NCBI GenBank assembly: GCA_934096295.1
Contig: CAKOLL010000005.1
Coordinates: 16,761-80,760 of the forward strand
From: an uncultured Bacilli bacterium
Lineage (GTDB): Bacteria > Bacillota_I > Bacilli_A > RF39 > UBA660
Direction: 5' to 3'
DNA length: 64,000 bases
This document shows positions 1 to 64,000 of this stretch, in pieces. The position numbers were made by a program, and so were the translations under genes. Positions within the stretch are counted from its first letter, which is position 1; the number at the start of each line of letters is the position of its first letter. Under the pieces are notes generated by a model, which had not been told where the DNA came from, ran no database searches, and worked only from the letters and a program-made list of their open reading frames with translations.

Positions 1-63
1 TATCAAATACATAAAATGGTGTACCAACTTCACTTATTAACTTTTTTTCTAATGACTTTTCCA
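1..63 (-). CDS. N-terminal fragment (start at 63, runs off the window) of a PLP-dependent Orn/DAP/Arg-decarboxylase-family protein
   Basis: Minus-strand translation from 63 gives MEKSLEKKLISEVGTPFYVFD. The GTPxYVxD motif is typical of the LysA/ODC-fold decarboxylase N-terminus. The start overlaps the stop of the upstream DltA-like gene. Confidence 0.35.
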
Positions 64-1563
64 TTATATCAATTCCTCTAACTTTTTACGATCAATTTTT
101 CCATTCTTAGATAAAGGCATTTCTTCTACTTTAATAAATTTACTAGGTATCATAAATACTGGTAACTCTTTTGTTAACTTTTCATGTAATTCTTTTGGTT
201 CCATATCCCCGATATAAAAAGCATATAATTTACTTTTTTCTTCTCTAAATATAGAACATACTCGTTCCACACCATCAAAAGAACCAATTGCTTTATCTAT
301 TTCTTCAAGTTCTATTCTATGTCCCATATATTTAATTTGAAAATCTTTTCTACCCCCAAAATACAATTCATTATTTTGATAATATCCTAAATCTCCAGTT
401 CTATAAATATATTCAATATATTTATCATTTAATGGATTTCTAACAAAAGCTTTTTCAGTTTGTTCTTTATTTTTATAATATCCCAAAGCTAAAGCTGTTC
501 CTCTAACACAAATTTCACCTTTTTCTGATTCTTTAGTTACTAATTCATTTTTATCATTTAATAAAAACACAGCTTCATTATTAAAAGGAATTCCCACTGG
601 TATTTTTTCATATTCTCTATTTCTATCAATTATATGATAAGTACAATTACAAGTAATTTCTGTTGGTCCATATAAATTTACAAACATTGCCTTTGGTAGA
701 TGTTCCATCCATGATTTTAAATGTTTCATTGGCATAACCTCACCACTAAACATTACTCTTTTAACAGTTGTTGGAACTTTATAATCAAGGCCATGGAATG
801 TAGAAATTAAACATAAAGCTGATACTGCCCATGTCATTGTTGTAACCTTATGGGCCACTAAAAAATCAATTAATAGAGCGGGTTTAGAAAATAATTCTTT
901 TGGCACAATAACAAGGGTTGCACCAGTCTTTAAAGCCGGATAAATATCTTTTACAGATACATCAAAATCAAATGGAGCTTGATTAGCTATAACATCATCA
1001 TCATTTATTCCAAAAGTATCAACAAAATTATCTACAAAATCAATTATTGAACGATTTCCAACAATAACTCCCTTAGGTACACCAGTTGAACCACTTGTAA
1101 AATTAGCATATACTGGATCTAAATCTACCTTTTTCTTTCTTATTTCGCTTAACAATTCCTCATTAATTTCTTCATTAATTAAATCTTCATATAATATAAG
1201 TTTTTTATCTGGAAAAAACACTTTAGCATCTTCTAAATGTTCACTATCTGTAACAATATAATCTACATCTAAAACACTAATAATTTGTTCAAGTCTCATC
1301 TTAGGTAAACCTACATTAAGTAAACTATAAAATCCTCCGGCATATAAAGCTCCCATAAAAACTTCCAAAGCACTAATACCTTTTTCCATATAAACTGGAA
1401 CTGGATCATTATTCTTAACAAATTTACCTAATCCACTCCCTATTTTCTTACTTATCTTTAAAAGACATTGATAATTAATACTACCATTTTTATCAATCAC
1501 TAAATTATTTGTTTTAACATTTTCTAAATATTCCAATACATTCTTCATAATCAACCTCATCAT
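64..1563 (-). CDS. DltA-family adenylation enzyme (D-alanine--D-alanyl carrier protein ligase homolog)
   Basis: Carries the AMP-binding motifs FTSGSTGVPKG, NQAPFDFDVSVKDIYPAL, YRTGDLGYY...GRKDFQIKYMGHRIELEEI and C-terminal MIPSKF...NGKIDRKKL. These are colinear with B. subtilis DltA, but no dltBCD lie downstream. Confidence 0.7.
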   Translation of the reverse strand: MMRLIMKNVLEYLENVKTNNLVIDKNGSINYQCLLKISKKIGSGLGKFVKNNDPVPVYMEKGISALEVFMGALYAGGFYSLLNVGLPKMRLEQIISVLDVDYIVTDSEHLEDAKVFFPDKKLILYEDLINEEINEELLSEIRKKKVDLDPVYANFTSGSTGVPKGVIVGNRSIIDFVDNFVDTFGINDDDVIANQAPFDFDVSVKDIYPALKTGATLVIVPKELFSKPALLIDFLVAHKVTTMTWAVSALCLISTFHGLDYKVPTTVKRVMFSGEVMPMKHLKSWMEHLPKAMFVNLYGPTEITCNCTYHIIDRNREYEKIPVGIPFNNEAVFLLNDKNELVTKESEKGEICVRGTALALGYYKNKEQTEKAFVRNPLNDKYIEYIYRTGDLGYYQNNELYFGGRKDFQIKYMGHRIELEEIDKAIGSFDGVERVCSIFREEKSKLYAFYIGDMEPKELHEKLTKELPVFMIPSKFIKVEEMPLSKNGKIDRKKLEELI

Positions 1564-1596
1564 AATTATATAATACTTAAATAAATTAAATCTTAA

Positions 1597-3174
1597 TCAA
1601 ATCTTAATTTTTATTAAGAATTCTGTTTTCATTCCATTCTTAGATTTATCAACCAACTCAATTTCCCCATTATGCATTTCCACTAAATTTTTAACAATAG
1701 AAAGTCCCAAACCAGTTCCATTACCACTAGTTCTAGCACTATTACTTGTAACAAAAGCTTCAAAAATATTATCTTTAATACTTTTATCTATTCCAATCCC
1801 ATTATCACCAACAGAAATAAATAAATCTTTATCTTTCCACATTTTAAAGAATATTTTTGTCCCTTTTTTATTATATTTAATAGAATTATTTATTAAATTT
1901 TCATATATTCTTCTAAAAGCTTTCGTATCTATATTAACATTTAATTTATCAATTTTTATATCAATATCTAATTGCATTTTATTATTTTCTATTTCACTAT
2001 ATTTCTCTGCTAAATAATTTTTAGTAAATTCAACAATATCTACATTTTCCATATTAAGACTATATTCAGGATGATTAAATTTTGCATACATAAATAATGA
2101 ATCAATAGCATCAGTTGCTACAATAGATTTCTTATAAATAGTTTCTAAATATTGTTTTTCCTTAAGTTTAGGAACAACGCCATCCAAAAATGCTTTCGAA
2201 TACCCACCAATAACAGTTAAAGGGGTCTTTAAATCATGGGATAAATTAGCAACAACCTTTTGCTTATCCTCATATATCTTTAATTTTTCTTTTTCTACAT
2301 TTTTAAGTTTTTTCATTAAACTCTCAAAACTATCCACAACACTTTCAAATTCTTTTGGTAAATGATAATCATTTTTTAAACCATTTTCTCCATATGAATT
2401 AATAACTTTATTTAACTCATTTAAACTACTTTTAATTTTCTTATTAAAAAAATATGTTTCTATTAAAATTAAAATAAGTAAAAATGGAATGGCAATAAAC
2501 CAAATTCGTTGAGCATCCACTACAGCTTTATCATAAGCTTCAGAATTAAACATCGGTGACATAAATAACAACGTTCTATTACTACCATCAGGAATATCAT
2601 AATCATAAACTGTATTAAATGAATATTTTTCAACCATTTGTTCATCATTATAATAACCATTTAACAAATCTATTTCTTTTTCAGTCAAATTCTTAGCTCC
2701 AGAAAACAAATCTCCTTCTAAGACATTTAAATCTTCATCAAGTTTCGTACTTCCAACAACAACCTCATCATATTCATCATCATAAGTAGTTTTATATATT
2801 TTAATAACTTTATTTTTATTTTTTTCTTTATAATTAAATATATTATAATAATAAGTATCACTATAATCATTAATAAATACTAAATCATCACCACTAATAT
2901 CTATATTTATATCAGTTGAATATATTAGTTCATTATTATTATCATAAACAGCAAAATCACATCCAGGAAACTTCGCCATTGGAATACCTCCATAATCTTC
3001 ATATTTTAATTTGTCCTCATACTTCAAAAAATCATCAAGCACTAAAAAACTATTGTTAAGTCGCCAATTAACAAATATATTTATAAGGATAGATCCTCCA
3101 AGAACAATAAAAGTATAAATTGCAAATTGTATAATTATTACTTTACTAAAACTATATTTCTTCTTTGTTTTCAA
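1597..3174 (-). CDS. sensor histidine kinase (two TM segments, HisKA + HATPase_c)
   Basis: H-box LSHDLKTPLTVIGGYSKAF and G-box GTGLGLSIVKNLVEMHNGEI. Overlaps the response-regulator gene by 23 nt. Confidence 0.85.
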   Translation of the reverse strand: MKTKKKYSFSKVIIIQFAIYTFIVLGGSILINIFVNWRLNNSFLVLDDFLKYEDKLKYEDYGGIPMAKFPGCDFAVYDNNNELIYSTDINIDISGDDLVFINDYSDTYYYNIFNYKEKNKNKVIKIYKTTYDDEYDEVVVGSTKLDEDLNVLEGDLFSGAKNLTEKEIDLLNGYYNDEQMVEKYSFNTVYDYDIPDGSNRTLLFMSPMFNSEAYDKAVVDAQRIWFIAIPFLLILILIETYFFNKKIKSSLNELNKVINSYGENGLKNDYHLPKEFESVVDSFESLMKKLKNVEKEKLKIYEDKQKVVANLSHDLKTPLTVIGGYSKAFLDGVVPKLKEKQYLETIYKKSIVATDAIDSLFMYAKFNHPEYSLNMENVDIVEFTKNYLAEKYSEIENNKMQLDIDIKIDKLNVNIDTKAFRRIYENLINNSIKYNKKGTKIFFKMWKDKDLFISVGDNGIGIDKSIKDNIFEAFVTSNSARTSGNGTGLGLSIVKNLVEMHNGEIELVDKSKNGMKTEFLIKIKI

Positions 3175-3853
3175 ATTTATAACCTAACCCCCTAACTGTT
3201 TTAATATACTTAGGTTTAGATGGATTATCTTCAATCTTACCTCTTATATTTGAAATGTGTACCATCATCGTATTATCATCACATTCATAAAATTCTCCAC
3301 TAATACATTCATAGATTTGTTGTTTAGTAAAAACCTTTCCCGGAGCTTTTAACATCATCGCTATAATTTTAATTTCAGTTGATGTCAAAGGGACAACTTT
3401 ATTATTTTTCTTTAAAATACACTTACTTAAATCTAAAGATAAATCACCAACATTTATTATATCGTTATTTTTACTATCATTACTAAATTCATTATATCTT
3501 CTAAGAAGAGCCTTAACATAAGCAACAACCTCTAAAGGGTTAAATGGTTTAGTTACATATGCATCAGCCCCAATATCTAAGCCTAATATTTTATCACTAT
3601 CCATATTTTTAGCAGATGTTATTATGATTGGAATATTACTATTTACTCGAACACTCTTAATTAATTCATAACCATTCATCCTTGGCATCATTATATCAGC
3701 AATTAACACATCAATTTTTACATTTTTTAACTTTTCTAACGCCTCAACTCCATCATGAGCAACAAACACCAAAAAACCATTAGCCTCAAGGTATAATTTT
3801 AAAAGTTCCAATATATCATTGTCATCTTCTACAACAAGCACATGTTTTTGCAT
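3152..3853 (-). CDS. OmpR-family response regulator (REC + winged helix)
   Basis: N-terminus LVVEDDNDILELLKLYLEANGF and C-terminal winged-helix ...YIKTVRGLGYKF. An RBS GGGGTGA precedes the ATG. Confidence 0.9.
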   Translation of the reverse strand: MQKHVLVVEDDNDILELLKLYLEANGFLVFVAHDGVEALEKLKNVKIDVLIADIMMPRMNGYELIKSVRVNSNIPIIITSAKNMDSDKILGLDIGADAYVTKPFNPLEVVAYVKALLRRYNEFSNDSKNNDIINVGDLSLDLSKCILKKNNKVVPLTSTEIKIIAMMLKAPGKVFTKQQIYECISGEFYECDDNTMMVHISNIRGKIEDNPSKPKYIKTVRGLGYKFENKEEI

Positions 3854-3923
3854 GGTATCACCCCAAACTTAAACCATATTATACCACAAAAATCAAAATA
3901 CTTGACAAAAATTAAAAAAAAGA

Positions 3924-3943
3924 TTTTGCAAAATTCTGCAAAA
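3924..3943. promoter_or_regulatory. tandem 10-bp direct repeat TTTTGCAAAA/TTCTGCAAAA just upstream of the -35 of the RR-HK promoter
   Basis: Direct repeats with a 10-bp period lie 16-35 bp upstream of a TTGTCA(-35)/TATAAT(-10) pair on the minus strand. This geometry is typical of OmpR/PhoB-type binding sites. Confidence 0.3.
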
Positions 3944-3954
3944 ACTTTTATAAA

Positions 3955-6213
3955 TTATAACTTAAATTGTGAATTATATAGTTCTGCATAGAACCCATTT
4001 TGCTTCATCAATTCATCATGAGTTCCTTGCTCGATAATATTACCCTCATTCATAACAAGTATTAAATCAGCATTTTTTATTGTGGATAATCTGTGAGCAA
4101 TTATAAATGATGTTTTGCCTTCAGTTAATTTATCCATTGCTTTTTGAACTAATTCTTCAGTTCTTGTATCAACATTACTAGTAGCTTCATCTAAAATCAA
4201 GAATGGTGCATTTTGTATCATACCACGAGCTATTGTAAGTAATTGTCTTTGCCCAGCAGACACAGAATCATTATCACTAAGAATAGTATCATAACCATTA
4301 GGTAATGTCTTAATAAAATGATCTAGTCCCACAGTCTTACATACAGATTCTACCATTTCCATTGAAACATCTGAAGTATTATAAATAATATTATCTTTTA
4401 TTGAACCATTAAATACCCAAGTATCTTGAAGAACCATTGTGAATAAATCATGAATATTACTACGTGTTAAATCCTTCGTAGAAACTCCATCAATTAATAT
4501 TTCTCCATTATTAATATCATAAAATTTCATAAGCAAATTAACCATCGTAGTCTTACCAGCACCAGTTGGTCCAACAATTGCTACTTTTTCACCAGCTTTT
4601 GCTTTAGCACTAAAATTCTTAATTGTTGGTTTATCATTACCATCATATTTAAATTCAACATTCTTAAATTCAATATTACCTTTTACTTTTTCTTTATCTA
4701 ATGTAGTTTTAATACTACTTTCATCAGCCATTTCTTTTTCATCTAAAAATTCAAATACTCTTTCACTAGCTGCAGCAGTTGATTGAAGACTAGTCATAGC
4801 TTGAGCAATTTGAGAAAGTGGTGAAACAAATAATCTAACATAAACAATAAATGCTACGATTACACCGAAACTAATATGACCATTTAAAGCAAGTAAAGCC
4901 CCTACAACACAAACCGCAACATAACCAAAGTTACCAATAAAACTCATCATTGGCATCATTAAACCTGATAAGAATTCACTCTTCCAATTTGCTTTATATA
5001 ATTTTTCATTTAATTCATCAAATTTTTCATTTGATATTTTTTCACCATTATAAGTTTTAACAACATTTAATCCTGAATAAACCTCTTCAATATGACCGTT
5101 TAAAGCCCCAAGTTCATTTTGTTTAGCAACGAAATACTTTTGAGATTTAGCAAGTACTAATGCCATAAAGAAAAATCCAAATAAACTTGCAAGTATCGCC
5201 GTAATAGCCATAACACCATTTGTTACAAACATCATAATAGTAGTTCCCACAAATAATGTAATAGCACTAACTAAAGTAGATAATGATTGGTTCATTGATT
5301 GAGCAATTGTATCAACATCATTTGTAACTCTAGATAAGATATCCCCAATTGCATGTTTATCAAAATATTTTAATGGTAGTTTATTAATTTTGCTTGATAT
5401 ATTACCTCTTAATTTTCTTGCAAAATTATTTGATACATCAGTCATCAATATTGCTTCAAAATATTCAAATATTGCACTTATTAAATAAATGCATATTAAT
5501 AAAATAGCTATATTCTTAATTTTATCAATATTCATATGTGGTTCTACAACCACCTTCACAGAACTAGGCATCTCATCTACAAGACTATATATTTCTGTGG
5601 CACTTACATCTTCATCTATATTGCTTGCAATCTCTAAAAATTTTCCTTGATCACCAGCACTTATAACATGACCATCAGTTTCAATATCACTAAATAATTT
5701 ACTTGCAATACTATTAGATATTACCAAATTACTATTTAAACTTCTTATAAATTCTTTAGCATCTTCATCATTGTTAACCAAAATATCTAAAATACTATCT
5801 GGAATTTCACTTATAGCTTTAAATGAGCCTTCACTAGTCTTATCATTTAACTTTGTCATTATTTCTTGGAACTTCATCAAATCTTCTTTAGGAATGTTTG
5901 AACTCATCATTACTTTTCCAATATTTTTTTCACTAAAATCAATTACTTTACTTAAATTTTCCTCATTTAAGCTACCAGTTACTTCTTTAGTTAATTCTTC
6001 AAAGTTATCTTTATTTAAAACTAAACCTTTAGATATTTCATCTGTTAAATCAGATAATATATTCGGAGTTACAATCGTAAGAATAGCACCTAAAGCAGCT
6101 AAAACTAAAGATATAATAACTAATTTTTTAAAACCGGATAACTCTTTTAATAATCTTTTAATTGCCCCTTTAAAATCTTTTGCTTTAGTTGTATCTCTAT
6201 TTGGTCTTGGCAT
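3955..6213 (-). CDS. ABC exporter ATP-binding/permease fusion (type I exporter), with an unusually long (about 250 aa) extracytoplasmic insertion after TM1
   Basis: Walker A GPTGAGKTT, ABC signature LSAGQRQ, Walker B LILDEAT, and six TM helices. Total length is 752 aa versus about 580 aa typical. Confidence 0.85.
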   Translation of the reverse strand: MPRPNRDTTKAKDFKGAIKRLLKELSGFKKLVIISLVLAALGAILTIVTPNILSDLTDEISKGLVLNKDNFEELTKEVTGSLNEENLSKVIDFSEKNIGKVMMSSNIPKEDLMKFQEIMTKLNDKTSEGSFKAISEIPDSILDILVNNDEDAKEFIRSLNSNLVISNSIASKLFSDIETDGHVISAGDQGKFLEIASNIDEDVSATEIYSLVDEMPSSVKVVVEPHMNIDKIKNIAILLICIYLISAIFEYFEAILMTDVSNNFARKLRGNISSKINKLPLKYFDKHAIGDILSRVTNDVDTIAQSMNQSLSTLVSAITLFVGTTIMMFVTNGVMAITAILASLFGFFFMALVLAKSQKYFVAKQNELGALNGHIEEVYSGLNVVKTYNGEKISNEKFDELNEKLYKANWKSEFLSGLMMPMMSFIGNFGYVAVCVVGALLALNGHISFGVIVAFIVYVRLFVSPLSQIAQAMTSLQSTAAASERVFEFLDEKEMADESSIKTTLDKEKVKGNIEFKNVEFKYDGNDKPTIKNFSAKAKAGEKVAIVGPTGAGKTTMVNLLMKFYDINNGEILIDGVSTKDLTRSNIHDLFTMVLQDTWVFNGSIKDNIIYNTSDVSMEMVESVCKTVGLDHFIKTLPNGYDTILSDNDSVSAGQRQLLTIARGMIQNAPFLILDEATSNVDTRTEELVQKAMDKLTEGKTSFIIAHRLSTIKNADLILVMNEGNIIEQGTHDELMKQNGFYAELYNSQFKL

Positions 6214-7960
6214 TATCTAATTCCTCCTTTGAAAGTTGTGATAAAGCAATTTGTTTATATACCTCACAACTTTTTAATAGTTCTTTATGTGTACCAACTC
6301 CAACAGACTCTCCGTTATCAAGAACAATTATTTTATCAGCATTCATTATTGTACCAATTCTTTGTGCAACAATTAAACTCGTAGCATCCTTTGTATATTT
6401 TTTTAGCTCACTTCTAAGCACGGCATCTGTTTTATAGTCAAGTGCAGAAAATGAATCATCAAAAATATATATTTCTGGATTTTTTGCAATAGCTCTTGAA
6501 ATGGCAATTCTTTGTTTTTGTCCTCCAGAAACATTAGTCCCCCCTTGAGCAATGTGAGATTCATATCCGTCATCCATTTTAGAAATAAATTCATCAGCTT
6601 GAGCAACTTTAGCTGCTTCCACTATTTTTTTATCACTAATTTCTTCCATTGCTTTACCATAGCTAATATTACTATTTACTGTTCCATTAAACATAACAGC
6701 CCTTTGAGGTACATATCCAATTAATTTATATAAATATTCTAATTTATAATCTTTAATATTAACTCCATCAATTAATATTTCTCCTTCCGTTACATCATAA
6801 AATCTAACAATTAAATTTACTAATGTAGATTTACCTGATCCAGTTGATCCAATAAATGCAACAGTATCCCCTTTATTTGCTTTAAACGAAATATTTTTTA
6901 ATACATATTCTTCAGCATCTGGATATTTAAATGATACATTCTTAAATTCAACAGTACCAATTTCATCCTTATTTGTTACCTTACCATCAATTACACTAAC
7001 ACTAGTATCTAACACTTCATTTATTCTTGATGCAGACACTTGAGCTCTAGGTAATATCATAAATATCATTGCAAGCATTAAAAATGCCATAATAATTTGC
7101 ATTGCATAAGATGAAAATACTACCATATCTCCAAATAAACTAATTTTATCAGCCATTAAAGCATCTTTAATTAAATAAGCACCAATAAAATAAATAACCA
7201 ACGTCAACATATACATAACTAAATACATAACAGGTGCCATAATAGACATTGTTTTTTGGTTAAACAATTGTAAATTTGTTAAACTATTATTTACATCTTG
7301 GAACTTTTCTTGTTGATATTCTTCAGCATTAAAAGCTCTTACTACTCTAATACCCGTTAAATTTTCTCTAGTAACCTCATTTAATTTATCAGTTAATTTT
7401 TGAACTATTTTAAACTTAGGCATTACAACAATAGTTAGGATTCCAATTACTATTAACAAAACAACCACAGCAACAGCTGTTACCATACTCCATTCCCAAC
7501 TTTTATTTAAAATTTTAGTAATAGCCCACACTGCAGTAACCGGAGCTTTAATAAGGAGTTGAAGCCCAAAGCCAATAAACATTTCTACTTGTGTAATATC
7601 ATTGGTAGTTCTAGTTATTAAACTATTCGTTGAAAATTCTTTAATTTCACTCATAGACATATCTTCAACTTTTCTAAATAATTTAGAACGAAGATTTCTA
7701 GAAAATCCTGATGCGAGTAATGCAATCAAATAACCAACAATTACTGCACCAACTAAAGAGCCAAAAGCACATAAAAGCATATATCCTCCATTTTTAAGGA
7801 TTTCACTCATTTTACTTCCTTCTGTTTGCACAAGTACAGTTACTTTAGACATATAATCCGGCATTTTTAATTCAAGCCATACCTGCATAACTATTAACAC
7901 AATACTGACTAGCACTATCAACCAATCTTTCTTTTTAAAATTCTTAATTAACTTAAACAT
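6197..7960 (-). CDS. ABC exporter ATP-binding/permease fusion, probable heterodimer partner of 3955..6213
   Basis: Walker A GSTGSGKST, signature VSGGQKQR, Walker B IYIFDDSFSALD. Overlaps the downstream ABC gene. Confidence 0.85.
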   Translation of the reverse strand: MFKLIKNFKKKDWLIVLVSIVLIVMQVWLELKMPDYMSKVTVLVQTEGSKMSEILKNGGYMLLCAFGSLVGAVIVGYLIALLASGFSRNLRSKLFRKVEDMSMSEIKEFSTNSLITRTTNDITQVEMFIGFGLQLLIKAPVTAVWAITKILNKSWEWSMVTAVAVVVLLIVIGILTIVVMPKFKIVQKLTDKLNEVTRENLTGIRVVRAFNAEEYQQEKFQDVNNSLTNLQLFNQKTMSIMAPVMYLVMYMLTLVIYFIGAYLIKDALMADKISLFGDMVVFSSYAMQIIMAFLMLAMIFMILPRAQVSASRINEVLDTSVSVIDGKVTNKDEIGTVEFKNVSFKYPDAEEYVLKNISFKANKGDTVAFIGSTGSGKSTLVNLIVRFYDVTEGEILIDGVNIKDYKLEYLYKLIGYVPQRAVMFNGTVNSNISYGKAMEEISDKKIVEAAKVAQADEFISKMDDGYESHIAQGGTNVSGGQKQRIAISRAIAKNPEIYIFDDSFSALDYKTDAVLRSELKKYTKDATSLIVAQRIGTIMNADKIIVLDNGESVGVGTHKELLKSCEVYKQIALSQLSKEELDNAKTK

Positions 7961-8411
7961 GACTATCCTTTCTTTTTACATATTCATTTATATTATTTTG
8001 CATACTTTCTATTATATGACAAAATATTTTAATTTCTTCTTCACTTAATCCTTTTTTTACAACTTTTTCAAGTTTATAAAATTCACTCTTCTTTGCTTCA
8101 AACAATTTCTTTGCTTCAGCATTCAATATAATCTTTTTGCATCTAACATCTTTTTCACATACAACTCTTCTTACTAAACCATGTTTTTCCATAGTTTGTA
8201 ACACACCAGATACAGTGGCACGCCTTAAATTTAAAATATTCTCTAAATCTTTTTGATAAATGTCCTCACTTTGATGATTTAAGATATAATCCATAATTAT
8301 CATTTGACTTGGACTTAGCTCGTTACTAAATAATTCTCTATTATTTTTAATAAATTCCCTACATATTAACTTATTTAATAAATTAATATTATATAACAAC
8401 TTATCTTCCAC
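7953..8411 (-). CDS. MarR-family transcriptional regulator
   Basis: 152 aa with a winged-HTH (RRATVSGVLQTMEKHGLVRR). It is the first gene of the MarR-ABC-ABC cluster. Confidence 0.75.
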   Translation of the reverse strand: MEDKLLYNINLLNKLICREFIKNNRELFSNELSPSQMIIMDYILNHQSEDIYQKDLENILNLRRATVSGVLQTMEKHGLVRRVVCEKDVRCKKIILNAEAKKLFEAKKSEFYKLEKVVKKGLSEEEIKIFCHIIESMQNNINEYVKRKDSHV

Positions 8412-8536
8412 TTATATCACCGCCATATAATACTAAACCAAATAAAAATATTTGTCAAGTGCCTTACAATTAAAAACTTGACAAAATTATAAAAATAAGT
8501 ATAATAATATTACTTTCAACAAAAGGGGGAAATATA

Positions 8537-9100
8537 ATGAGAGATTATTGTGGAAATTGTGCCTATTTTGATTTAAAACAAAAAGAATACTGGGGAGATA
8601 GATATTATTGTACTGAAACTTGCAAATATAAAGAAAAAAGTGATTCAGCATGCTCTAGATATATCAAAAAACCAGAAGATGGTTACAGAAGATCAGGTTG
8701 TTTCATAACTACCGTAATATGCTATAAACTTGGATTCAGAGATAACTGCGAATACCTAACAAATTTAAGGTTATTAAGGGAAGCATATTTAAAACTTACA
8801 CCATCTGGAATAAAATTACTACAAGAATATGACCAAATAGGTCCAATTATAAGTACTGAACTTTTAGCTTGTCCAGTTGTAGATGCTATCATGCTTATGA
8901 ATAGATTCATAAAACCATGTAATGACGCTATTAAAATAAACAAATTTGAAGAAGCAACAATAATATATTTAAATATGGTTGAAGAACTAAAAGAAAGATT
9001 CAGTTATTCCCTACAAGATACTAAAGTAGATTACACAGAATCTTTTGAAGAACAAGATTTAGGTAAAGGAAGAGGAAGGAAAAAGTCAGCAAATTCATAA
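8537..9100 (+). CDS. hypothetical Cys-rich protein (CGNC...C...C N-terminal cluster)
   Basis: Preceded by a strong sigma-A-like promoter (TTGACA-16-TATAAT around 8478-8510) and a GGGGGA RBS. I recognise no family. Confidence 0.45.
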   Translation: MRDYCGNCAYFDLKQKEYWGDRYYCTETCKYKEKSDSACSRYIKKPEDGYRRSGCFITTVICYKLGFRDNCEYLTNLRLLREAYLKLTPSGIKLLQEYDQIGPIISTELLACPVVDAIMLMNRFIKPCNDAIKINKFEEATIIYLNMVEELKERFSYSLQDTKVDYTESFEEQDLGKGRGRKKSANS

Positions 9101-9124
9101 ATGATATGAACCCCCAAAATTTAA

Positions 9125-9149
9125 AACCAGCAATATTTCTTTGCTGGTT
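9125..9149. terminator. bidirectional rho-independent terminator between convergent genes
   Basis: Hairpin AACCAGCAATATTTCTTTGCTGGTT flanked by A/T runs on both sides. Confidence 0.6.
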
Positions 9150-9162
9150 TTATTCATATAAA

Positions 9163-9624
9163 TTATTTAGTTACATCAATCCATTCGCTAAATTGTGATA
9201 ATTCTTCAATTTCACTAATTGTAAGTTTTATTGCACTATTAGAGCTTCCACATGCTGGATAAACAAATTCATGTTCCTTTAATGATTCATCAAGATAAAT
9301 AGTAACTCCTTCATTAACACCGAAAGGGCAAACTCCTCCAGCTTCATGACCAACAAGTTCTACCAAATTTTCTCTAGGAATCATGTGAGCTTTTTCATGG
9401 AAAAATTCTTTATATTTATGGTTATCACATCTTTTATCTCCAGCCATAACTATTAAAATAGGCTTTCCGTCAACTATAAATGATAATGTTTTAGCTATAT
9501 CAGCTTCACCACATCCAATTGCTTGAGCAGCCTCTGCAACAGTTGCACTTGATTCATCAAATTCTACTATTTCTCCATCTTTTCCATATTTTTTTAAATA
9601 TTCTCTTACTTTAATTAATGACAT
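9163..9624 (-). CDS. YbaK/EbsC-family aminoacyl-tRNA deacylase
   Basis: 153 aa. The ...GGVCPFG... motif and overall size match YbaK/ProX-type trans-editing domains. Confidence 0.55.
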   Translation of the reverse strand: MSLIKVREYLKKYGKDGEIVEFDESSATVAEAAQAIGCGEADIAKTLSFIVDGKPILIVMAGDKRCDNHKYKEFFHEKAHMIPRENLVELVGHEAGGVCPFGVNEGVTIYLDESLKEHEFVYPACGSSNSAIKLTISEIEELSQFSEWIDVTK

Positions 9625-10216
9625 CTTTTACCTCCACTACTTCTGTACCACTTATTAAATCATGTAATCCTCTTCCATCTTTTCTAAATAGAATCATTCC
9701 ATAACCACAATAAGTAATAACATAACCAATTATACTAACAACCATAGATAATGTAAAGAATAATTTAGTATTTAAACATAATGCTAAACAAACATTTAAA
9801 CTACTAAAAAACAAATTATAAACAATTAACGTTCTAACTACATATTGCCATACCTTTACATTATTTTTTTTATTTTTATCAACAACTTTTAAATTCATTA
9901 ACTTTTTACCAACAGTTTGATTCTTATTCCATTTTTGAAAACCTACAAAATACAGCATATAACAAACTAAACTAATACCAGTTGAATAACTACTATATTT
10001 TAATGTATTTTGATATTGAGTAACAAACTCATCACTAGTAAATAAATCCATAGCATTATCTTCATTTAATGTCTTCAATGTTTCATTAAACTTTTCATAT
10101 GAATCTAAATAATAATCTAAATATGGATTTAATATATCAATATTAGCAAGAGCAGATGCCACAAAGCCAACTATTAAAATATCAATAATATATGCTAATA
10201 ATCTTTTTAATTTCAT
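9611..10216 (-). CDS. RDD-family membrane protein
   Basis: N-terminal RLLAYIIDILIVGFV and multiple TM segments. Confidence 0.5.
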   Translation of the reverse strand: MKLKRLLAYIIDILIVGFVASALANIDILNPYLDYYLDSYEKFNETLKTLNEDNAMDLFTSDEFVTQYQNTLKYSSYSTGISLVCYMLYFVGFQKWNKNQTVGKKLMNLKVVDKNKKNNVKVWQYVVRTLIVYNLFFSSLNVCLALCLNTKLFFTLSMVVSIIGYVITYCGYGMILFRKDGRGLHDLISGTEVVEVKDVIN

Positions 10217-10241
10217 AGACCCTCCAACTTAAATAAGCAAA

Positions 10242-11354
10242 CTATGTTGTTTGCTTACTTGATGCTAAAGTAACATTAAGTTCTTTAGTTTTACCATCTC
10301 TTATTACTGTAATCTTAATTGTATCACCAACTTTACATTGATATAAATAATATCTTAAATATGCAATATTTTTAACTTCTTTACCATCAATTTTAGTAAT
10401 AATATCATTAGCTTCAATTTTACCTTTAGCTGCTGGACTACCTTTTTCAACACTATTTACAATAACACCACTTGTTACACCAGAAGATTGAATTAAAGCT
10501 CCATATTGATAAGAATTATAATATTTATTTACATCATACATTGATACTCCAATATATGGATATTCTGTAGATTCACCTTTAATAATTTGTTCTGCTTTAG
10601 ATGTAGCATCTTCAATTGGAATTGCAAAACCCATTCCTTCAACACCACTACTTACAAGTTTAAGGGATGTAATACCTATTACTTCTCCATTACTATTACA
10701 TAAAGGTCCACCACTATTACCAGAGTTAATCGCCGCATCGGTTTGTAAAACCTTCATTATATAATCATTATTTCTTGAATTATTTAAAGAAACTTCTACT
10801 AATCTATCCTTACCAGATAAAATTCCTCTCGTAACTGTCCATGAATAAGCACTATCTAAAGGTGCTCCAACAGCAAATGTAGTATCACCTACTCTAGAAT
10901 TATCATTTTTACCTAAAGATGCTACAGTTAAATCATCTTTTGATTCAATTGATAATACTGCAATATCAGCATATTGATCAGAACCGACAACTGTAGTTTC
11001 TAGAACTTTTTCATCAGTAAATGTAACTGTAACTTTATTACCACCATCAATAACATGATGATTTGTTAAAATATAATACTTGTTTCCATCTTTTTTATAG
11101 ACAAAACCAGTTCCAGACGCAATATAAGTTTGATCTTTATATGTTGATACAATAACAACTGCATTATAAACTTTATCAACTGCATCAGCAATACCAGTAT
11201 CTGTAACAGTTACATCCTTTTCTAACTTAGTTACTGATTCTGTAATACTTGTTGGAAAGAAATATACAACTGCATACATTGCTAAACATCCTATAAAAAA
11301 TACTATTAAATAATTTACCCAACTTTTTCTTTGTTTAATTTGTTCTTCATTCAT
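10242..11354 (-). CDS. htrA: HtrA/DegP-family trypsin-like serine protease with C-terminal PDZ domain
   Basis: Catalytic GNSGGPL, His in NHHVI, an N-terminal TM anchor and a PDZ region. Confidence 0.85.
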   Translation of the reverse strand: MNEEQIKQRKSWVNYLIVFFIGCLAMYAVVYFFPTSITESVTKLEKDVTVTDTGIADAVDKVYNAVVIVSTYKDQTYIASGTGFVYKKDGNKYYILTNHHVIDGGNKVTVTFTDEKVLETTVVGSDQYADIAVLSIESKDDLTVASLGKNDNSRVGDTTFAVGAPLDSAYSWTVTRGILSGKDRLVEVSLNNSRNNDYIMKVLQTDAAINSGNSGGPLCNSNGEVIGITSLKLVSSGVEGMGFAIPIEDATSKAEQIIKGESTEYPYIGVSMYDVNKYYNSYQYGALIQSSGVTSGVIVNSVEKGSPAAKGKIEANDIITKIDGKEVKNIAYLRYYLYQCKVGDTIKITVIRDGKTKELNVTLASSKQTT

Positions 11355-12286
11355 TTTTCTAGCCTCACTATTTCTTTATAATTATTTGGGAATCCCATTT
11401 CATGTAATACTTTTTCTATTTTAATTACCTTAAGTTTGCCCGCTAATCTATCTAATTCATAACTTATTTCACTAATAAATAAATTAAAATTATCTTCATC
11501 CAGTAATTGTTTTAAAATAATTATTAATGCAAACAAATCATTCTTTCCATATATATATTCCTCACTTATCTTAGGAATATACAATAATCTATGATATTTT
11601 GTATCATCAATAGCTTTTTGAGTCCGATTAATATAACAAATATCTTCATGAGCACACAAATTTCTATAATTAGCAACAATCGGTAAATAATCAACCATAC
11701 TATCAATACTAACTTCAAAAACATCAGCAATTTCTTTTTGATCTTGGTACTGAAGAATCGTATAAAGTTCACCAACTATTCCAAATGATAAAACCTTCAC
11801 AACAACCCAAAGAGGAATATAACCATAATTTATGATGTAATGTGCTGTTGCAGTATGTTGTTTACCATTAACACTTATCTGTCTTTTCATCTTTCTAATT
11901 AAATCATTAATTTGTCTATTTCTTCTTGAATCTTTAACAAAGTTATTTGGATTTAAATAATTATTTTCTTTAAATCCATGATTCTTACTCATTACATAAG
12001 CTAATATACTTTTTAAGTTATTTTCTACAATTAAAATATTTTTAAAAAGTATATTTCTTATTTGTCTATCAAAAAGAAACATCGAATATAATTCATTAAA
12101 AGTAGTACCTTCAAGATAAGTCTTATTATCGTCTGGTCTCATAAATAAATGACGGTAACCACTTAAGAAAAAGTAGTTTTCACGTAACAAAACAGTTTTA
12201 GCAATTTCAATATCTTCAACTACTAAACCTTTTTTTGTAAGTATGTCAATTTGTTCATCTAATGTTTTAAATGTTTTTGCTTTCAC
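11351..12286 (-). CDS. Abi_2-family abortive-infection protein (AbiD/AbiF-like)
   Basis: N-terminus MKAKTFKTLDEQIDILTKKGLVVEDIEIAKTVLLRENYFFLSGYRHLF matches the conserved Abi_2 N-terminal signature. Length is 311 aa, and the start overlaps the htrA stop (ATGA). Confidence 0.6.
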   Translation of the reverse strand: MKAKTFKTLDEQIDILTKKGLVVEDIEIAKTVLLRENYFFLSGYRHLFMRPDDNKTYLEGTTFNELYSMFLFDRQIRNILFKNILIVENNLKSILAYVMSKNHGFKENNYLNPNNFVKDSRRNRQINDLIRKMKRQISVNGKQHTATAHYIINYGYIPLWVVVKVLSFGIVGELYTILQYQDQKEIADVFEVSIDSMVDYLPIVANYRNLCAHEDICYINRTQKAIDDTKYHRLLYIPKISEEYIYGKNDLFALIIILKQLLDEDNFNLFISEISYELDRLAGKLKVIKIEKVLHEMGFPNNYKEIVRLEK

Positions 12287-12403
12287 ACTATACCGCCTTT
12301 ACTTTAAACATTATATCACAACTGACTTAATAAATATATAGCAAAATAATGGTTTTAATGTAAAAATATTGTGAAAAAAAAGTGAAATATTTTATATTAT
12401 TTA

Positions 12404-12676
12404 TTATCCTCCCACCAAATTATATTTTTCTTCTAATAATCTAAAATCTTTTTCAGTTATTCGTCCATTCATCAAAGCGACTTTTGCATTAGTTAAAAGC
12501 GCATCACACATCGCATCATATAAAACCCATTCGTCAGTTTCATAATACAATCTATCAAGTTCTGCAATTGTATTTTTTACCATATCAGGAAATTTACTAC
12601 TATCAATTTTTATATCATAATTTAAATACATATAACCTTTAAAATATTTTTTATATTCATTATTCATAAAACTCAT
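12404..12676 (-). CDS. hypothetical protein (90 aa)
   Basis: An ORF with a coding-like composition; I recognise no family. Confidence 0.35.
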   Translation of the reverse strand: MSFMNNEYKKYFKGYMYLNYDIKIDSSKFPDMVKNTIAELDRLYYETDEWVLYDAMCDALLTNAKVALMNGRITEKDFRLLEEKYNLVGG

Positions 12677-12681
12677 TCCCT

Positions 12682-13332
12682 TTAATTATAATGATGACTA
12701 ATTGCTTCAGCTAACACTTTAGCAAATTCACTTTGATATCCTTTTGTAACTAATTTGCTTCTTTCCATTGCATTAGACAAAAAACCACATTCTACTAAAA
12801 CCCCTTTAGTAGTTAATTTACCATACATGTAAGTAGAGGTGGGAATCTTTTTTATATTTCTATCAGTATTAGTATTTTTATTTAAATATTCCTGAATATC
12901 CCTAGCTAAATTTTCATTACCTTTATTATAAAATACTTGAGCACCATAATATTTAGTGTCTGTTAAGTAGTTCAAATGAATTGATACATACATATCAACA
13001 ATATTTTGATTAATTATTTTAATTCTTTCATCAAAATCTGCCTTCTTACGATGATTCTTAACACCATTACTTAAATCACTATCACTAGTTCTTGTCATAA
13101 TAACTGTTGCACCCATTTCACTTAAATATTTTTCTAAATATTTACCAATTGAAAGAGTAATATCTTTTTCATAAATATCATTATATAAGGAACCAGGATC
13201 CAAACCACCATGACCACTATCAATTGCTATAACCTTCCCTTGCAAAGGCAAATCAGCTCTAACCGGATAACTATACATGATTAAAAATAAAAATAAAAAA
13301 ACAAAAATAACACTAATATAATATCTTTTCAT
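12682..13332 (-). CDS. cwlD: N-acetylmuramoyl-L-alanine amidase, CwlD-like (Amidase_3) with signal peptide
   Basis: IDSGHGGLDPG zinc-binding motif. Size of 216 aa with an N-terminal hydrophobic leader is typical of germination-specific CwlD. Confidence 0.7.
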   Translation of the reverse strand: MKRYYISVIFVFLFLFLIMYSYPVRADLPLQGKVIAIDSGHGGLDPGSLYNDIYEKDITLSIGKYLEKYLSEMGATVIMTRTSDSDLSNGVKNHRKKADFDERIKIINQNIVDMYVSIHLNYLTDTKYYGAQVFYNKGNENLARDIQEYLNKNTNTDRNIKKIPTSTYMYGKLTTKGVLVECGFLSNAMERSKLVTKGYQSEFAKVLAEAISHHYN

Positions 13333-13374
13333 ATTAAATACTATGCATTATATTTGTTTTAATTTCAAACAACA

Positions 13375-14211
13375 TTATTTAGTTGTCTTATCATATTCAT
13401 CCATAAAACTTTTATAAACCCCATTCTTTTTAGTACCTAACACACAATTTAGATTAATGTTATCTAAAGATTTAAATATATTATAATCAATATCAGGATT
13501 TAATTCCCGCAAATGTTTTATCAACTCTTTCATTTCTTTTCTTTTACTTACAGATTCATCACTATTACTTACTTTTTCAGTAAACTTACATGCACAATTA
13601 ATAAATTCTAAATTATTATACTTTGCCCAAGAGATGATACTATATTCTTTTACTAAATAAAGTGGTCTAATAAGTTCTAGATTTTCAAAATTTTCACTAT
13701 GAAGCTTTGGCAACATTGTTTTAACCTCACTACCATAAAACATAGAAAGTAATGTTGTTTCTATTACATCATCAAAATGATGTCCCAAAGCTATTTTATT
13801 ACATCCTAACTCTTTAGCTTTATTATATAAATGTCCCCTTCTCATGCGAGCACACATATAACATGGGCTCTTCTCATTTAAACTATTAGCAACATCAAAT
13901 ATATCACTATCAAACATTTCTAAGTTAATGTTTAAAATTTCAGCATTCTCTAGTATCTTTTCTTTATTAACTTCATTATAACCAGGATTCATACATACAT
14001 AATATGCCTCAAATGGAATACCACCATGTTTTTGTAATTCTTGGATACACTTAGCTAATAAAAAAGAATCTTTACCTCCAGAAATACAAACCATAACCTT
14101 ATCATTTTCGTTAATAAGTCTATAATCTTTAACAGCCTTAACAAACTTAGCCCATATTTCTTTTCTATACTTTTTTATGATACTTCTTTCTATTTCCTTA
14201 TATCTTTCCAT
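13375..14211 (-). CDS. ttcA: PP-loop ATPase, tRNA 2-thiocytidine synthetase TtcA family
   Basis: PP-loop CISGGKDS plus Cys motifs CYMCARMRRG and CACKF. Confidence 0.7.
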   Translation of the reverse strand: MERYKEIERSIIKKYRKEIWAKFVKAVKDYRLINENDKVMVCISGGKDSFLLAKCIQELQKHGGIPFEAYYVCMNPGYNEVNKEKILENAEILNINLEMFDSDIFDVANSLNEKSPCYMCARMRRGHLYNKAKELGCNKIALGHHFDDVIETTLLSMFYGSEVKTMLPKLHSENFENLELIRPLYLVKEYSIISWAKYNNLEFINCACKFTEKVSNSDESVSKRKEMKELIKHLRELNPDIDYNIFKSLDNINLNCVLGTKKNGVYKSFMDEYDKTTK

Positions 14212-14983
14212 TTCTTACCTCACCCAAATACTTTTTTACATACTTATAATAACACTCTATCTTATCTTTAAACATTAATTTGTTATATATCTCATCAACT
14301 ATATTCTCTTTTTCTATATATTCTAAAGTCCATTTATAATTCATATCAAATACAAATGCTAACTTTAATAATATCTTATCCGAAAACGTCTTCACTTTTG
14401 TATGATCTATACTTTCATCTCTTAAAAATTCATTTTTTACATCAAGAGTTATTTCACTATCATCTTCATCTAAAACAATATCTCCATTTTTTACCATATA
14501 CATTATATCTGCTTTATCAGCATCTCGTAGAATATTAGACATTATTAAATCAACATCTTTCGTATCATTAGAAATTTTATATTGATTATGATTTTTTATA
14601 GCAATATAAATTGTATCATTCCACTTATGATTAATATTAAAATCATTAATTTTTTTATCTTCAAATAAAATTTTTAAGCCTAATAAAGCATGGTCTTCAC
14701 CTTTTAAATCATCAAATGTATGATATTTTTGCCATTGTATAAAACGCCCTATATCATGCACTAATCCTATAAATTCTGCTAAGTCAATTAATTCATCAGA
14801 AAGATCTAAGCTTTCAGCAATAGACTTACATAAACAACTAACTCTGATTGAATGACTTATTTTTCTTTTAATTTCTTTTTCTTCTGTATTAAATAAACTT
14901 GCATATTCTAAAAATATTTTTTCATTATTCAACAATATCACTTCCAAAAAGATTCCATGGATATTCATCCCAATATGGATCAC
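14198..14983 (-). CDS. HD-domain phosphohydrolase
   Basis: H...HDIGR motif. Confidence 0.55.
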   Translation of the reverse strand: MIHIGMNIHGIFLEVILLNNEKIFLEYASLFNTEEKEIKRKISHSIRVSCLCKSIAESLDLSDELIDLAEFIGLVHDIGRFIQWQKYHTFDDLKGEDHALLGLKILFEDKKINDFNINHKWNDTIYIAIKNHNQYKISNDTKDVDLIMSNILRDADKADIMYMVKNGDIVLDEDDSEITLDVKNEFLRDESIDHTKVKTFSDKILLKLAFVFDMNYKWTLEYIEKENIVDEIYNKLMFKDKIECYYKYVKKYLGEVRNGKI

Positions 14984-15617
14984 ATTTAAAAAGCAATTTA
15001 TCTTTTGTAACAGGATGTAAAAATTCTAAACTATAAGCCCACAATGCTATTTGTTCACCAACTTTTGCATTTTTATTATATTTTTGATCTCCCCATAAAG
15101 GATAACCACGTGATGAAAATTGTACACGGATTTGATGAGATCTTCCTGTTAACAAATTAATTTTAACTAAACTTAAACCATCCATATACTTAATTAATGT
15201 ATATTCTAATTTTGAAAATTTACCATTTTTATCAACAATAGTTTTATTTTCTTTTTCAAGTTTCAATAAATAATCTTCAAAAACACCTTCATTAGGAACT
15301 TTACCTTCCACAACAGCTAAATATGTTTTTTGAAAACTATGAGTTCTAACCATATCACTCAATCTACTTGCTGCTTTACTAGTTTTAGCAAAAGCCATTA
15401 CTCCACCAACAGGCCTATCAAGTCTATGTACTAGCCCTAAATAAACATTGCCAGGTTTGTTATATTTATCTTTAATATAAGCTTTTAATTGTGTTAATAA
15501 ATCGATATCATTCGTAGAATCCCCTTGAACCAAAACATTTCGAGGTTTTTGTACAACTAACAAATGGTTATCTTCATAAATAATTTTATTCATCTTGCCA
15601 TCTTCCATATATACCAC
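14925..15617 (-). CDS. RluA-family pseudouridine synthase
   Basis: HRLDRPVGGVMAFAKT catalytic-Asp motif. Confidence 0.8.
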   Translation of the reverse strand: MVYMEDGKMNKIIYEDNHLLVVQKPRNVLVQGDSTNDIDLLTQLKAYIKDKYNKPGNVYLGLVHRLDRPVGGVMAFAKTSKAASRLSDMVRTHSFQKTYLAVVEGKVPNEGVFEDYLLKLEKENKTIVDKNGKFSKLEYTLIKYMDGLSLVKINLLTGRSHQIRVQFSSRGYPLWGDQKYNKNAKVGEQIALWAYSLEFLHPVTKDKLLFKCDPYWDEYPWNLFGSDIVE

Positions 15618-16452
15618 ATGGTAAAACTAAATCATTTTTACTAATTGGAAGACCAATTTCTCCAGCATCAATAATACCACCATAAGTTTTACCTACTGTA
15701 AGTTTTAATATATTATATAAAACTGTACTAGAAACACCTGTAGTATAAGCATTAATCAAGAAAAACAAAGGATTATCACTTAATAACAATGTACATCTAC
15801 TTACTAATTCTTCTAAATTCTTTTCAAGTTTCCAAACCTCACCACTTGGTCCTCTTCCATAACTTGGTGGATCCATAACAATTGCATCATATTTATTTCC
15901 ACGTCTTATTTCTCTTTCAACAAACTTTAAACAATCATCGACTAAAAATCTTATATAATTATCTTGAACATTAGAAAGTTTAGCATTTTCTTTAGCCCAT
16001 TCAACCATTCCTCGGGCAGCATCAACATGAACAACAAGCTCAGCACCTGCCTTACTACAAGCAACCGTAGCACCGCCAGTATATCCAAAAAGATTTAAAA
16101 CTTTAATTGGTCTATTAGCATTTCTAATTTTATTCATCATAAAATCCCAATTCGTAGCTTGTTCAGGAAATAATCCAGTATGTTTAAAATTTGTTGGACT
16201 TACCTTAAACTTTAAATCCTTATACTCAATAGTCCAAAAATCAGGTAATTTTTTATTAAATTCCCAGTGACCTCCGCCATCTACGAACCGATAATAAACT
16301 CCATCAACATTTTTCCAAGTTTTATCTATTTCTATTGGCCACATTGCTAACGGTTCTGGTCTTCTTAAAACAATATTTCCCCAACGCTCCAATTTTTCAC
16401 CATTACCAGCATCTATACATTCATAATCTTTCCATTCATTACTTATTCTCAT
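15586..16452 (-). CDS. class I SAM-dependent rRNA methyltransferase (RlmI/RlmK-like)
   Basis: NLFGYTGGATVACSKAGA SAM-binding motif and DPPSYGRG catalytic motif. Confidence 0.7.
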   Translation of the reverse strand: MRISNEWKDYECIDAGNGEKLERWGNIVLRRPEPLAMWPIEIDKTWKNVDGVYYRFVDGGGHWEFNKKLPDFWTIEYKDLKFKVSPTNFKHTGLFPEQATNWDFMMNKIRNANRPIKVLNLFGYTGGATVACSKAGAELVVHVDAARGMVEWAKENAKLSNVQDNYIRFLVDDCLKFVEREIRRGNKYDAIVMDPPSYGRGPSGEVWKLEKNLEELVSRCTLLLSDNPLFFLINAYTTGVSSTVLYNILKLTVGKTYGGIIDAGEIGLPISKNDLVLPCGIYGRWQDE

Positions 16453-16539
16453 GTTTTTACCTCGCTAGAAATATTTTACTAAATATTTAATCATATTTCA
16501 ATTAAAATACAGAAAAATCCAAGACATTTATCTTGAATT

Positions 16540-18534
16540 TTATTTATAACAATATCTATTATTATATTTAGAAAATCCCCGTGGACACGAATATGTTGTT
16601 GAGCAATCATTATAACACCCACCACCAGTAGTAACACATCTTGATGCCGTTTTATCTATATTTGGAAAACGAGAAGGACAAGTTTTATAATAATAATCAT
16701 AACAAGTTTTCCAAGTAGGTTCATAAACGCCGTATTTACAGCTTTTACTTGCTATTTCCGATGAAGAAGCATTATAATAACACACTAAATCACATGTTTC
16801 TGTTGCTGGAGTACATACCTCTTGACAACTTTCATCCTCATCAGTTGTTGTTATTGTTATTTTACAACTGCCAGTATTCCCTGCCGCATCTTTAACATAT
16901 CCATAATATGTTCCAGTACTTATTGATAATGTTTGATTTGTATAACTTTCTGTGGTACTTGATGATATGCCAGAATTTGATACATCACTATCTTTACTAC
17001 CAAAAACAATCTTGGACCCACTTAAGGATAAACTACATTTTGGTACAGTTTTATCAATTTTTAATGTTTTGCCCACGGACGAACCACTACATTTTGATTC
17101 ATAACAAGCTCTTACATATATAATATTATTTATATCTTTTTCATATACAAAATTTACACTATTTCCATTTATTATTTGAGCTGATAATACAATCCAGCTT
17201 CCATTACCAATTTTATATTGGAATTGTGTTACTAAATCATTTGCTGAACCAGGGGTTATTTCAATATATATAGATTTATTTGTCCACACCCCATTATATA
17301 TTTCTCCATTACTATTTTCATATTTAGTTTCAATTAATGGTGTTGATGGCACTCTAGGAACAACCTTTAATTTAGTTGATGCATTTGCTGTTTTACCATT
17401 GCCTCCGACTGCTGTACATGTTAAAGTATATTCACCAACAGTTAAATCTCCAGTTTTCTCATAATTACAAGATAATGTTCCCCCGCTTTTTGAATACTTA
17501 ACATCAAAATATGATGACACAACATAATTTTCATTAACAAAGATTTGATTTTCAGCATTTTTTGCCTTAATCCTTGGACCATCTTCATCTATTTTATCAA
17601 CTTTTATAATTTTCTCTTCACTAATATTTCCTACAACATCTTTTACACAAACTTTGTATGTTCCAGTTTTATTAACAACCACATTTTTACTACTATCAAA
17701 TTTATCACAAGAAAGATTAGACTCCACTACAGAATAACCATTTATACCAGATCCCATTCCATCACTTGCTATTATTTCAATATTTTTTTCATAAGACCAA
17801 TTAGTATCAACTTTTATTTCATTTATAACAGGGGCTTCCATATCAATTTGAATATTTCTTGATGCAATTCCGTTTGTATTATCTTTAGTTATTTCACATT
17901 TATAATTTACATTTCCCACAAGTTCAATATTAGTTTTTACAACATTTTCATTACTTGAAAATCCCGTATTTGTTGACCAATTATATTTTATATCTTCACC
18001 AGTTAACAATTGACCTTCATATGATATACCTAAAGTAATATTTTCATTTATCCATTTATTTTCAAGCGCAACACATTTATTATCAACAACTTTACATATA
18101 TCATAAAGTGTTTTTCTCTCATATTTTTTACATACCCCATTTTCTCTTCCAAGATTTTCACCCAATTCTGATGTATAAACTCCATCTTTATATTCCGATT
18201 TTATTAAATAACAATTCATACTCGTTTTATCTCTCGGATTATATATATCAGTTTCATCATCGGGCTTTACATAACCTTCTTTTATTAAATCCTCAACACT
18301 TATCGTGGTAACACCTGTTTTTTCAGCATATTCACTAGCTTTTGTTTCTAAATAAAAAACTAAATTATTATATTCTTTTTCTAAAACACTTTTTCTAACA
18401 TTTATAAAAATAACTACAGACAAGGTTACTAAAATAGAAAGAATAACAACTACAGCAATCAATTCTGTTAATGAAAAAGCTTTCTTTCCTAATTTAAAAA
18501 TTGTTTTTTTATTTTTAGTGATTAATTTTTTCAT
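16540..18534 (-). CDS. large pilin-like protein 1 (664 aa): type IV prepilin-like N-terminus, Ig-like modules and a Cys-rich C-terminal tail
   Basis: Basic leader followed by KAFSLTELIAVVVILSILVTL, a class III signal/prepilin motif with Glu at +5. It is paralogous to the next two genes and its tail ends SCPRGFSKYNNRYCYK. Confidence 0.6.
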   Translation of the reverse strand: MKKLITKNKKTIFKLGKKAFSLTELIAVVVILSILVTLSVVIFINVRKSVLEKEYNNLVFYLETKASEYAEKTGVTTISVEDLIKEGYVKPDDETDIYNPRDKTSMNCYLIKSEYKDGVYTSELGENLGRENGVCKKYERKTLYDICKVVDNKCVALENKWINENITLGISYEGQLLTGEDIKYNWSTNTGFSSNENVVKTNIELVGNVNYKCEITKDNTNGIASRNIQIDMEAPVINEIKVDTNWSYEKNIEIIASDGMGSGINGYSVVESNLSCDKFDSSKNVVVNKTGTYKVCVKDVVGNISEEKIIKVDKIDEDGPRIKAKNAENQIFVNENYVVSSYFDVKYSKSGGTLSCNYEKTGDLTVGEYTLTCTAVGGNGKTANASTKLKVVPRVPSTPLIETKYENSNGEIYNGVWTNKSIYIEITPGSANDLVTQFQYKIGNGSWIVLSAQIINGNSVNFVYEKDINNIIYVRACYESKCSGSSVGKTLKIDKTVPKCSLSLSGSKIVFGSKDSDVSNSGISSSTTESYTNQTLSISTGTYYGYVKDAAGNTGSCKITITTTDEDESCQEVCTPATETCDLVCYYNASSSEIASKSCKYGVYEPTWKTCYDYYYKTCPSRFPNIDKTASRCVTTGGGCYNDCSTTYSCPRGFSKYNNRYCYK

Positions 18535-18608
18535 AACATCACCTATATTAATAATAAATTAAATATTAGATTTAGTCAAATAAAATTCAAAACGCTTTAC
18601 GTTTTGAA

Positions 18609-21173
18609 TTAACTTAATTTATAACAATAACTATTGTTAAGTTTTGTATATCCACCTGAGCAATAATAAACTGTTTCGTATCCCGTATCATAACATGTTT
18701 TAGACACATAAGAACTACCTGAACAATCAGTACCTGAAGTATCTAAATAAGGGAAGTCCGAGGTACAACTTGAAGAATTTTTCCATTTCCAACATGTATC
18801 ATAAGCACCTTCTGTTGCGGCTCCACTACATTTACCATTCTTTTTTTCAGTTGATGTCATATACCTATAGCATACATATCTACAAGATTCTTCATAACTA
18901 CCACAATCATATGAATACGAATAAGGTTCCTCATATGAACTTGTATATTCTATTGAAGCACTACAACGACCAGTATTTCCAGCCGCATCCACAACATGAC
19001 CATAAAATGTTCCTGTACTCATAGAAGCAGTTGAACTTCCATAACTAGCAGTTGTCGTCTTGGAAATACCATAACTAGATACATCACTTGATTTATTGCT
19101 AAAAGACACTTGTGAACGAGTTACAGATAATTTACAAGTTGGTGCAGTTTTATCTATTTTCAAAGTTTTTCCAGCTGATGCCTCACCACAATTATTATCA
19201 TTACAAGCTCTTACATATATAGTATTATTAATTTCACTGGTATATATAAAGCTTCCATTATTTTCAGACATTGTAAGTGAAGAAATATTTGTCCAAGCAC
19301 CATTTCCAATTTTATATTGATATTTCGATACTACGTCTTTTGTTGTTCCTGCTGTTATTCCTATATAGATAGATTTATTAGTCCAAGTACCATTATAATC
19401 ATTACCATTTGCATTTTCATATTTTGTAATAATTGTTGGAGCGGAAGGTATTTGTGGAACTATTTTTAATGTTGTCGATGCACTTGCTGTTAATCCATTT
19501 CCTCCAGTTGCTATACAACTAACAGTATAAGTACCTAATGCAAGACCAGAAGTATCTGCTGGGTTACAACTAACACTACCGCCACTTTTTGAATATGTTA
19601 CTGTAAAGAATGATGATGTATCTTGTAATATTTCTATTTGAACATTATTTGAACTATTTTTAGCTTTAATTACTGGACTTATTTTATCTATCCTTAAAGT
19701 TTTTCCAGCTGATGCTTCTCCACAGCCTTTTTCATTACATCCTCTTACATATATGATTCCATCTATTTCTGAACTATAAACAAAGTTTCCTTGATTACCA
19801 TTTAAGCTTAAATTATTAGGTTTAGTCCACGTTTTATTATCTAAACTATATTCATAACGTTCTATTAAATCTACACTTCTTCCAGGTGTTATACTTATAT
19901 AAATAGATTTTGATGTCCAGGTACCATTATAATCAGCACCGTTTGCATTTTCAAGTTTAGTTGTGAGAACAGGTGCAGCTGGAATATCAGGAATTACACT
20001 TAACTTAGTTGAAGCTGTTGCTGTTAATCCATTTCCTCCGACTACAGTACACTCTAATGTATAATCACCAATTGCTAAATTTCCTGTTCTTTTATAATTA
20101 CAAGTTACTGTACCACCACTTTTAGCAGGATATGTAACAGTAAAATATGTAGAAGCAACTTCATTATCAGTACCTACAATTATTTCATTTTCAGCATTTT
20201 TAGCTACAATTGACGGTGCTTCCTTATCAATCTTATCTACTTCTATTGTTTTTTCTACACTAACATTTCCAACTTTATCTTTTACACAAACTTTATATGT
20301 ACCATTTTCATTTACTTTTAAATTCTTATCTCCAGCATAATTTGTACATTCACTATTTACTTTAGCAATTGCATAACCACCAATACCTGACCCCATTCCA
20401 TCACTTGCTAAAACATCAATATTTTTACTTACACTCCAGTTTGTATCCATTTTTAATTCATTTATAACTGGAGATTCTTTATCAATTTGAATGTTTTTTG
20501 TTGCAACTCCATTTGCATCTTTACCATCTGCATCTTTTCTAGAAACCTCACATTTATAATTAATATTTCCAACCAACTCAACATTTGTAGTAACCATATT
20601 TTCATTACTTGTAAATCCTGTATTAGTTGACCAATTATATTCTATATTATCTCCAACTAATAATTCATTATTATATGCTACACCTAAAGTAATATTATCA
20701 TTTATCCAATTACTATTAATACTTACACATTTATTATTAATAACTTTACAAATATCATAAAGTGTAGTTCTATTATATTTATTACATTTTCCTTCGGTTT
20801 GTCCTAAATTACTACTTAATTTAGCAATATATTCTCCATTTTTATATTCCATCTTTAGTATATAACAATTCATACTTGAGTTATCTCTCGGATCATATAT
20901 ATCAGTTTCATCATCAGGTTTTATAAAACCCTCTTCAATTAAATCTTCTACACTTATTGTTGTTACACTAGTTTTATTGGCAAATTCAACAGCTCTGGTT
21001 TCTAAATAAACAACCAAATTATCATATTCTTTTTTTAATACATTCTTTCTTACATTGACAAATATAGCTACAGTAGCAGTAATTACTAAAGATAAAACAA
21101 CAATCACAGCTATTAACTCTGTTAAAGTAAACGCTCTATTATTTAATACTTTAACTTTATTATTAGATTTCAT
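18609..21173 (-). CDS. large pilin-like protein 2 (854 aa) with an internal duplication of a roughly 180-aa Ig-like module
   Basis: NRAFTLTELIAVIVVLSLVITATVAIF prepilin-like N-terminus. The module TC..GGNGLTA.AST.L.V.P..P.AP...TK.ENANG.DYNGTWT.KSIYI.IT...CGEASAGKTL.IDK is present twice. Tail ends ...NNSYCYKLS. Confidence 0.6.
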   Translation of the reverse strand: MKSNNKVKVLNNRAFTLTELIAVIVVLSLVITATVAIFVNVRKNVLKKEYDNLVVYLETRAVEFANKTSVTTISVEDLIEEGFIKPDDETDIYDPRDNSSMNCYILKMEYKNGEYIAKLSSNLGQTEGKCNKYNRTTLYDICKVINNKCVSINSNWINDNITLGVAYNNELLVGDNIEYNWSTNTGFTSNENMVTTNVELVGNINYKCEVSRKDADGKDANGVATKNIQIDKESPVINELKMDTNWSVSKNIDVLASDGMGSGIGGYAIAKVNSECTNYAGDKNLKVNENGTYKVCVKDKVGNVSVEKTIEVDKIDKEAPSIVAKNAENEIIVGTDNEVASTYFTVTYPAKSGGTVTCNYKRTGNLAIGDYTLECTVVGGNGLTATASTKLSVIPDIPAAPVLTTKLENANGADYNGTWTSKSIYISITPGRSVDLIERYEYSLDNKTWTKPNNLSLNGNQGNFVYSSEIDGIIYVRGCNEKGCGEASAGKTLRIDKISPVIKAKNSSNNVQIEILQDTSSFFTVTYSKSGGSVSCNPADTSGLALGTYTVSCIATGGNGLTASASTTLKIVPQIPSAPTIITKYENANGNDYNGTWTNKSIYIGITAGTTKDVVSKYQYKIGNGAWTNISSLTMSENNGSFIYTSEINNTIYVRACNDNNCGEASAGKTLKIDKTAPTCKLSVTRSQVSFSNKSSDVSSYGISKTTTASYGSSTASMSTGTFYGHVVDAAGNTGRCSASIEYTSSYEEPYSYSYDCGSYEESCRYVCYRYMTSTEKKNGKCSGAATEGAYDTCWKWKNSSSCTSDFPYLDTSGTDCSGSSYVSKTCYDTGYETVYYCSGGYTKLNNSYCYKLS

Positions 21174-21251
21174 TTACTATTCACCTATCATAATAATAAT
21201 TTAAAAATAAATTAATGTCAATAAAAAGAAGCGAGTTACCTCGCTAACATT

Positions 21252-23957
21252 TTATTTATAACAATATGAACTTCCAACTCTTGAATATCCAAATGGACAA
21301 CTATAACCACCAACAGCACAAGTTACATTAGTTTTATTTTTCTGATTTGTTTGTGAATTTTTATAGCTTCCCGAACAACTTGAGTACTCTGAACTTGGTG
21401 TACAACTCGCTAATCCCGATTTCGTAGAACTTGATGGACTATACTCATAATAGTAATCTGGAACTGTACTAGATACTGAACAACTAACTTTTGTTTCTTG
21501 ATAATTAGAACTAGTACACTCAAACGGATTATCTATACAACTAGTTTGATTATATTCATTACTTCCAGAGTCAAAAGAATAAGAATAAGTTGGGGTCTTT
21601 ATAACTTTACCTGTTGATTTTTTACACTTACTTTGATTACACCAAGAACAAGTTGACCAACCCGAAGCACAAGTATCAGCAGATCGAGAACATGTATATT
21701 TTGCATCAGATGTTTTGGTTGAAGACCAACCTGATGAACAACTAGTCTGATTTGTTAAAGTACATTTTCCACCGCTTAACGAACCAGATGCACAATAATT
21801 ATATTTACCCAAACAAGCACTAGATACTTGAGACCATGAACAACCACTGGTCCGTGTACATTTTGAATAAGAATTAGAAAATTCTGTACACATTTTTTGT
21901 GTAGGATTTTTAGTACATTTATATCTAGCATACGATGTTCGGGTTGAACTCCACCCACTTGAACATGATGTTTGATTATTTATATAACAACTTCCATTAC
22001 TATATGTTCCTGATGAACAACCATTATAGCTACTACCTGAAGTATAGATATAACAATAATCTCCAGTATTTGGATATGTTCCTGATGAACAACTTATAGA
22101 TGTTCCTGATTCAGTTCTATCACAATAATATGATGTTTTTGTATAATATTTTATCGGATGATTAACATAACTTTCAGAACATGTTGTAGTAGTTTGATTA
22201 TAATATAATGTTCCATTTAATACCTCAGAACTACACATTCCAGTATTTCCTGCTCTATCATAAACATGACCATAAAAGGTTCCAACACTCAAACTTTTAC
22301 TTGAATTTGTATATTCTGGATTAGCACTATTATTAACTCCAGATTTTGAAACATCACTAGATTTAGATCCTATAGAAATTCCACTGGCTGTCACTGATAA
22401 AGAACAAACTGGTGAAGTTGTATCTATTTTTATAACTTTTCCATTTGATGCAGAACTGCACTTATCACCATTACATGCTCTAACATATATTGTGTTTTCA
22501 ACTTCTTTTGTATATATAAAGCTTCCATTTGCACCATCTCTTTTTAGATTATCAGGAGTTTGCCAACTTCCAGTTCCTATTTTAAATTGATATGTTCCTA
22601 CAAAATCATTTTCTTTAGTTGGTGTTATACTAACATATACTGATTTATTAGTCCATGTTCCACTATATAAATCTCCATCAGCATTTTCATATCTTGTTTC
22701 TATTACTGGTGTAGATGGTGTATATGCTAAAACATTTAAATTAGTTGATGCACTCGCAGTTAATCCATTTCCTCCGGTTGCTGTACATGTTAGAACATAA
22801 TCACCCGGAGTTAATCCATTCGTAGTTTCATAATTACACTTTGTTGTTCCACCACTTGTTGAATATTTAACTATAAAATATTCATCTTTAACAACTTTAT
22901 TTATACCCATATAAATTTGATTTTGTTCATTCATGGCTCTAATTTCTGGAGGATTTTTATCAATTGTATCCACCTTTGTTTCAAATTTTTGACTTACATT
23001 TCCAGCTTTATCTATTACACAAACATTATAAGTCCCATTAGAGTCAACTTTAACTTTTTTATTATTTTCAAACTCAGCATCCATACAATCAGTTTTAGAA
23101 TCTACTACAGCATAACCACCTATTCCTGAGCCCATTCCATCATTGGCTATGATTTCTAATTCTTTACTAGTGCTCCAATTAGTATCCATCTTAACTTCAG
23201 TTATAACCGGAGCCTCCATATCTATTTTAATAATTTTGGTAGCAACCCCATTTTTATCATTACCATCTTCATCTTTTCTAAATACTTCACATTTATAATT
23301 AATATTTCCAACTAACTTTACATCAGTTTCAACAGTTTCTTCATTACTTGTAAATCCTGTATTTGTTGACCAATTATATTCAACATCTCCAGTAATTAAG
23401 TTATCATCAAAAGAAACTCCTAAAGTAATGTTTTTGTTTAGCCACTCATCTCCAATAGCTTCACATTTTCCATTAACTATTTTACAAATATTGTATCTTG
23501 TGTTTCTATCATATTTACTACATTTTCCATCTGCATCTTTCAAATTTTCACTTAACTTTGCAATATATTCTCCATCCTTATATTCTAATTTTATCAAATA
23601 ACAATTCATACTTGAATTATCTCTCGGGTCATATATATCTGACTCATCATCTGGCTTTATATATCCTTCTTTTATTAAGTCTTCTACGCTTATCGTAGTT
23701 ACTCCAGTTTTATTGGCAAATTCAACTGCTCTAGTTTCTAAGTAAACCACAAGATTATTATATTCTTTTTCCAATACATTTTTCTTTATATTTATAAATA
23801 CTGCTACAGTAGCTGTTATTAACAATGACAAAACAACTATAACAGCTATTAACTCTGTTAATGTAAAAGCTCTATTATTTAATTTTCTTTTTTTATTTTT
23901 AGACTTTATCATAATATCACCTATCATAATAATATTAAAAATTTCGTAACTAGTCAA
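21252..23957 (-). CDS. large pilin-like protein 3 (901 aa as listed; probable true start at 23912, MIKSKNKK..., preceded by AGGTGA)
   Basis: NRAFTLTELIAVIVVLSLLITATVAVF N-terminus. The first 330 aa or so are highly similar to protein 2. It has a very long S/T/C/Y-rich tail ending SCPFGYSRVGSSYCYK. Confidence 0.6.
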   Translation of the reverse strand: MTSYEIFNIIMIGDIMIKSKNKKRKLNNRAFTLTELIAVIVVLSLLITATVAVFINIKKNVLEKEYNNLVVYLETRAVEFANKTGVTTISVEDLIKEGYIKPDDESDIYDPRDNSSMNCYLIKLEYKDGEYIAKLSENLKDADGKCSKYDRNTRYNICKIVNGKCEAIGDEWLNKNITLGVSFDDNLITGDVEYNWSTNTGFTSNEETVETDVKLVGNINYKCEVFRKDEDGNDKNGVATKIIKIDMEAPVITEVKMDTNWSTSKELEIIANDGMGSGIGGYAVVDSKTDCMDAEFENNKKVKVDSNGTYNVCVIDKAGNVSQKFETKVDTIDKNPPEIRAMNEQNQIYMGINKVVKDEYFIVKYSTSGGTTKCNYETTNGLTPGDYVLTCTATGGNGLTASASTNLNVLAYTPSTPVIETRYENADGDLYSGTWTNKSVYVSITPTKENDFVGTYQFKIGTGSWQTPDNLKRDGANGSFIYTKEVENTIYVRACNGDKCSSASNGKVIKIDTTSPVCSLSVTASGISIGSKSSDVSKSGVNNSANPEYTNSSKSLSVGTFYGHVYDRAGNTGMCSSEVLNGTLYYNQTTTTCSESYVNHPIKYYTKTSYYCDRTESGTSISCSSGTYPNTGDYCYIYTSGSSYNGCSSGTYSNGSCYINNQTSCSSGWSSTRTSYARYKCTKNPTQKMCTEFSNSYSKCTRTSGCSWSQVSSACLGKYNYCASGSLSGGKCTLTNQTSCSSGWSSTKTSDAKYTCSRSADTCASGWSTCSWCNQSKCKKSTGKVIKTPTYSYSFDSGSNEYNQTSCIDNPFECTSSNYQETKVSCSVSSTVPDYYYEYSPSSSTKSGLASCTPSSEYSSCSGSYKNSQTNQKNKTNVTCAVGGYSCPFGYSRVGSSYCYK

Positions 23958-23985
23958 TAAAATTTATCATTAATGTAAAAGAAAA

Positions 23986-24004
23986 ACCACGGTTTTTCCG
24001 TGGT
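23986..24004 (-). terminator. rho-independent terminator of rplM-rpsI
   Basis: ACCACGGAAAAACCGTGGT hairpin followed by a T-run on the minus strand, directly after the rpsI stop. Confidence 0.6.
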
Positions 24005-24018
24005 AATAAAAATATCTA

Positions 24019-24438
24019 CTAACGTTTACTAAATTGTGGTGCTCTTCTTGCTTTCTTAAGACCATATTTCTTACGTTCTTTAACTCTTGGATCTCTAGTA
24101 ATAAATCCAGCATTTTTAAGAATATGTCTATAGCTATCTTCTCTTGTTTGATCAGTATTAGCATCAAATGCTAAAAGTGCTCTAGTAATACCTAAACGAA
24201 TTGCTCCAGTTTGTCCAGAAAATCCGCCACCTTTAACATTAATATCAATATCAAATCTGTTTTCATTTCCAGTAGCAACTAAAGGTTGTTTTAAATCCAT
24301 TACTAATGTTGCATAAGGCATATAATCATTAACATCAACACCATTAACAGTAATATTACCAGTACCTCCAACAAGTCTAACTCTTGCTACACTTCTTTTT
24401 CTTCTACCAGTTGCTGTCCATTCTTGTTTCTTAGCCAT
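24019..24438 (-). CDS. rpsI: 30S ribosomal protein S9
   Basis: C-terminal ...[14 protein letters not shown]. Has the conserved position after rplM. Confidence 0.95.
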
Positions 24439-24446
24439 AATTCCTC

Positions 24447-24896
24447 CTAATTAATTTCTAAAGCCTTAGGCTTTTGAGCTTCATGCTTATGATTTGCATC
24501 ACGATAAACAAATAATTTTTTACCCATAGCTCTTCCAAGTCTGTTGTGAGGAAGCATTCCTTTAACAGCTCTTTCAACCATTTCTTCTGGATATTTTTCA
24601 ATCATTTCTTTAGCACTACGTTCTCTTAATCCGCCTGGGAATCCACTATGATTATAATATTTCTTATCTTCTAGTTTGTTTCCAGTTAAAACTACTTTGT
24701 CAGCATTTACAATAATTACATAATCTCCGCAATCAACATATGGAGTATAAGTAACTTTGTGTTTTCCACGTAATACATGAGCAGCTTTAGTTGCAACACG
24801 ACCTAAAGTTTTACCTTCAGCATCAATTACATACCAATTTCTTTCGATATTTTCTTTTTTTTGCATAAATGTTTTCATAAAACTAATTCCTTTCAC
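24447..24896 (-). CDS. rplM: 50S ribosomal protein L13
   Basis: [17 protein letters not shown]... L13 signature; forms the rplM-rpsI operon. Confidence 0.95.
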
Positions 24897-25026
24897 TATG
24901 TTCCTTGTTTAATTTTCCCACGACTAAACAAATCACATAAATAAAATGTACCGATTAAAATTATATGAAAAAAATAGCCAAAAGTCAAACCTTTTTAGCT
25001 ATTTTCTTGAAATTTTACTTATTTTT

Positions 25027-25547
25027 TTACATTTTTCTTCTTTTTAAAGAAAAATCATCACTACATATTAACTCATCATCATCTATTTTGCAACTTTTAG
25101 CATAATATATAAGATTTATTAATTCTTGAAATATAGCTTTTTTACCAGCAAATGATTTATACCAAGAATCAATATCTGTAATTCCATCTTTTGCACCAAA
25201 ATACTGAACTATTGAATCATTATCTAATAAACTTAAATAATGCATTAATAACATTGTACATCTTCTTGTATGAAAATCAGATGTTACTACTGTAAATGTT
25301 GTATTTTTAGAATCTTTTAACATTTTCAATGTATTAGTAACGTTTTCTACAGTATTTCTTGATTGGTCTTCTAATAAAACATCTTTAATACTTCATCTAC
25401 TCTTTTGTACATTGAAACGCCAACAAAGACTAAACCAATATTTCTTTGAACAATAGTTTCGGGTTGTTTTGCAAAAATTATTTTTTCTTTAGTATCTTTA
25501 TCAAATCTAATTGCTTCTAGATACTTTGTTTCAGTTAGTTTTTCCAT
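25027..25547 (-). pseudogene. frameshifted DUF218 (YdcF/SanA/ElyC-like) gene
   Basis: One frame reads MEKLTETKYLEAIRF...VDEVLKMFY then stops. A different frame continues ...DVLLEDQSRNTVENV...TFTVVTSDFHTRRC. The S-x-x-ENx and VTSxFHxxR motifs are DUF218 hallmarks. An intact RBS (GAGGAG) sits at the first ATG, and the only long ORF (25027..25329) covers just the C-terminal third. Confidence 0.45.
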
Positions 25548-25565
25548 AATCTCCTCATTATAATA

Positions 25566-26150
25566 TTATTGTTTTCTAGTTCTTTGAAACTCAAATAATT
25601 CTTGTTTTTCTTCAACCTGATTTATCCTTGCATTAATTTCTTTCATTTCATAAAATTTTTCAACAAATCCTAGGAAACCATACGCTCCGGTTAAAGTTAA
25701 CAAATTTGGTACCAAATCCACATTTAAATATGATAAATAACATGCCGATATAATTGACATAACTCCTATAGCACAATTAACAATAAATCTACTATTATTT
25801 TCTTTGTTCAACTTGGACAATTCTTGCTTTTTATTTTCAAGAATTCTTATAAATTCACTTTCTGCTACCTCATCCAATTTCAATTCAGTTTCTAGCCTAT
25901 CAATTTCCATTAAGCCTCGATGCTTACTGATAATTGTTCTTATAAAACATGCTACTCCTGTGATTGGCAATATCGAAAAAAGTGGATGCATATTAGTCTT
26001 AGCTGATTCATTTAAAATTACTGCTAAATAGCATATACTCTTATATGTAGCTTCATCCCAAAAACCAGGCAAATTATCTTTTAATTCTTCTATTTTTTTA
26101 ATCCTATATTCTTTTGGTGTTTTAACATTATTCATATTTTCCATTTTCAT
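25566..26150 (-). CDS. hypothetical membrane/coiled-coil protein (194 aa)
   Basis: TM segments plus a coiled-coil; I recognise no family. Confidence 0.35.
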   Translation of the reverse strand: MKMENMNNVKTPKEYRIKKIEELKDNLPGFWDEATYKSICYLAVILNESAKTNMHPLFSILPITGVACFIRTIISKHRGLMEIDRLETELKLDEVAESEFIRILENKKQELSKLNKENNSRFIVNCAIGVMSIISACYLSYLNVDLVPNLLTLTGAYGFLGFVEKFYEMKEINARINQVEEKQELFEFQRTRKQ

Positions 26151-26169
26151 TTCCCCCTAAACTATTTAA

Positions 26170-26463
26170 TTACATATCTTTAATAATCCCTGCAACCTTT
26201 TTTAATGCTTGTAATTTTACTTTTTCCAATTTTATTTCATCAAGAACTTCTCTTAAAACCAGTTCTCCATCTCTAGTAAAATTCTCAAGAAGTTTAAAAT
26301 TACTTGGATTATCTACTTCAACTAATGAAACGTAATCTGTATTATCAACATTAATTACATCTAAAACTATATATCTTTTATCGTCATCCAAAGTAACAAT
26401 ATTAGATATATCTAATCTTTTTGCATCCATAATCTCCCCCCATTTGTTAAAATAATTATACAC
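26170..26463 (-). CDS. small acidic hypothetical protein (97 aa), possibly DUF1292-like
   Basis: Size and acidic composition only. Confidence 0.3.
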   Translation of the reverse strand: MYNYFNKWGEIMDAKRLDISNIVTLDDDKRYIVLDVINVDNTDYVSLVEVDNPSNFKLLENFTRDGELVLREVLDEIKLEKVKLQALKKVAGIIKDM

Positions 26464-26494
26464 TAATTTATACTTTTTGTCAAATCAGTGGCTT

Positions 26495-27211
26495 TTAATA
26501 CTCAATTTTTTCTAAATATAACCCTTCCGTTGGAACAACACTTAAAGTTTTATTAATATCTTTATCTAGCATATTTTCTATAACATGAATATCTACTTTA
26601 CCTTTACCAACATCAAGTAAAGCTCCCACTAAATGCCTAACCATATATCTATAAAAACCTATTCCCACAAACTTAAATGTTAAAATATCACCATATTTTT
26701 TAATTTTTATCTTATAAATTGTAGATGTATAATCATCTCTATAACCACTAACAAAATTATGATAATCATGAGTACCCACTAATAACTTACTTGCTTTTTT
26801 CATACTTCTAATATCAAAATCATATTTTATTTGATAATAATAACCATTATACTTACTTTTATATTTACCAGTATTTATTTTATAAACATAAGTCTTCTTC
26901 TTAACATCATATCTAGCATGAAATTCACTATTAACAATCATACACTTATTAATTACTATTTCTTCTTTTAATAACTCATTTATTTTATCAATATCTTTAT
27001 GACCAATAATTTTATCTGTATCAAAATGAGCACATTGCATTTTAGCATGTACCCCAGCATCAGTTCTGCCACTTCCCTTTATAGTAATTGATTCATCTAA
27101 CACTTTACTTAAAACTACTTCTAATGTTCCTTGCACATTTTTAACATCATTTTGTCTTTGAAAGCCATGAAATTTTGTTCCATCATAACTAAACTTAATT
27201 AAATATCTCAT
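26495..27211 (-). CDS. truA: tRNA pseudouridine(38-40) synthase TruA
   Basis: GSGRTDAGVHA catalytic motif. Occupies the conserved position upstream of rplM. Confidence 0.9.
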   Translation of the reverse strand: MRYLIKFSYDGTKFHGFQRQNDVKNVQGTLEVVLSKVLDESITIKGSGRTDAGVHAKMQCAHFDTDKIIGHKDIDKINELLKEEIVINKCMIVNSEFHARYDVKKKTYVYKINTGKYKSKYNGYYYQIKYDFDIRSMKKASKLLVGTHDYHNFVSGYRDDYTSTIYKIKIKKYGDILTFKFVGIGFYRYMVRHLVGALLDVGKGKVDIHVIENMLDKDINKTLSVVPTEGLYLEKIEY

Positions 27212-27759
27212 GATTTAATCCTATAAATAGCTTTCAATAAATCATCTAATTCATTATAATGATTTATATTAACACCATAATCTAATGTTTTATTAGTAAA
27301 TTCCACTATCTTTGGTACTTCAATATATTCCTCTAAATCTTTATCATATATATCACTTACTTCAAGAACTATTTTTTTATTGTTAATAACATACATCTTA
27401 TCAACACAATTTATAAACATATTACTATTTCTATCTACTAAAACTATCTTTCTTCCATAACTAATTATCTTTTTAAACAATTTCTTAAAAAACTCTATAT
27501 CTTTATTAGTTAAACCTCTACTAAAGTTAATTAACATAATTTCTTTATCTTGTAACTTACTAGCAAGTATTATTTTATTTTTATCTCTCAAAGATAACTC
27601 ACTTATATCTTTATCTAAATATGTATCATCTAAACCAACCATTTTTAAAGCATCACTACTCTTTTTTACTACTATATCTCTTACTTTACCAATAACATTA
27701 TCTTCTTTAAAATCATTACTTACAACACCTATAATATTACCATTTAATTTTAATTCCAT
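27208..27759 (-). CDS. hypothetical protein; possible degenerate ABC-ATPase C-terminal half (no Walker A)
   Basis: LSLRDKNKIILASKL and IMLINFSRGL resemble a degraded ABC signature and Walker B. It sits where ecfA normally lies upstream of truA. Confidence 0.3.
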   Translation of the reverse strand: MELKLNGNIIGVVSNDFKEDNVIGKVRDIVVKKSSDALKMVGLDDTYLDKDISELSLRDKNKIILASKLQDKEIMLINFSRGLTNKDIEFFKKLFKKIISYGRKIVLVDRNSNMFINCVDKMYVINNKKIVLEVSDIYDKDLEEYIEVPKIVEFTNKTLDYGVNINHYNELDDLLKAIYRIKS

Positions 27760-28238
27760 AATGCCTCCGTTAGTTTATCCATATCATAATAAACTGTATC
27801 AAATATATCATAATAATTAAGTTGTATTGATAAATCCACTACAAAAGGTACTCCATATCCTAATCTTTTTAATAGTTTTTCATTTCTTAAAACCATCTCT
27901 TTATTACCTTCTAATATTTTCTTATCATCATCATAAACTATTACATAATCACTATATATAACATCTTCTACATTACTAGTTATATTAACAAAACTTACAT
28001 TTCTTCTTTTTAATATTTCTAATAATTCACTCTTTTCTTCCTTACTTAAATAATACCATATTTCATTAAACACAATTCTCTTACTTAAAAACACCTCAAC
28101 CTGACTCTTAATTGCATCAAAACCATCCATAGTATCCAAAACCTTGTAACTTTCGAAGTTCTCAAAAAAAGCCTTATTTGCATTATTAACGAGTATTGTA
28201 TAATTAACACCTTCACTAAATTCCATATAAAATAACAC
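27750..28238 (-). CDS. hypothetical protein (162 aa)
   Basis: Overlaps its neighbours and has a coding-like composition; I recognise no family. Confidence 0.3.
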   Translation of the reverse strand: MLFYMEFSEGVNYTILVNNANKAFFENFESYKVLDTMDGFDAIKSQVEVFLSKRIVFNEIWYYLSKEEKSELLEILKRRNVSFVNITSNVEDVIYSDYVIVYDDDKKILEGNKEMVLRNEKLLKRLGYGVPFVVDLSIQLNYYDIFDTVYYDMDKLTEALWN

Positions 28239-28722
28239 TCCCGCTTTCTAAACTTTTCCTAACATCAATTAATCTTTGATTAGTACTTCCTCGAAACTTA
28301 CAATTTAAACTTTTTTTATCTAGCATAAATTTACCATCTACTAAAACATCAACATACTCTAACAAATCTCTTCTTTTTTTATCTCCATTAAGCAATGCTT
28401 CAAAAGTAAATCCTGTATAAGCCCAGACATTTAAACCAATACTCTTAGCAAATTTTGCTATTTCTAAGGCAGCCTCAGGTTGAAAAAAAGGATCTCCACC
28501 AGATAAAGTAATACCACTTTGATATTTCAAATTCTTAAGTTTCATTTTTATATCATCAATATCAACAACCATGCCACTATTCATATCATGAGTTTCAGGA
28601 TTTTGGCACCCTTCACAATTATGTAGACACCCTTGAAACCAAATTACAGTTCTAATACCAGAACCATCTAAAATACTATCTGGTTGTATATCTGCAGCAA
28701 GTCTAACTACCATTTTCTTCAC
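28216..28722 (-). CDS. nrdG: anaerobic ribonucleoside-triphosphate reductase activating protein (radical SAM, NrdG-like)
   Basis: CLHNCEGCQN cluster, a glycine-rich SAM motif, and small size (168 aa). Confidence 0.7.
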   Translation of the reverse strand: MKKMVVRLAADIQPDSILDGSGIRTVIWFQGCLHNCEGCQNPETHDMNSGMVVDIDDIKMKLKNLKYQSGITLSGGDPFFQPEAALEIAKFAKSIGLNVWAYTGFTFEALLNGDKKRRDLLEYVDVLVDGKFMLDKKSLNCKFRGSTNQRLIDVRKSLESGSVILYGI

Positions 28723-29629
28723 TTCTTTCTTTATGTCTTTTAACTAAATTATTTATTTTAATAAAATGATGATTAACACCAGATTTACCTATTTTATAAT
28801 TATTTTCTAAAGTAACTATATCTGCAAGTTCTTGCATTGATACCTCGGGATACTTTACTCTAGCATCTGCCACTATCCTAGTATTTTCCTCAAGTAGCCC
28901 AAATAAATCATGCTCTTTTAAATAATTTATATTTTCTAGTTGAATCTGTCCAGTTCTAAATGTCTTTTCTTGATTAGCAATTTCACAATTATTTAATCTA
29001 TTAACCATATTTTTATGATCTCGATAAATTCTTATATCTTCAAAATAAAAGAGTGAATTCGTCGCATGAAATCTTTTAATTAAATCACTAATACATTCAC
29101 TAGCTTTAATATATACAATATTTTTATAACCCCTTTTAATTAATTTTGCTTTAAGATTAAAATAATTTAACAAATTAAGTACTTGTTTTGCTAATCTTTC
29201 CTTCGTAAAAATAAATTCTAAGTGATATCCACTAGTACTGGGATTAGAAACATTACCTACAGCTAAAAACGCTCCTTCTAAAAATGCCATCTTTTCTTCA
29301 TCACTTACTAAATCATCAACTTCTATTTTTATTCCTACACTAATATCTTTCTTTATAAAATCTACTTTTTCTTTAATACTAAGAATATAAATTTGTTTTA
29401 CTTTAAATCTTTTTTGAACCCTAATTATTATTTTAGGATTAACTCCATATATTTCTTTTATTTCTCTATATATTCTTCTGACAATACTAGCATTTTCCAC
29501 AGTTATATTTATTTCTTCTTTACTAAATTTAGCAACACAATTCAAAAATGCCACAAGTTCATATCTTGCCTCTAAAACATTAATATCATTCTTAGCTATT
29601 TCCTCTTTTAAACTTGTTGTAAATGTCAT
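28703..29629 (-). CDS. whiA: sporulation/cell-division regulator WhiA
   Basis: 308 aa. Follows yvcK as in the conserved yvcJ-yvcK-whiA arrangement and has a C-terminal HTH. Confidence 0.8.
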   Translation of the reverse strand: MTFTTSLKEEIAKNDINVLEARYELVAFLNCVAKFSKEEINITVENASIVRRIYREIKEIYGVNPKIIIRVQKRFKVKQIYILSIKEKVDFIKKDISVGIKIEVDDLVSDEEKMAFLEGAFLAVGNVSNPSTSGYHLEFIFTKERLAKQVLNLLNYFNLKAKLIKRGYKNIVYIKASECISDLIKRFHATNSLFYFEDIRIYRDHKNMVNRLNNCEIANQEKTFRTGQIQLENINYLKEHDLFGLLEENTRIVADARVKYPEVSMQELADIVTLENNYKIGKSGVNHHFIKINNLVKRHKERSEENGS

Positions 29630-30585
29630 TTTTTACCATCCATTAAATAAGAAAACAATAAATAACCAGTTTTCAATGCATCATGTCTATACCAACCATC
29701 CTCTATTGTAAACAACTTATCTTGAATAACATAAACATTTTTATTATCTAATTCATGCATATCTAAAATGACTGGATCTTTTTGTTCTTCAGTTCTATAT
29801 TTTTTAGCTAAATCACTACTTATTAATTCATTATTAGCAATAACAATATCAATACTTCCTTTACCTAAATACTTTTCTAAATAATCTATATGATCTTTAA
29901 CTGTAAATCCATCGGTTTCACCGGGTTGTGTAAACAAATTACATATATATACTTTATCTCCTTTAGCTTTATTTATTACATTAACTAATCCTTTATCAAT
30001 TAAATGTGGAACTATACTTGTTAGCAAACTCCCAGAAGAAAATATAATTAAATCTGCTTCTTTAACAGCCTTAATTACTTTGGGATTTACGGTTATGTCT
30101 TTATCGTATTTTACCTCTACAATCTTACTTGCACATTTAGTTAATTGATGTTCTCCGACAACTTTTTTACCACTACTTGTAATACCTACTAAATTAACAT
30201 TATCTTCTGTCAAAGGCAAAATATTTCCTTTTACATCAAGTAGCTTTTCCATCACAGGCATTGCACTAGCAAAATTACCTTTCAAATCCATCAAGGCAAT
30301 TAATAACAAATTTTTAACAGAATGAATTCCTAAACTCTTTGATTTTGTAAATCTATAATTCATTAAATCAATTATATCTTGATTAGTATCTGCCATACTA
30401 AGCATTACCTTAGTTATATCACCAACCGCAGGTATCTTTAACTCACGACGAAGAAGCCCAGTGCTCCCTCCATTATCAGCAACAGACACCACTGCTGTAA
30501 TTTCCACCGGAAATAATTTTATTCCTTTTAAAAGTTGAGAAAGTCCACTTCCTCCACCAAATATTACAATTTTTTTCATAAGCAA
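29626..30585 (-). CDS. yvcK: gluconeogenesis factor YvcK (UPF0052, CofD-like)
   Basis: N-terminal IVIFGGGSGLSQLLKG motif. Confidence 0.8.
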   Translation of the reverse strand: MLMKKIVIFGGGSGLSQLLKGIKLFPVEITAVVSVADNGGSTGLLRRELKIPAVGDITKVMLSMADTNQDIIDLMNYRFTKSKSLGIHSVKNLLLIALMDLKGNFASAMPVMEKLLDVKGNILPLTEDNVNLVGITSSGKKVVGEHQLTKCASKIVEVKYDKDITVNPKVIKAVKEADLIIFSSGSLLTSIVPHLIDKGLVNVINKAKGDKVYICNLFTQPGETDGFTVKDHIDYLEKYLGKGSIDIVIANNELISSDLAKKYRTEEQKDPVILDMHELDNKNVYVIQDKLFTIEDGWYRHDALKTGYLLFSYLMDGKK

Positions 30586-30610
30586 TCACATTACTAGTGT
30601 ATCACATATC

Positions 30611-31498
30611 TTATAAAAATGGAATATTACTTCTTTTAACTCCACCATTTACTTCATAGCATTTATCGATAATCATAAATGCACTCGGATCTATTTCTAA
30701 AATTCTCTTTTTTAAATTATAATAATCATTATTTGATACAGCACACATAATCATAACCCCATTTTTATGTGAATATCCACCAGTGCCAGGGATAGTTGTA
30801 AATCCTGTTTCAAACTCTTCAAGAATTACCTTCTTAATTTTTCTTGTTTTTCTAGTATAAATATAAAATAATTTACTATCAGAAATACCAAACATAATTT
30901 TATCCACAAAGAATGTTGAACAATAAAGAATAATAAATGAATAAACACCTTTAGTAAATCCAAACACTAACATTCCAGATAAAATAATAAAACCATTAGC
31001 AAATAACATAGCTTTTGATTCACTAACCTTACAATACTTATTTATTATTTGCATAATTATATCAGATCCACCCGCAGTAAACCCACTTCTATATATAAAA
31101 CCACTACTTATTCCATACAAACATATAGCAAACAATAATGTTAAATAAAAATCTTCAGTTATTAAGTATGATGATAAAAAATTAGCAACAGGCATAGATA
31201 ATGTAACCATTAATGGATATAGTAATGAACCCACAATGTTTTTTTTAGTCGTTTTCCAACCTAAGAAAATAAAACATATTATTAACAATATAATATTTGA
31301 AACAAGTAAAAATATTGAGGGAGTCCAACCAAATAATCGTTGCATAACTATAGAAATACCACTAAAACCAGAAACAACTAAATCATTCGGAGTTAAAAAT
31401 AAATTAAAACACATCGCATAAAAAAATAAGCCAAAAACTAATGAACACCCATCAAAAATTATTTCTTTATAATTAATTTTTTCCATATCTTCAACCAC
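30611..31498 (-). CDS. YitT-family membrane protein (DUF161 repeats + C-terminal DUF2179)
   Basis: TM repeats followed by ...ILEIDPSAFMIIDKCYEVNGG. Confidence 0.65.
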   Translation of the reverse strand: MVEDMEKINYKEIIFDGCSLVFGLFFYAMCFNLFLTPNDLVVSGFSGISIVMQRLFGWTPSIFLLVSNIILLIICFIFLGWKTTKKNIVGSLLYPLMVTLSMPVANFLSSYLITEDFYLTLLFAICLYGISSGFIYRSGFTAGGSDIIMQIINKYCKVSESKAMLFANGFIILSGMLVFGFTKGVYSFIILYCSTFFVDKIMFGISDSKLFYIYTRKTRKIKKVILEEFETGFTTIPGTGGYSHKNGVMIMCAVSNNDYYNLKKRILEIDPSAFMIIDKCYEVNGGVKRSNIPFL

Positions 31499-31584
31499 TT
31501 TTCTATATTAATTATAAACTAATATTTATTTTTTAGCAATTATTATTAATAAAAAACATATATTGTTTTAGAGGTGAATAAAAA

Positions 31585-31953
31585 ATGAATGGTAATTTTT
31601 ATCAAAATCCAACATTTCCAAGTTCTAATTTTGGAACTCCACCAGGAAATATGTCAGTATCTGAGGTAAATAACAACAACAGTAACAGTTTACCAACAGA
31701 ACAAAGTTACATTGAAAACATCTTAAGATTAAACAAAGGAAGAAAAATCAAGGCATATGTCTCATATCCAGACAGTAGTGCATGGCAAAACAAAGTATAC
31801 GAAGGTATTATTGAAGAAGCAGGCAGAGATCATTTAATAGTGAGAGATAACACAAATAACCTTTGGTACTTAATCAGAATAATTTATTTAAATTATGTTG
31901 AATTCATGGAACCAATTATTTACTCACATAGTTTCTCAGAAAAGACATATTAA
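31585..31953 (+). CDS. gerQ: spore coat protein GerQ (YwdL family)
   Basis: SYIENILRLNKGRKIKAYVSY...EAGRDHLIVRD...YLIRIIYLNYVEF matches the GerQ core. It has a Q/N-rich N-terminus and is one of the few plus-strand genes. Confidence 0.65.
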   Translation: MNGNFYQNPTFPSSNFGTPPGNMSVSEVNNNNSNSLPTEQSYIENILRLNKGRKIKAYVSYPDSSAWQNKVYEGIIEEAGRDHLIVRDNTNNLWYLIRIIYLNYVEFMEPIIYSHSFSEKTY

Positions 31954-31961
31954 AAAAATAG

Positions 31962-31990
31962 CTGATAGCACAACCTATCAGTTTTAATTT
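31962..31990 (+). terminator. rho-independent terminator of gerQ
   Basis: CTGATAG-cacaac-CTATCAG hairpin followed by TTTTAATTT. Confidence 0.6.
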
Positions 31991-32001
31991 GCAAATTTCA
32001 C

Positions 32002-32069
32002 GAAAATGCCAGTTATCGACATATTTTCAGCACTTTAACTCACATTTTATGTCGATAACTGGCATTTTC
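32002..32069. repeat. perfect 21-bp inverted repeat (GAAAATGCCAGTTATCGACAT ... ATGTCGATAACTGGCATTTTC) with a 26-nt spacer between convergent genes
   Basis: Read directly from the sequence. There is no T-run after it, and the gerQ terminator lies separately upstream. Confidence 0.5.
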
Positions 32070-32076
32070 AGATATT

Positions 32077-32586
32077 TCAAAAATAGTATTTAAAATTATT
32101 CTTTTCTCTACCCAATGTACTTTTAGGTCCATGACCTGGATAAATAATTATATCATCGGGATATTCACTAATTTTTTCTAAACTTTTAATCATATCTATA
32201 TCATTACCTGTATCTAAATCAGTTCTTCCAATAGAACGATAAAACAAAAAATCTCCAGTAAACATAATTTTTTCATTTTTAAAATAAATACTTTTGCTAT
32301 CACTTGTATGACCCGGAGTTTCAATTACTTCATAATCAAAAACCTCACTTTTCACATTTTCTTCAAGTCCATAATATTTCTTTAATTCATCTAAAGCACC
32401 AATATGATCAAAATGATGATGAGTAACAATTATCTCAACAACATTTTTACCCATACATGCATCAATTATTCTATCAGCCTCATCACCCGGGTCAACAATA
32501 AAAGCATTATTTCCAATACTACAAACATAACAATTTTCTTGCAAAGCACCAACTACTAATACTTTAATATCCATTAATATCACCAA
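32077..32586 (-). CDS. MBL-fold metallo-hydrolase
   Basis: THHHFDHIG motif; 169 aa. Confidence 0.75.
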   Translation of the reverse strand: MVILMDIKVLVVGALQENCYVCSIGNNAFIVDPGDEADRIIDACMGKNVVEIIVTHHHFDHIGALDELKKYYGLEENVKSEVFDYEVIETPGHTSDSKSIYFKNEKIMFTGDFLFYRSIGRTDLDTGNDIDMIKSLEKISEYPDDIIIYPGHGPKSTLGREKNNFKYYF

Positions 32587-32599
32587 TTAAATATTACAC

Positions 32600-32790
32600 T
32601 ATTTTTCTTAAAAATAAAAGAGCAAAAGCTCTAATTTTGCACCTCGTTTGCCTAGCTCGAGGACGTGTTAGACAAACAATGACCTAAAGTACTAATTTAT
32701 CAAAACGGGGTTGCTCATACTTCCGCTCCCAGATTTACGGGTTATGAAAGGCTCAAGACTAAAAACCTACTTTTTCAAGCAACTTTTCAT
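32600..32790 (-). ncRNA. candidate structured leader or small RNA upstream of the MBL hydrolase gene, ending in an intrinsic terminator 15 nt before the RBS
   Basis: About 200 nt with no ORF, GC-enriched relative to its surroundings, with local stems (CCTCG...CGAGG). It ends in the hairpin AGAGCTTTTGCTCT plus a T-run immediately 5' of the gene's RBS, which is riboswitch/attenuator-like architecture. I could not assign a class. Confidence 0.2.
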
Positions 32791-32796
32791 ATTTTT

Positions 32797-34050
32797 TTAA
32801 AACCATTGTGTTCTTGAATAGAACCAACCACCTGCTGCGGGATAACCTTCGGGTTTCACAGCATTTGCCATCCAATTACTGATGAAGTACTTATTGTTAG
32901 CAATTTTACCTTTAGCAATACCAAAATGTAAGTGTGTACCAGTTGAACAACTTTCCCATTTTCTAGTACCAGCACCTCCACCTTGAAGACCAATAACAGT
33001 GTCCTTAGTTACAACATCTCCAGCTTTAACATAAACTTTCAACAAGTGAGCATATTGAACAGTATAATATTTACCAGCAACTTGCATCCAAATATATACT
33101 TGATTACCACCACAAGTTTTTGTTTTCTTTGTATTATAAGTATTTTCAGCATTAATAACCATTGCAACAGAACCAGAACCAACCGCATAAACTTTAGTAC
33201 CTTCACCATTACCACCGATATCTACCGCTTGATGAACCTTATAAGTACCAGGTTTTAATGGATTATTTCTAACCCCAAAATTACTATTTACTCTTCCTTT
33301 AATTAATGGTTTTAACCACATAGCATTTCCCATTACTCTAGAGCATTCATCTAAATCTTGATCTTCCTTACAACCCATTTGTTCATAAACTTTAATCAAC
33401 TCTTTTTGAGAATTTATCTGAGAGTTAATATCTAAAGCAATATCATTTAAATCTGCCAAATTATCTTGAAGACTATAAACCGCATCTTGATAAGCAATAA
33501 TATTTTTTTCTAAAGTTGTTTGATATTTTTTCATATCAACTTGTAATTGTTCATTTTCTTTTATTAAATCTTCTAATTCTTTTAATTTTTCTTGTTGATA
33601 ATTTGTTAATTCTTTAATTGCATCACTTCTCATTATTAATTCTGTCATATTTGATGATTCAGTAATAAATTCCATATAAACATTATTACTTAACATAACC
33701 TGATAATAAGCAATTAATTCTTTATTTTTCTCTTCTAACTCAGTTATCTTTTTATCAGTTTCTTCAATTAAAACTTTTGCATTTTCTATTTTTTCTTTAC
33801 TATTAGTAATCTCTTGATTAGCATTATTTATTTCATTTTTCTTTGTATTTATTTGACTTTGTGTTAAATTCTTTTTACTATCATTTGCTCTTTTTTGAGC
33901 TTCCAAGTCTTTTAAATCAGCCCTTAATCCTGCCAAAGTATTCGCAGACTTTGCATAAGCTTCAGATGGTTTAAATATAAAACATGAAACAAATATAAAT
34001 ATTGCTAAAATATATCTTACAAAGTAACTACTTAATTTTTTTATACTCAT
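32797..34050 (-). CDS. M23-family peptidase with an N-terminal signal peptide and long coiled-coil (EnvC/PcsB-like FtsEX-associated hydrolase)
   Basis: C-terminal M23 motifs HQAVDIGG and HLHFGIAKG, a coiled-coil N-terminal half, and a position directly after ftsX. Confidence 0.8.
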   Translation of the reverse strand: MSIKKLSSYFVRYILAIFIFVSCFIFKPSEAYAKSANTLAGLRADLKDLEAQKRANDSKKNLTQSQINTKKNEINNANQEITNSKEKIENAKVLIEETDKKITELEEKNKELIAYYQVMLSNNVYMEFITESSNMTELIMRSDAIKELTNYQQEKLKELEDLIKENEQLQVDMKKYQTTLEKNIIAYQDAVYSLQDNLADLNDIALDINSQINSQKELIKVYEQMGCKEDQDLDECSRVMGNAMWLKPLIKGRVNSNFGVRNNPLKPGTYKVHQAVDIGGNGEGTKVYAVGSGSVAMVINAENTYNTKKTKTCGGNQVYIWMQVAGKYYTVQYAHLLKVYVKAGDVVTKDTVIGLQGGGAGTRKWESCSTGTHLHFGIAKGKIANNKYFISNWMANAVKPEGYPAAGGWFYSRTQWF

Positions 34051-34052
34051 AG

Positions 34053-34991
34053 TTACACCTTCAAATACTTTCTTACAGCTTTAATACTACCATACATACC
34101 TACTAAAGCACCAATAGCTACAACTATTAAAGATACCCAAAATACAAATGGATACGGTTTAATTAACATAATCATATTTGAAAATAATTTACCATGCATT
34201 CTGGAATAAAGAATTACATATCCATAAATAGTAATACAAACTGGAATAATTGACCCAATTAAACCAATTATGAACCCTTCAAATAAGAAAGGTAATTTAA
34301 TTGTAATATTACTTGCCCCAACTAATCTCATAATTTCAATTTCATTTCTTCTACTAAATATAGTTAGTTTGATTGTATTACTTATTAAGAAACTTGTTAC
34401 TACTACTAAAGCAATTACTACAACTACTACTATTTTTTGTACTATATCAAATACAGATATTACTTGTTCAACCATACCTTCTCCATATTTAACAGTATCA
34501 ACCCCATTTATTGCTTTAATATATTCACTTGTTTCACTTAATTTTTTAACATCATTTACTTTTAATACAAATGAGTCCATTAATGGATTTTCATCTAAAT
34601 AATTTAATACAGTTTTAAATGAATCATCATATTCACTCATTTCTAATTTCCATTCATCTTTACTTTTAAATGTTACTTCTTCAACATTCTTATAACTTGA
34701 TATTTCGCTTTTAATATTTTCAATTTGTTCTTCGGTTACATCTTTTTTTAAATAAGTAACAATTGTTAATTCATCTTCAATTAATTTTGTAGCATTATTA
34801 ACATTTGCTGCAGCAACTACAGCCACTGCCACAAGAATTAAAGTAATTGTGGTACACATAATTGATGCAAAACTCAAAGAAAAGTTTCTAACAACACTCT
34901 TGAACGCATCTCTTATACTTCTAAAAAATATTCTAAACGCTCTCATTTGTCTTATAACTTCCTTTCGCATAATCACCAACAAGTACTCCAT
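34053..34991 (-). CDS. ftsX: cell-division ABC transporter permease FtsX (true start probably internal at 34946 or 34970)
   Basis: Four TM segments with a large extracellular loop; follows ftsE with an overlap. Confidence 0.85.
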   Translation of the reverse strand: MEYLLVIMRKEVIRQMRAFRIFFRSIRDAFKSVVRNFSLSFASIMCTTITLILVAVAVVAAANVNNATKLIEDELTIVTYLKKDVTEEQIENIKSEISSYKNVEEVTFKSKDEWKLEMSEYDDSFKTVLNYLDENPLMDSFVLKVNDVKKLSETSEYIKAINGVDTVKYGEGMVEQVISVFDIVQKIVVVVVIALVVVTSFLISNTIKLTIFSRRNEIEIMRLVGASNITIKLPFLFEGFIIGLIGSIIPVCITIYGYVILYSRMHGKLFSNMIMLIKPYPFVFWVSLIVVAIGALVGMYGSIKAVRKYLKV

Positions 34992-35634
34992 GATTAATTA
35001 CTAGAACTCTTTTTTTCATTCTATTTACTATATCTTTATCATGAGTTGCCATAATAATTGTTGTGCCTAATTCTTTATTAATTTTTTCAATTACATTCAT
35101 AATTTCTTCACTAGTTTTAGGGTCCAAATTACCAGTTGGTTCATCACATATTAAAAGCTTGGGTTCATTAACAATAGCTCTAGCTATACAAACTCTTTGT
35201 TGTTCTCCACCAGAAAGTTCTCCAGGAAAAGACCTTACCTTTTCTTTTAAACCTACTCTTTCCAGAGCATTCATGACTTTAGGTCTAATTTCAGAACCTT
35301 TCATACCAATACATTCCAAAGCAAAAGCTACGTTTTCATAAACCGTAAGTCTAGGTAATAACTTAAAATCTTGGAAAACAATTCCTTCTTTTCTTCTTAA
35401 TTTATATACTTTTCTATTTCTAAGTTTTCCCACATTTAAACCACCTACAAAAACCGTTCCCTTCGTAGGTTTTTCTTCTCTATAAAGCATTTTAATAAAT
35501 GTTGATTTCCCACTTGCAGTAAGACCTATAACAAATACAAACTCACCCTTACTAACCTCCACTGACATATCAGCAACAGCAGTTATACCATTTTTATAAG
35601 TTTTATTAACATTTTTTAATTCTATAAACTTCAT
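34933..35634 (-). CDS. ftsE: cell-division ABC transporter ATPase FtsE
   Basis: Walker A GLTASGKST, signature LSGGEQQRVCIAR, Walker B LLICDEPTGNLD. Start set at MKFIELKN (35634), which is preceded by a GGTGGAGG RBS; the longer listed ORF begins upstream. Confidence 0.9.
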   Translation of the reverse strand: MKFIELKNVNKTYKNGITAVADMSVEVSKGEFVFVIGLTASGKSTFIKMLYREEKPTKGTVFVGGLNVGKLRNRKVYKLRRKEGIVFQDFKLLPRLTVYENVAFALECIGMKGSEIRPKVMNALERVGLKEKVRSFPGELSGGEQQRVCIARAIVNEPKLLICDEPTGNLDPKTSEEIMNVIEKINKELGTTIIMATHDKDIVNRMKKRVLVINHGVLVGDYAKGSYKTNESV

Positions 35635-35763
35635 AGGATCCTCCACCATAATTATATCATTAAATAAATATTTTATAAATGGCAAATTTATGTAATTTAC
35701 ACTTATTTGTTTAACTTTTCTTGCTTACATACCATAATTCTAATATAATAATTACATACGGAG

Positions 35764-37383
35764 ATGATATTTTTGAAAAAAAACGAATTTATCGAAGGTG
35801 CTTTAATAGCAACAATTGCTATAATTTTATCTAAAATACTCGGAGTACTTTATGTAATTCCTTTTTATAATATAATCGGTGAAAACGGTGGTTCTCTTTA
35901 TGGATATGCCTACAACATATATAACTTCTTTCTAATTATATCTTCTGCAGGTATACCTTTAGCTATAAGCAAGATTACTAGTGAATACAATACTTTAGGA
36001 AAATTAAAAGAAAAAACATACATGTTTAAGTATTCAAAAAAAATTATTAGAATATTTTCTATTGTATCATTTTGTATATGCTTTTTCGGAGCAAACTTAA
36101 TAGCTAATACAATCGTCGGAGATTTAACTGGTGGAAATACTGTATCAGATGTTGCTTTTGTAATTAGAAGCGTATCATTTGCCATATTAGTTGTACCTCT
36201 TTTAAGTATTTTTAGAGGTTACTTACAAGGTCATCATTATATAGCAGCCCCATCAATTGGTCAAGTAATTGAACAATTTGTCAGAGTTCTAGTTATAATT
36301 GTTGGTTCCTACTTAGCACTTAAAGTATTCCACTTAACAACTGCAGAGGCCGTAGGTATCGCCGTATTCGGAGCTTGTGCCGGGGCTTTAGTTTCATATC
36401 TATACCTTCTTATTAAAACAAACAAAGTAAAAAAAGAATTATTTGTACCCTACGAAGAAGTATCTGCAACTGAAAAGAAAACAATCTTAAAAAAATTAAT
36501 TGGATACTGTATTCCATTTATAATTATAAATGTTGCTAATAGTATTTATAACACTGTTGATATGATTCTAGTAATCAAAGGATTAAATTGGATAGGTTAT
36601 CCAGCCCAAGATATTGAAACAATTTCATCAGTATTTACCACCTGGGGAAGTAAACTAGTGAGTGTAGTAACAGCAATTGCAACTGGACTTGTAATAAGTT
36701 TAATACCTACAATCGTAGAATCATATACAAAAAAAGATATGAAAGAAGTAAACTCTCAATTTAATAAAACGTTGCAAGTTTTGCTTTATGTAATCCTCCC
36801 TTTATCAATATTCTTAAGTATATTTTCAAAACAAGTATGGACAATATTTTATGGTGAAAGTTTCTATGGACCATTAATATTTAAATATACCATCCTTCTT
36901 GCCATATTAGATTCTGCTTACATAATGATATGTAGTGCCCTTCAAGGACTATCTAAAACAAAACTAATTTACATCTCTTGTGCAACTGGTCTAATTACCA
37001 AAACAATATTAGATATACCATTAATATTCTTATTTAATAAATTAGGCATTTATCCATTCTATGGTGCAATACTTGCAACAACAATTGGTTATTTACTATC
37101 ACTTGCTATTCCGCTTTACACTTTACATCACAAATATAACTTTAGTTACAAAGAAACACTAAAATCAATACCAAAACTAATAGTAACTATTGTTATCTTA
37201 GTAATAATATGCTTAATACTTAAACCACTAATATTTAATCATATAACAAGAAAGCTACCAATGTTACTTGCCCTAGCAGGTATTGGGCTTGCCTCTTTAA
37301 TACTTTATTACATAATGAATAAAGATTTATTAAATGAACTCGTTGGTAACAGACTAATAAATAAATTTAAAAGAAAGAAATAA
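35764..37383 (+). CDS. MOP-superfamily polysaccharide/lipid-II flippase (MurJ/SpoVB/Wzx family), 14 TM
   Basis: 539 aa with a polytopic topology typical of SpoVB/MurJ. Confidence 0.6.
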   Translation: MIFLKKNEFIEGALIATIAIILSKILGVLYVIPFYNIIGENGGSLYGYAYNIYNFFLIISSAGIPLAISKITSEYNTLGKLKEKTYMFKYSKKIIRIFSIVSFCICFFGANLIANTIVGDLTGGNTVSDVAFVIRSVSFAILVVPLLSIFRGYLQGHHYIAAPSIGQVIEQFVRVLVIIVGSYLALKVFHLTTAEAVGIAVFGACAGALVSYLYLLIKTNKVKKELFVPYEEVSATEKKTILKKLIGYCIPFIIINVANSIYNTVDMILVIKGLNWIGYPAQDIETISSVFTTWGSKLVSVVTAIATGLVISLIPTIVESYTKKDMKEVNSQFNKTLQVLLYVILPLSIFLSIFSKQVWTIFYGESFYGPLIFKYTILLAILDSAYIMICSALQGLSKTKLIYISCATGLITKTILDIPLIFLFNKLGIYPFYGAILATTIGYLLSLAIPLYTLHHKYNFSYKETLKSIPKLIVTIVILVIICLILKPLIFNHITRKLPMLLALAGIGLASLILYYIMNKDLLNELVGNRLINKFKRKK

Positions 37384-37386
37384 TTT

Positions 37387-37617
37387 ATGAATATATCAAG
37401 ATTAAAAGAAATTAGAGAAGATAAGGATTTAAATCAAAGTGATATTGCAAAAGCTTTAGGAATAAAACAACAACAATATAGTGAATATGAAATTGGCAAA
37501 AGATTAATACCAATCAACTATCTATCAGATTTAGCAGATTATTATGATACTTCAATAGATTACTTATTAAGTAAAACAGATGAAAGAAAACCTTATCCTA
37601 AATCAATTCTAAAATAA
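37387..37617 (+). CDS. XRE-family HTH transcriptional regulator (76 aa)
   Basis: Helix-turn-helix QSDIAKALGIKQQQYSEYEIGKR. Confidence 0.65.
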   Translation: MNISRLKEIREDKDLNQSDIAKALGIKQQQYSEYEIGKRLIPINYLSDLADYYDTSIDYLLSKTDERKPYPKSILK

Positions 37618-37687
37618 ATAATTTTAAAACATTAAATTTTCGATATACCATTTTTAAGATATTGTTGACCCATTTTTAAAAAACAAA

Positions 37688-37713
37688 AAAACTCTCGAAA
37701 TTTATTGAGAGTT
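37688..37713 (-). terminator. rho-independent terminator of gap
   Basis: AAACTCTC-aataaatttc-GAGAGTTT followed by TTTTTT on the minus strand. Confidence 0.6.
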
Positions 37714-37720
37714 TAATTTA

Positions 37721-38725
37721 TTATTGAAACATTTTCTTTGCAGTTCTAAGCATTTGTGCAGTATAACCATATTCATTATCATACCAAGCAAGTACTTTAA
37801 CTAATTGTGCACCTTCAGCTTCAACAATACTTGTTGAAAGTCCATCAACTATAGCACCAACTTTTTTACCTAAACAATCACTTGAAACAATTGGGTCCAT
37901 AGTAAACTTAATTGTTTCATTTTGATTATCTTGAAATAATTTGTTTATTTCTTCAACACTTGTATTTCTATTAAGTTCTAGTGTTAAATCCACAACAGAA
38001 CCATCTGCAGTTGGAACTCTTAGGGCATTACCATCAAGTTTTCCAAGAAGTTCAGGAATAACTAAACCAATGGCTTTCGCAGCTCCAGTACTTGATGGAA
38101 CAATATTTTGAGCACACGCTCTTCCACGTCTAGATTTAATACCTTTTTTATGGGCAATATCCAAAGTTGCTTGATCATTTGTATAAGCATGAACAGTTGT
38201 CATAAATCCTTTTTTAATACCAATATTTTTATGTATTATATTAAGTACAGGTGCTAAACAGTTTGTTGTACAACTTGCAGCACTAACAATAACATCATCA
38301 TTAGTTAAAACATTATCGTTTACACCATATACAACAGTTTTCATTTCTCCTTTACCTGGAGCACTAATTAAAACCTTTTTAGCTCCCGCAGTAATATGTT
38401 TCATTGCATCTTCCTTTTGAGTAAACTTACCAGTACATTCAAGCACTAAATCAATTCCAAGTTCCCCCCATGGAAGGTTAGCAGGATCTGTTTCACTAAA
38501 AACTTTAATTCTTTTTACACCAGCAACAACTATTTCATTGCCTTCAGCTTTAATTTCATCTTCATGAAAGCTTCCATGAACAGTATCATATTTAACTAAA
38601 TAAGCTAAATCTTCTGCACTTGTCAAGTCATTAATAGCTACAATATCAAAATCAGTTTGTGTAACTATTTGTCTAAATGCTAATCTACCTATTCTACCAA
38701 AACCATTAATTGCTACTTTAATCAT
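37721..38725 (-). CDS. gap: type I glyceraldehyde-3-phosphate dehydrogenase
   Basis: NGFGRIGR NAD-binding motif and ASCTTNCLAP catalytic-Cys motif. Confidence 0.95.
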   Translation of the reverse strand: MIKVAINGFGRIGRLAFRQIVTQTDFDIVAINDLTSAEDLAYLVKYDTVHGSFHEDEIKAEGNEIVVAGVKRIKVFSETDPANLPWGELGIDLVLECTGKFTQKEDAMKHITAGAKKVLISAPGKGEMKTVVYGVNDNVLTNDDVIVSAASCTTNCLAPVLNIIHKNIGIKKGFMTTVHAYTNDQATLDIAHKKGIKSRRGRACAQNIVPSSTGAAKAIGLVIPELLGKLDGNALRVPTADGSVVDLTLELNRNTSVEEINKLFQDNQNETIKFTMDPIVSSDCLGKKVGAIVDGLSTSIVEAEGAQLVKVLAWYDNEYGYTAQMLRTAKKMFQ

Positions 38726-40364
38726 TATATCTTCCTCCTATAAATTCTCGCAATATTGATTCATCATTAACATATTCTCCCGGTATTGGGAAAAATTGTT
38801 TTAAGAAATCCACTAATCTTCTTGCTTCTTCATAATAAATGCTATTAACACTTACTGATAAAAGCAATGGCTCAACATAAACCTTCAAAACCCCAACTTC
38901 ATAAGCTAATGCTGTATTAATAATAACATTTGCTTGATGTATATACGGAAAAATATATTTTTCTTCTCCATTTCTTACATTTTGCCAATTATCTATTGTC
39001 TTAATTACATCATAGCCTCTCGTTCTATTATCCCTAACTATTCTTCTAAGTAATCTTAAATCAATTGTTGATACATAATTATATTTATCTATACTTAAAG
39101 GAATAAAAGGACTTAAATAAATTTTAAACTTATATTTTTCTTCAATTTCTTTTGTTAGATTTTCATTTAATGCATGTAATCCTTCAATTAAGAAAATACT
39201 TTTATCAGTCATTTTAACTTCTTCTTTATAATATTCTCTTAATCCTGTCATAAAATTATATTTTGGAAATTTAACGCTTTTCCCTTTTAACAAATCATTC
39301 AAATTTTCATTAAACAACTTAACATCTAAAGCTTCTAAACATTCAAAATCATAATTACCAAACTCATCTTTTGGATTATCGTCTCTATTAACAAAGTAAT
39401 CATCTAAACTTATTTTAATTGGATTATAACCCAGAGCTTCAAAATAAGATGCTAATCTACTTGTGGTAGTAGTCTTTCCACTTGAAGAAGGACCTGCTAT
39501 TAAAATAAATTTAATATCTTTCCTATCTTCAATAATTCTAGCAACATCTGCTATATTTAAATTAAACATTAATTCACAAGATTTAATAAAATTAATAATT
39601 TTACCATTACCAACATCTTTATTTAAATCAGTAATATATGGCATATTTAAGTTATTCAACCAACTTTTTCCATCCATAAAACTTTCAATTATTTTATCAT
39701 AATGAACATACTCAGGAACTTTACCATTGCTTCTAGTTGTTGGAAATAATAATATTATTCTGTTATTACCTAAATAAACCAATTCAAACTTTTCTAAAGC
39801 TCCTGTACTATAAGGCATTAATGAATAAAAATAATTTAAATTATTTTTTAACTTATATAAATTAACTACCTTATCACTTATATTTTGGATATTATTAGCT
39901 TTTTCATACTCCTTTTTATCATTAAAATATTTTATTGCATCTTTCGGAGAAACATTTAATCTTGTAATTATCTCATTATCACTAATTAATTTACACATTC
40001 TAGCCTTAATTTTTGATATATCTTCATGGCTTAAAATTCTAGGCCCTTTTAAAACTCCCAGCATTCCACGTGGAACACTATGTTCATAAACAACATCAAA
40101 GTCATTAAAAACCTCTTGCAAAGAAACTAAAAATAAAAACTTTAACCCTGCTTTATATATTTTATTTCCAATTAAATCATTAGTATTTATAAAATCAACT
40201 TTAACATCTTCAAGAATTTTATTATCCAAAGAAAATACCTCATTATTTATCTTATAACCCACGATATTTTCCATATTAAAATCTTTACTTGCATCATAAA
40301 ACAAAGTACCTTTTTTGTACTCATGAACAGTATTATCATTAAATGTTACTTTAACTATATCCAT
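38718..40364 (-). CDS. uridine-kinase/PRK-family P-loop kinase fused to an N-terminal ThrRS-like TGS-type domain
   Basis: P-loop GPSSSGKTTTTSRL; 548 aa. Confidence 0.55.
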   Translation of the reverse strand: MDIVKVTFNDNTVHEYKKGTLFYDASKDFNMENIVGYKINNEVFSLDNKILEDVKVDFINTNDLIGNKIYKAGLKFLFLVSLQEVFNDFDVVYEHSVPRGMLGVLKGPRILSHEDISKIKARMCKLISDNEIITRLNVSPKDAIKYFNDKKEYEKANNIQNISDKVVNLYKLKNNLNYFYSLMPYSTGALEKFELVYLGNNRIILLFPTTRSNGKVPEYVHYDKIIESFMDGKSWLNNLNMPYITDLNKDVGNGKIINFIKSCELMFNLNIADVARIIEDRKDIKFILIAGPSSSGKTTTTSRLASYFEALGYNPIKISLDDYFVNRDDNPKDEFGNYDFECLEALDVKLFNENLNDLLKGKSVKFPKYNFMTGLREYYKEEVKMTDKSIFLIEGLHALNENLTKEIEEKYKFKIYLSPFIPLSIDKYNYVSTIDLRLLRRIVRDNRTRGYDVIKTIDNWQNVRNGEEKYIFPYIHQANVIINTALAYEVGVLKVYVEPLLLSVSVNSIYYEEARRLVDFLKQFFPIPGEYVNDESILREFIGGRYND

Positions 40365-40460
40365 CTAACCAACCTCTATTCTTTATAATTATATCAATAT
40401 TTTCCAAATTTGTGAATAAAAATTAACATTATTTACTATTATTTACTTAGGTGATCAATT

Positions 40461-41039
40461 TTGAATATTATTCCAACAGTCATTACAAAGACTAACAATA
40501 AAGAATATGCATATGATTTATATTCTAGACTTTTACAAGACAGAATTATTTTCTTAACCGGTGAAATAGATGATACAATGTCAAATATTATTATCAGTGA
40601 ACTACTTTATTTAGATAACATAAATCATGAAAACATTTATATTTATATTAATTCTCCTGGTGGAGCTATAACATCTGGAATGGGTATATATGATACAATG
40701 AGATTTATTGAAAGTAAAGTTATAACTATCGGAGTTGGTATGTGTGCCAGTATGGCAGCATTTCTACTTTCCAGTGGTGATGAAAGATATGCCCTTCCAA
40801 ATGCTGAAGTTATGATACATCAACCACTCGGTGGAGCTCAAGGTCAAGCAACAGACATTAAGATTGCTGCAGAACGCATTATTAAATTAAAAGAAAAATT
40901 AAATAGAATATTATCAGATAATACACAGCAACCATTAGAAAAAATATATGAAGATACTGAACGTGACAATTTTCTAAGTGCCAAAGAAGCTAAAGAATAT
41001 GGTTTAATTGATGATATCATAAAAAAGAATGAATTTTAG
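40461..41039 (+). CDS. clpP: ATP-dependent Clp protease proteolytic subunit (TTG start)
   Basis: [12 protein letters not shown] and MIHQPLGG motifs. Confidence 0.95.
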
Positions 41040-41320
41040 TTCATCCTTATAATTAATTCCCCATTTTCAGAATACAAAAATTTTTCCTTTGCATATCTAA
41101 GTATATAATCATCATCTTGTAATTTAGTTACTTCACTTTCTAACTTTTCTTCTTCTCCGAGTAAATCATTATATTTTTTATTCAATTCTTGTATTTTACT
41201 TTTATTTTCCATTATTTTAGTCCAATCTCCAGCAACAGAACTAACTAAAGACACAATAAGAAGAATTATAACGACAGAAATTACAAAAAGTCGTTTTTTT
41301 TCTTTTTTTGTTTTTTTCAT
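41036..41320 (-). CDS. divIC: septum formation initiator (DivIC/FtsB family)
   Basis: Single TM plus coiled-coil, with C-terminal [23 protein letters not shown]. Placed near yabPQ as in Bacillus. Confidence 0.6.
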
Positions 41321-41458
41321 ACCGACATCCTCCCCATTCTTACTTGAAGTATAATGAATTCTTTTATGCTTGTAAATACTTATAATTATTATTTCATAAA
41401 TCTTTACATTTATTTTACTAGTGTGCTATAATAATTAACCAAAGAAAGGAAATAAATA

Positions 41459-42073
41459 ATGAAAGAAATAAATAAAACTAAATTAAATATTTTTAAAACT
41501 AACATGAAAACATTTATAAATGATTATATATTAACATTAACTTTATCAGAACTACCGGCAGTTTTTATTTTATTAATAATTAGTTTAATCATAGGGTTTC
41601 CCCCAATAATTTTATTATTTGGTTTATCGTTAGTTTTAACAGCAGATGTTATTGCCTTATTAATCGGAACAGCAATAAGCTTAGTAAAATCAAACAATAT
41701 AAATTTAAAAGAAAACTCTAAAGACATAACAAAACAATTTTCTTTAGAAAAAGAAAATGTTAAACAAGAAATCTTAGAACATATTAAAACAATTAAAAAC
41801 TTATTAAACCAATTACAAGAAGATGAAAAAAATAAATACATTGAAGACATCCAAAATAATAAAAATCAATTATTAGAAAATTTAGGATTTAAGTCATTAA
41901 ATGATTTAAATATAGACCAAATAAATAGCGATTCACTAATCATGGAATTTAATACATATTTAGAAAACATTAAAAAGGAAATTTCAGATAAAATATATAG
42001 TTCAGAAATGCAAACAAATGCAATAGATAAGAATAAATCAATGGTAAGAACACGAAAGAAAAAAGGCTTATAA
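41459..42073 (+). CDS. hypothetical membrane/coiled-coil protein (204 aa)
   Basis: A strong sigma-A promoter (TTACAT-17-TGcTATAAT at about 41405-41435) precedes it. It is a plus-strand gene inserted between yabQ and divIC. Confidence 0.5.
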   Translation: MKEINKTKLNIFKTNMKTFINDYILTLTLSELPAVFILLIISLIIGFPPIILLFGLSLVLTADVIALLIGTAISLVKSNNINLKENSKDITKQFSLEKENVKQEILEHIKTIKNLLNQLQEDEKNKYIEDIQNNKNQLLENLGFKSLNDLNIDQINSDSLIMEFNTYLENIKKEISDKIYSSEMQTNAIDKNKSMVRTRKKKGL

Positions 42074-42379
42074 AGGTCTTTTTATCTTTTTAATTAATTT
42101 TTTTAATAAACTAACACATTTATCATACATAAACATCATAACAATATATCCCAAAAATACCACTGCAACAAAATACGGATGAATCATTCCATAATTAATC
42201 TCATACATAATATAAATATATAAAATTACCATATCTATAACAAAAACTAATGATACGAAGAACTTAATAACATTATTTTTATTGCTTAACATAAATTTAT
42301 TAAATCTTGTAAACAAGTAAAAACATATTCCATATATAAAAGATATCAAGAAAGATAAAACTTGAACATAACTACTCAT
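42068..42379 (-). CDS. yabQ: spore cortex biosynthesis membrane protein YabQ (by position and topology)
   Basis: 103 aa polytopic membrane protein overlapping the yabP stop; the yabP-yabQ order is conserved. Confidence 0.5.
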   Translation of the reverse strand: MSSYVQVLSFLISFIYGICFYLFTRFNKFMLSNKNNVIKFFVSLVFVIDMVILYIYIMYEINYGMIHPYFVAVVFLGYIVMMFMYDKCVSLLKKLIKKIKRPL

Positions 42380-42666
42380 TTAAATAACTTAGTTATTATA
42401 CTTTCTTCTTTATTTTTAGTTTTTCCTTCAATATACATAAATGAATTAATCTTTCCTTTAATCTTTACATTACCATCAACCGTATCAAGTTTTAATAACT
42501 CAAGTCCATTTCCTAAAATTCTTAAGTTTCCCATTACTGTTTCCATTAAAAACTCTTCATCATCAAAACTAACAATCTTATTAACCCCTGTTATACTAAT
42601 ATTACTTCTATCAACCATTTTTACTTCTTGTGTTCCAAAGTTAACTTCACCCATTATTATCACCAA
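42376..42666 (-). CDS. yabP: sporulation protein YabP
   Basis: ...RSNISITGVNKIVSFDDEEFLMETVMGNLRILGNGLELLKLD... matches the YabP family core. Confidence 0.75.
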   Translation of the reverse strand: MVIIMGEVNFGTQEVKMVDRSNISITGVNKIVSFDDEEFLMETVMGNLRILGNGLELLKLDTVDGNVKIKGKINSFMYIEGKTKNKEESIITKLFK

Positions 42667-42697
42667 TAAATAATATGAAAAAAATAGACAGAATATT

Positions 42698-43222
42698 CTA
42701 TCTATTTGATATACGTCTATTTAAAGATAAGCCATTTAACTCTACTAAAGGATTTTCAGCTCCTAAACGATTAACATAAGAAGCAATTTTTTCTTCTACT
42801 ACTTTTTCTGTCGCTGATTTTTTATATGGTTGTAAAACTGTTTCTAATGAATCTAGTACACTATCATGACTAATCCAAGGGATTACAATGTCTCCTTCTT
42901 CTAAGAATTCATATTTATCAACCTCTGGAAAATATATAACTCCAGATGCACCAAGTTTTTCAAACTTACTTTTAAATATTTCTAAGTTCTTAACACCTAT
43001 AACTCGTGCATTTACAGGATTATTTAAAATATCTTCTAAAGAAAATTCTAATCCAACATAAACCTCTTGAATCAATGTATTTCTACCATCAAATGATATT
43101 ATTTTTGCTCCTTCAAGAATACTTTTTTCATTCTTATCTTTATCATAAACATATTGAATACTATATAACATAAAATTCTCTCCTTTTTTAGCGACAGGCT
43201 TAATTATATAACACTTATACAT
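42698..43222 (-). CDS. hypothetical protein (174 aa)
   Basis: Composition is coding-like; I recognise no family. Confidence 0.35.
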   Translation of the reverse strand: MYKCYIIKPVAKKGENFMLYSIQYVYDKDKNEKSILEGAKIISFDGRNTLIQEVYVGLEFSLEDILNNPVNARVIGVKNLEIFKSKFEKLGASGVIYFPEVDKYEFLEEGDIVIPWISHDSVLDSLETVLQPYKKSATEKVVEEKIASYVNRLGAENPLVELNGLSLNRRISNR

Positions 43223-43268
43223 TATATGTCAAGGACAAAATTTTATGAATCGTAAAGAAAAAAATTAG

Positions 43269-43544
43269 CTATTCGCTAACTTCTTCATCAACAAGTTTTT
43301 TATATTCACCTAATATAACATTTTCAAATTTTTCTCTAGTTTCTTTATTAGTTGGAAAAACTATATTATCTTCTTTACCATCTTTATTCTTTTTACTAGG
43401 CATAGAAAGAAATATTCTTGAGTTTCCTTCGATTATTTTAGCTCCTTTAATAGCTAAACAATCATCAAGGGTAAAATCAACAAATGCTTTTAATCTTGAA
43501 TTATCGCTTTCTCTTCTGTGAATTTCTAATTTTGTAATTTCCAT
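43269..43544 (-). CDS. spoVG: septation protein SpoVG
   Basis: MEITKLEIHRR...FVDFTLDDCLAIKGAKIIEGNSRIFLSMPSKK is highly similar to SpoVG. Confidence 0.9.
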   Translation of the reverse strand: MEITKLEIHRRESDNSRLKAFVDFTLDDCLAIKGAKIIEGNSRIFLSMPSKKNKDGKEDNIVFPTNKETREKFENVILGEYKKLVDEEVSE

Positions 43545-43622
43545 AATTTGACCTCCTTATGTTGTATTACTAATTTAATTTTAAAACATAATTTATATTT
43601 TTGCAACAAATTTATTAAAATT

Positions 43623-43835
43623 TTATAAATATTTTATTTTTACATCCCCAGTTATAACATCTCTATAACAAAAACTTTTTTCTTCCCCATCTACCAAAAC
43701 AGTAAATAAATTTGGATAAGTTTTATATAATATTCCTTCCAACCTATTTACTCGATTACGCATCCCATAAACAGATACTAAAACTCTACTATTTAACTTA
43801 TTATTTATTTCATTTTTAATTATATTAATATTCAT
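43623..43835 (-). CDS. veg: Veg-family protein (DUF1021)
   Basis: 70 aa with ...GILYKTYPNLFTVLVDGEEKSF..., positioned beside yabG/ksgA as in Bacillus. Confidence 0.65.
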   Translation of the reverse strand: MNINIIKNEINNKLNSRVLVSVYGMRNRVNRLEGILYKTYPNLFTVLVDGEEKSFCYRDVITGDVKIKYL

Positions 43836-43844
43836 AAACTCTCC

Positions 43845-44651
43845 TTATCTGGGATATCCAACATACATAAGACCATTACAAATAAGGCCTCCCATACCAT
43901 CTTCTTTATATTTAGTTTTCTCAAGCAACTTTTTTAAATCAATTTCTTTATTTCTTTCTGTTAAAGCCACTGTACTTGCAATAATTGCTGGATCTAAGGC
44001 ATGTATATTAACTCTTTTAGGACTTGATGCAAAATTAGCGCCTGCTTTAATTAATTCTTCATAATCACTTTGACAAGCTCCAGCAATAATAACTAATTTT
44101 TCATGACTTTTTTCATAATTTCTAGCAGCTTTAACAGCTTTAACAAAATAAAGAGAATTTTTATAATTTTTTATATCTTTAGCATCGCCTTTTTTTCTGT
44201 AATATGCATCATGTCCAGTAATTACAACAATATCAGGTTTAAATTCTTTTAAAAGCATTGGTAATTGCTCATAAACATTTTTCTCATTTATTTTTTTACC
44301 TACTGCCATAATACCATTTCTTTTATAAAATTTTAAACATCTAGATAAATATTCTTCATCTGAATCTATATGTAATGCTTTCGCAGGCAAATAAAAAAAC
44401 TCTCCTCGATCAAGATTATCCTCCAACAAATCAATATCATCTATTACATCTTCTTCTGTAATATTTTCCTCTTTTCTTAAATCTGTTATATCAGCATCAG
44501 CAACTAATCTTACCTCAACACCTTTTAAATAATAAACTCCATTTTTAATATTAATAACTTTAAAAACAGTATCATTATCATAACTATTTCTAGTTACATA
44601 ATCTCCTTTTTCTATATTCAAAATATATATCACCATTAAATTATATGCCAC
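43845..44651 (-). CDS. yabG: sporulation-specific protease YabG
   Basis: N-terminus ...GDYVTRNSYDNDTVFKVINIKNG...VRLVADADITDL and conserved synteny with ksgA. Confidence 0.7.
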   Translation of the reverse strand: MAYNLMVIYILNIEKGDYVTRNSYDNDTVFKVINIKNGVYYLKGVEVRLVADADITDLRKEENITEEDVIDDIDLLEDNLDRGEFFYLPAKALHIDSDEEYLSRCLKFYKRNGIMAVGKKINEKNVYEQLPMLLKEFKPDIVVITGHDAYYRKKGDAKDIKNYKNSLYFVKAVKAARNYEKSHEKLVIIAGACQSDYEELIKAGANFASSPKRVNIHALDPAIIASTVALTERNKEIDLKKLLEKTKYKEDGMGGLICNGLMYVGYPR

Positions 44652-44670
44652 AACAAAAAAAGAATTCCCA

Positions 44671-45456
44671 TTAAGAATCCTTATTTAAATTTTCCCATAA
44701 CTCAAAAAATATTTCTTCAGATAATTCTTCAGCTCTAACACTCAAATCTAATCCATATTTTTCTAATGTTTCTTGAACATTTTCTAAATCATATATACCA
44801 CTCAAATTATTTTTTAAATTTTTTCTTTTTAACCTAAAAGAATTTTTCAAAAACCTAAAATAACTTTCAACATTAACATCTAATTTCTTTTTTCTAGGAA
44901 TAAAACTTATTACACTACTTTCTACTTTAGGAACTGGATTAAATGCAAATTTTGAAACGTCGCACACTTTCTTTATTTCAAAATAATATTTAAGTACTAA
45001 AGTTATATATCCATAATCCTTAGTTTTTTCATGAGCCATAAACCTATCCGCAACCTCTTTTTGAATCATTATAGTAAACTTGCTAAAAGTAATATCCTCT
45101 TTTATAACATGTTCAATAATCGGAGTTGTTATATAATAAGGAAGGTTACCAACTAAATATAAATTATTATATTTTATATCTTTAATATCTTCTTTTATAT
45201 TGCTATTTAAAAAATCTTTATAAATTACATGTAATTTATTATCCTCTAACTTACTTAATATATTACTTAAATCTGTATCTAATTCATAAGCAATTATATT
45301 ACATTCTTTTTTCTTAAGTTCTTTTGTTAAGGCCCCTCTTCCAGGTCCTATTTCAATTATTAAATCTTCATTACATGCTGAAACATCATCAACTATTTTA
45401 TTTATTACATTACTATCTATCAAAAAATTTTGACCCAAACTCTTTTTTGCTTTCAT
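44671..45456 (-). CDS. rsmA: 16S rRNA (adenine1518/1519-N6)-dimethyltransferase RsmA/KsgA
   Basis: LGQNFLID, EIGPGRGALT and NLPYYITTPII motifs. Confidence 0.9.
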   Translation of the reverse strand: MKAKKSLGQNFLIDSNVINKIVDDVSACNEDLIIEIGPGRGALTKELKKKECNIIAYELDTDLSNILSKLEDNKLHVIYKDFLNSNIKEDIKDIKYNNLYLVGNLPYYITTPIIEHVIKEDITFSKFTIMIQKEVADRFMAHEKTKDYGYITLVLKYYFEIKKVCDVSKFAFNPVPKVESSVISFIPRKKKLDVNVESYFRFLKNSFRLKRKNLKNNLSGIYDLENVQETLEKYGLDLSVRAEELSEEIFFELWENLNKDS

Positions 45457-45475
45457 AAAAAAATTCGAGTGGGGT

Positions 45476-46003
45476 TTATTCCCACCCGCTCCTTAAAACA
45501 TCATATGTTATTTTACTTCTACCTATATTTCTAGAAGCATATTCTTCACTTGGTGTAAGTAAATCAAGTGCATATCCTCCAACACCACGGTCAAGAACTA
45601 TAGCAAATTGGTCACCTTCACCAACTCTATCACTTTTAAATCTAACAATAGATCCACAAGCTATATTTTTACTTGAAGCAACTATTTTTACTTCACCGTA
45701 TTCATAATCTTTATATGTTGTTGTACCATCTTTAATATTATATTTTGGCATACATCCAAGAGTTCCATTACATAATGGACAATTATAGGCATAACCAGTT
45801 AAGTCACCAGTATATGTTGCTATCGGAGTATACTTTATTGTATCTTCAACTTCAATAATTTTCATAGCCATAGTTGTTAAATTAACAGTCTTATTTAAAT
45901 TATCATTTTCAACAACAGCCATTTTTGTATCTGAACTGCTTTTAGCAATTATAAGCATAAATATAACAATTGACATTCTTACAAAATAATTTACTACTTT
46001 CAT
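45476..46003 (-). CDS. 3D-domain (MltA-like) protein, YabE-like, with signal peptide
   Basis: C-terminal 3D domain with conserved D residues (FAIVLDRGVGGYALDLL). Confidence 0.65.
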   Translation of the reverse strand: MKVVNYFVRMSIVIFMLIIAKSSSDTKMAVVENDNLNKTVNLTTMAMKIIEVEDTIKYTPIATYTGDLTGYAYNCPLCNGTLGCMPKYNIKDGTTTYKDYEYGEVKIVASSKNIACGSIVRFKSDRVGEGDQFAIVLDRGVGGYALDLLTPSEEYASRNIGRSKITYDVLRSGWE

Positions 46004-46089
46004 TTAATATCCACCTTTCACTGGATATCTAAATTATAACATTAATATAGTAATAAAGCAATTGACAATATTTTACAAAAAACCATAAT

Positions 46090-47304
46090 CTATTTTGCAA
46101 CATTTATCACTGAAGAAATAGGAATAATATAATTTTTTTCATCTAATTTTAATAAATTATCATATAAACAAATAATTCCTCCCGTTGAAACTTCTTTTTT
46201 GCTATTTTCTAGATACTTAAAACTTGAAACCATAGCACGATTAGGAGATGCTGTTTTTTTAATTTCAAATGGATATAATTTATTATTTTTATATATAACT
46301 AAATCTATTTCATGTTTTTCTTTATCTCTATAGTAAGAAAGATTAGGCTTTAATCCTCTAGCATTATAAGATTTTATTATTTCTGAAATAACAAAATTTT
46401 CTAAATAATGTCCTGAATTAGAGCTTAGTTGTAAATCTCTTTCTGTTTCCCATCCAGCCAAATATGCAGCAAGTCCAGTATCCATAAAATAAATTTTAGG
46501 AATATGAGTCATACGTTTTAACTGTGATGACATATAAGGTTCAAGTAAATAAACTATTCCTGAAGAAACTAAAACCGATAACCATGCTATTACTGTTGGT
46601 ACACTTACTCCACAATCTTTAGATAAATCAGAATAATTTAACTGCTCTCCTACTCTAGATGCAATACTAACCATAAACTTTTTAAATTCTTCAATTTTTC
46701 CAACTTCTATTAATTGTCTAACATCCCTATTAATATAAGTATCAATATAACTTTGAAAATAAAGATTTCTATCAATTTTTGGATTATCATAAAATTCAGG
46801 CATACCACCTTTAAATATTATTTCGAATAAAGCATTTACTTCAATTTTAGGAGCTTCACATAATTTTTCGGGATTAAATAATTCTTTTTTTTCATTTCTT
46901 ACAATTTCAGAATATGTAAAACTATTCAAATTTACTATACCAACTCGACCAGCTAAAGACTCAGATGCCTTTTCCATTAAATTAAATTGTTGTGAACCAG
47001 TTATCCAATATTGGCCTTTTTCTTTTGTATTATCAACATTAATTTTGATATATGAAAAAAGATCTGGTGCATATTGGGCTTCATCAATAAATAAAGGTGC
47101 TGGATGTTCTTCTAAAAATAACTTTGGGTCATTTTGTGCTTGTTCCCTCAAAACCTTATCGTCTAAAGTTATATAATTCATATTTTCAGGTTTTAAACTT
47201 TTTAATAAAGTAGTTTTACCTGTTTGTCTAGGACCAGTAACTAACAAAACTCTAAACGTTTCACTTACATGTTTAATCATCTCAGTGGCTTCTCTGTTAT
47301 ACAT
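46090..47304 (-). CDS. AAA-family ATPase (AAA_14 + DUF4143 architecture)
   Basis: Walker A GPRQTGKTT, and the C-terminal half is characteristic of DUF4143 ATPases. Confidence 0.7.
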   Translation of the reverse strand: MYNREATEMIKHVSETFRVLLVTGPRQTGKTTLLKSLKPENMNYITLDDKVLREQAQNDPKLFLEEHPAPLFIDEAQYAPDLFSYIKINVDNTKEKGQYWITGSQQFNLMEKASESLAGRVGIVNLNSFTYSEIVRNEKKELFNPEKLCEAPKIEVNALFEIIFKGGMPEFYDNPKIDRNLYFQSYIDTYINRDVRQLIEVGKIEEFKKFMVSIASRVGEQLNYSDLSKDCGVSVPTVIAWLSVLVSSGIVYLLEPYMSSQLKRMTHIPKIYFMDTGLAAYLAGWETERDLQLSSNSGHYLENFVISEIIKSYNARGLKPNLSYYRDKEKHEIDLVIYKNNKLYPFEIKKTASPNRAMVSSFKYLENSKKEVSTGGIICLYDNLLKLDEKNYIIPISSVINVAK

Positions 47305-47341
47305 ACTATTCCCCTCTTTTCTAAATAGATTATAACATTAC

Positions 47342-47433
47342 ACTTTAAATTAGTCAAGGGATACACTTTAAATTAGTCAAGAGGTGAACTTTAAATTAGT
47401 CAAAGGGTACACTTTAAATTAGTCAAAAGAAGA
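47342..47433. repeat. four tandem 23-bp direct repeats, (C)ACTTTAAATTAGTCAA + 7 variable nt, immediately upstream of the AAA ATPase gene
   Basis: Copies begin at 47342, 47365, 47388 and 47411 with an exact 23-bp period. Each contains TTGACT on the minus strand. Confidence 0.8.
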
Positions 47434-47444
47434 TAAAGTAAAAA

Positions 47445-48224
47445 TTAATCCAACTTTATCTTCTTATACATATTAACAATGTTTTTATTTGTTTGTTCTG
47501 CTAACTTCTCTAATGATATATTAGATAACTCAGCTACAAACTTAGCGACCTCAAGTACATGTCCTGGATTATTTTGTTTACCTCTAAAAGGCTCTGGAGT
47601 AAGATATGGACTATCAGTTTCTAAAATAATATTTTCAAGTCCAACCTCTTTAATCACTTCTTTTATTTTAGCATTTTTAAATGTAATAACACCATTTACA
47701 CCTAATAAATAACCCATTTTAATATAGATTCTTGCAGTTTCCAAGCTACCAGAAAAAGAATGAATTACCCCTTTACAATTAAATTTCTTTAAAGAATTAA
47801 TTGTATCTTCAGTGGCATCTCTAGAATGAACAATCACAGGCAAATTATATTTTTCTGCTAAATCTAATTGAGATTCAAATAATTTAATTTGTTCTTCTTT
47901 ATTATCTTTAGTATAGTAATAGTCCAAACCAATTTCTCCGATGGCAACAATTTTTTCATTACTTAAATTATCTTCTATAAACTTAATGTCCTCTTGCATT
48001 ACTCCATCAACATCTTCTGGATGAATACCAATTGCCCCATACATATTCGGATATTTTTTAATCAAATCTAATACCTCTTTATTAGTTTCATCATTACTAC
48101 CATTATTAATAACATATTTTATATGATTATTACTTGCAGTTTCTAATACTTCGTCTATATTTTCATAATCAGATTTAAATACATGACAATGTGTATCAAC
48201 AAAATAATTATTCATTAATCTCAA
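47445..48224 (-). CDS. tatD: TatD-family metal-dependent DNase/hydrolase
   Basis: DTHCHV and GEIGLDY motifs; conserved position after metG. Confidence 0.9.
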   Translation of the reverse strand: MRLMNNYFVDTHCHVFKSDYENIDEVLETASNNHIKYVINNGSNDETNKEVLDLIKKYPNMYGAIGIHPEDVDGVMQEDIKFIEDNLSNEKIVAIGEIGLDYYYTKDNKEEQIKLFESQLDLAEKYNLPVIVHSRDATEDTINSLKKFNCKGVIHSFSGSLETARIYIKMGYLLGVNGVITFKNAKIKEVIKEVGLENIILETDSPYLTPEPFRGKQNNPGHVLEVAKFVAELSNISLEKLAEQTNKNIVNMYKKIKLD

Positions 48225-49746
48225 TCCTATTAAATAAAATTTCTGGTTTATTTAAGGTAATTCCACATTCTAAATTACCAAATCCATTTATACTTTCAAT
48301 GTTTCTTTCATTTGTATTAAGTTCATTTAATATTTTTTCACTTGTTACATTAATAAATGGTTCAAGAAGTATTGCACATACTCTAATACTTTCTAAGATA
48401 TTATATAAAACAGTTTTTAATCTATCATGTTTAGCTTCATCTTTAGCAAGTATCCATGGTGTAGTTTCATCAATATACTTATTACATCTTTTTAATACTT
48501 CAAATATTTCTTCTAAAGCTTCATTAACTTTTAAACCATCCATTTTTTCATCAACTTTTGTCTTTAAACTTGTAACAGCACTAATTAAATCATTATCAAT
48601 TTCTTCATTTACTTTTGGATTTTCTACCACTCCATCAAAGTATTTATGACTCATACTTATAGTTCTATTAACCAAATTTCCTAAATTATTTACTAAATCA
48701 GTATTTGTTCTATTAATTAATGCTTCTTCAGAGAAATTACCATCACTACCAAAAGAAACTTCTCTTAGAGCAAAATATCTAACAGCATCAACACCATATG
48801 CATCAATATATTCTCTAGGGTCTTTATAGTTACCTAATGATTTAGAAATTTTACCACCATTAATAATTAGCCATCCATGTCCAAACACTTGGTGAGGTAT
48901 TTCAATTCCTAAAGCCATAAGTAATGCAGGCCAAATAATTGCATGGAATCTTGTAATTTCTTTACCAACTAAATGTAAATCTGCTGGCCAATATTTTTTA
49001 AATAATGGCGCATTTTCATCTGGATAACCTAAAGATGTAATATAGTTTGATAAAGCATCAATCCATACATAAATTACATGTTTTGGATCAAAATCTACAG
49101 GAATTCCCCATTTAACTGAAGTTCTTGATACACACAAGTCTTCAAGTCCTGGTTTAATGAAATTATTTACTAGTTCATTTTTTCTTGAAACTGGCAAAAT
49201 AAATTCCGGATTCTTATCATATAATTCAACTAATTTGTCTTGATATTTGGATAATCTAAAAAAGTAAGCTTCTTCAGTAACATTTTTAACCTCACGACCA
49301 CAATCTGGACATTTTCCATCTACAAGTTGAGTTTCTGTCCAAAATGATTCACAAGGAACACAATATAGTCCCTCATAAGAACCTTTATAAATATCCCCTT
49401 GATCATATAATTTTCTAAATATTTTTTGAACAGCTTTAACATGTGATTCGTCAGTAGTTCTAATAAAATAATCATATGAAATGTTTAAACTTTTCCATAA
49501 ATTTTTAGCATTTTCGATTATAACATCAACATATTCTTTTGGCGTTACACCAGCATCCTTAGCTTTTTGTTCAATTTTAGCTCCATGTTCATCAGTTCCA
49601 GTTTGGAAAAACACATCATAACCATTTAATCTTTTATATCTTGCAATAGCATCTGCAATAATAGTTGTATAACAATGTCCAATATGAAAATCCGCACTTG
49701 GATAATATATTGGTGTAGTAATATAATATTTTTTATTCATTTTCAT
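48208..49746 (-). CDS. metG: methionine--tRNA ligase (short form lacking the C-terminal tRNA-binding extension)
   Basis: HIGH variant ADFHIGH, KMSKS variant KISKS, and a CPDC zinc knuckle. Confidence 0.9.
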   Translation of the reverse strand: MKMNKKYYITTPIYYPSADFHIGHCYTTIIADAIARYKRLNGYDVFFQTGTDEHGAKIEQKAKDAGVTPKEYVDVIIENAKNLWKSLNISYDYFIRTTDESHVKAVQKIFRKLYDQGDIYKGSYEGLYCVPCESFWTETQLVDGKCPDCGREVKNVTEEAYFFRLSKYQDKLVELYDKNPEFILPVSRKNELVNNFIKPGLEDLCVSRTSVKWGIPVDFDPKHVIYVWIDALSNYITSLGYPDENAPLFKKYWPADLHLVGKEITRFHAIIWPALLMALGIEIPHQVFGHGWLIINGGKISKSLGNYKDPREYIDAYGVDAVRYFALREVSFGSDGNFSEEALINRTNTDLVNNLGNLVNRTISMSHKYFDGVVENPKVNEEIDNDLISAVTSLKTKVDEKMDGLKVNEALEEIFEVLKRCNKYIDETTPWILAKDEAKHDRLKTVLYNILESIRVCAILLEPFINVTSEKILNELNTNERNIESINGFGNLECGITLNKPEILFNRIEINE

Positions 49747-50254
49747 TTCCTTCTTTCTTTTTATTTGTACTGCCTAGCCCACCAACTCTTGTTTTATTAA
49801 CACAATCATCATCTGTTGTTAAAAATTTAACAAATATCCCTTGAGCATAAGCATCTCCTTTATTAATTATATATTCCTTATCTCCATGATTTTGAAGACA
49901 AATCCACATATGTCCTTCATTATCAGGGTTATTATAATAATCACTTTCAATAATACCCACTTGGTTTGTAAGTCTAACATTATATTTAAAACCCATACTA
50001 CTTCTAACTACAAGCATTAACATTTCATCACTTTCAAATGTAGCTTTATAACCAGTTGGTATTTTTAAAATTTCATTTGGTTTAATAACATAATCTTTTA
50101 TGGCAAAAAAATCATAACCTGCACTATACTTTGTCCCTCTTAAAGGGAGCATATAATCATCATACAAAGTTTTATTATCCCCAAAAACTTTAGTAAATTC
50201 TGGATAACTAATTTTTTCAAATTTTCTCATATTTACCTCCAATAAAAAAATCAC
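49733..50254 (-). CDS. dut: trimeric dUTPase-family protein
   Basis: All five dUTPase motifs are present: AGYDF, RSS, GIIESDY, GDAYAQ and RVGGLGSTN. Overlaps the metG start. Confidence 0.75.
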   Translation of the reverse strand: MIFLLEVNMRKFEKISYPEFTKVFGDNKTLYDDYMLPLRGTKYSAGYDFFAIKDYVIKPNEILKIPTGYKATFESDEMLMLVVRSSMGFKYNVRLTNQVGIIESDYYNNPDNEGHMWICLQNHGDKEYIINKGDAYAQGIFVKFLTTDDDCVNKTRVGGLGSTNKKKEGNENE

Positions 50255-50257
50255 AAA

Positions 50258-50490
50258 CTAAGGACGAGTATAACCCGCGGTACCACCTTAATTCATGATT
50301 TATCATGCAACTTAAAATTTATAACGTAATTACCCGATTTTAACTCCAGAGCCATGTTCGCATATCTTCGTTTTTTCTTTTCCACCAACCAAGAAATCTC
50401 TATGAAACTAGGATATCTACTCTTTCCTTCTTCGTTAAACTAAACATAGTTTACCATACATTTTATGTAAATGCAATTTTTTTAATAATT
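50258..50490 (-). promoter_or_regulatory. T-box riboswitch leader upstream of dut-metG
   Basis: Minus-strand AATTAAGGTGGTACCGCGGG matches the T-box consensus AAUUAGGGUGGNACCGCG (plus coordinates 50274-50293). It is followed by a U-run before the RBS, and upstream there is a stem I-like AGAGTAG...GGTTGGTGG region. The specifier is not resolved. Confidence 0.55.
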
Positions 50491-50636
50491 AGTGTTTAAA
50501 TTTTATTTATTCACTTTCTATTTCTTTAATCAAAAGTAAATTATCTAATATATCTTTTTTTTCATTTACTCTTTGGCTTAATATATCAATATCAATTTTT
50601 ACTAAATCAATTAAGCTTTCAATGTCTAACTTATTT

Positions 50637-51737
50637 TCATCTTCCATTTTTTTCCTCTTTTTCTAAACTTTTTATATCACTTTGAGCTTGAGCAATTTTA
50701 GCATCTAATTCAGCATTTTCAATTATCAATTCATTTTTTCTTTGTTCTAGGTCTGAAAGTTCTTCAAAAGCTGCATCATCTTCAACAATAATTATATCTC
50801 GTGGATTTTTTAAATTAGCAATAGCCATTTGAACTTCAGCAGCACCGGCTCTTCCTAAATTTCTTATTCTTGTTAAATCTTCACTAGTCAACGCCAACAA
50901 ATCATCTTTAGTGTTTATTCCCGCACTTTTTAAACAAAAATAAGTTCTTGCAGAAATTCCTAAATTAATAATAGAATTTATATCCTTTCTTTCTTCTTCT
51001 AACCTTTCAAATTTTATTTCGTACGCAAAATAATTTCTAATTTTAGCATATAATCTACTTAGTTTCAGCTGAAGATCCCTACCTATATGATACATTTTAG
51101 CGATTTCTTTTGAAGTAAGCCTTTCTTCCTCAGGAATTAACCCCCAAAAACGTATAATTATCGTTTTATCAACATCTGATAATCCAACTTTATCCAAATC
51201 ATCTATACTTTTGATATAAAATTTGAAATCTTTCATATCTTCACGTATTGTGATTAAGGGTGTACTTTCAAAATACTCCTCAACATGCCAAAATTCCCTT
51301 TCCTTATATTGGTTAAAAATATATGCATTAAGTCTAAATAATCCTAAATTTCCACCAACCAAATTTAAAAATTCTTTTTTCTTTTTTTCAAAATTGATAT
51401 TATCTAAATATTTTTCTAATTGTTTATTTAACCTAATAAAATATTTGTGTTTCAAAACTGCAACAGCAACCCCTAATTCATTTTGCAATTGCAATCCCAC
51501 TGAACATTTTCCATTATCTAAAACACCATATAATTTTCTAATTATAAACGTATCTCTTTCTGATAAATATGATATTTTTGATTCATTGGTATCATATAAT
51601 TCTTGAATTATTTTTTTTATAAAATCGTTAATAGCTAACTTTTTCTGTTCTTCAGTTAACATTTCAAAAGTTTTATCACATTTAACTTTTTCAACATATT
51701 CTTTTAATACGTCATTCATTGTCATATACTTATCCAT
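50637..51737 (-). CDS. hypothetical DNA-binding protein (sigma-70 region-4-like HTH + RNAP-alphaCTD-like helix-hairpin-helix + C-terminal coiled-coil)
   Basis: KEIAKMYHIGRDLQLKLSRLYAKIR (HTH) and LTSEDLTRIRNLGRAGAAEVQMAIANL (HhH). No family assigned. Confidence 0.45.
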   Translation of the reverse strand: MDKYMTMNDVLKEYVEKVKCDKTFEMLTEEQKKLAINDFIKKIIQELYDTNESKISYLSERDTFIIRKLYGVLDNGKCSVGLQLQNELGVAVAVLKHKYFIRLNKQLEKYLDNINFEKKKKEFLNLVGGNLGLFRLNAYIFNQYKEREFWHVEEYFESTPLITIREDMKDFKFYIKSIDDLDKVGLSDVDKTIIIRFWGLIPEEERLTSKEIAKMYHIGRDLQLKLSRLYAKIRNYFAYEIKFERLEEERKDINSIINLGISARTYFCLKSAGINTKDDLLALTSEDLTRIRNLGRAGAAEVQMAIANLKNPRDIIIVEDDAAFEELSDLEQRKNELIIENAELDAKIAQAQSDIKSLEKEEKNGR

Positions 51738-51907
51738 AATTTACCTCCGTATAAACTTTGAGCATTTCCCTCACGCCCACATTATATCCTAAATATATGT
51801 TTATGTCAAATTTTTGAAAATTGTAATTAAAATAATCGTAAAAAAGTGTAAATTTAAAAATAATCTGCGTTATATTCAAAAAAAATGAGAACCAATATAG
51901 GCTCTCA

Positions 51908-52420
51908 TTAAAATATATCTATTTTATCAGCAATAATTTTAGCTATAAACTTGCCTAAAGAACTATAATCTATAGCATTTTCACTAATTAAAATAACAAG
52001 TCCCAATGAATCACTTGATGCAATAATTGGTATAATAGTAAAATAACCACTTACATCTATTCCAAAATTTATTGTGGATAACTCTTTACTTATTAACATT
52101 TCTCTATTATCAATAAGTTCTAAAAATCTGTTATTAAGTTTAGTATTTTCCACAATTTCTTTATTTGATGACGTAATAACTTTTTCTCTATCAGTTATGA
52201 CTAAATCAATATTATAAATATTCTTAATAAGTTCACATAACTTACCACTTAAATCCTCATACTTTCTAACCTCAAAATATTTTTTTAATATAATACTATC
52301 TTCATTAGTAAAAATCTCTAAAGTTTCACCATCTCTAATACCTAAATTTTTTCTAATTTCCTTAGGAATTACTATTCTTCCAAGTTCATCAATCTTTCTT
52401 GTTACACCAGTTTGTTTCAA
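51908..52420 (-). CDS. spoVT: stage V sporulation protein T (AbrB-type N-domain + GAF)
   Basis: N-terminus TGVTRKIDELGRIVIPKEIRKNLGIRDGETLEIF is a SpoVT/AbrB swapped-hairpin. Length is 170 aa, and it follows mfd as in Bacillus. Confidence 0.8.
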   Translation of the reverse strand: MKQTGVTRKIDELGRIVIPKEIRKNLGIRDGETLEIFTNEDSIILKKYFEVRKYEDLSGKLCELIKNIYNIDLVITDREKVITSSNKEIVENTKLNNRFLELIDNREMLISKELSTINFGIDVSGYFTIIPIIASSDSLGLVILISENAIDYSSLGKFIAKIIADKIDIF

Positions 52421-52474
52421 AAAAATTCACTCCACTTCATTACTTATTGTGGAGCAAATTAATTTTTTTATGTA

Positions 52475-55400
52475 TTAAAGTATTTTTTCTAACAAAGTAA
52501 CTATATAAAATATAAAATGTTTAGGTAAATCTTTAGTATAAAGTAAAATACTAATTTTCTTATTAACATATTTTATATTAAAAGATCTCGATAAATTCAT
52601 CGCTTCAATTAAAAGTTTATCTCCTTTAATATTGCTTGATATTTCTTCTGGTAAAGTAATTTCAATACTTCTATCAGTTTGAACAACTTGTTTAATATTA
52701 TATTTTTTAGCTAATTTTTCAAACCATTCTTCATACATATAAACAAGCATATCATCAGTTACTTTACCAAATCTATCTTCCAGTTCATTCTTTATTTCTA
52801 ACATCTTTTCATAAGAATCAATTTCATTAATCTTTCGATGTATTTCAATCTTAATATCTTCATCTGTTACATATGTATCACTTATGTGAGTACTTACATT
52901 AATTAAAGCTTGTGTATCAGTATCTTCTTCTTCAACATATTCTCCTTGTTGACGTTTAATTTCATCTTCAATCATTTTCATGTATAAAGAAATACCAACA
53001 CTATCTACAAATCCTGCTTGAGATGCTCCGAATATATCACCGGCACCTCTTAGACTTAAATCTCGCATCGCAATTTTATATCCACTACCAAGTTCCGTAA
53101 ATTCTTTAATAGTATTAAGTCTTTTAATTGCAATATCATTTAACATTTTATTTTTTTCATACATTAAATAAGCATAAGCAATTTTATCACTACGACCAAC
53201 ACGACCTCGAATTTGGTAAAGTTGACTTAAACCAAAATTTTCAGCATCATGAATAATTAAAGTATTTACATTGGGAATATCTATTCCACTTTCAATTATT
53301 GTTGTGCATATTAATATATCATAATCATTATTAATAAATGATGTCATTATATTATCAAGTTCATCTTTTTCCATTTTACCATGTGCAAACGTAATCCTTG
53401 CATCAGGAACTAACTCATGAATATGATTCATATATTTTTCAATAGTTTCCACTCTATTATAAAGGATAAATACTTGTCCTCTTCGAGCAAGCTCTTTATA
53501 AATAGCATCTTTAATTAAAAAGTCATCTTCTACAGCTACATAAGTTTGAACTGGATATCTATTAACTGGTGGTGTATCAATAATTGATAAATCTCTAAGA
53601 CCAGACATTGCCATCTTTAAAGTTCTAGGTATTGGTGTTGCGCTAAGAGTCAAAACATTAACATCACTTTTCATAGTTTTTATTTTTTCTTTGTGTGTAA
53701 CTCCGAACCTTTGCTCTTCATCTACTACAAGCAATCCTAAATTCTTACAAACAATATCATCACTAAGTATTCTGTGTGTACCAAATAATATATCAATTCT
53801 ACCTTTTTTTAAATCATCAAGAATTTTATGAGTTTCTCGAGCACTTACATGTCGATTTAATAAAGCAATTTCTATTGGCCAGTTTTTAAATCTCTCTTTG
53901 GCTACATTATATTGTTGTTTAGAAAGAATCGTCGTAGGACATAAATAAAGAACTTGTTCATTATTTAAGACTGCCTTAAACATTGCTCGCATTGCTACCT
54001 CTGTTTTACCAAACCCTACGTCCCCACATAATAATCTATCCATTGGATTAGCTTTTCTTAAATCATTATTTATTTCTACGACAGCTTTTGCTTGATCTGT
54101 TGTTAAATTATATTTAAATTCACTTGCAAATACTTCTTCTTCTGGATAATCTTTATAAGGTTTCTTTTTTAATTCTAATCTTTTTTTATAGAGTAATATT
54201 AATTCTCTTGAAATATCTTTAACTTTCTCAGAAATATATTTCTTAGTTTTTTCCCAATTTGCACTTCCAAGTTTATTAAGTTTTGGTTTTACCCCATCTT
54301 TACCAGTATATTTATATATTAAATCTATTTTTTCAACTGGCACATATATCTTATCCGTTCCTTCATAATAAATTGTTAAAAAATCTTTTTGAACTCCACG
54401 AACTGTTAAAGTTGTTATCCCTTGATAAATACCAATACCATGTGATATATGAACTACATAATCACCTTTTTCTAATTGATTAAAATCTCGAATTTTTTTA
54501 CCAACATGAAAATTATTTTTATAAACACCTTTTGTTAACTTTACATCTTCAATATCATTTTCAGAAATAACCACATACTTATCAAGTATAAATCCATGTG
54601 ATAATTCTTTCATAACTATATTTGCACTAGGAATTATCTTTAATAATTTCTTCTTTTCATTATTATTACTTAAGTAAAAATAAACTATCTTTCCTTCTTT
54701 AATCCAATTATTATAATCACTTACTAATTTATCAAAATTTTCTTTATAATTTATTATACTTTGAGCTTTTAAATCAAGGCCTCCGGTTGAAAACAAATTA
54801 ACAAATATTTTATCATTATCTTTAATATCATCAAAAGAATACATAAGCTCTTCACAAATATTATTTGATTCTTTATATTCAACTATGTCATCATATAAAT
54901 GTGTGTATGAAGCATCAATTTGTGATTTATCTACATAAACCACCAAAGGATTATTAGCATAATCAAATAAAGAACTTTTATCACTTGATGCAATTTCATC
55001 AATTGCTTTTATTTTTATAGATAAAATATCTTCCATTGACATTTGCGTATTTTCATTAAAATATTTAATATTATCTATTACATTACCATCAAATTCAATT
55101 CTAATCGGATGTTCAAAATCTATCGGATACAAATCTAATATAAAACCCCGAACAGCATATTCACCAGACATAGTAACTAAAGATTCTCGGTGATACCCAA
55201 GTTCATCAATTCTACTTACTAATTCATCTCTTTTTATTACATCATTTTTCTTTACCTCAAAATAATTCTTAATATCTTTACTAGGTAAATATTTTAAATA
55301 TCCCATTAAATTAGTTACAATTATATATTTTTTATTATCTTTTATTCTATCTAATGTTTCTAATCTCTTATACTTTAATTCTGGACTACTTGCTATAATC

Positions 55401-55624
55401 ATTGATGATAAAAAATCATCCATTGGAAAAAGTAGTGTATTTTCATGTATTTTAACTAACTCATCATATATTTTATTAGCTTCAAATAAAGAACTAGTTA
55501 ATACAATAATAATTCTATCATATTTTTGACTCAATTTTTCCACGAAAAAAATGTTTAACTCATTTGTTAAACCAGATATTTCTGTTCCAATTTCGTATTT
55601 AAAATATTCATCTAAAAAATTCAT
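52475..55624 (-). CDS. mfd: transcription-repair coupling factor Mfd
   Basis: 1049 aa with DEAD/DEAH helicase motifs (GDVGFGKTEVA, DEEQRFG) and conserved pth-mfd synteny. Confidence 0.95.
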   Translation of the reverse strand: MNFLDEYFKYEIGTEISGLTNELNIFFVEKLSQKYDRIIIVLTSSLFEANKIYDELVKIHENTLLFPMDDFLSSMIIASSPELKYKRLETLDRIKDNKKYIIVTNLMGYLKYLPSKDIKNYFEVKKNDVIKRDELVSRIDELGYHRESLVTMSGEYAVRGFILDLYPIDFEHPIRIEFDGNVIDNIKYFNENTQMSMEDILSIKIKAIDEIASSDKSSLFDYANNPLVVYVDKSQIDASYTHLYDDIVEYKESNNICEELMYSFDDIKDNDKIFVNLFSTGGLDLKAQSIINYKENFDKLVSDYNNWIKEGKIVYFYLSNNNEKKKLLKIIPSANIVMKELSHGFILDKYVVISENDIEDVKLTKGVYKNNFHVGKKIRDFNQLEKGDYVVHISHGIGIYQGITTLTVRGVQKDFLTIYYEGTDKIYVPVEKIDLIYKYTGKDGVKPKLNKLGSANWEKTKKYISEKVKDISRELILLYKKRLELKKKPYKDYPEEEVFASEFKYNLTTDQAKAVVEINNDLRKANPMDRLLCGDVGFGKTEVAMRAMFKAVLNNEQVLYLCPTTILSKQQYNVAKERFKNWPIEIALLNRHVSARETHKILDDLKKGRIDILFGTHRILSDDIVCKNLGLLVVDEEQRFGVTHKEKIKTMKSDVNVLTLSATPIPRTLKMAMSGLRDLSIIDTPPVNRYPVQTYVAVEDDFLIKDAIYKELARRGQVFILYNRVETIEKYMNHIHELVPDARITFAHGKMEKDELDNIMTSFINNDYDILICTTIIESGIDIPNVNTLIIHDAENFGLSQLYQIRGRVGRSDKIAYAYLMYEKNKMLNDIAIKRLNTIKEFTELGSGYKIAMRDLSLRGAGDIFGASQAGFVDSVGISLYMKMIEDEIKRQQGEYVEEEDTDTQALINVSTHISDTYVTDEDIKIEIHRKINEIDSYEKMLEIKNELEDRFGKVTDDMLVYMYEEWFEKLAKKYNIKQVVQTDRSIEITLPEEISSNIKGDKLLIEAMNLSRSFNIKYVNKKISILLYTKDLPKHFIFYIVTLLEKIL

Positions 55625-55633
55625 ATTACCTCT

Positions 55634-56185
55634 TTATTTAGTATTATAAACATTCATTGTTTTATCTATTCCCACATTTATAAACGATTCTATTATTTTA
55701 CCAAAAGTAATAAATTCATTATTTAATGTTTCCAATTCTGATTTACTAAATTTACCTAACACATAATCTATTACTTGATCCTTTTTAACACTTCCAATTC
55801 CTACCTTCAATCTTGGAAAATCTTGATTACCTAAAGAACTAATAATAGATTTTATACCATTATGACCACCACTTGATGAATGACATTTTAATATATAATC
55901 ACCTACATTTAAATCTAAATCATCTTGTATAACTAAAATATCCTTCATATCTATGTTAAAATATCTAACAAATTCTCCGACTGCATTACCAGAATTATTC
56001 ATATAAGTTAAAGGTTTTACAAATAAAACTTTTTCTTGATTTATAACACATTCATAATACAATGCATTAAATTTAGTTGACCATTTTACATTCCCTAAGT
56101 AATCGTCTAAAACCATAAAGCCAATATTATGTCTTGTCTTATCATATTCCTTACCAGGGTTTCCTAATCCCACCACTAATTTCAT
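55634..56185 (-). CDS. pth: peptidyl-tRNA hydrolase
   Basis: MKLVVGLGNPGKEY...TRHNIGF signature. Confidence 0.9.
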   Translation of the reverse strand: MKLVVGLGNPGKEYDKTRHNIGFMVLDDYLGNVKWSTKFNALYYECVINQEKVLFVKPLTYMNNSGNAVGEFVRYFNIDMKDILVIQDDLDLNVGDYILKCHSSSGGHNGIKSIISSLGNQDFPRLKVGIGSVKKDQVIDYVLGKFSKSELETLNNEFITFGKIIESFINVGIDKTMNVYNTK

Positions 56186-56908
56186 TTAAATAACCTCACT
56201 TTCAAATAAATGTTGATAAGTATCTAAGTTATCAACACAAATTTCTTTTCTCAATTTAATTCCGGGTTTGCCATTTTTAACACACTTAACCAAAATTGTG
56301 TTCGCAGCCTTTTCTTTTTTAGTTGAAATAAATTGTAATTCTTTAACATTCATTTTATTTTCTCGTGCTAAAACTATTATGTCATCTAATCTTTCAACAC
56401 GATGAACTAAATAAAATGCTTTATTATCCTTAAGATATTTACTAGCAATTTTAAAAATAGTCTCTAAATCAATGGCAATTTCATGACGAGCTAATGTTAA
56501 AAAATCATTTTTATTTCTATATCCATCTTCTTTGGTCTTAAAGTACGGTGGATTACATGTTATTACATCAAATGTATTACTTTCAAAATAATTATCTATA
56601 TTTTTAATATCATCATTAATTATTCTAATATTTTTTTCTAAACAATTAAATTTTACTGATTCCAAGGCTAATTCACTAATTTCTTTTTGTATTTCAAAAC
56701 CTACAATTTCTGCATCAGTTTTTAAACTTAAAACCAAAGGTACCGGAGCATTTCCTGTACACATATCCAATATTTTTTTATCATCCTTTTTTATTTTAAC
56801 AAACTCTGCTAGTAAAAGAGAATCAAGTGAAAACTTAAATCCATCTTTCATTTGCATAATATATCTATTTTTATAATCAAATAAATCATTTTTCACTTTC
56901 GAAATCAT
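56186..56908 (-). CDS. tRNA (adenine37-N6)-methyltransferase (TrmN6/YfiC/YabB-like)
   Basis: DMCTGNAPVPL SAM motif and NPPYF N6-MTase motif. Confidence 0.7.
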   Translation of the reverse strand: MISKVKNDLFDYKNRYIMQMKDGFKFSLDSLLLAEFVKIKKDDKKILDMCTGNAPVPLVLSLKTDAEIVGFEIQKEISELALESVKFNCLEKNIRIINDDIKNIDNYFESNTFDVITCNPPYFKTKEDGYRNKNDFLTLARHEIAIDLETIFKIASKYLKDNKAFYLVHRVERLDDIIVLARENKMNVKELQFISTKKEKAANTILVKCVKNGKPGIKLRKEICVDNLDTYQHLFESEVI

Positions 56909-57671
56909 AATCTATTTTTTCTCCATTTAATAAGATTTTTCCACGATGATTTATTATATCCACACTTAATACTTGTGCTTCTCCGGCAGATGTAGTTATT
57001 TTATCTCCAACTTTAGGTAATTTATTAGCAGCTTCAATATACGCTTCATCTTCATAAGCTAAACAACACAAAAGTCTTCCACAAGCTCCATTAATTTTTG
57101 AAGGATTAAGTGCTAAATTTTGATTCTTAGCCATGTTCATACTTATAGTATCCATTTTTCTTAAAAATCTAAGACAACAAAGTTCTCCGCCACAAACACC
57201 AATACCACCAATTTCTTTAGCTTTATCACGGGCTCCAATTTGTCTTAACTCAATTCTAGTGTGATAAATACTTGCAAGTTTCTTAGCTAATTCTCTAAAA
57301 TCTATTCTTCCATCTGCAGTAAAATTAAATAATAATTGACTCCGATCCAAATTAAATTGAGCACTTACAACATTCATTTCTAGTTCTAAGTCTTTAACAT
57401 ATTCCATACATTTTTTTAAAGCTTTATCTGCATCTTTTAAATTAGTCAAATATGTCTCATATTCTTCTTTAGTGGCTAATCTTTCAATCTTTTCCATTTC
57501 TTCTTGAATTTCATTTTTTTCAAGTACTTGTACTACTTTTACTAATTGTAACCCTCTTTCAGTATTTACTAAAACCAAAGAACCAATCTCATAATCTTCT
57601 TCACTTAAATAATAATACTTCTTATCAATATTATTAAAAATAACGCCATAAACTCTATTCAATGTAATCAC
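56886..57671 (-). CDS. yaaT: PSP1-domain stage 0 sporulation protein YaaT/RicT
   Basis: Cys cluster (GVCGGELCCLRFL...CGRLLCCLAYE) typical of RicT, with conserved holB-yaaT synteny. Confidence 0.8.
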   Translation of the reverse strand: MITLNRVYGVIFNNIDKKYYYLSEEDYEIGSLVLVNTERGLQLVKVVQVLEKNEIQEEMEKIERLATKEEYETYLTNLKDADKALKKCMEYVKDLELEMNVVSAQFNLDRSQLLFNFTADGRIDFRELAKKLASIYHTRIELRQIGARDKAKEIGGIGVCGGELCCLRFLRKMDTISMNMAKNQNLALNPSKINGACGRLLCCLAYEDEAYIEAANKLPKVGDKITTSAGEAQVLSVDIINHRGKILLNGEKIDYDFESEK

Positions 57672-58524
57672 CCAATTCTATCACAAATTTATCTAATAAC
57701 AATTCTATATTAACATTACTATCTATATCTTCAATATATCCAATTGCTAGTTTAATCCTTTTTATTAACACATCACTAGTTAAAAAATCAAGTTTGCTTA
57801 ACACCTCTAAATCTAAATTGCATTCTAAACCTAATTTTTTATTTAGTAATTCCTCATATATAATAAGGATAATTTTAAATATAGTTTTTATATCATTTCT
57901 CTCACTAAACTTAGATAAAACTATATCTCTATTATACATGATTCCATCTTTTTTTTCTACCTCAATTTTTTCTAAATAATTAATAGCTACCTCAAAATAA
58001 TTTTTATAATCGTCACTCATTATATTTTTAGAATCTAATTCATGAGTTCCATAAATGACTTTTATAACCTCACATCTACTTCTTATTGTTGATATTACAT
58101 TATTAGCATTATCAGTAATAAAAAATCCTATAATATTTGGTTCTGGTTCTTCTAAGAATTTAAGCATAGTATTCGCCGAAGCACCATTTAACTTTTCAGC
58201 ATTTTTTATAATATAAATATTTTCTTTTGTATAGATTGGAACAGTACTAAATTGTTTTTTTAATTCTATTATCTGTTCTTTTTTTATATTCATTCCATCC
58301 GGACTAACTACAATTAATGAAGGTAAATAGTTTTGTTCAATCAAATTACAAATATTACACTTATTACATTTATCATTATAAACATTTTGGCAAAAAATTT
58401 GTTTAACTACAGTTAATAAATCATTAAAACAATTCTCTAGATTATTTGTTTCAATTAAATAAGCATGAGATAGTTTATTCTCATGGTAATATTTTACTAA
58501 ATTTTCTAAAACTTTTACTTCCAC
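57655..58524 (-). CDS. holB: DNA polymerase III subunit delta prime
   Basis: HAYLI, a Zn-binding C-x2-C-x-C cluster and an SRC sensor motif. It lacks Walker A, as delta prime does. Confidence 0.75.
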   Translation of the reverse strand: MEVKVLENLVKYYHENKLSHAYLIETNNLENCFNDLLTVVKQIFCQNVYNDKCNKCNICNLIEQNYLPSLIVVSPDGMNIKKEQIIELKKQFSTVPIYTKENIYIIKNAEKLNGASANTMLKFLEEPEPNIIGFFITDNANNVISTIRSRCEVIKVIYGTHELDSKNIMSDDYKNYFEVAINYLEKIEVEKKDGIMYNRDIVLSKFSERNDIKTIFKIILIIYEELLNKKLGLECNLDLEVLSKLDFLTSDVLIKRIKLAIGYIEDIDSNVNIELLLDKFVIELGDYIE

Positions 58525-58532
58525 AAATCCTC

Positions 58533-58733
58533 CTATAACAAGACAAAATAAATTGCTACCAATGCCAAAAGTCCACTCATTCCTAATGATGCCACAACAC
58601 TTACAGTTATCACATTTATAGGAATAAATATTTTTAAACCACTTACTAATAAATTAAATGCATACACTAAAAAAACAGCTAAAATTATTTTTTTAATTAC
58701 TATAAAAATTATTTTCTTCATAAGTTTCTCCAT
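58533..58733 (-). CDS. small two-TM membrane protein, possibly a BofA-like sigma-K processing regulator (by position)
   Basis: 66 aa and hydrophobic; bofA follows recR in Bacillus. Confidence 0.3.
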   Translation of the reverse strand: MEKLMKKIIFIVIKKIILAVFLVYAFNLLVSGLKIFIPINVITVSVVASLGMSGLLALVAIYFVLL

Positions 58734-58758
58734 TTAACTATATGAAAAAAACAACTAT

Positions 58759-59373
58759 TTAATCACTTATTTTCTTTCTATCTTCTAATGCTTTATCTAA
58801 TGTTATTATATCTAAATAATCAATTTCAGCTCCCATCGGAATACCATATGAAAGTCTTGATATTAATACATTCTTTTTTTCAAATATTTTTTTTATATAT
58901 AATGTGGTTGTTTCTCCTTCAATTGTTGACTTTAACGCTAATATCAATTCTGGTTTTTCAGCCTCTTCAACTCTTCTTACTAAACTAGCTAAATTAATAT
59001 TATCAGGCCCAATATTATCTGCTGGACTAATAAGACCATTTAATACATGATAAACACCACGATAATTACCAGCCTTTTCAAAAGAAAAAACACTTTTATA
59101 ATCTTCAATTACACAAATTAAATTCTTATTTCGAGATGAATCACTACATATATTGCAAATATCATTTTCAGTTAAATGTCCACAAATACTACATTTATGT
59201 ATTTTTTTTATATTTTTAAGTGAATCAGAAAACTTATCCAAATCATCTTCTTTAAAATTTAACGTTGCAAGTGCTAATCTTTCAGCATTTTTCTCTCCAA
59301 TTCCTGGTAATTTTTTATAATAATTTATTAATTTTTCTAATGATTCAGGATATATCATTTTAAAAAAGTCCAC
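58759..59373 (-). CDS. recR: recombination protein RecR
   Basis: HhH (LPGIGEKNAERLA), a C4 zinc finger (CSICGHLTENDICNIC) and a Toprim domain. Confidence 0.9.
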   Translation of the reverse strand: MDFFKMIYPESLEKLINYYKKLPGIGEKNAERLALATLNFKEDDLDKFSDSLKNIKKIHKCSICGHLTENDICNICSDSSRNKNLICVIEDYKSVFSFEKAGNYRGVYHVLNGLISPADNIGPDNINLASLVRRVEEAEKPELILALKSTIEGETTTLYIKKIFEKKNVLISRLSYGIPMGAEIDYLDIITLDKALEDRKKISD

Positions 59374-59653
59374 TCATAGATGCATAACTACCTAATTTAC
59401 TTTCAGTCTCTTTATCAATTTTACTAAATGCATCTTTAATTGCTATCATAATCATATCTTCTAGCATTTCTTTGTCATCAGCATCAAATTCATCCTTTAA
59501 AATTTTAAAAGATTTTATTTCTCTTTTTCCATTAAACACTATTTCAACCCATTCTGATTTTCCAAGAAATTCCATTGCATCAATTTCTTCCTTTTTCTTT
59601 GTAATATCCCTTTGCATTCTTTGTGCTTGTTGCATTATTTGTTGCATATTCAT
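59360..59653 (-). CDS. ybaB: nucleoid-associated protein YbaB/EbfC
   Basis: 97 aa; conserved dnaX-ybaB-recR arrangement. Confidence 0.85.
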   Translation of the reverse strand: MNMQQIMQQAQRMQRDITKKKEEIDAMEFLGKSEWVEIVFNGKREIKSFKILKDEFDADDKEMLEDMIMIAIKDAFSKIDKETESKLGSYASMSGLF

Positions 59654-59672
59654 TTTATTTTACCTTCTTTCT

Positions 59673-61283
59673 TTATTCTACCTCAATTTTATTTATATCA
59701 AATATATCAGCAACATCAGATATATCAATATCTTTATTATCTTCTTTCGATAATTCACTTTCTTCTTGTTTTATATATTTATAACCATTTTTTAAATTAT
59801 TTATATATTCTTTTTTTTCACTTTGCCATTTTTCTTCATCTATAAATACAAATTTATAATTCAACTCATACTTTCTACTAAACAAATCCTCTATTAAATT
59901 AACTTTTTCATTTAACTCAATATCTACATGAGGAATAGTGACATCAATTATTGCAAATTCTTTAGATGCCGTTACCACAATTGTATCACTTATTATACCT
60001 TTAATTGTTGAGTCATCTAAACTATTAATAAATTCATTCCATTTAATCTTCATTTCGTTTAGATCATTTTTAGAAGCCTCAGCAAAACAATTATTAATTC
60101 TAATATCTACATTTTTATTATCTGTTTTTTTTATCAAACTTTTTTCAACACTTACATCTGCTTTTTCCAGATTTTTAGGAATCTCAACAACTATTTTTTT
60201 TTCTATTTTTTTATTATTTTCCTCATTACTTTTTTTCTCAATTTTATCATTTAATTTAGGTTTATCGATATAGCCTAACACAATCATTTTAATAAGTAAA
60301 TATGGATTTACACTAATATTAATTTTCATTAATATATTATTTAGTTCTATAACTAAATTTTTATAATCATCAAATGATAATCGTGATATCTCTGGGTTAC
60401 TTAATATTTTCACTCCTTTTTCACTCAAAATCATAATTAATTTCTTAATAAAAACTTTATAATTCAAATTTGCATTTTGTAAATCATTAAACACATTTTC
60501 TATATTTGTGACATCATTATTATCAATATATACTAATAAATCCTCTATTTTTTTGTTTGAAATATTCCCAATTTCTTTAGAAACCAAGGAACTTGTTATT
60601 ATCTCTTCATTTTTAGATAACTGATCTAGAATACTTAAGGCATCTCTAAGCCCTCCATCAGCTAAAGTTGCTATTTCTTGTAATCCATCCATTTCATATT
60701 TTATTTTTTCTTCATCACAAACATACTTTAATCTATCTATTATATCTTGTTCTGTTATTCTATGAAATTCAAATCTTTGACATCTTGATACAATCGTAAT
60801 TGGAACACTTTCCAAATTAGTTGTAGCTAATATAAATATTACGTGCTCCGGAGGCTCTTCTAATGTAAGAAGTAACGCATTAAAAGCACTTTGGCTAAGC
60901 ATATGAACCTCATCTATAATATATACTTTATATTTTAAACTTGTGGGCATTATTTTAACATTGTTTATTAATTCTCTTATTTCATCAACACCATTATTTG
61001 ATGCTGCATCTATTTCAATAATATCGGGATTTCCATTAAAAGAAATACAATTTTCACATTGACCACAAGCAATTCCTGTTTTATTATCTAAACAATTAAT
61101 TGATTTAGCCAAAATTCTCGCCGTAGATGTCTTTCCTGTCCCTCTTGGACCAGAAAATAAATAAGCATGTGCTAATTTCTGCTCTTTGATTGAATTTTTT
61201 AATATTTCTACAACATGTTTTTGTCCAATCAATGAATCAAATCCATCAGGTCTATATTTTCGATATAAAACTTTGTAATTCAT
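59673..61283 (-). CDS. dnaX: DNA polymerase III subunits tau/gamma
   Basis: AAA+ motifs GPRGTGKTS and IIDEVHM, an SRC motif and a zinc module. Confidence 0.9.
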   Translation of the reverse strand: MNYKVLYRKYRPDGFDSLIGQKHVVEILKNSIKEQKLAHAYLFSGPRGTGKTSTARILAKSINCLDNKTGIACGQCENCISFNGNPDIIEIDAASNNGVDEIRELINNVKIMPTSLKYKVYIIDEVHMLSQSAFNALLLTLEEPPEHVIFILATTNLESVPITIVSRCQRFEFHRITEQDIIDRLKYVCDEEKIKYEMDGLQEIATLADGGLRDALSILDQLSKNEEIITSSLVSKEIGNISNKKIEDLLVYIDNNDVTNIENVFNDLQNANLNYKVFIKKLIMILSEKGVKILSNPEISRLSFDDYKNLVIELNNILMKINISVNPYLLIKMIVLGYIDKPKLNDKIEKKSNEENNKKIEKKIVVEIPKNLEKADVSVEKSLIKKTDNKNVDIRINNCFAEASKNDLNEMKIKWNEFINSLDDSTIKGIISDTIVVTASKEFAIIDVTIPHVDIELNEKVNLIEDLFSRKYELNYKFVFIDEEKWQSEKKEYINNLKNGYKYIKQEESELSKEDNKDIDISDVADIFDINKIEVE

Positions 61284-61315
61284 ATATAAAACCTCCTGTT
61301 TCTATTATAACACAA

Positions 61316-61738
61316 CTATTGTTTTTTTTCTCTTAATTCTTTAAAAAAAATACTTAAAATACTTAAATATTCTTGTTCTTTTAAATGATTATTTATTTTA
61401 TTAAAATTTGTTTTATAAAACTCTTTTTTTTCTTCTGATTTATCTACTAAATAATATACATTACTTATTCTAGATTGTTTAATAATTTCTGAACACATTG
61501 AACAAGGCTTCAAGGATACATAAAGATCACAACCATTTAAATTCCAATTATTTAATTTTTTTTGTGCATCTATAATAGCATTTATTTCAGCATGGCCCAA
61601 AACATTTTGGTCCTTTTCCCTCGTATTATAACCAGATGAAATTATTTTCCCATCTTTTACTATAATTGCTCCAATTGGAACATCCTTATATACTAATGAT
61701 TGTAATGATTCTTTTATAATAAGATCTATATTATTGTG
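61316..61738 (-). CDS. tadA: tRNA-specific adenosine deaminase TadA (start adjusted to the ATG preceded by GGAGG; the listed ORF extends to an upstream GTG that overlaps the SRP RNA)
   Basis: HAEINAI and PCSMC zinc-binding motifs. Confidence 0.85.
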   Translation of the reverse strand, partial: HNNIDLIIKESLQSLVYKDVPIGAIIVKDGKIISSGYNTREKDQNVLGHAEINAIIDAQKKLNNWNLNGCDLYVSLKPCSMCSEIIKQSRISNVYYLVDKSEEKKEFYKTNFNKINNHLKEQEYLSILSIFFKELREKKQ

Positions 61739-61760
61739 CATATTTTTTCCTCCAAAAAAA

Positions 61761-61837
61761 ATGTGCACACAAACATAGGCTGATGTGGCTGCTATTTTCC
61801 AATCCTGACCAAGTTACAGCATATTTGTTGCACGGTT
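61761..61837 (-). ncRNA. ffs: small (4.5S-type) signal recognition particle RNA
   Basis: Minus strand ...ACUUGGUCAGGAUUGGAAAAUAGCAGCCACAUCAG... matches the universal domain IV motif (GGUCAGG-N3-GGAA-N3-AGCAGCC). The 5' and 3' arms pair (GUGCAACAAAUAUGCUG / CAGCCUAUGUUUGUGUGCAC). A sigma-A promoter TTGACA-17-TACGAT lies upstream at about 61842-61870, and the RNA is followed by a T-run. It sits in the conserved tadA-scr-dnaX neighbourhood. Confidence 0.6.
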
Positions 61838-62023
61838 AAATCGTATCAAATAAACTAATACATGTCAATACTTTTCATAACATTTCATGATTTAAATTTC
61901 TTGTTGATAACTAATATTTTTATTTTTAACACACTCAATTTTTTAGCATATATTAGCCAAATTTTGTAACTAGTTAAAAATATAAAATTACTTTATTTAG
62001 CAATTTTTGATATTTTTCAAAAT

Positions 62024-62186
62024 ATTTCCCGGGAAATATTTTGTTAATAATTATAGTTTTCAAACTGTTGTTAATAATAAAGATCAAACAACCATTTACC
62101 CCTTTATTTAATTAATAAAAATCATTTTATCATTTTACAAAAAAACAAATAAAAATATTATGTTAACTAATTATTTCCCGGGAAAT
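62024..62186. promoter_or_regulatory. two perfect 14-bp Noc-binding-site (NBS) palindromes, ATTTCCCGGGAAAT, 149 bp apart
   Basis: Exact matches at 62024-62037 and 62173-62186 in an ORF-free AT-rich region. The sequence is identical to the B. subtilis NBS consensus. Confidence 0.6.
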
Positions 62187-62286
62187 AATTTTCATAAAAA
62201 GAAACCATGTTTTAATAAAAAAATATTTATCACAATCGTATGTTCGCGTCAAAAAAATATTTTATTATTATATTAATGTTTCACGT

Positions 62287-63052
62287 GAAACAATATATAT
62301 TTATCTTTACCAACATTCTATTAATTAATCAATCATAATTTCTATTACGTAATATAATAATAAAGAAACATATTATCAACACACGTTTCACGTGAAACAT
62401 ACTAGAAAATACAAAAATTAATACATGATCACATCATAATAATACAAATTCCCAATAATTTTACTACACAAATAAAAAATATCTATTAAATTAACAAATA
62501 ATAATAAATTATTAACAATGTTTCACGTGAAACATAAAAAAATTATCAATATTAGTAAAATAAAAAAAAAGAAATTATCAAAAATCAAAGTAACAATAGA
62601 TATATAGAATAAGTAAAATATAAACAAATTATCAACGCACGTTTCACGTGAAACATCGCATAAAATAACAATATAACACAAGAAATAATTAAATAATCAA
62701 TAAAAAATAATATTCTATAAAAAAAGAAAGATCCAAATACTTATTTAAATGCTTATTAAATAACAAGTTATCAACATATGTTTCACGTGAAACATTAAAC
62801 TAATAATCAAATTAACCATAATTAGTACAATAAATAATATATATTTAATAAAATTAAACGTTAATTCAAATAAATATAATTTTAAAAAATATATAATTAT
62901 AAACAAGTTATCAACAACGTTTCACGTGAAACATATACTCTATTTCATTAGAATCACTGATAATTAATAATTAGTATTATTAAACATAAAATTATTAATA
63001 ACAATAATATTAAATAATTAAAAATTTATCAACACATGTTTCACGTGAAACG
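62287..63052. repeat. array of seven parS (ParB/Spo0J centromere) palindromes, TGTTTCACGTGAAACA, at 97-139 bp spacing; five of them are immediately preceded by a DnaA-box-like TTATCAACA/TTATCAACG, one by TTATTAACA, and one (62287) by no such motif
   Basis: The 16-mers sit at 62287-62302, 62384-62399, 62519-62534, 62640-62655, 62779-62794, 62918-62933 and 63037-63052. Three match perfectly and four have a single mismatch at an outermost position. The 14-bp core GTTTCACGTGAAAC is perfect in all seven. Confidence 0.8.
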
Positions 63053-63220
63053 TACATAAAATAATTCAAATAATTATAATTATTAAAAAAATATTTACTA
63101 AATTGTTTGTTGATAACTATTAGATCTTATAAAAAAATAATTAATTGCTAAAATTAATATGTGTTATTAATTCATACCTATTATACATTGTATATACCTG
63201 ATATGTAATAAAAAAGAGAC

Positions 63221-64000
63221 CTATTCAGTCCCTTCATTTGTAACATTTACAGCTGTTTTCTCAGCCACATTATCTTCCATTTGTGATTGATTAGTTTCTT
63301 CTAAAGAATCATTGTTTTGTTCTTCTTTTTCAACTAAACTTATGGTTGAAACTTTTTGATTATCCTTTAAGTTAATAAGTCTTAACCCTTGAGTGACACG
63401 ACCTAATAAGGAAATTTGATCAAGTGGCATTCTCATTGTCATACCCGAATTAGTCATAATAACAAGTTCTTGATTTTCTTGAACTATTTTTACACTAACT
63501 AAATTACCATTTTTATCAGTAATATTCATAGCTTTAACACCTTTTGATCCTCTTCTTGTTTGACGATATTCGCTTACTTTAGTTTGTTTACCATAACCTT
63601 TTTCAGTTACAAGCAATATAGTATCTTCTTCTTTAACAATTTCAGAACAAATACATTTGCTTCCATCTAAGGTAATACCCTTAACACCAGAAGCAGTACG
63701 TCCCATAACTCTAATTTCCCCTTCATTAAATTTAACCATTCTACCACTATCGCTACCTAAAAGTACTAAGTCATTACCAGTTGTTTTCTTAACATCTATT
63801 AATTTATCATTTTCTCTTAAAGAAATACAAATCTTTCCACTATTTCTAATGTTAGCAAATTCACTAATTAATGTTTTCTTAACAACTCCGCCTTCCGTAG
63901 CAAATAATAAGTATTTAGATTCTTCTTCACGATTAATTTGAATAACAGCATTAATTCTTTCATCTTTTTCAACTTGAAGCAAATTAACAATTGGAATTCC
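63221..64000 (-). CDS. gyrA: DNA gyrase subunit A, C-terminal (beta-pinwheel) domain; the gene continues beyond the window end
   Basis: Repeated GyrA-box-like blades (...RGSKGVKAMNITDKNGNLVS..., ...GRTASGVKGITL...). The ORF is open to the window boundary. Confidence 0.85.
   Translation of the reverse strand, partial: GIPIVNLLQVEKDERINAVIQINREEESKYLLFATEGGVVKKTLISEFANIRNSGKICISLRENDKLIDVKKTTGNDLVLLGSDSGRMVKFNEGEIRVMGRTASGVKGITLDGSKCICSEIVKEEDTILLVTEKGYGKQTKVSEYRQTRRGSKGVKAMNITDKNGNLVSVKIVQENQELVIMTNSGMTMRMPLDQISLLGRVTQGLRLINLKDNQKVSTISLVEKEEQNNDSLEETNQSQMEDNVAEKTAVNVTNEGTE

Follow-up and report, generated by a model that had tools for sequence, protein, structure and literature searches.

Type IV prepilins carry a class III signal sequence, in which a short, positively charged leader is followed by glycine (rarely alanine) at position -1, phenylalanine or methionine at +1, glutamate at +5 and a run of ~20 hydrophobic residues; glycine is the canonical residue at -1. 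Pilins share a 'lollipop' fold, with an α1 helix of ~50 residues packed on an antiparallel β-sheet head. Some carry further domains: CofB/TcpB of type IVb pili, GspK of type II secretion and ComZ of Thermus are thought to sit at the filament tip, where they initiate assembly and bind ligands. In Neisseria, pilE/pilS-type variation relies on silent copies that lack a promoter and on long tracts of identity for gene conversion, giving rise to variants within a strain. Modular pilins are by now a described class that includes proven adhesins, the largest catalogued member being 860 aa long (PMC8179133).

The locus analysed here comes from an uncultured gut bacterium of the RF39 group (genus CAG-460), and lies in a 64 kb stretch of DNA, referred to as the window. 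It comprises three giant pilin-like genes on the same strand, A, B and C (Table 1), with rpsI and the gene for an RlmI-like methyltransferase as neighbours. The original prediction of three tandem pilin-like genes, flanked by an rRNA methyltransferase gene and rplM-rpsI, was confirmed, with open reading frames of 664, 854 and 901 aa on the minus strand, L13/S9 on one side and a PF10672 (Methyltrans_SAM) protein on the other. For gene C, the mechanical open reading frame (21252-23957) begins at a TTG at 23957, and gene callers place the start at the ATG at 23912, yielding the more likely product of 886 aa with the N-terminus MIKSKNKK. The three proteins are 61-69% identical across their first ~320 aa, close to the ~60-75% originally noted for the N-terminal ~330 aa, and 43-52% identical over their full length. 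Each combines a pilin module (residues 1-160) with five to seven predicted β-sandwich domains and a Cys-rich module, the architecture that defines a modular pilin. Pilins far larger than the ordinary 120-200 aa thus have precedents in that class. A second InterPro domain, the operational criterion of PMC8179133, was not found in A, B or C because no Pfam family matches the extra modules; a census based on domain databases would therefore miss these proteins.

Table 1 Features of the three-gene locus, with positions counted from the first letter of the window
Feature	Positions	Strand	Description
Gene A	16540..18534	minus	664 aa; each module in single copy; protein used for the AlphaFold2 model
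Pilin module of A (residues 1-160)	18055..18534	minus	19-aa basic leader, site A↓FSLTELIAV
Stalk of A (residues ~161-557)	16864..18054	minus	five predicted β-sandwich domains, without Pfam match
Tail of A (residues 558-664)	16543..16863	minus	12 Cys; ends YSCPRGFSKYNNRYCYK; predicted folded β-rich module
Promoter-like site 5' of A	18551..18579	minus	TTGACT-17-TATTAT, then TAGGTGA
Weak AT-rich hairpin 3' of A	16513..16537	minus	TTCAAGA-TAAATG-TCTTGGA plus T-run; read directly from the sequence
Gene B	18609..21173	minus	854 aa; internal 178-aa duplication of a two-domain unit
Pilin module of B (residues 1-155)	20709..21173	minus	14-aa leader, site A↓FTLTELIAV
Extra copy of two-domain unit in B (about residues 396-573)	19455..19988	minus	534 nt (178 aa)
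Tail of B (residues 738-854)	18612..18962	minus	10 Cys; ends YYCSGGYTKLNNSYCYKLS
Promoter-like site 5' of B	21193..21221	minus	TTGACA-17-TATTAT, then TAGGTGA
Terminator-like hairpin 3' of B	18584..18610	minus	overlaps final bases of B
Gene C	21252..23912	minus	886 aa from likely ATG start; longest Cys/Ser/Thr-rich tail
Pilin module of C (residues 1-157)	23442..23912	minus	15-aa leader, site A↓FTLTELIAV
Tail of C (residues 561-886)	21255..22232	minus	28 Cys; Cys/Ser/Thr-rich; repeated CxSGx4GxC...NQTSCSSGWSST units
Promoter-like site 5' of C	23929..23957	minus	TTGACT-17-TATTAT, then TAGGTGA ribosome-binding site
Terminator-like hairpin 3' of C	21230..21245	minus	follows gene C

The window holds only three prepilin-type motifs, those of A, B and C, each of the form (K/R)A↓F(S/T)LTELIAV and each followed by the only hydrophobic segment in its protein. 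All the elements of a class III signal are present, from the leader and Phe at +1 to the ~20 hydrophobic residues. The predicted motif stands as regards Glu+5, and all three proteins pass the TIGR02532 profile (IV_pilin_GFxxxE; scores of 19.1-20.0 bits, cut-off 16.3), but the residue at -1 is alanine rather than the canonical glycine. Scores against Pfam N_methyl (PF07963) were 17.4-20.1 against a cut-off of 21.2, slightly under the gathering score. When the first 160 aa were used in a profile search of the PDB, the matches were exclusively type IV pilins, with geopilin the best (2.6e-5), followed by MshA, S. sanguinis PilE1 and Thermus PilA5 and PilA. AlphaFold2 models the N-terminal module of A (pLDDT 84.7) as a 52-residue helix (residues 22-73) followed by a small β head that contains four invariant Cys; a signal-anchor would be much shorter, and the structure-prediction check thus favours a pilin α1 helix. 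For the head, fold searches gave no significant match (Foldseek against the PDB, nothing at E<0.5). Motif and model support the reading of these N-termini as probable true class III (prepilin) signal sequences that continue into a long α1 helix.

The pilin module belongs to a large unnamed family of 605 clusters (E<=1e-10), across which the head with its four invariant Cys is conserved. It is always N-terminal in the matched protein, and the proteins that carry it are nearly always 500-1700 aa long, the largest being 1727 aa. Among the 150 best cluster representatives (50% identity) surveyed for the processing site, 138 have the strict motif, with Glu+5 in all 138, a median leader of 7 aa, and glycine (126) or alanine (12) at -1, making the alanine of A, B and C a minority state. 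The remaining 12, either fragments truncated at the N-terminus or close variants (GYT, FTF/FTI), retain Glu+5 wherever the site is present. In these top 150 the module occurs almost exclusively on giant proteins, short matches resemble fragments, and there is no obvious small cognate major pilin. Alongside some family members sits a 285-aa protein with a plain transmembrane helix and a pilin-head-like motif.

Past the N-terminus, no Pfam domain match was found in any of the three proteins. The full-length AlphaFold2 model of A (pLDDT 82.9) is a string of β-sandwich domains, and the predicted stalks comprise five to seven in tandem; the top structural matches of the model in the PDB are GhpA grappling-hook fragments, Ig/FN3 strings, SiiE and SbsC. 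The Ig-like β modules originally described are thus supported by the model and its matches, which point to a predicted body made of Ig/FN3-like β-sandwiches of the type found in adhesins. B owes its greater length to a two-domain unit that is duplicated internally. The tails are biased in composition (C 8.5-11%, S 10-23%, T 10-14%, Y 10-16%), as had been proposed, but that of A is predicted to fold (pLDDT mostly 76-92) and so does not resemble disordered low-complexity sequence. The proposed terminal motif is exact in A and C, as YSCPxG(F/Y)S(K/R)x4YCYK, but B departs from it (Table 1). The tail of C is the segment with the most polymorphism among population alleles. A sortase-anchored Gram-positive adhesin or pilus was considered and rejected: the proteins end in YCYK or YCYKLS and lack both an LPXTG-like motif and a hydrophobic segment at the C-terminus.

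Upstream of the three genes the DNA is similar, with TTGAC(T/A)-17 nt-TATTAT and TAGGTGA in common, but at a mean column identity of 67% it falls short of the near-identity originally described. A terminator hairpin of its own was likewise described for each gene; C and B have one, but A has just the weak AT-rich hairpin plus T-run, which lies under the GC criterion of the terminator scan.

To look for pilus machinery, Lachnospiraceae PilB, PilC, PilD and PilM were used as phmmer queries against the window and 56 related loci (+/-10 kb, about 0.7 Mb); ~14 kb of sequence beyond the window (about 10 kb past its low-coordinate end and about 4 kb past its high-coordinate end) was covered as well. 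No homologues of the four were found in the window, as originally noted, nor in the ~14 kb just outside it or at the 56 loci. A prepilin peptidase, an assembly ATPase, a platform protein and a small major pilin were likewise absent from these sequences, and no comG genes neighbour A, B or C.

Comparison with other strains revealed that the genes form a variable island in a conserved setting. Flanking DNA is 83-98% identical to that of Firmicutes bacterium CAG:460 up to the gene borders, and flanking proteins are 82-100% identical, with the exception of an HD-domain protein at 64%. The CAG:460 island holds two pilin-like genes, with about 50% amino acid and 67-71% nucleotide identity, and in another strain the site is occupied by four genes. 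Compared with a conspecific strain, the pilin genes have a dS of 0.11-0.38, versus 0.012 for the adjacent methyltransferase gene, and gene-wide dN/dS in the pilin genes is 0.14-0.22, so there is no gene-wide positive selection. Alleles of A show all four gametes at 337 of 1128 informative site pairs, and P0291 joins a type-1 backbone to a type-2 tail cassette. The locus is hypervariable between strains and its alleles are mosaic.

The proteins look like pilus-displayed adhesins, and we consider it reasonably probable that A, B and C belong to the modular type IV pilins and act in adhesion. A Com/T4a-like N-terminal pilin module would in that case have been grafted onto a long β-sandwich stalk and a disulfide-rich distal module. 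Each gene would be transcribed from its own sigma-70-like promoter, and the class III signal would insert the protein into the membrane, where a prepilin peptidase encoded elsewhere would cut after Ala-1 and methylate Phe+1. Through its α1 helix and invariant Glu+5, the subunit could then be taken up by a type IV filament machinery, and because the extension is so bulky we infer it to be a minor one, probably placed at the filament tip. The stalk would place the Cys-rich tip, the putative adhesin, tens of nanometres off the cell. Divergent alleles of the island would be swapped between strains by homologous recombination, as expected of an exposed surface protein selected by host immunity, phage or ligand diversity. 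Several observations count against this reading: the scanned loci contain no machinery, the residue at -1 is alanine, N_methyl scores fall slightly under the cut-off, the ComGC equivalog cut-off is missed widely, and gene-wide positive selection is absent. The 500-730 aa beyond the pilin module would, moreover, be hard to accommodate in a filament except at its tip.

A rather unlikely alternative, but one with several observations in its favour, is that the proteins are anchored by a pilin-type N-terminus and never enter a pilus, with the class III signal and α1 helix, cleaved or not, serving as export signal and membrane anchor, much as archaeal surface proteins use class III signals without long pili. 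The five to seven β-sandwich domains would then span the Gram-positive wall and show the Cys-rich tip directly at the cell surface. Such a role fits the lack of adjoining machinery at all 56 related loci, the near-confinement of the module to giant proteins among the top 150 with no obvious small major pilin, a predicted stalk that roughly matches the thickness of the wall, the genes for wall and teichoic-acid functions that the organism carries (Amidase_3, M23, MBOAT plus AMP-binding dlt-like genes) and the 285-aa protein with its plain transmembrane helix. A mere anchor, however, would allow far more variation at the processing site, where Glu+5 is found at every readable position and -1 is only Gly or Ala, a signature of peptidase processing and filament packing; the globular four-Cys head conserved in 605 clusters likewise counts against an anchor. 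It is harder still, and scarcely credible, to see in these proteins ordinary Sec-dependent surface proteins with a signal-anchor that resembles a prepilin by chance. The N_methyl scores and the non-significant head searches would be compatible with this, but all three proteins pass TIGR02532, every PDB profile match is a type IV pilin, the motif (G/A)F(T/S)LxE is a fixed feature of the family, and the 52-residue helix exceeds a signal-anchor by far.

We also weighed programmed antigenic or adhesin variation, with paralogues recombining at high frequency in one genome in the manner of Neisseria pilE/pilS, and regard it as very improbable. Three tandem same-strand paralogues with similar N-terminal thirds and mosaic alleles in the population would suit it. 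Against it, the longest exact DNA matches between paralogues are 21-26 nt, and direct repeats are 62-81% identical; each of the copies comes with its own promoter-like site and ribosome-binding site and with an intact open reading frame, and there are therefore no silent cassettes. Neither invertible elements (inverted repeats flanking promoters) nor slippage tracts were found at A, B or C. Three other assemblies, from other samples, match the region at 100.000% identity over 7.7 kb (four identical assemblies in all), and the exact protein B is present on 18 contigs. Nothing in the short matches or the four identical assemblies thus points to programmed shuffling inside one genome, and a pilE/pilS-like cassette system was rejected. 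Of the recombinational variation originally proposed, the part that survives is that between strains.

Set beside known systems, A, B and C resemble Neisseria pilE/pilS in having several related pilin gene copies and mosaic population alleles, but differ from it in lacking silent cassettes, long identical tracts and signs of intragenomic conversion. Their stalk recalls the tandem Ig/FN3-like β-sandwiches of bead-on-a-string adhesins (SiiE, RTX/Bap-type repeats, Aureispira GhpA), although sequence identity is just 9-14% and those proteins reach the surface through type I, type V or other export pathways, are anchored differently and have no prepilin N-terminus. CofB/TcpB, GspK and ComZ likewise join a pilin module to extra β-rich domains, but at 300-550 aa, inside their own pilus operons, in diderm hosts, without a Cys-rich tail and with no sequence similarity to A, B and C. 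ComGC, the major pilin of the Com pilus of Bacilli (NF040999), shares the host class, and its leader, α1 helix and 'L..L...GY' segment align with those of A, B and C (76-77 of 84 profile positions, E 1e-6 to 4e-5). ComGC, however, is about 100 aa long and encoded within the comG operon, whereas A, B and C have another, four-Cys β head and a 500-730-aa extension; their identification as ComGC was rejected at 23.8-29.2 bits (equivalog cut-off 75), with lengths of 664-886 aa and no comG neighbours. The closest counterparts are PilB (vWA module) and PilC (lectin module) of Streptococcus sanguinis (Raynaud et al. 2021, PMC8179133). These are about 450-490 aa long, compared with 664-886 aa for A, B and C and up to 1727 aa for their relatives, and each has one recognisable extra domain in place of five to seven tandem β-sandwiches and a Cys-rich tail. 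Unlike the S. sanguinis proteins, A, B and C have alanine at -1, and their genes form a tandem array within a strain-variable island, with no pilus operon alongside. Both groups nevertheless belong to monoderm (Firmicute) hosts and couple a class III signal and a small pilin module to one or more C-terminal modules expected to bind ligands, with a place as minor or tip subunit that we propose for A, B and C as well.

The three tandem giant pilin-like genes, A, B and C, proved to be essentially as the original prediction had them, with small corrections only. Exactly three prepilin-type motifs were found in a six-frame scan of the 64 kb window, one heading each open reading frame, and all three proteins scored above the cut-off of the NCBIfam profile TIGR02532 (IV_pilin_GFxxxE; 19.1-20.0 bits vs 16.3). 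They fell slightly under the gathering score of Pfam N_methyl, and aligned with the ComGC profile over 76-77 of its 84 positions at 24-29 bits, far under the 75-bit cut-off. Their class III site reads (K/R)AF(S/T)LTELIAV, with the cleavage site between Ala and Phe; Ala thus stands at -1, where Gly is the usual residue. Gene callers in public assemblies take the ATG at 23912 as the start of C, which gives a protein of 886 aa beginning MIKSKNKK. Any two of the proteins are 43-52% identical across their entire length and 61-69% identical in the first ~320 residues, in line with the 60-75% or so claimed for the paralogues' N-termini. The extra length of B comes from a duplicated two-domain unit of 178 aa (534 nt), and that of C from a tail of 326 aa vs 107-117 aa in the others. 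Upstream of every gene lies TTGAC(T/A)-17 nt-TATTAT and then TAGGTGA. Of the terminator hairpins proposed for all three, those 3' of C and of B are followed by a T-run, and that of A is weaker.

Coordinates of the features discussed (window positions, unless a related locus with an L-number is named)
Feature	Position	Strand	Description
Gene A	16540-18534	minus	ORF, 664 aa
Gene B	18609-21173	minus	ORF, 854 aa
Gene C	21252-23957	minus	ORF, 901 aa from TTG
HD-domain protein	14198-14983		
rplM-truA block	25027-26463		three or four small ORFs without Pfam matches
dlt-like operon	64-1548; L058 11485-15483		
Defence/mobile-type genes	11351-12286, 46090-47304; L058 19949-21485		Abi_2 protein, AAA_14/DUF4143 ATPase, type I restriction-modification system
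T-box leader	50257-50441		107.5 bits
Small SRP RNA	61754-61839		55.7 bits
285-aa protein	L019 12706-13563; L020 2907-3764; L021 12402-13259		amid giant pilin genes of the ...GYCT-ending class
Thioredoxin-like protein and pilin genes	L014 1716-4771		uncultured Bacilli MAG

The window (about 27% G+C) covers a housekeeping stretch, close to gyrA/dnaX/recR, of a Firmicute whose sporulation-associated genes comprise spoVG, spoVT, yabP/Q, bofA, a yabG-like and a gerQ-like gene. Flanking proteins are 82-100% identical to those of 'Firmicutes bacterium CAG:460' (scaffold FR899774.1), bar one HD-domain protein at 64%. The genus CAG-460 is placed in order RF39, family UBA660, in GTDB-based papers, as part of an uncultured clade of genome-reduced gut Bacilli (PMC13155120). 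Immediately next to the trio lie rplM-rpsI on one side and a PF10672 SAM methyltransferase gene on the other, which bears out the predicted flanks; the strain-variable pilin-gene region that rpsI and the methyltransferase gene enclose is referred to here as the island.

Several other features of these surroundings were recorded. The HD-domain gene (dN/dS 0.31 against CAG:460, with neighbours at 82-96% identity) is a second fast-evolving gene near the island, and the small ORFs between rplM and truA (about 100, 194 and 97 aa here; 86, 192, 58 and 98 aa according to gene callers) form a block that is missing from the otherwise collinear CAG:460 scaffold, positions 6669/6677 of locus L007 joining window positions 26492/25031, and is a second small indel beside it. 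Contig L008 (CAZSXH010000004.1), titled 'uncultured Muribaculaceae bacterium', is syntenic with the window, its proteins being mostly 55-89% identical, and is probably a mis-binned or mislabelled MAG; its single family member sits elsewhere, between homologues of window 32080 and 31582. A T-box leader precedes a class I aminoacyl-tRNA synthetase gene, a small SRP RNA was also detected, and there are no tRNA genes in the window. A dlt-like operon (AMP-binding protein, 76-aa carrier, MBOAT and 325-aa protein), unusual in having an Orn/DAP-decarboxylase-like gene inserted after its first gene, shows that the wall of the organism bears teichoic acid. Defence or mobile-type genes are interspersed among the housekeeping ones, the type I restriction-modification system lying directly past the low-coordinate end of the window.

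We modelled A with AlphaFold2 from an input of 34 homologues (mean pLDDT 82.9). In the model, residues 1-20 are disordered and lead into a single helix (22-73) and a small beta head, followed by a stalk of five beta-sandwich domains (about residues 161-557) and a beta-rich tail (558-664; pLDDT mostly 76-92), an arrangement that upholds the Ig-like beta modules predicted to follow the pilin N-terminus. The top PDB matches to the full model are strings of Ig/FN3-like domains at 9-14% identity, among them fragments of the Aureispira grappling-hook protein GhpA, the adhesin SiiE, a 'large adhesion protein' repeat and the S-layer protein SbsC; these support a predicted bead-on-a-string surface protein and nothing more specific. 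Fold searches with the pilin module (the N-terminal ~160 residues, from leader to beta head) gave no significant match, and a PDB sequence search with full-length B gave none. The stalks and tails of A, B and C matched no Pfam family at up to E=10, nor did isolated modules and tails at E<0.01. The number of Cys residues per tail is even in every case (A 12, B 10, C 28), and the three proteins contain no LPXTG motif and no hydrophobic segment besides the first.

A search with full-length B returned more than 650 relatives, nearly all from gut metagenome assemblies, and no source checked gives a name to A, B, C or these relatives. Run as a profile against 1.84 billion cluster representatives, the pilin module matched 2917 proteins at E<=1e-3, 605 at E<=1e-10 and 94 at E<=1e-30, at residues ~2-150 in every match. 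The best 150 representatives have a median length of 678 aa, with 114 of them at 500 aa or more and the longest at 1727 aa; short matches were considered as free-standing small major pilins and rejected, as they look like truncated or frameshifted fragments. Only Gly and, less so, Ala are tolerated at -1 of prepilins, and Glu at +5 is required for assembly. The strict motif is present in 138 of these 150 representatives, with a leader of median 7 aa, Gly (126) or Ala (12) at -1 and Glu+5 in all 138; truncated fragments and close variants make up the remaining 12, and these retain Glu+5 wherever the site is present. We take such strict conservation as the strongest indirect evidence for processing of the signal by a prepilin peptidase and for entry of alpha1 into filament-type packing.

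The C-terminal ends are more diverse: only a subgroup, some 5 of the 150 best representatives, has the CxxGYxK(x4)YCYK ending, and the others have different ends or modules. The Cys-rich tail alone, used as query of a big protein collection, retrieved one candidate and missed its own cluster, and is therefore uninformative on how tails are distributed. Three related loci carry, amid giant pilin genes, a 285-aa protein that starts with a plain TM helix and has a 'VSVEALIENGY...NKCNIYVI' segment like the pilin head, with no class III motif and no Pfam match; it may represent a degenerate pilin, or else a partner or accessory protein. In another locus, L014, the gene of a membrane thioredoxin-like protein with a CSYC motif immediately precedes three pilin genes, whose products measure 357, 111 and 333 aa; CPSGY/PTGYY motifs resembling the tail motif of the present proteins occur in two of them, a hint that these Cys-rich pilins are connected with an extracytoplasmic disulfide system.

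That no pilB, pilC, pilD or pilM lies in the window was confirmed, and no pilus assembly genes were found in ~14 kb more just outside it, the region beyond the low-coordinate end holding only genes for a pectate-lyase-like protein, an AAA_14/DUF4143 protein and type I restriction-modification. We also scanned 56 related loci from species-representative genomes and public genome and metagenome assemblies (~0.7 Mb in total, each reaching up to 10 kb either side of a family member) by phmmer, with queries from a Lachnospiraceae locus, and found PilB/PilC/PilD/PilM homologues in 0 of 56; separation from the machinery is thus a trait of the whole family. The only machinery cluster seen (L016) belongs to an unrelated Lachnospiraceae pilin picked up by the generic motif. 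The literature found on CAG-460 and RF39 covers taxonomy, with nothing on pili; a TANB77 pilin paper deals with small pilins of a different order.

The reading best supported by these data, and in our judgement the probable one, is that A, B and C are modular type IV pilins, in which a Com/T4a-like pilin module would carry a multi-domain stalk and a disulfide-rich tip. Such subunits would likely serve in adhesion, placed at the tip of a filament or sparsely along it, and the filament would be built by genes situated elsewhere. The main rival holds that the prepilin N-terminus is an export signal and anchor only, the stalk reaching through the wall with no filament; the absence of both linked machinery and a cognate small pilin speaks for it, the invariance of Glu+5 speaks against it, and we regard it as rather unlikely. 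That a Sec signal-anchor resembles the prepilin motif by chance seems the least probable reading of all. A broader proposal, which we put forward with less confidence than the anchor-only one, is that the prepilin signal is a general display system by which genome-reduced gut Bacilli (RF39 and relatives) present a repertoire of giant surface proteins, which alpha1 itself would anchor or a minimal Com-type filament would carry, with the rpsI-adjacent island as the main host-facing antigen locus. The repertoire would be very large and fast-diversifying, the family counting at least 605 clusters at 50% identity and members of up to about 1700 aa, and the Com-type filament would have passed from a role in DNA uptake to one in adhesion.

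The trio had also been proposed as a substrate for recombinational variation, and as far as strains are compared with one another this idea stood. The flanking DNA matches CAG:460 at 92-98% identity towards rpsI and at 83-89% towards the methyltransferase gene, and collinearity stops exactly at the island borders (window 24032 and 16539); the CAG:460 island holds two genes vs three here, at 67-71% nucleotide and about 50% amino-acid identity, and another strain has four at the same site (664, 896, 285 and 803 aa). In comparison with the conspecific contig L022, the flank and the 3' tail of A are 99-100% identical and the body of A 94-97%, while identity drops to 85-95% for B and 57-88% for C; synonymous divergence in the conspecific comparison is 0.11 for A and 0.38 for B vs 0.012 for the adjacent methyltransferase gene, with dN/dS of 0.14-0.22. 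These patterns point to old divergent alleles that were imported or maintained, rather than to a gene-wide excess of amino-acid change. Alleles inside 90% clusters are mosaic: all four gametes occur in 337 of 1128 informative-site pairs of A, 72 of the 108 variable columns of C fall within the tail, and one population allele (P0291) joins a type-1 backbone to a type-2 tail cassette. Programmed variation among A, B and C inside one genome is a different matter and very unlikely, since the longest exact matches between the paralogues span only 21-26 nt, their repeats are 62-81% identical, the region contains no invertons, tandem repeats or slippage tracts, and three other assemblies are identical to it over 7.7 kb.

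Human and animal guts commonly contain RF39/UBA660 bacteria, which have small genomes and have never been cultured, and to our knowledge almost nothing is known of how they attach to or interact with their hosts. The family would supply them with a large, variable set of exposed proteins, which are candidate adhesins, IgA targets and phage receptors, and would offer a natural test of the cargo capacity of a type IV filament; the island, lying between nearly invariant rpsI and rlmI-like genes, is a handy strain-typing marker in metagenomes. We see the family as a solid lead for pilus biologists and RF39 researchers, and as a new principle only if the genome lacks type IV filament genes.

As a kind, such proteins are already known. 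The modular pilin class was defined on PilB and PilC of S. sanguinis and is widespread according to a database census, which counted over 1200 proteins in 264 architectures with an extreme of 860 aa (PMC8179133). Like these, A, B and C join a pilin module to additional C-terminal modules; unlike them, the present family, which is unnamed and Pfam-invisible past its first 25 residues, routinely exceeds the 860-aa extreme and has multi-domain stalks whose modules are invisible to domain databases. What is new is a very large family of pilin-like proteins, consistently unlinked from the machinery and, in this uncultured gut lineage, arranged in tandem within an island that varies between strains.

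Follow-up and report, generated by a model that had tools for sequence, protein, structure and literature searches.

A pair of Noc-binding-site (NBS) palindromes abuts a dense array of parS sites close to the replication origin of an uncultured Bacilli bacterium, and the lineage encodes, directly after rsmG, a ParB-family protein whose DNA-recognition residues match them. We consider it probable, at roughly 0.7, that the palindromes are functional NBS serving as loading sites for this Noc-type paralog, here called X, with binding predicted from the sequences of sites and protein. The system would be a variant of Noc–NBS, in which the new part is the NBS pair at the parS array together with the divergent Noc-type protein. 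Among CTP-dependent DNA clamps, Noc and ParB have been studied most, and in the conventional view each uses its own set of sites, parS lying at the origin and NBS being dispersed elsewhere. Here the loading sites of two CTP clamps appear to have been kept about 100 bp apart across a gut-bacterial family, in the company of DnaA boxes; the literature searched yielded no account of a conserved pair of NBS adjoining such a dense array of parS.

Nine palindromes in one origin-proximal spacer

[quoted passage not shown] By this match to the 16-bp palindrome both copies are classed as NBS on sequence, and no third NBS match is present in the 64-kb window even when two mismatches are allowed. From base composition, 8 × 10−5 copies of the 14-mer and 1 × 10−5 copies of the 16-mer would be expected in 64 kb, against two observed; the whole window holds three CCCGGG hexamers, two of which belong to NBS1 and NBS2. 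The copies start 149 bp apart, and NBS2 starts 104 bp ahead of the first parS, leaving a gap of 90 bp. A preliminary description of this DNA had reported the 14-mer as perfect, present twice at a distance of 149 bp, about 100 bp ahead of parS, Noc-type in identity and very unlikely to arise by chance, and our measurements agree with it on each of these points; the motif count that it proposed as a check returned only the two copies within the 64-kb window. It had further called the nine palindromes a phased array at 100–150 bp. Centre to centre they are separated by 149, 105, 107, 135, 121, 139, 139 and 119 bp, so the spacing held (105–149 bp) but the phasing did not: the distances correspond to 10.0–14.2 helical turns and are not multiples of a turn, and the nine sites are therefore clustered without helical phasing.

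All nine palindromes lie inside a single untranscribed spacer of 1.45 kb that runs from the end of gyrA to ffs, with gyrA transcribed toward the array. On a metagenome contig of the same strain the gene order is dnaA-dnaN-comK-like-recF-gyrB-gyrA-spacer-ffs-tadA-dnaX-ybaB-recR-bofA-holB, and the spacer is located about 9.5 kb from dnaA. The GC skew of the window is strongly negative, which fits an origin just past its right end, and the GC content is 26%. Canonical parS near oriC, by which a ParABS system is recognized, are thus present as seven sites about 9 kb from dnaA. We also noted a ComK-family gene between dnaN and recF (L001:2433-2861, just past the right end of the window), where other Firmicutes have the small yaaA/remB-type gene.

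Table 1 Features of the gyrA–ffs spacer and its borders, in window coordinates
Feature	Position	Strand	Remarks
ffs, small SRP RNA (Rfam)	61754-61839	−	with its promoter, the element 61754..61868 bounds the spacer
ffs promoter, TTGACA-17-TGnTACGAT	61840-61868	−	
Inverted DnaA-box-like TTATCAACA	61902..61910	−	ffs-side edge of spacer
NBS1	62023..62038	none	perfect 16-bp palindrome TATTTCCCGGGAAATA; position kept in close relatives
GTTAACATAAT motif	62157..62167	−	accompanies NBS in close relatives
NBS2	62172..62187	none	perfect 16-bp palindrome TATTTCCCGGGAAATA; copy nearer the parS array
parS array, seven sites	62277..63052	none	0–1 mismatch to TGTTTCACGTGAAACA
parS sites	62277-62292, 62384-62399, 62519-62534, 62640-62655, 62779-62794, 62918-62933, 63037-63052		
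DnaA-box-like TTATCAAC(A/G)	62373..63034 (62373, 62629, 62768, 62908, 63026)	+	2–3 nt 5' of five parS
Inverted DnaA-box-like TTATCAACA	63108..63116	−	gyrA-side edge of spacer
gyrA 3' end	63213..64000	−	stop at 63221; terminator hairpin 63213-63235

The parS sites are interleaved with a second repeated element. A DnaA-box-like sequence, TTATCAAC(A/G), adjoins five of the seven parS of the window on the same strand, and inverted copies bracket the spacer. Exact TTATCAACA occurs 16 times in the window, where 2.5 copies would be expected, and six of the 16 fall within the spacer. Boxes of this type, accompanied by TGTGGATAA, also fill the spacers upstream of dnaA and between dnaA and dnaN in related species, and by this occurrence in oriC spacers the TTATCAACA-type sequence is, on the sequence evidence, a bona fide DnaA-box variant in the lineage. 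Among relatives the box stands on the same side in 57 of 321 parS and on the other side in one, which suggests composite DnaA-box/parS units. At the 61902 box, AGTTATCAACA is invariant in seven of nine close species and carries one substitution in the other two.

Another short motif, WTTRGTTAACATAATA, comes after the NBS of close relatives (L007–L019), where it was found beside 14 of 75 NBS, nearly always in the same orientation; it is not conserved across the wider lineage. We also considered whether the NBS and parS sites might be promoters, and rejected this, as the count of promoter-like sequences in the spacer was no higher than in shuffles.

Conservation and placement of the sites in related species

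Relatives of the host were drawn from a DnaA-based scan of species-representative genomes, which gave 80 species and 1.54 Mb of origin-region DNA. All are MAGs of uncultured gut bacteria, with contigs of up to about 1 Mb; most of the labels read Bacilli, Tenericutes or Erysipelotrichaceae, and the set also includes genomes labelled 'Firmicutes bacterium CAG:460', 'Clostridium sp. CAG:609', Candidatus Onthocola and Candidatus Ventrenecus. In the 1.54 Mb from these roughly 80 species, the exact 14-mer accounts for 78 of the 87 CCCGGG hexamers, and its copies without exception have the T..A flanks that complete the 16-mer. NBS density over the relatives' origin regions is about one per 20 kb, and there is none in the other 62 kb of the window. 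The positions are kept among species with 66–97% DnaA identity, and in a close alignment of nine species the NBS, the last parS, the AGTTATCAACA box and the ffs promoter stand out as islands of identity in a scrambled AT-rich spacer.

Placement relative to the array was counted in the 51 species with an array of at least three parS and enough flank. An NBS lies within 2.2 kb on the origin-distal (ffs/dnaX) side in 31 of the 51, on the proximal side in one and inside the array in four. Where DnaA identity is 84% or more (the closer clade), the NBS is found 73–813 bp past the last parS, and in the distant clade a pair of NBS 72–90 bp apart sits inside dnaX, 1.7 kb from the array. This arrangement differs from that of known NBS, which are scattered over the origin-proximal chromosome (PMC7383237, PMC5540599), whereas here a pair 149 bp apart has been conserved at the border of a densely packed parS array. 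Origin-proximity of the sites is common to both.

The arrays themselves hold the same position in the 51 species, with 3–19 parS copies spaced 37–833 bp apart. They share with Firmicutes ParB (Spo0J)–parS systems the canonical parS sequence TGTTNCACGTGAAACA and a location near the origin, about 9 kb from dnaA in the window. They differ in density, with seven parS in 0.8 kb here and some relatives carrying 40- or 64-bp tandems, compared with 1–3 parS per 10 kb at the ordinary parB loci sampled, and further in the pairing of parS with a DnaA-box-like sequence and in the NBS that flank the array. Individual arrays illustrate this variety: L068 (18665-19202) has 14 tandem copies with a 40–41-bp period, L042 (19164-19631) has eight copies at 64 bp, and L039:17522-19127 is the array of another relative within the range of copy numbers.

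Conserved NBS also occur inside mnmE, in the jag-mnmE spacer and inside recF. The intragenic sites, in mnmE, recF and the dnaX linker (examples at L026:6055, L066:13697, L066:20411/20483 and L076:15954/16044), are always read in the frame ATT TCC CGG GAA ATA, encoding I-S-R-E-I, and use TCC and CGG, which are rare codons in this genome; in mnmE the NBS substitutes for a variable stretch and is not an insertion. Conservation, combined with a single intragenic frame written in rare codons, points to selection on the DNA sequence itself, and judged by these comparisons the NBS is under strong selection at the DNA-sequence level across about 80 species. The NBS thus has a longer history and a wider distribution in Bacilli than one would gather from the cultured models. 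The jag-mnmE stretch is otherwise a variable island (L016:1501-5533, L087:3464-5983, L214:3286-5328), with a cargo that changes by species and includes a DUF4143 ATPase, paired HTH_3 genes and large Ig/fn3-like or Hint-like proteins.

The NBS and parS half-sites differ at two positions, A1 and C6 in NBS and G1 and A6 in parS (PMC7383237, PMC8429893). Scanning the window's lineage with the common form T-N-TT[T/C]C-N4-G[A/G]AA-N-A returned about 380 sites, of which about 290 are parS-type and about 93 NBS-type (76 exact and 17 with a single central change). None of the roughly 380 is a hybrid (G1/C6 or A1/A6), and neither hybrids nor an alternative palindrome were found in the species that lack NBS or in the one with a divergent X (L058). 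The preliminary description had entertained an intermediate in ParB/Noc site specificity; at the DNA level the sites instead form two discrete classes. The lack of hybrids, taken with residues Q173 and R201 of X described below, argues for a separate parS-specific protein besides X.

Protein X and the search for a second ParB

The single ParB-family protein detected in the lineage, X, was read in congeners (95–96% DnaA identity), as its locus lies outside the window. The gene stands directly after mnmE-mnmG-rsmG, which is the position of noc in B. subtilis, after rsmG (gidB), and about 10 kb beyond oriC on the side opposite to the spacer. The preliminary description had drawn a comparison with Clostridia that encode a second ParB-like gene upstream of soj-spo0J. 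Neither half of this applied: the host belongs to an uncultured, small-genome Bacilli lineage (NCBI: Ca. Onthocola in Bacilli incertae sedis), and X is followed, in the two species groups inspected, by a small ORF, a convergent PBP gene, argS and prfA. The absence of soj-spo0J downstream of X also sets the locus apart from the known Noc–NBS systems.

Specificity in this protein family has been traced to four positions, which are R173/T179/A184/G201 in ParB and Q/K/K/R in Noc (Jalal et al. 2020, PMC7383237). Q173 reads A1 and R201 reads C6, a single lysine, at 179 or 184, is enough, and parS binders without exception carry R173 (Jalal et al. 2020, PMC7383237). X carries Q173, K179, T/S/N184 and R201 in all 36 of the 36 orthologs with a readable HTH, and only the divergent L058 protein, with S at position 173, was seen to depart from this. 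The examination of HTH specificity residues in a ParB paralog, which had been put forward as a check on the sites, thus yielded a protein with the NBS-reading combination Q173, K179 and R201; the congeners are among the species that encode this candidate cognate protein, which has Q173, R201 and one lysine of the 179/184 pair. X also matches PF02195 and PF17762, combining a ParB N-terminal CTP-binding motif with a ParB-type HTH, and its CTP-pocket motifs FQPR, GERRxKA and ENIQR are conserved, a combination of recognition residues and CTP-binding motifs that it shares with Noc of B. subtilis and S. aureus. The closest solved structures are of Noc (7NG0/7NFU, 195 bits; B. subtilis Noc 7OL9, 180 bits), compared with 173 bits for Spo0J (6SDK). 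On the strength of its recognition residues and conserved CTP motifs, X is predicted to be an NBS-specific CTP clamp.

In other respects X departs from Noc. It scores 229–290 bits on TIGR04285, below the curated cut-off of 315. When cores of equal length (about 195 aa) are compared on the same model, B. subtilis Noc scores 311, X 270, Spo0J 249 and other ParBs 239–251; identity of X is 45–53% to Noc and 43–48% to ParBs. By score and identity, X is intermediate between Noc and ParB. Its likely start lies 21–29 residues before the end of FQPR, compared with 46 in B. subtilis Noc, and about 8–10 residues ahead of the first beta-strand, with an in-frame stop upstream and PDB alignments that begin at chain residue 23–28. 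This leaves no room for the N-terminal 26-residue extension, comprising the amphipathic membrane helix and alpha2, that is specific to Noc (PMC8429893), and judged from its sequence X is without either element. The membrane step of the Noc mechanism is therefore not transferable to it as such. Because it fails two defining features of Noc, the TIGR04285 cut-off and the N-terminal helix, we do not file X as Noc; T/S/N184 is a further difference.

X differs from Noc at its other end as well. Its extension of 150–350 residues varies in length, has no Pfam match past residue 205 and is predicted to be disordered, except for a short helix, PNKFFNFLE(D), and a small C-terminal alpha+beta domain. PNKFFNFLE(D) is invariant in X (for example in L087:10001-11149 P0053 and L214:10001-11224 P0007), and we suggest that the FFNFLE helix may be a relocated membrane-binding or partner-binding helix. 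The predicted Noc-type reader would then have lost the helix that defines the Noc mechanism and gained another conserved one.

A second ParB was sought with the motif GERRxRA and by tblastn with X and B. subtilis Spo0J over the window, the 80 origin loci (in 80 species, 10 kb on each side of dnaA) and the DNA past X (10 kb in two species groups), and only X was recovered. A canonical parS-reading ParB (R173/G201) was not found in the approximately 115 kb inspected, about 10% of a genome of approximately 1 Mb, a further difference from Firmicutes ParB (Spo0J)–parS systems. No ORF with a ParA Walker box, KGGxGK[ST], was present in the window, the 80 origin loci or the 10 kb beyond X, and Pfam annotation of the window returned no ParB, ParA or MinD. 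A degenerate AT-codon version of the HTH of canonical ParB, K-S-R..[IV][AST]N.[LIM]RLL, was used to scan metagenomes; among the at least 120 matches listed, none was attributable to the lineage and none came with NBS, and most were marine SAR11-like, with a few gut Clostridia-type or Bacilli-type soj-parB loci. S. aureus provides a precedent within Bacilli for Noc and ParB present without ParA, and X resembles S. aureus Noc in that no ParA is seen nearby. The preliminary description had posited two ParB-family proteins at the locus: the NBS-type protein was found and the canonical parS-reading ParB was not.

Possible roles of the NBS pair

Starting from the observed site identity, selection, placement and matching recognition residues, and drawing on analogy with B. 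subtilis Noc for binding, CTP-dependent spreading, a membrane or division function and a second protein, we propose how the locus might work. X dimers would nucleate on both 16-bp NBS. With CTP bound by the ParB motifs that are intact in their N-terminal part, they would close as clamps and slide outward along the neighbouring DNA, giving a nucleoprotein domain over an origin-proximal centromere region that also carries the dense parS array and the DnaA boxes. A separate parS-specific ParB, which we expect, would occupy the seven parS, and the distance between the loading points of the two CTP-clamp systems would be about 100 bp. The NBS may mark, limit or tether the centromere domain; a domain edge or a tether is suggested by their position, which is almost always origin-distal to the array. 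As X has no N-terminal helix, tethering, if there is any, would go through the conserved PNKFFNFLE helix.

SlmA and its SBS sites in E. coli offer an analogue from outside the family, in which a site-specific binder likewise marks the origin-proximal chromosome in the coordination of division with segregation; SlmA differs in having a TetR-family fold, in acting directly on FtsZ and in having no link to parS or to a CTP clamp (general knowledge; PMC5540599). The 1.45-kb spacer would make a natural test bed for whether neighbouring related clamps block, mix with or ignore one another, and also for alternative wirings of nucleoid occlusion or origin tethering and for the origin of Noc versus ParB specificity.

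The asymmetry of placement could also be explained if the NBS pair acted mainly as a boundary element, a roadblock or insulator that keeps ParB clamps from sliding into ffs-tadA-dnaX, and not in nucleoid occlusion. ParB and Noc are both sliding clamps that are confined by obstacles (PMC8429893), the NBS are origin-distal in 31 species and proximal in one, and gyrA transcription enters the array from the other side. This proposal does not account for the NBS far from parS, in mnmE, recF, dnaX and the jag-mnmE spacer, nor for the distant-clade pair, which is separated from the array by 1.7 kb and lies inside dnaX, and the blocking of ParB by NBS-bound Noc has no evidential precedent. We regard a boundary function as unlikely, though it deserves to be kept in mind.

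It is rather doubtful that one protein serves both classes of site. Under this explanation the lineage would have lost canonical ParB and ParA, X would be its sole ParB-family protein, and parS would be served by a second binding mode of X or by a factor that is not a ParB, giving a single-protein centromere that would run on rewired specificity. The recovery of one ParB-family gene and no ParA from the window, the 80 dnaA loci and 10 kb beyond X speaks in its favour, as do the absence of soj-spo0J from its ancestral place after noc, the nearly equal distance of X from Noc and ParB, and the existence of experimental dual-specificity ParB variants. Those variants, however, mostly carry T or S at position 201 (Jalal et al. 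2020, PMC7383237), and R173 is invariant in parS binders, whereas in X these positions are Q173 and R201. Two sharp classes of site free of hybrids are not what a single tolerant reader would enforce, and with an NBS reader alone the parS arrays should drift toward NBS. The search for ParB and ParA covered only about 10% of the genome, and S. aureus keeps a ParB without ParA alongside its Noc.

We think it very improbable that the palindromes are operators at which an unrelated transcription factor controls ffs or the tadA-dnaX operon. Their palindromic form and their location upstream of the ffs promoter, with NBS1 about 155 bp from the −35 element, would suit an operator, but the sites do not overlap that promoter, and the same 16-mer is conserved in three unrelated coding regions and in the jag-mnmE spacer. 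The site is, moreover, the NBS, and the lineage encodes a protein with the matching recognition residues. Chance palindromes, or the footprint of a restriction-modification system or mobile element, for which one could cite the SmaI/XmaI core CCCGGG and the GTTAACATAAT motif that travels with some copies, are effectively refuted by an expectation of about 10−5, by the embedding of most lineage CCCGGG in the 14-mer and by positions conserved over the full range of DnaA identity, and a search for repeat or transposase context found none.

Two further observations concern the window outside the spacer. On the − strand, positions 16540-23957 hold three consecutive large ORFs (664, 854 and ~900 aa) with no Pfam match recorded. 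A T-box leader (Rfam RF00230, 107 bits) at 50257-50441, also on the − strand, lies directly upstream of an ORF ending at 50254.

Follow-up and report, generated by a model that had tools for sequence, protein, structure and literature searches.

A parS array interleaved with predicted DnaA boxes as a probable origin-proximal centromere of uncultured low-GC gut Firmicutes

Does a tight cluster of ParB/Spo0J-binding sites in an uncultured Bacilli bacterium mark a chromosomal centromere or the trace of a mobile replicon? In Bacillus subtilis, about ten parS sites are spread over hundreds of kilobases, mostly inside genes. An original prediction, made from a 64-kb stretch of the uncultured genome (the window), placed seven such sites in one non-coding region, considered this atypical of a chromosome and offered two readings: a dedicated chromosomal centromere and ParB-loading hub in a small genome, or the remnant of an integrated partition locus. 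On the evidence set out below, we give a probability of roughly 70% to the array being the origin-proximal chromosomal centromere of a low-GC gut Firmicute, organized as a composite hub for protein loading.

Motif scanning of the window identified seven parS palindromes at 62277–63052, within ~0.78 kb of non-coding DNA (Table 1). The 14-bp core GTTTCACGTGAAAC is exact in all seven; three are perfect copies of TGTTTCACGTGAAACA, and the other four deviate at one outermost base only. As inverted repeats matching tGTTtCACGTGAAACa, the sites have the sequence of chromosomal ParABS parS, and shuffled sequence yielded a mean of 0.03 matches against the seven observed. The predicted seven consensus sites and the end of the array at 63052 were borne out, but its start has to be moved from 62287 to 62277, where the first palindrome begins. 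Likewise, start-to-start spacings are 107, 135, 121, 139, 139 and 119 bp, so that the predicted quasi-regular interval of 97–139 bp holds for its upper value and becomes 107–139 bp; these spacings share no consistent helical phase. No parS with up to two mismatches was found in the 64-kb window besides these seven, and the array is the sole parS cluster across at least 72 kb of origin-proximal DNA. While the spacers between sites have diverged to unique sequence, the cores are perfectly conserved, which supports the earlier proposal that the consensus parS sites themselves are under selection.

Table 1. Positions of parS sites, predicted DnaA boxes, Noc-binding sites (NBS) and flanking elements in the window
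Feature	Position	Strand	Details
parS 1	62277–62292	.	Perfect TGTTTCACGTGAAACA; farthest from oriC; sole parS without adjacent DnaA box
Module 2	62373–62399	+	DnaA box TTATCAACA 62373–62381; 2 nt; parS CGTTTCACGTGAAACA 62384–62399
Module 3	62509–62534	+	DnaA-box variant TTATTAACA 62509–62517; 1 nt; perfect parS 62519–62534
Module 4	62629–62655	+	DnaA-box variant TTATCAACG 62629–62637; 2 nt; parS CGTTTCACGTGAAACA 62640–62655
Module 5	62768–62794	+	DnaA box TTATCAACA 62768–62776; 2 nt; perfect parS 62779–62794
Module 6	62908–62933	+	DnaA box TTATCAACA 62908–62916; 1 nt; parS CGTTTCACGTGAAACA 62918–62933
Module 7	63026–63052	+	DnaA box TTATCAACA 63026–63034; 2 nt; parS TGTTTCACGTGAAACG 63037–63052; nearest gyrA/oriC
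Solo DnaA box	63108–63116	-	TTATCAACA; opposite orientation; gyrA side of array
Solo DnaA box	61902–61910	-	TTATCAACA; opposite orientation; ~35 nt upstream of the -35 of the SRP RNA promoter
NBS palindrome	62024–62037	.	ATTTCCCGGGAAAT; perfect match to NBS core
Second NBS palindrome	62173–62186	.	ATTTCCCGGGAAAT; perfect; 149 bp from first
Terminator-like hairpin and T-run	63213–63235	-	gyrA end; origin-proximal edge of spacer
SRP RNA gene and promoter	61754–61868	-	Gene 61754–61839; promoter TTGACA-17-TACGAT 61840–61868; origin-distal edge of spacer

The array lies where it had been placed, in an ORF-free, AT-rich region between gyrA and the SRP RNA/tadA/dnaX cluster. The gyrA–SRP RNA spacer measures 1.38 kb, has a GC content of 17.8% (14% between the sites) and contains no credible ORF, the longest being 53 aa and of low complexity. 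It is flanked by the 3' end of gyrA, which runs from 63221 on the minus strand, and by the minus-strand SRP RNA gene followed by tadA and dnaX; all genes annotated around the array are housekeeping genes. Rfam matches were limited to the neighbouring SRP RNA and a distant T-box, and promoter-like matches in the spacer were no commoner than in shuffles. Repeats within AT-rich DNA misassemble easily, and a collapsed repeat had been raised as a danger to the original prediction. However, four independent ENA assemblies, made from different samples with different assemblers, agree at every base of the whole spacer (1.48 kb in this comparison) and show the same seven sites, and the inter-site spacers are unique sequence. 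Given this base identity, a collapsed or chimeric repeat has a probability close to nil.

Comparison of the region downstream of gyrA in relatives, which had been suggested as a check, revealed uncultured low-GC 'Bacilli/Tenericutes' of at least 21 species with a parS array at the gyrA–tadA position. Relatives with DnaA proteins 52–97% identical, together with 14 species-representative genomes, carry one to nine parS sites in the gyrA–tadA spacer. The number of sites, their spacing and the spacer sequence turn over between species while the position stays. parS cores occur in every clade species and are the most conserved element of the locus; the sites have been kept in relatives, and the spacers have been free to change. 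In relative L088, one parS occupies the gyrA–tadA spacer and an array of 10 is found in the interval from tadA to dnaX. In the examined loci of close relatives, no parS was found outside the gyrA–tadA spacer except in L011, where one follows immediately on the tadA stop. The sequence of one relative (OZ006970.1) is a circular chromosome of 1.52 Mb.

This distribution bears directly on the idea that the array is left over from an integrated plasmid or phage, as a mobile centromere of the F sopC kind. The tandem layout is superficially like that of plasmid centromeres, in that F sopC and P1/N15 parS are also tandem ParB-family sites, and paired parS sites occur on 33 IMG/VR viral contigs. Against this, the array differs from the plasmid loci in having a chromosomal parS consensus, no adjoining partition operon and no mobile element to carry it. 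It is surrounded by housekeeping genes only, and the parA and parB genes that the original prediction proposed to look for on the contig were not detected in the 64-kb window, nor was a noc homologue (tblastn with the ParA, ParB and Noc of relatives as queries). No similarity was found among 72,556 plasmids; the sole phage match was a marginal, AT-rich alignment with 70% identity over 217 nt; and the composite of box and parS described below gave 3 single matches in 2.9 million viral contigs. The irregular spacing (107–139 bp) and unrelated spacers are also unlike iteron-type arrays. The position, with gyrA on one side and the SRP RNA, tadA and dnaX on the other, is common to at least 21 species and indicates a chromosomal centromere. 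An integrated-replicon remnant is effectively refuted, and we assign it a very slight probability.

The neighbouring genes, in the order dnaA–dnaN–comK–recF–gyrB–gyrA–(array)–tadA–dnaX, also place the array close to the origin. On the identical contig L001, 7.6 kb separate the dnaA stop from the first parS downstream of it, on the leading strand. Nearly all genes in the 64-kb window point the same way, and GC skew stays negative throughout; with the gene order, this indicates that oriC lies just past the right end of the window, which gives the array the origin-proximal location of chromosomal parS sites. The array itself shows neither the strand-bias switch nor the position adjoining dnaA of an oriC proper: no change in GC skew or gene orientation was detected at the array, and dense DnaA-box clusters flank dnaA, 7.6 kb away. 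A second replication origin at the array was considered and is ruled out, since there is no skew switch.

A second type of site is interleaved with the parS palindromes. Six of the seven have beside them, at a gap of 1–2 nt and in one orientation, a 9-mer within one mismatch of TTATCMACA. The chance probability of such a 6/7 pairing is ~3e-11 if sites are independent, a figure that overstates their independence because the copies share ancestry by tandem duplication. Exact TTATCAACA occurs six times in the spacer, four of them inside the array, and 12 boxes fall within one mismatch, compared with ~3 expected from the window background; the spacer thus holds several TTATNCACA-type 9-mers clustered above background, as in a DnaA-box cluster (DBC). 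The pairing recurs in the clade, where 25 of 109 parS sites have a box at a gap of 1–5 nt with its ACA end towards parS, while other offsets or the opposite orientation account for approximately none. Elsewhere only 2 of 438 parS sites have such a box, setting this clade apart.

The box variant is also present at the organism's own predicted origin. The dnaA–dnaN spacer of the window species contains TTATCAACA and TTATTAACG. In a congener (L173), the predicted oriC has 14 boxes, including TTATCAACA three times and TTATCCACA five times, with TTATCAACG in the dnaA–dnaN spacer; in L007, six exact copies of TTATCAACA lie in the predicted oriC upstream of dnaA. Across the window genus and its relatives, TTATCAACA, TTATCAACG and TTATTAAC(A/G) are found in predicted oriC, and L011 has the canonical TTATCCACA beside parS. 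The conserved repeat unit of ~30 bp noted in the original prediction is real, and its non-parS part, which had gone unrecognized, is a predicted DnaA box of the oriC-type variant. The box is not required for centromere function, as the arrays of about half of the clade species lack it. The side of parS on which it lies relative to oriC varies by species, being origin-distal here and origin-proximal in L011.

Could the locus then be mainly a DnaA-titration or replication-control element, similar to datA or a DBC or forming part of a bipartite oriC, with parS secondary? The 12 boxes against ~3 expected, in extremely AT-rich DNA close to oriC, are compatible with this, and B. subtilis DBCs, which act with Spo0J/Soj to restrain initiation, work only when oriC-proximal (Okumura et al. 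2012, PMC3245932). As with those clusters and E. coli datA, the boxes here are grouped outside oriC yet close to it. In B. subtilis, however, DnaA-box clusters and parS are separate loci, whereas here they are interleaved base to base. We consider a primarily titrating element unlikely: no feature is as well conserved as the parS cores, which occur in every clade species, whereas boxes are missing from about half of the arrays and from one parS in the window; in addition, no skew or orientation switch accompanies the array, and the dense boxes of the predicted oriC are found flanking dnaA.

The spacer also contains two perfect copies of the NBS palindrome ATTTCCCGGGAAAT, which lie 90–250 bp beyond the array; the 64-kb window has no other match, and shuffles gave 0.88 matches to the 12-nt NBS core at up to two mismatches. 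Across the clade, 24 perfect NBS were found in 26.7 kb around arrays compared with 8 in 220.7 kb elsewhere, a density ~25-fold higher. The palindrome is identical to the Firmicute NBS (Wu et al. 2009; PMC7383237), and specificity residues of Noc-type proteins (Q173, K179/K184 and R201) have been defined together with the NBS sequence (Jalal et al. 2020, PMC7383237). In B. subtilis, NBS occur at dispersed chromosomal positions (PMC4331003), whereas both NBS here adjoin the parS array, and in the window species and its relatives NBS cluster or alternate with parS. Some relatives, such as L011, combine NBS, DnaA box and parS in modules within 44 bp.

A Noc-type paralogue is encoded in the sister species of the window organism: a 399-aa protein with GLSQSAISNKLRLL...SERHAR and residues Q173/K179/R201, whose closest matches among solved structures are Noc (7NG0, 7NFU and 7OL9). 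The Noc proteins of the clade are longer (380–419 aa) and start right at the ParB-N domain. In B. subtilis Noc, an N-terminal extension carries the membrane-targeting helix; the clade proteins are without this extension.

A gene for a ParB partner was not found in the inspected DNA of the genus. At the ancestral gidB–noc–soj–spo0J locus of the sister species, the Noc-type gene alone remains, and neither soj nor spo0J was found within 10 kb of it; L007, L010 and L171 likewise have only a Noc-type paralogue there. Farther out in the clade, L011 and L172 have kept noc–soj–spo0J, encoding ParA and a protein with a ParB-type helix-turn-helix (HTH), a type told apart from the Noc type by specificity residues (R173...G201). 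The best reading of the locus is a dedicated chromosomal centromere and ParB-loading hub in a small genome.

This gene content raises the alternative that, with soj–spo0J lost, the palindromes in this genus are not read by ParB and are instead targets of a different DNA-binding protein, or hairpins or terminators. Such a reading fits the presence of a Noc-type paralogue alone at the ancestral locus of the window genus as well as of L007, L010 and L171, and the placement of parS in some relatives within longer, terminator-like palindromes followed by T-runs. Yet the window parS sites have no extended stems or T-runs, all seven agree with the pan-bacterial ParB consensus without a mismatch over 14–16 bp, and L011 and L172 have the same arrays together with noc–soj–spo0J and a ParB-type HTH. 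A ParB may moreover be encoded elsewhere, as the inspected DNA covers ~100 kb of a ~1.5-Mb genome. On balance, we regard readers other than ParB as rather improbable.

Returning to the centromere, we infer the binding of ParB, DnaA and Noc at the window's sites from their sequence only and propose the following mechanism. A ParB-type CTP-dependent clamp would load at each parS and slide outwards; with seven such sites side by side, loading would be fast and a single large partition complex would cover the origin region, serving SMC loading and origin segregation. With DnaA at the adjoining boxes, the locus would also be an origin-proximal DnaA-box cluster that titrates DnaA or controls it through ParB occupancy, and DnaA and ParB, at a gap of 1–2 nt, would be forced into contact or mutual exclusion. 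At the two NBS beside the array, the Noc-type paralogue would nucleate. One spacer of ~1.4 kb could in this way gather DNA-binding proteins of segregation, replication initiation and nucleoid occlusion.

Parts of this arrangement have counterparts in model systems. The B. subtilis Spo0J/ParB centromere uses the same 16-bp palindrome, TGTTNCACGTGAAACA, in its origin domain, and its function in ParB loading and spreading and in SMC recruitment is presumably alike; here, in contrast, seven sites are packed into 0.78 kb of non-coding DNA, and the genus showed no ParB-type gene near oriC. In Caulobacter crescentus, DnaA binds within the parS centromere region, tying initiation to segregation (Mera et al. 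2014, cited in PMC11151105). That example comes from another phylum, whereas the boxes predicted here from their letters lie 1–2 nt from parS and are repeated six times.

Density in itself does not distinguish the array. A scan of species-representative genomes for two perfect parS ~110–140 bp apart returned at least 120 loci, and 29 of 120 among the matches listed have at least five parS per kilobase, in many phyla and mostly beside parAB. Dense parS arrays are thus not rare and appear much commoner in genomes than model organisms suggest, and the cluster is less atypical of a chromosome than the original prediction claimed. Multi-parS clusters are known, for example, in Pseudomonas (parS1–4). 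The dense parAB-side clusters resemble the array in packing several consensus parS into non-coding DNA near oriC, but they adjoin parAB, whereas the clade array sits between gyrA and tadA. Among the matches listed, the nearest parS is a median of 130 nt from parA in non-clade loci, with parA/parB within 8 kb in 70 of 106, compared with parA nearby in 0 of 14 clade loci.

In model species, initiation, segregation and division are linked through proteins (Soj–DnaA, Spo0J–Soj and Noc), with their DNA sites at separate places. In this clade, it is apparently the DNA itself that carries the coupling, with initiator, centromere and occlusion sites fused in short repeated modules by oriC, whose position is conserved across a large clade of uncultured small-genome gut bacteria. 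We tentatively suggest, at somewhat less than even odds, that the fused DnaA box–parS modules (with NBS as well in relatives such as L011) are an undescribed origin-organizing element, in which forced contact or exclusion between DnaA, ParB and Noc at 1–4 nt would let centromere occupancy gate the initiator pool or its activity, and the reverse. The sub-clade that apparently has no soj–spo0J at the ancestral locus keeps the fused modules, and in a more extreme variant the genus may have no ParB, with another protein reading the parS arrays. At 44–60 bp, the module would be a compact, synthesizable substrate for studying in vitro whether DnaA, ParB and Noc cooperate or compete.

As a separate observation, the dnaA ORFs of the examined relatives are broken. 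The likeliest cause is not biology but selection by the 208-aa query fragment, which favours short proteins.

Seven parS palindromes were confirmed in the intergenic DNA between gyrA and tadA of the window. The 14-bp core GTTTCACGTGAAAC is exact in every one of them; the full 16-mer TGTTTCACGTGAAACA is perfect in three, and the other four differ from it at a single outermost base. Dinucleotide-preserving shuffles gave a mean of 0.03 parS matches, and no further parS with ≤2 mismatches was found in the rest of the 64-kb window. The original prediction had counted the sites correctly, although it placed the start of the array 10 nt too high and erred in giving 97 bp as the lower limit of spacing, start-to-start distances being 107-139 bp. 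Its description of an ORF-free, AT-rich stretch also held (longest ORF 53 aa, of low complexity; GC 17.8%, and 14% in the inter-site spacers). The collapsed-repeat artefact it had named as a concern is ruled out because the full 1.48-kb gyrA-tadA spacer is base-identical across four metagenome assemblies from different samples. Elsewhere, a possible weak or half parS, CATTCCACGTGGAACA (40062-40077), lies some 22 kb from the array, in a uridine-kinase-like gene on the minus strand (38718-40364). It is similar to TGTTCCACGTGGAACA, a symmetric parS variant of the relatives L012 and L042, with two mismatches in one arm.

Features of the gyrA-tadA spacer, in window coordinates
Feature	Position	Remark
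SRP RNA promoter and gene	61754-61868	one edge of the spacer
Exact DnaA-type boxes	61902 and 63108	opposite orientation, bracketing the spacer
Perfect NBS-type palindromes, ATTTCCCGGGAAAT	62024-62037 and 62173-62186	origin-distal, 240 and 91 bp past the last parS
parS 16-mers (starts)	62277, 62384, 62519, 62640, 62779, 62918, 63037	
gyrA terminator	63213-63235	other edge of the spacer

The minus strand carries nearly all the long ORFs of the window, which has a strongly negative GC skew along its whole length. On a contig of the same organism (L001) extending past the window, the gene order is dnaA-dnaN-comK-recF-gyrB-gyrA-[spacer]-tadA-dnaX-ybaB-recR-bofA-holB, with 7.6 kb separating the dnaA stop from the first parS downstream; Pfam matches confirm the genes flanking the spacer.

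On the plus strand, a 9-mer (TTATCAACA four times, TTATCAACG and TTATTAACA once each) stands 1-2 nt ahead of six of the seven parS, in constant orientation; it is a one-base variant of the canonical DnaA box TTATCCACA. With a background of 0.0011 such 9-mers per position and strand in the window, the probability of this arising by chance is ~3e-11 if sites are independent; their independence is incomplete, since duplication is the probable source of the units. The box is retained between inter-site spacers that have diverged beyond alignment. The same variants recur in the predicted origins of this species and its relatives: the dnaA-dnaN spacer of the window species carries TTATCAACA followed by TTATTAACG, and that of a congener (L173) carries TTATCAACG. 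Upstream of dnaA, the congener has 14 boxes at ≤1 mismatch, including three TTATCAACA and five TTATCCACA, and a relative (L007, DnaA 72% identical) has six exact TTATCAACA and no TTATCCACA. DnaA itself has a canonical C-terminal domain containing the motif GGRDHSTV. Across the clade of uncultured low-GC relatives with parS at gyrA-tadA, 25 of 109 parS lie 1-5 nt from a box (≤1 mismatch) whose ACA end points towards parS, and other offsets or the opposite box orientation account for almost none; among the non-clade loci listed, such a box adjoins 2 of 438 parS.

We compared the gyrA-downstream region in seven species found through DnaA homologues, at least 14 from a genome scan and the window species. 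The order gyrA-[parS]-tadA-dnaX, with parS in the spacer, was found in all of these (at least 22 species). Sites per spacer range from one to nine. In one species, an uncultured Bacilli bacterium of rabbit gut (L088), that spacer has one parS and a further ten lie between tadA and dnaX (L088:5384-5879), at an exact 55-bp period; theirs is the densest array seen. As the number of sites, their spacing (40-420 bp) and the sequence of the spacers turn over from species to species, selection acts on the sites, as first proposed, and on their location. In the close relatives' loci examined, neither the dnaA-gyrA stretch nor the rpmH-gidB-noc side contained a parS; a single site, just past the tadA stop of L011, lies outside the spacer. 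L011 has five copies of the module ATTATTTCCCGGGAAATAATTTTATCCACAATGTTTCACGTGAAACA, in which a perfect Noc-binding site (NBS) is followed after 4 nt by a canonical DnaA box and, 1 nt further on, by a perfect parS; one copy has a 1-nt variant NBS and one a 1-nt variant box. In L007 (18288-19153), where no box adjoins parS, five parS each sit within a longer palindrome whose outer arms vary by copy but keep their complementarity, followed by a T-run and a conserved ~45-nt unit, tttttgCCTAAnnTATGCCaAAAAATAGC; these repeats look like terminator-like hairpins or a second repeated element. The stop codon of tadA (L011:20430-20445) or gyrA (L007:18298-18313) is followed at once by a perfect parS, which lies at the centre of a longer stem with Ts after it; there the parS palindrome appears to serve also as an intrinsic terminator.

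The palindrome ATTTCCCGGGAAAT, the core of the NBS (PMC7383237), occurs in the window only as the two copies beside the array. In clade loci, perfect NBS are ~25 times denser around arrays (24 in 26.7 kb) than elsewhere (8 in 220.7 kb); in L032 and L034 they alternate with parS, the periods being 63 and 125 bp, and three lie within the six-parS array of L171. Among the DnaA boxes of the congener's predicted oriC (L173:7590-7610), ATTTCCGGGAAT is an NBS-like palindrome with each half-site one base pair shorter. In the sister species (L006/L133; DnaA 97%, GyrA C-terminus 94% and TadA 65% identical), gidB is followed by a 399-aa ParB-family protein with the HTH GLSQSAISNKLRLL...ISERHAR and, in the numbering of Jalal et al., Q173, K179 and R201, the NBS-specific pattern (PMC7383237). 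Its best solved-structure matches are Noc (7NG0, 7NFU, 7OL9), with Spo0J lower. Clade Noc-type proteins (380-419 aa; L133:10001-11200, L010:1797-2966, L011:1496-2638, L171:1771-3024, L172:1705-2964) have a long low-complexity acidic or proline-rich linker ahead of a conserved C-terminal end, ...EEFDFEDxYQIxIKIDK. They begin directly at the ParB-N domain, lacking the N-terminal extension that in B. subtilis Noc carries the membrane-targeting helix. The L007 protein (2014-2895) has a degenerate HTH, GIPVSVLEAKLKLLYM...ERHAK, with conserved DNA-contact residues missing, and no NBS was found in its 20-kb locus; it may no longer bind NBS.

No ParA, ParB or Noc homologue was found in the window. At the ancestral gidB-noc-soj-spo0J locus, the window genus (L133), L007, L010 and L171 have a Noc-type gene only, with a PBP gene after it; L011 and L172 retain noc-parA-parB, with the ParB-type HTH GKSRSHITN...MGHAR. 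Seven perfect cores argue for a parS reader; either its gene lies in the remaining ~1.4 Mb of the genome or the reader is an unexpected one.

Dense parS arrays had been considered atypical of Firmicute chromosomes, which overstated their rarity. A search of 185,579 species, each represented by one genome, for pairs of perfect cores at 95-125 nt from each other gave at least 120 loci in many phyla. Among those listed, the maximum number of parS (≤2 mismatches) within 1 kb was 2 in 31 loci, 3 in 39, 4 in 21, 5 in 14, 6 in 7, 7 in 2, 8 in 4, 9 in 1 and 10 in 1. Tight chromosomal arrays are therefore common in sequence space; we know of none in model organisms. Non-clade arrays adjoin parAB, with parA or parB within the 8-kb chunk in 70 of 106 loci listed and a median of 130 nt from parA to the nearest parS; parA was near the array in none of 14 clade loci. 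The array had alternatively been read as the remnant of an integrated plasmid or phage. The only phage match of the spacer is to a marginal AT-rich segment of one Corynebacterium phage, and the box-parS composite has three single matches in 2.9 million viral contigs. The spacer has no plasmid match, its annotated neighbours are housekeeping genes throughout and synteny is conserved. This origin is rejected, and the reading as a dedicated chromosomal centromere is supported.

Taken with the biology of ParB, Noc and DnaA, the observed sites, box-parS fusion, position and conservation suggest that ParB clamps would load at the seven adjoining parS and spread across the origin region, forming a partition and SMC-loading complex, with Noc nucleating beside the array. 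The same DNA would serve as a cluster of DnaA boxes close to oriC; clusters of this kind hold back initiation in B. subtilis and show genetic interactions with spo0J/soj (PMC3245932), and the Caulobacter centromere is bound by DnaA (Mera 2014, as cited in PMC11151105). At a gap of 1-2 nt, DnaA and ParB would have to touch or exclude each other, which could couple centromere occupancy to initiator availability. Modules share one direction per species, but a simple directional-roadblock model is unsupported because the box is origin-distal in the window and origin-proximal in L011. The composite DnaA box-parS(-NBS) architecture is new, no earlier description of it or its setting having been found in the searchable literature. 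Also new are the fixed gyrA-tadA position of the array, uncoupled from parAB, and its persistence in a sub-clade whose ancestral locus has seemingly lost soj-spo0J.

The organism, an uncultured low-GC (26%) Firmicute, comes from animal and human gut metagenomes and has sporulation genes. Within the genome collection, the closest relative with a name is "Candidatus Onthocola stercorigallinarum" (Bacilli incertae sedis), at 74% identity in the GyrA C-terminus, and the circular MAG of a relative measures 1.52 Mb. Every species examined has a ComK-family gene between dnaN and recF (L001:1975-2403 and the same position in relatives), a conserved insertion that is unusual for this block of origin genes. 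Residues 248-305 of a 366-aa protein (window 50637-51737, minus strand) match the RNA polymerase alpha C-terminal domain, its sole Pfam hit; this is no ordinary rpoA product. An insertion between jag and mnmE, adjoining oriC in the sister species, comprises a 431-aa PT-HINT/intein-like protein (L133:4492-5787) and two HTH_3 regulators. Three dnaA genes each contain one in-frame stop at a different position: L007:9533-10885 (TAA, codon 138) and L009:6630-7982 (TGA, 150), from different samples of one species, and L012:7014-8390 (TAA, 206). These are probably a selection effect of the 208-aa query fragment, with short proteins ranking first.
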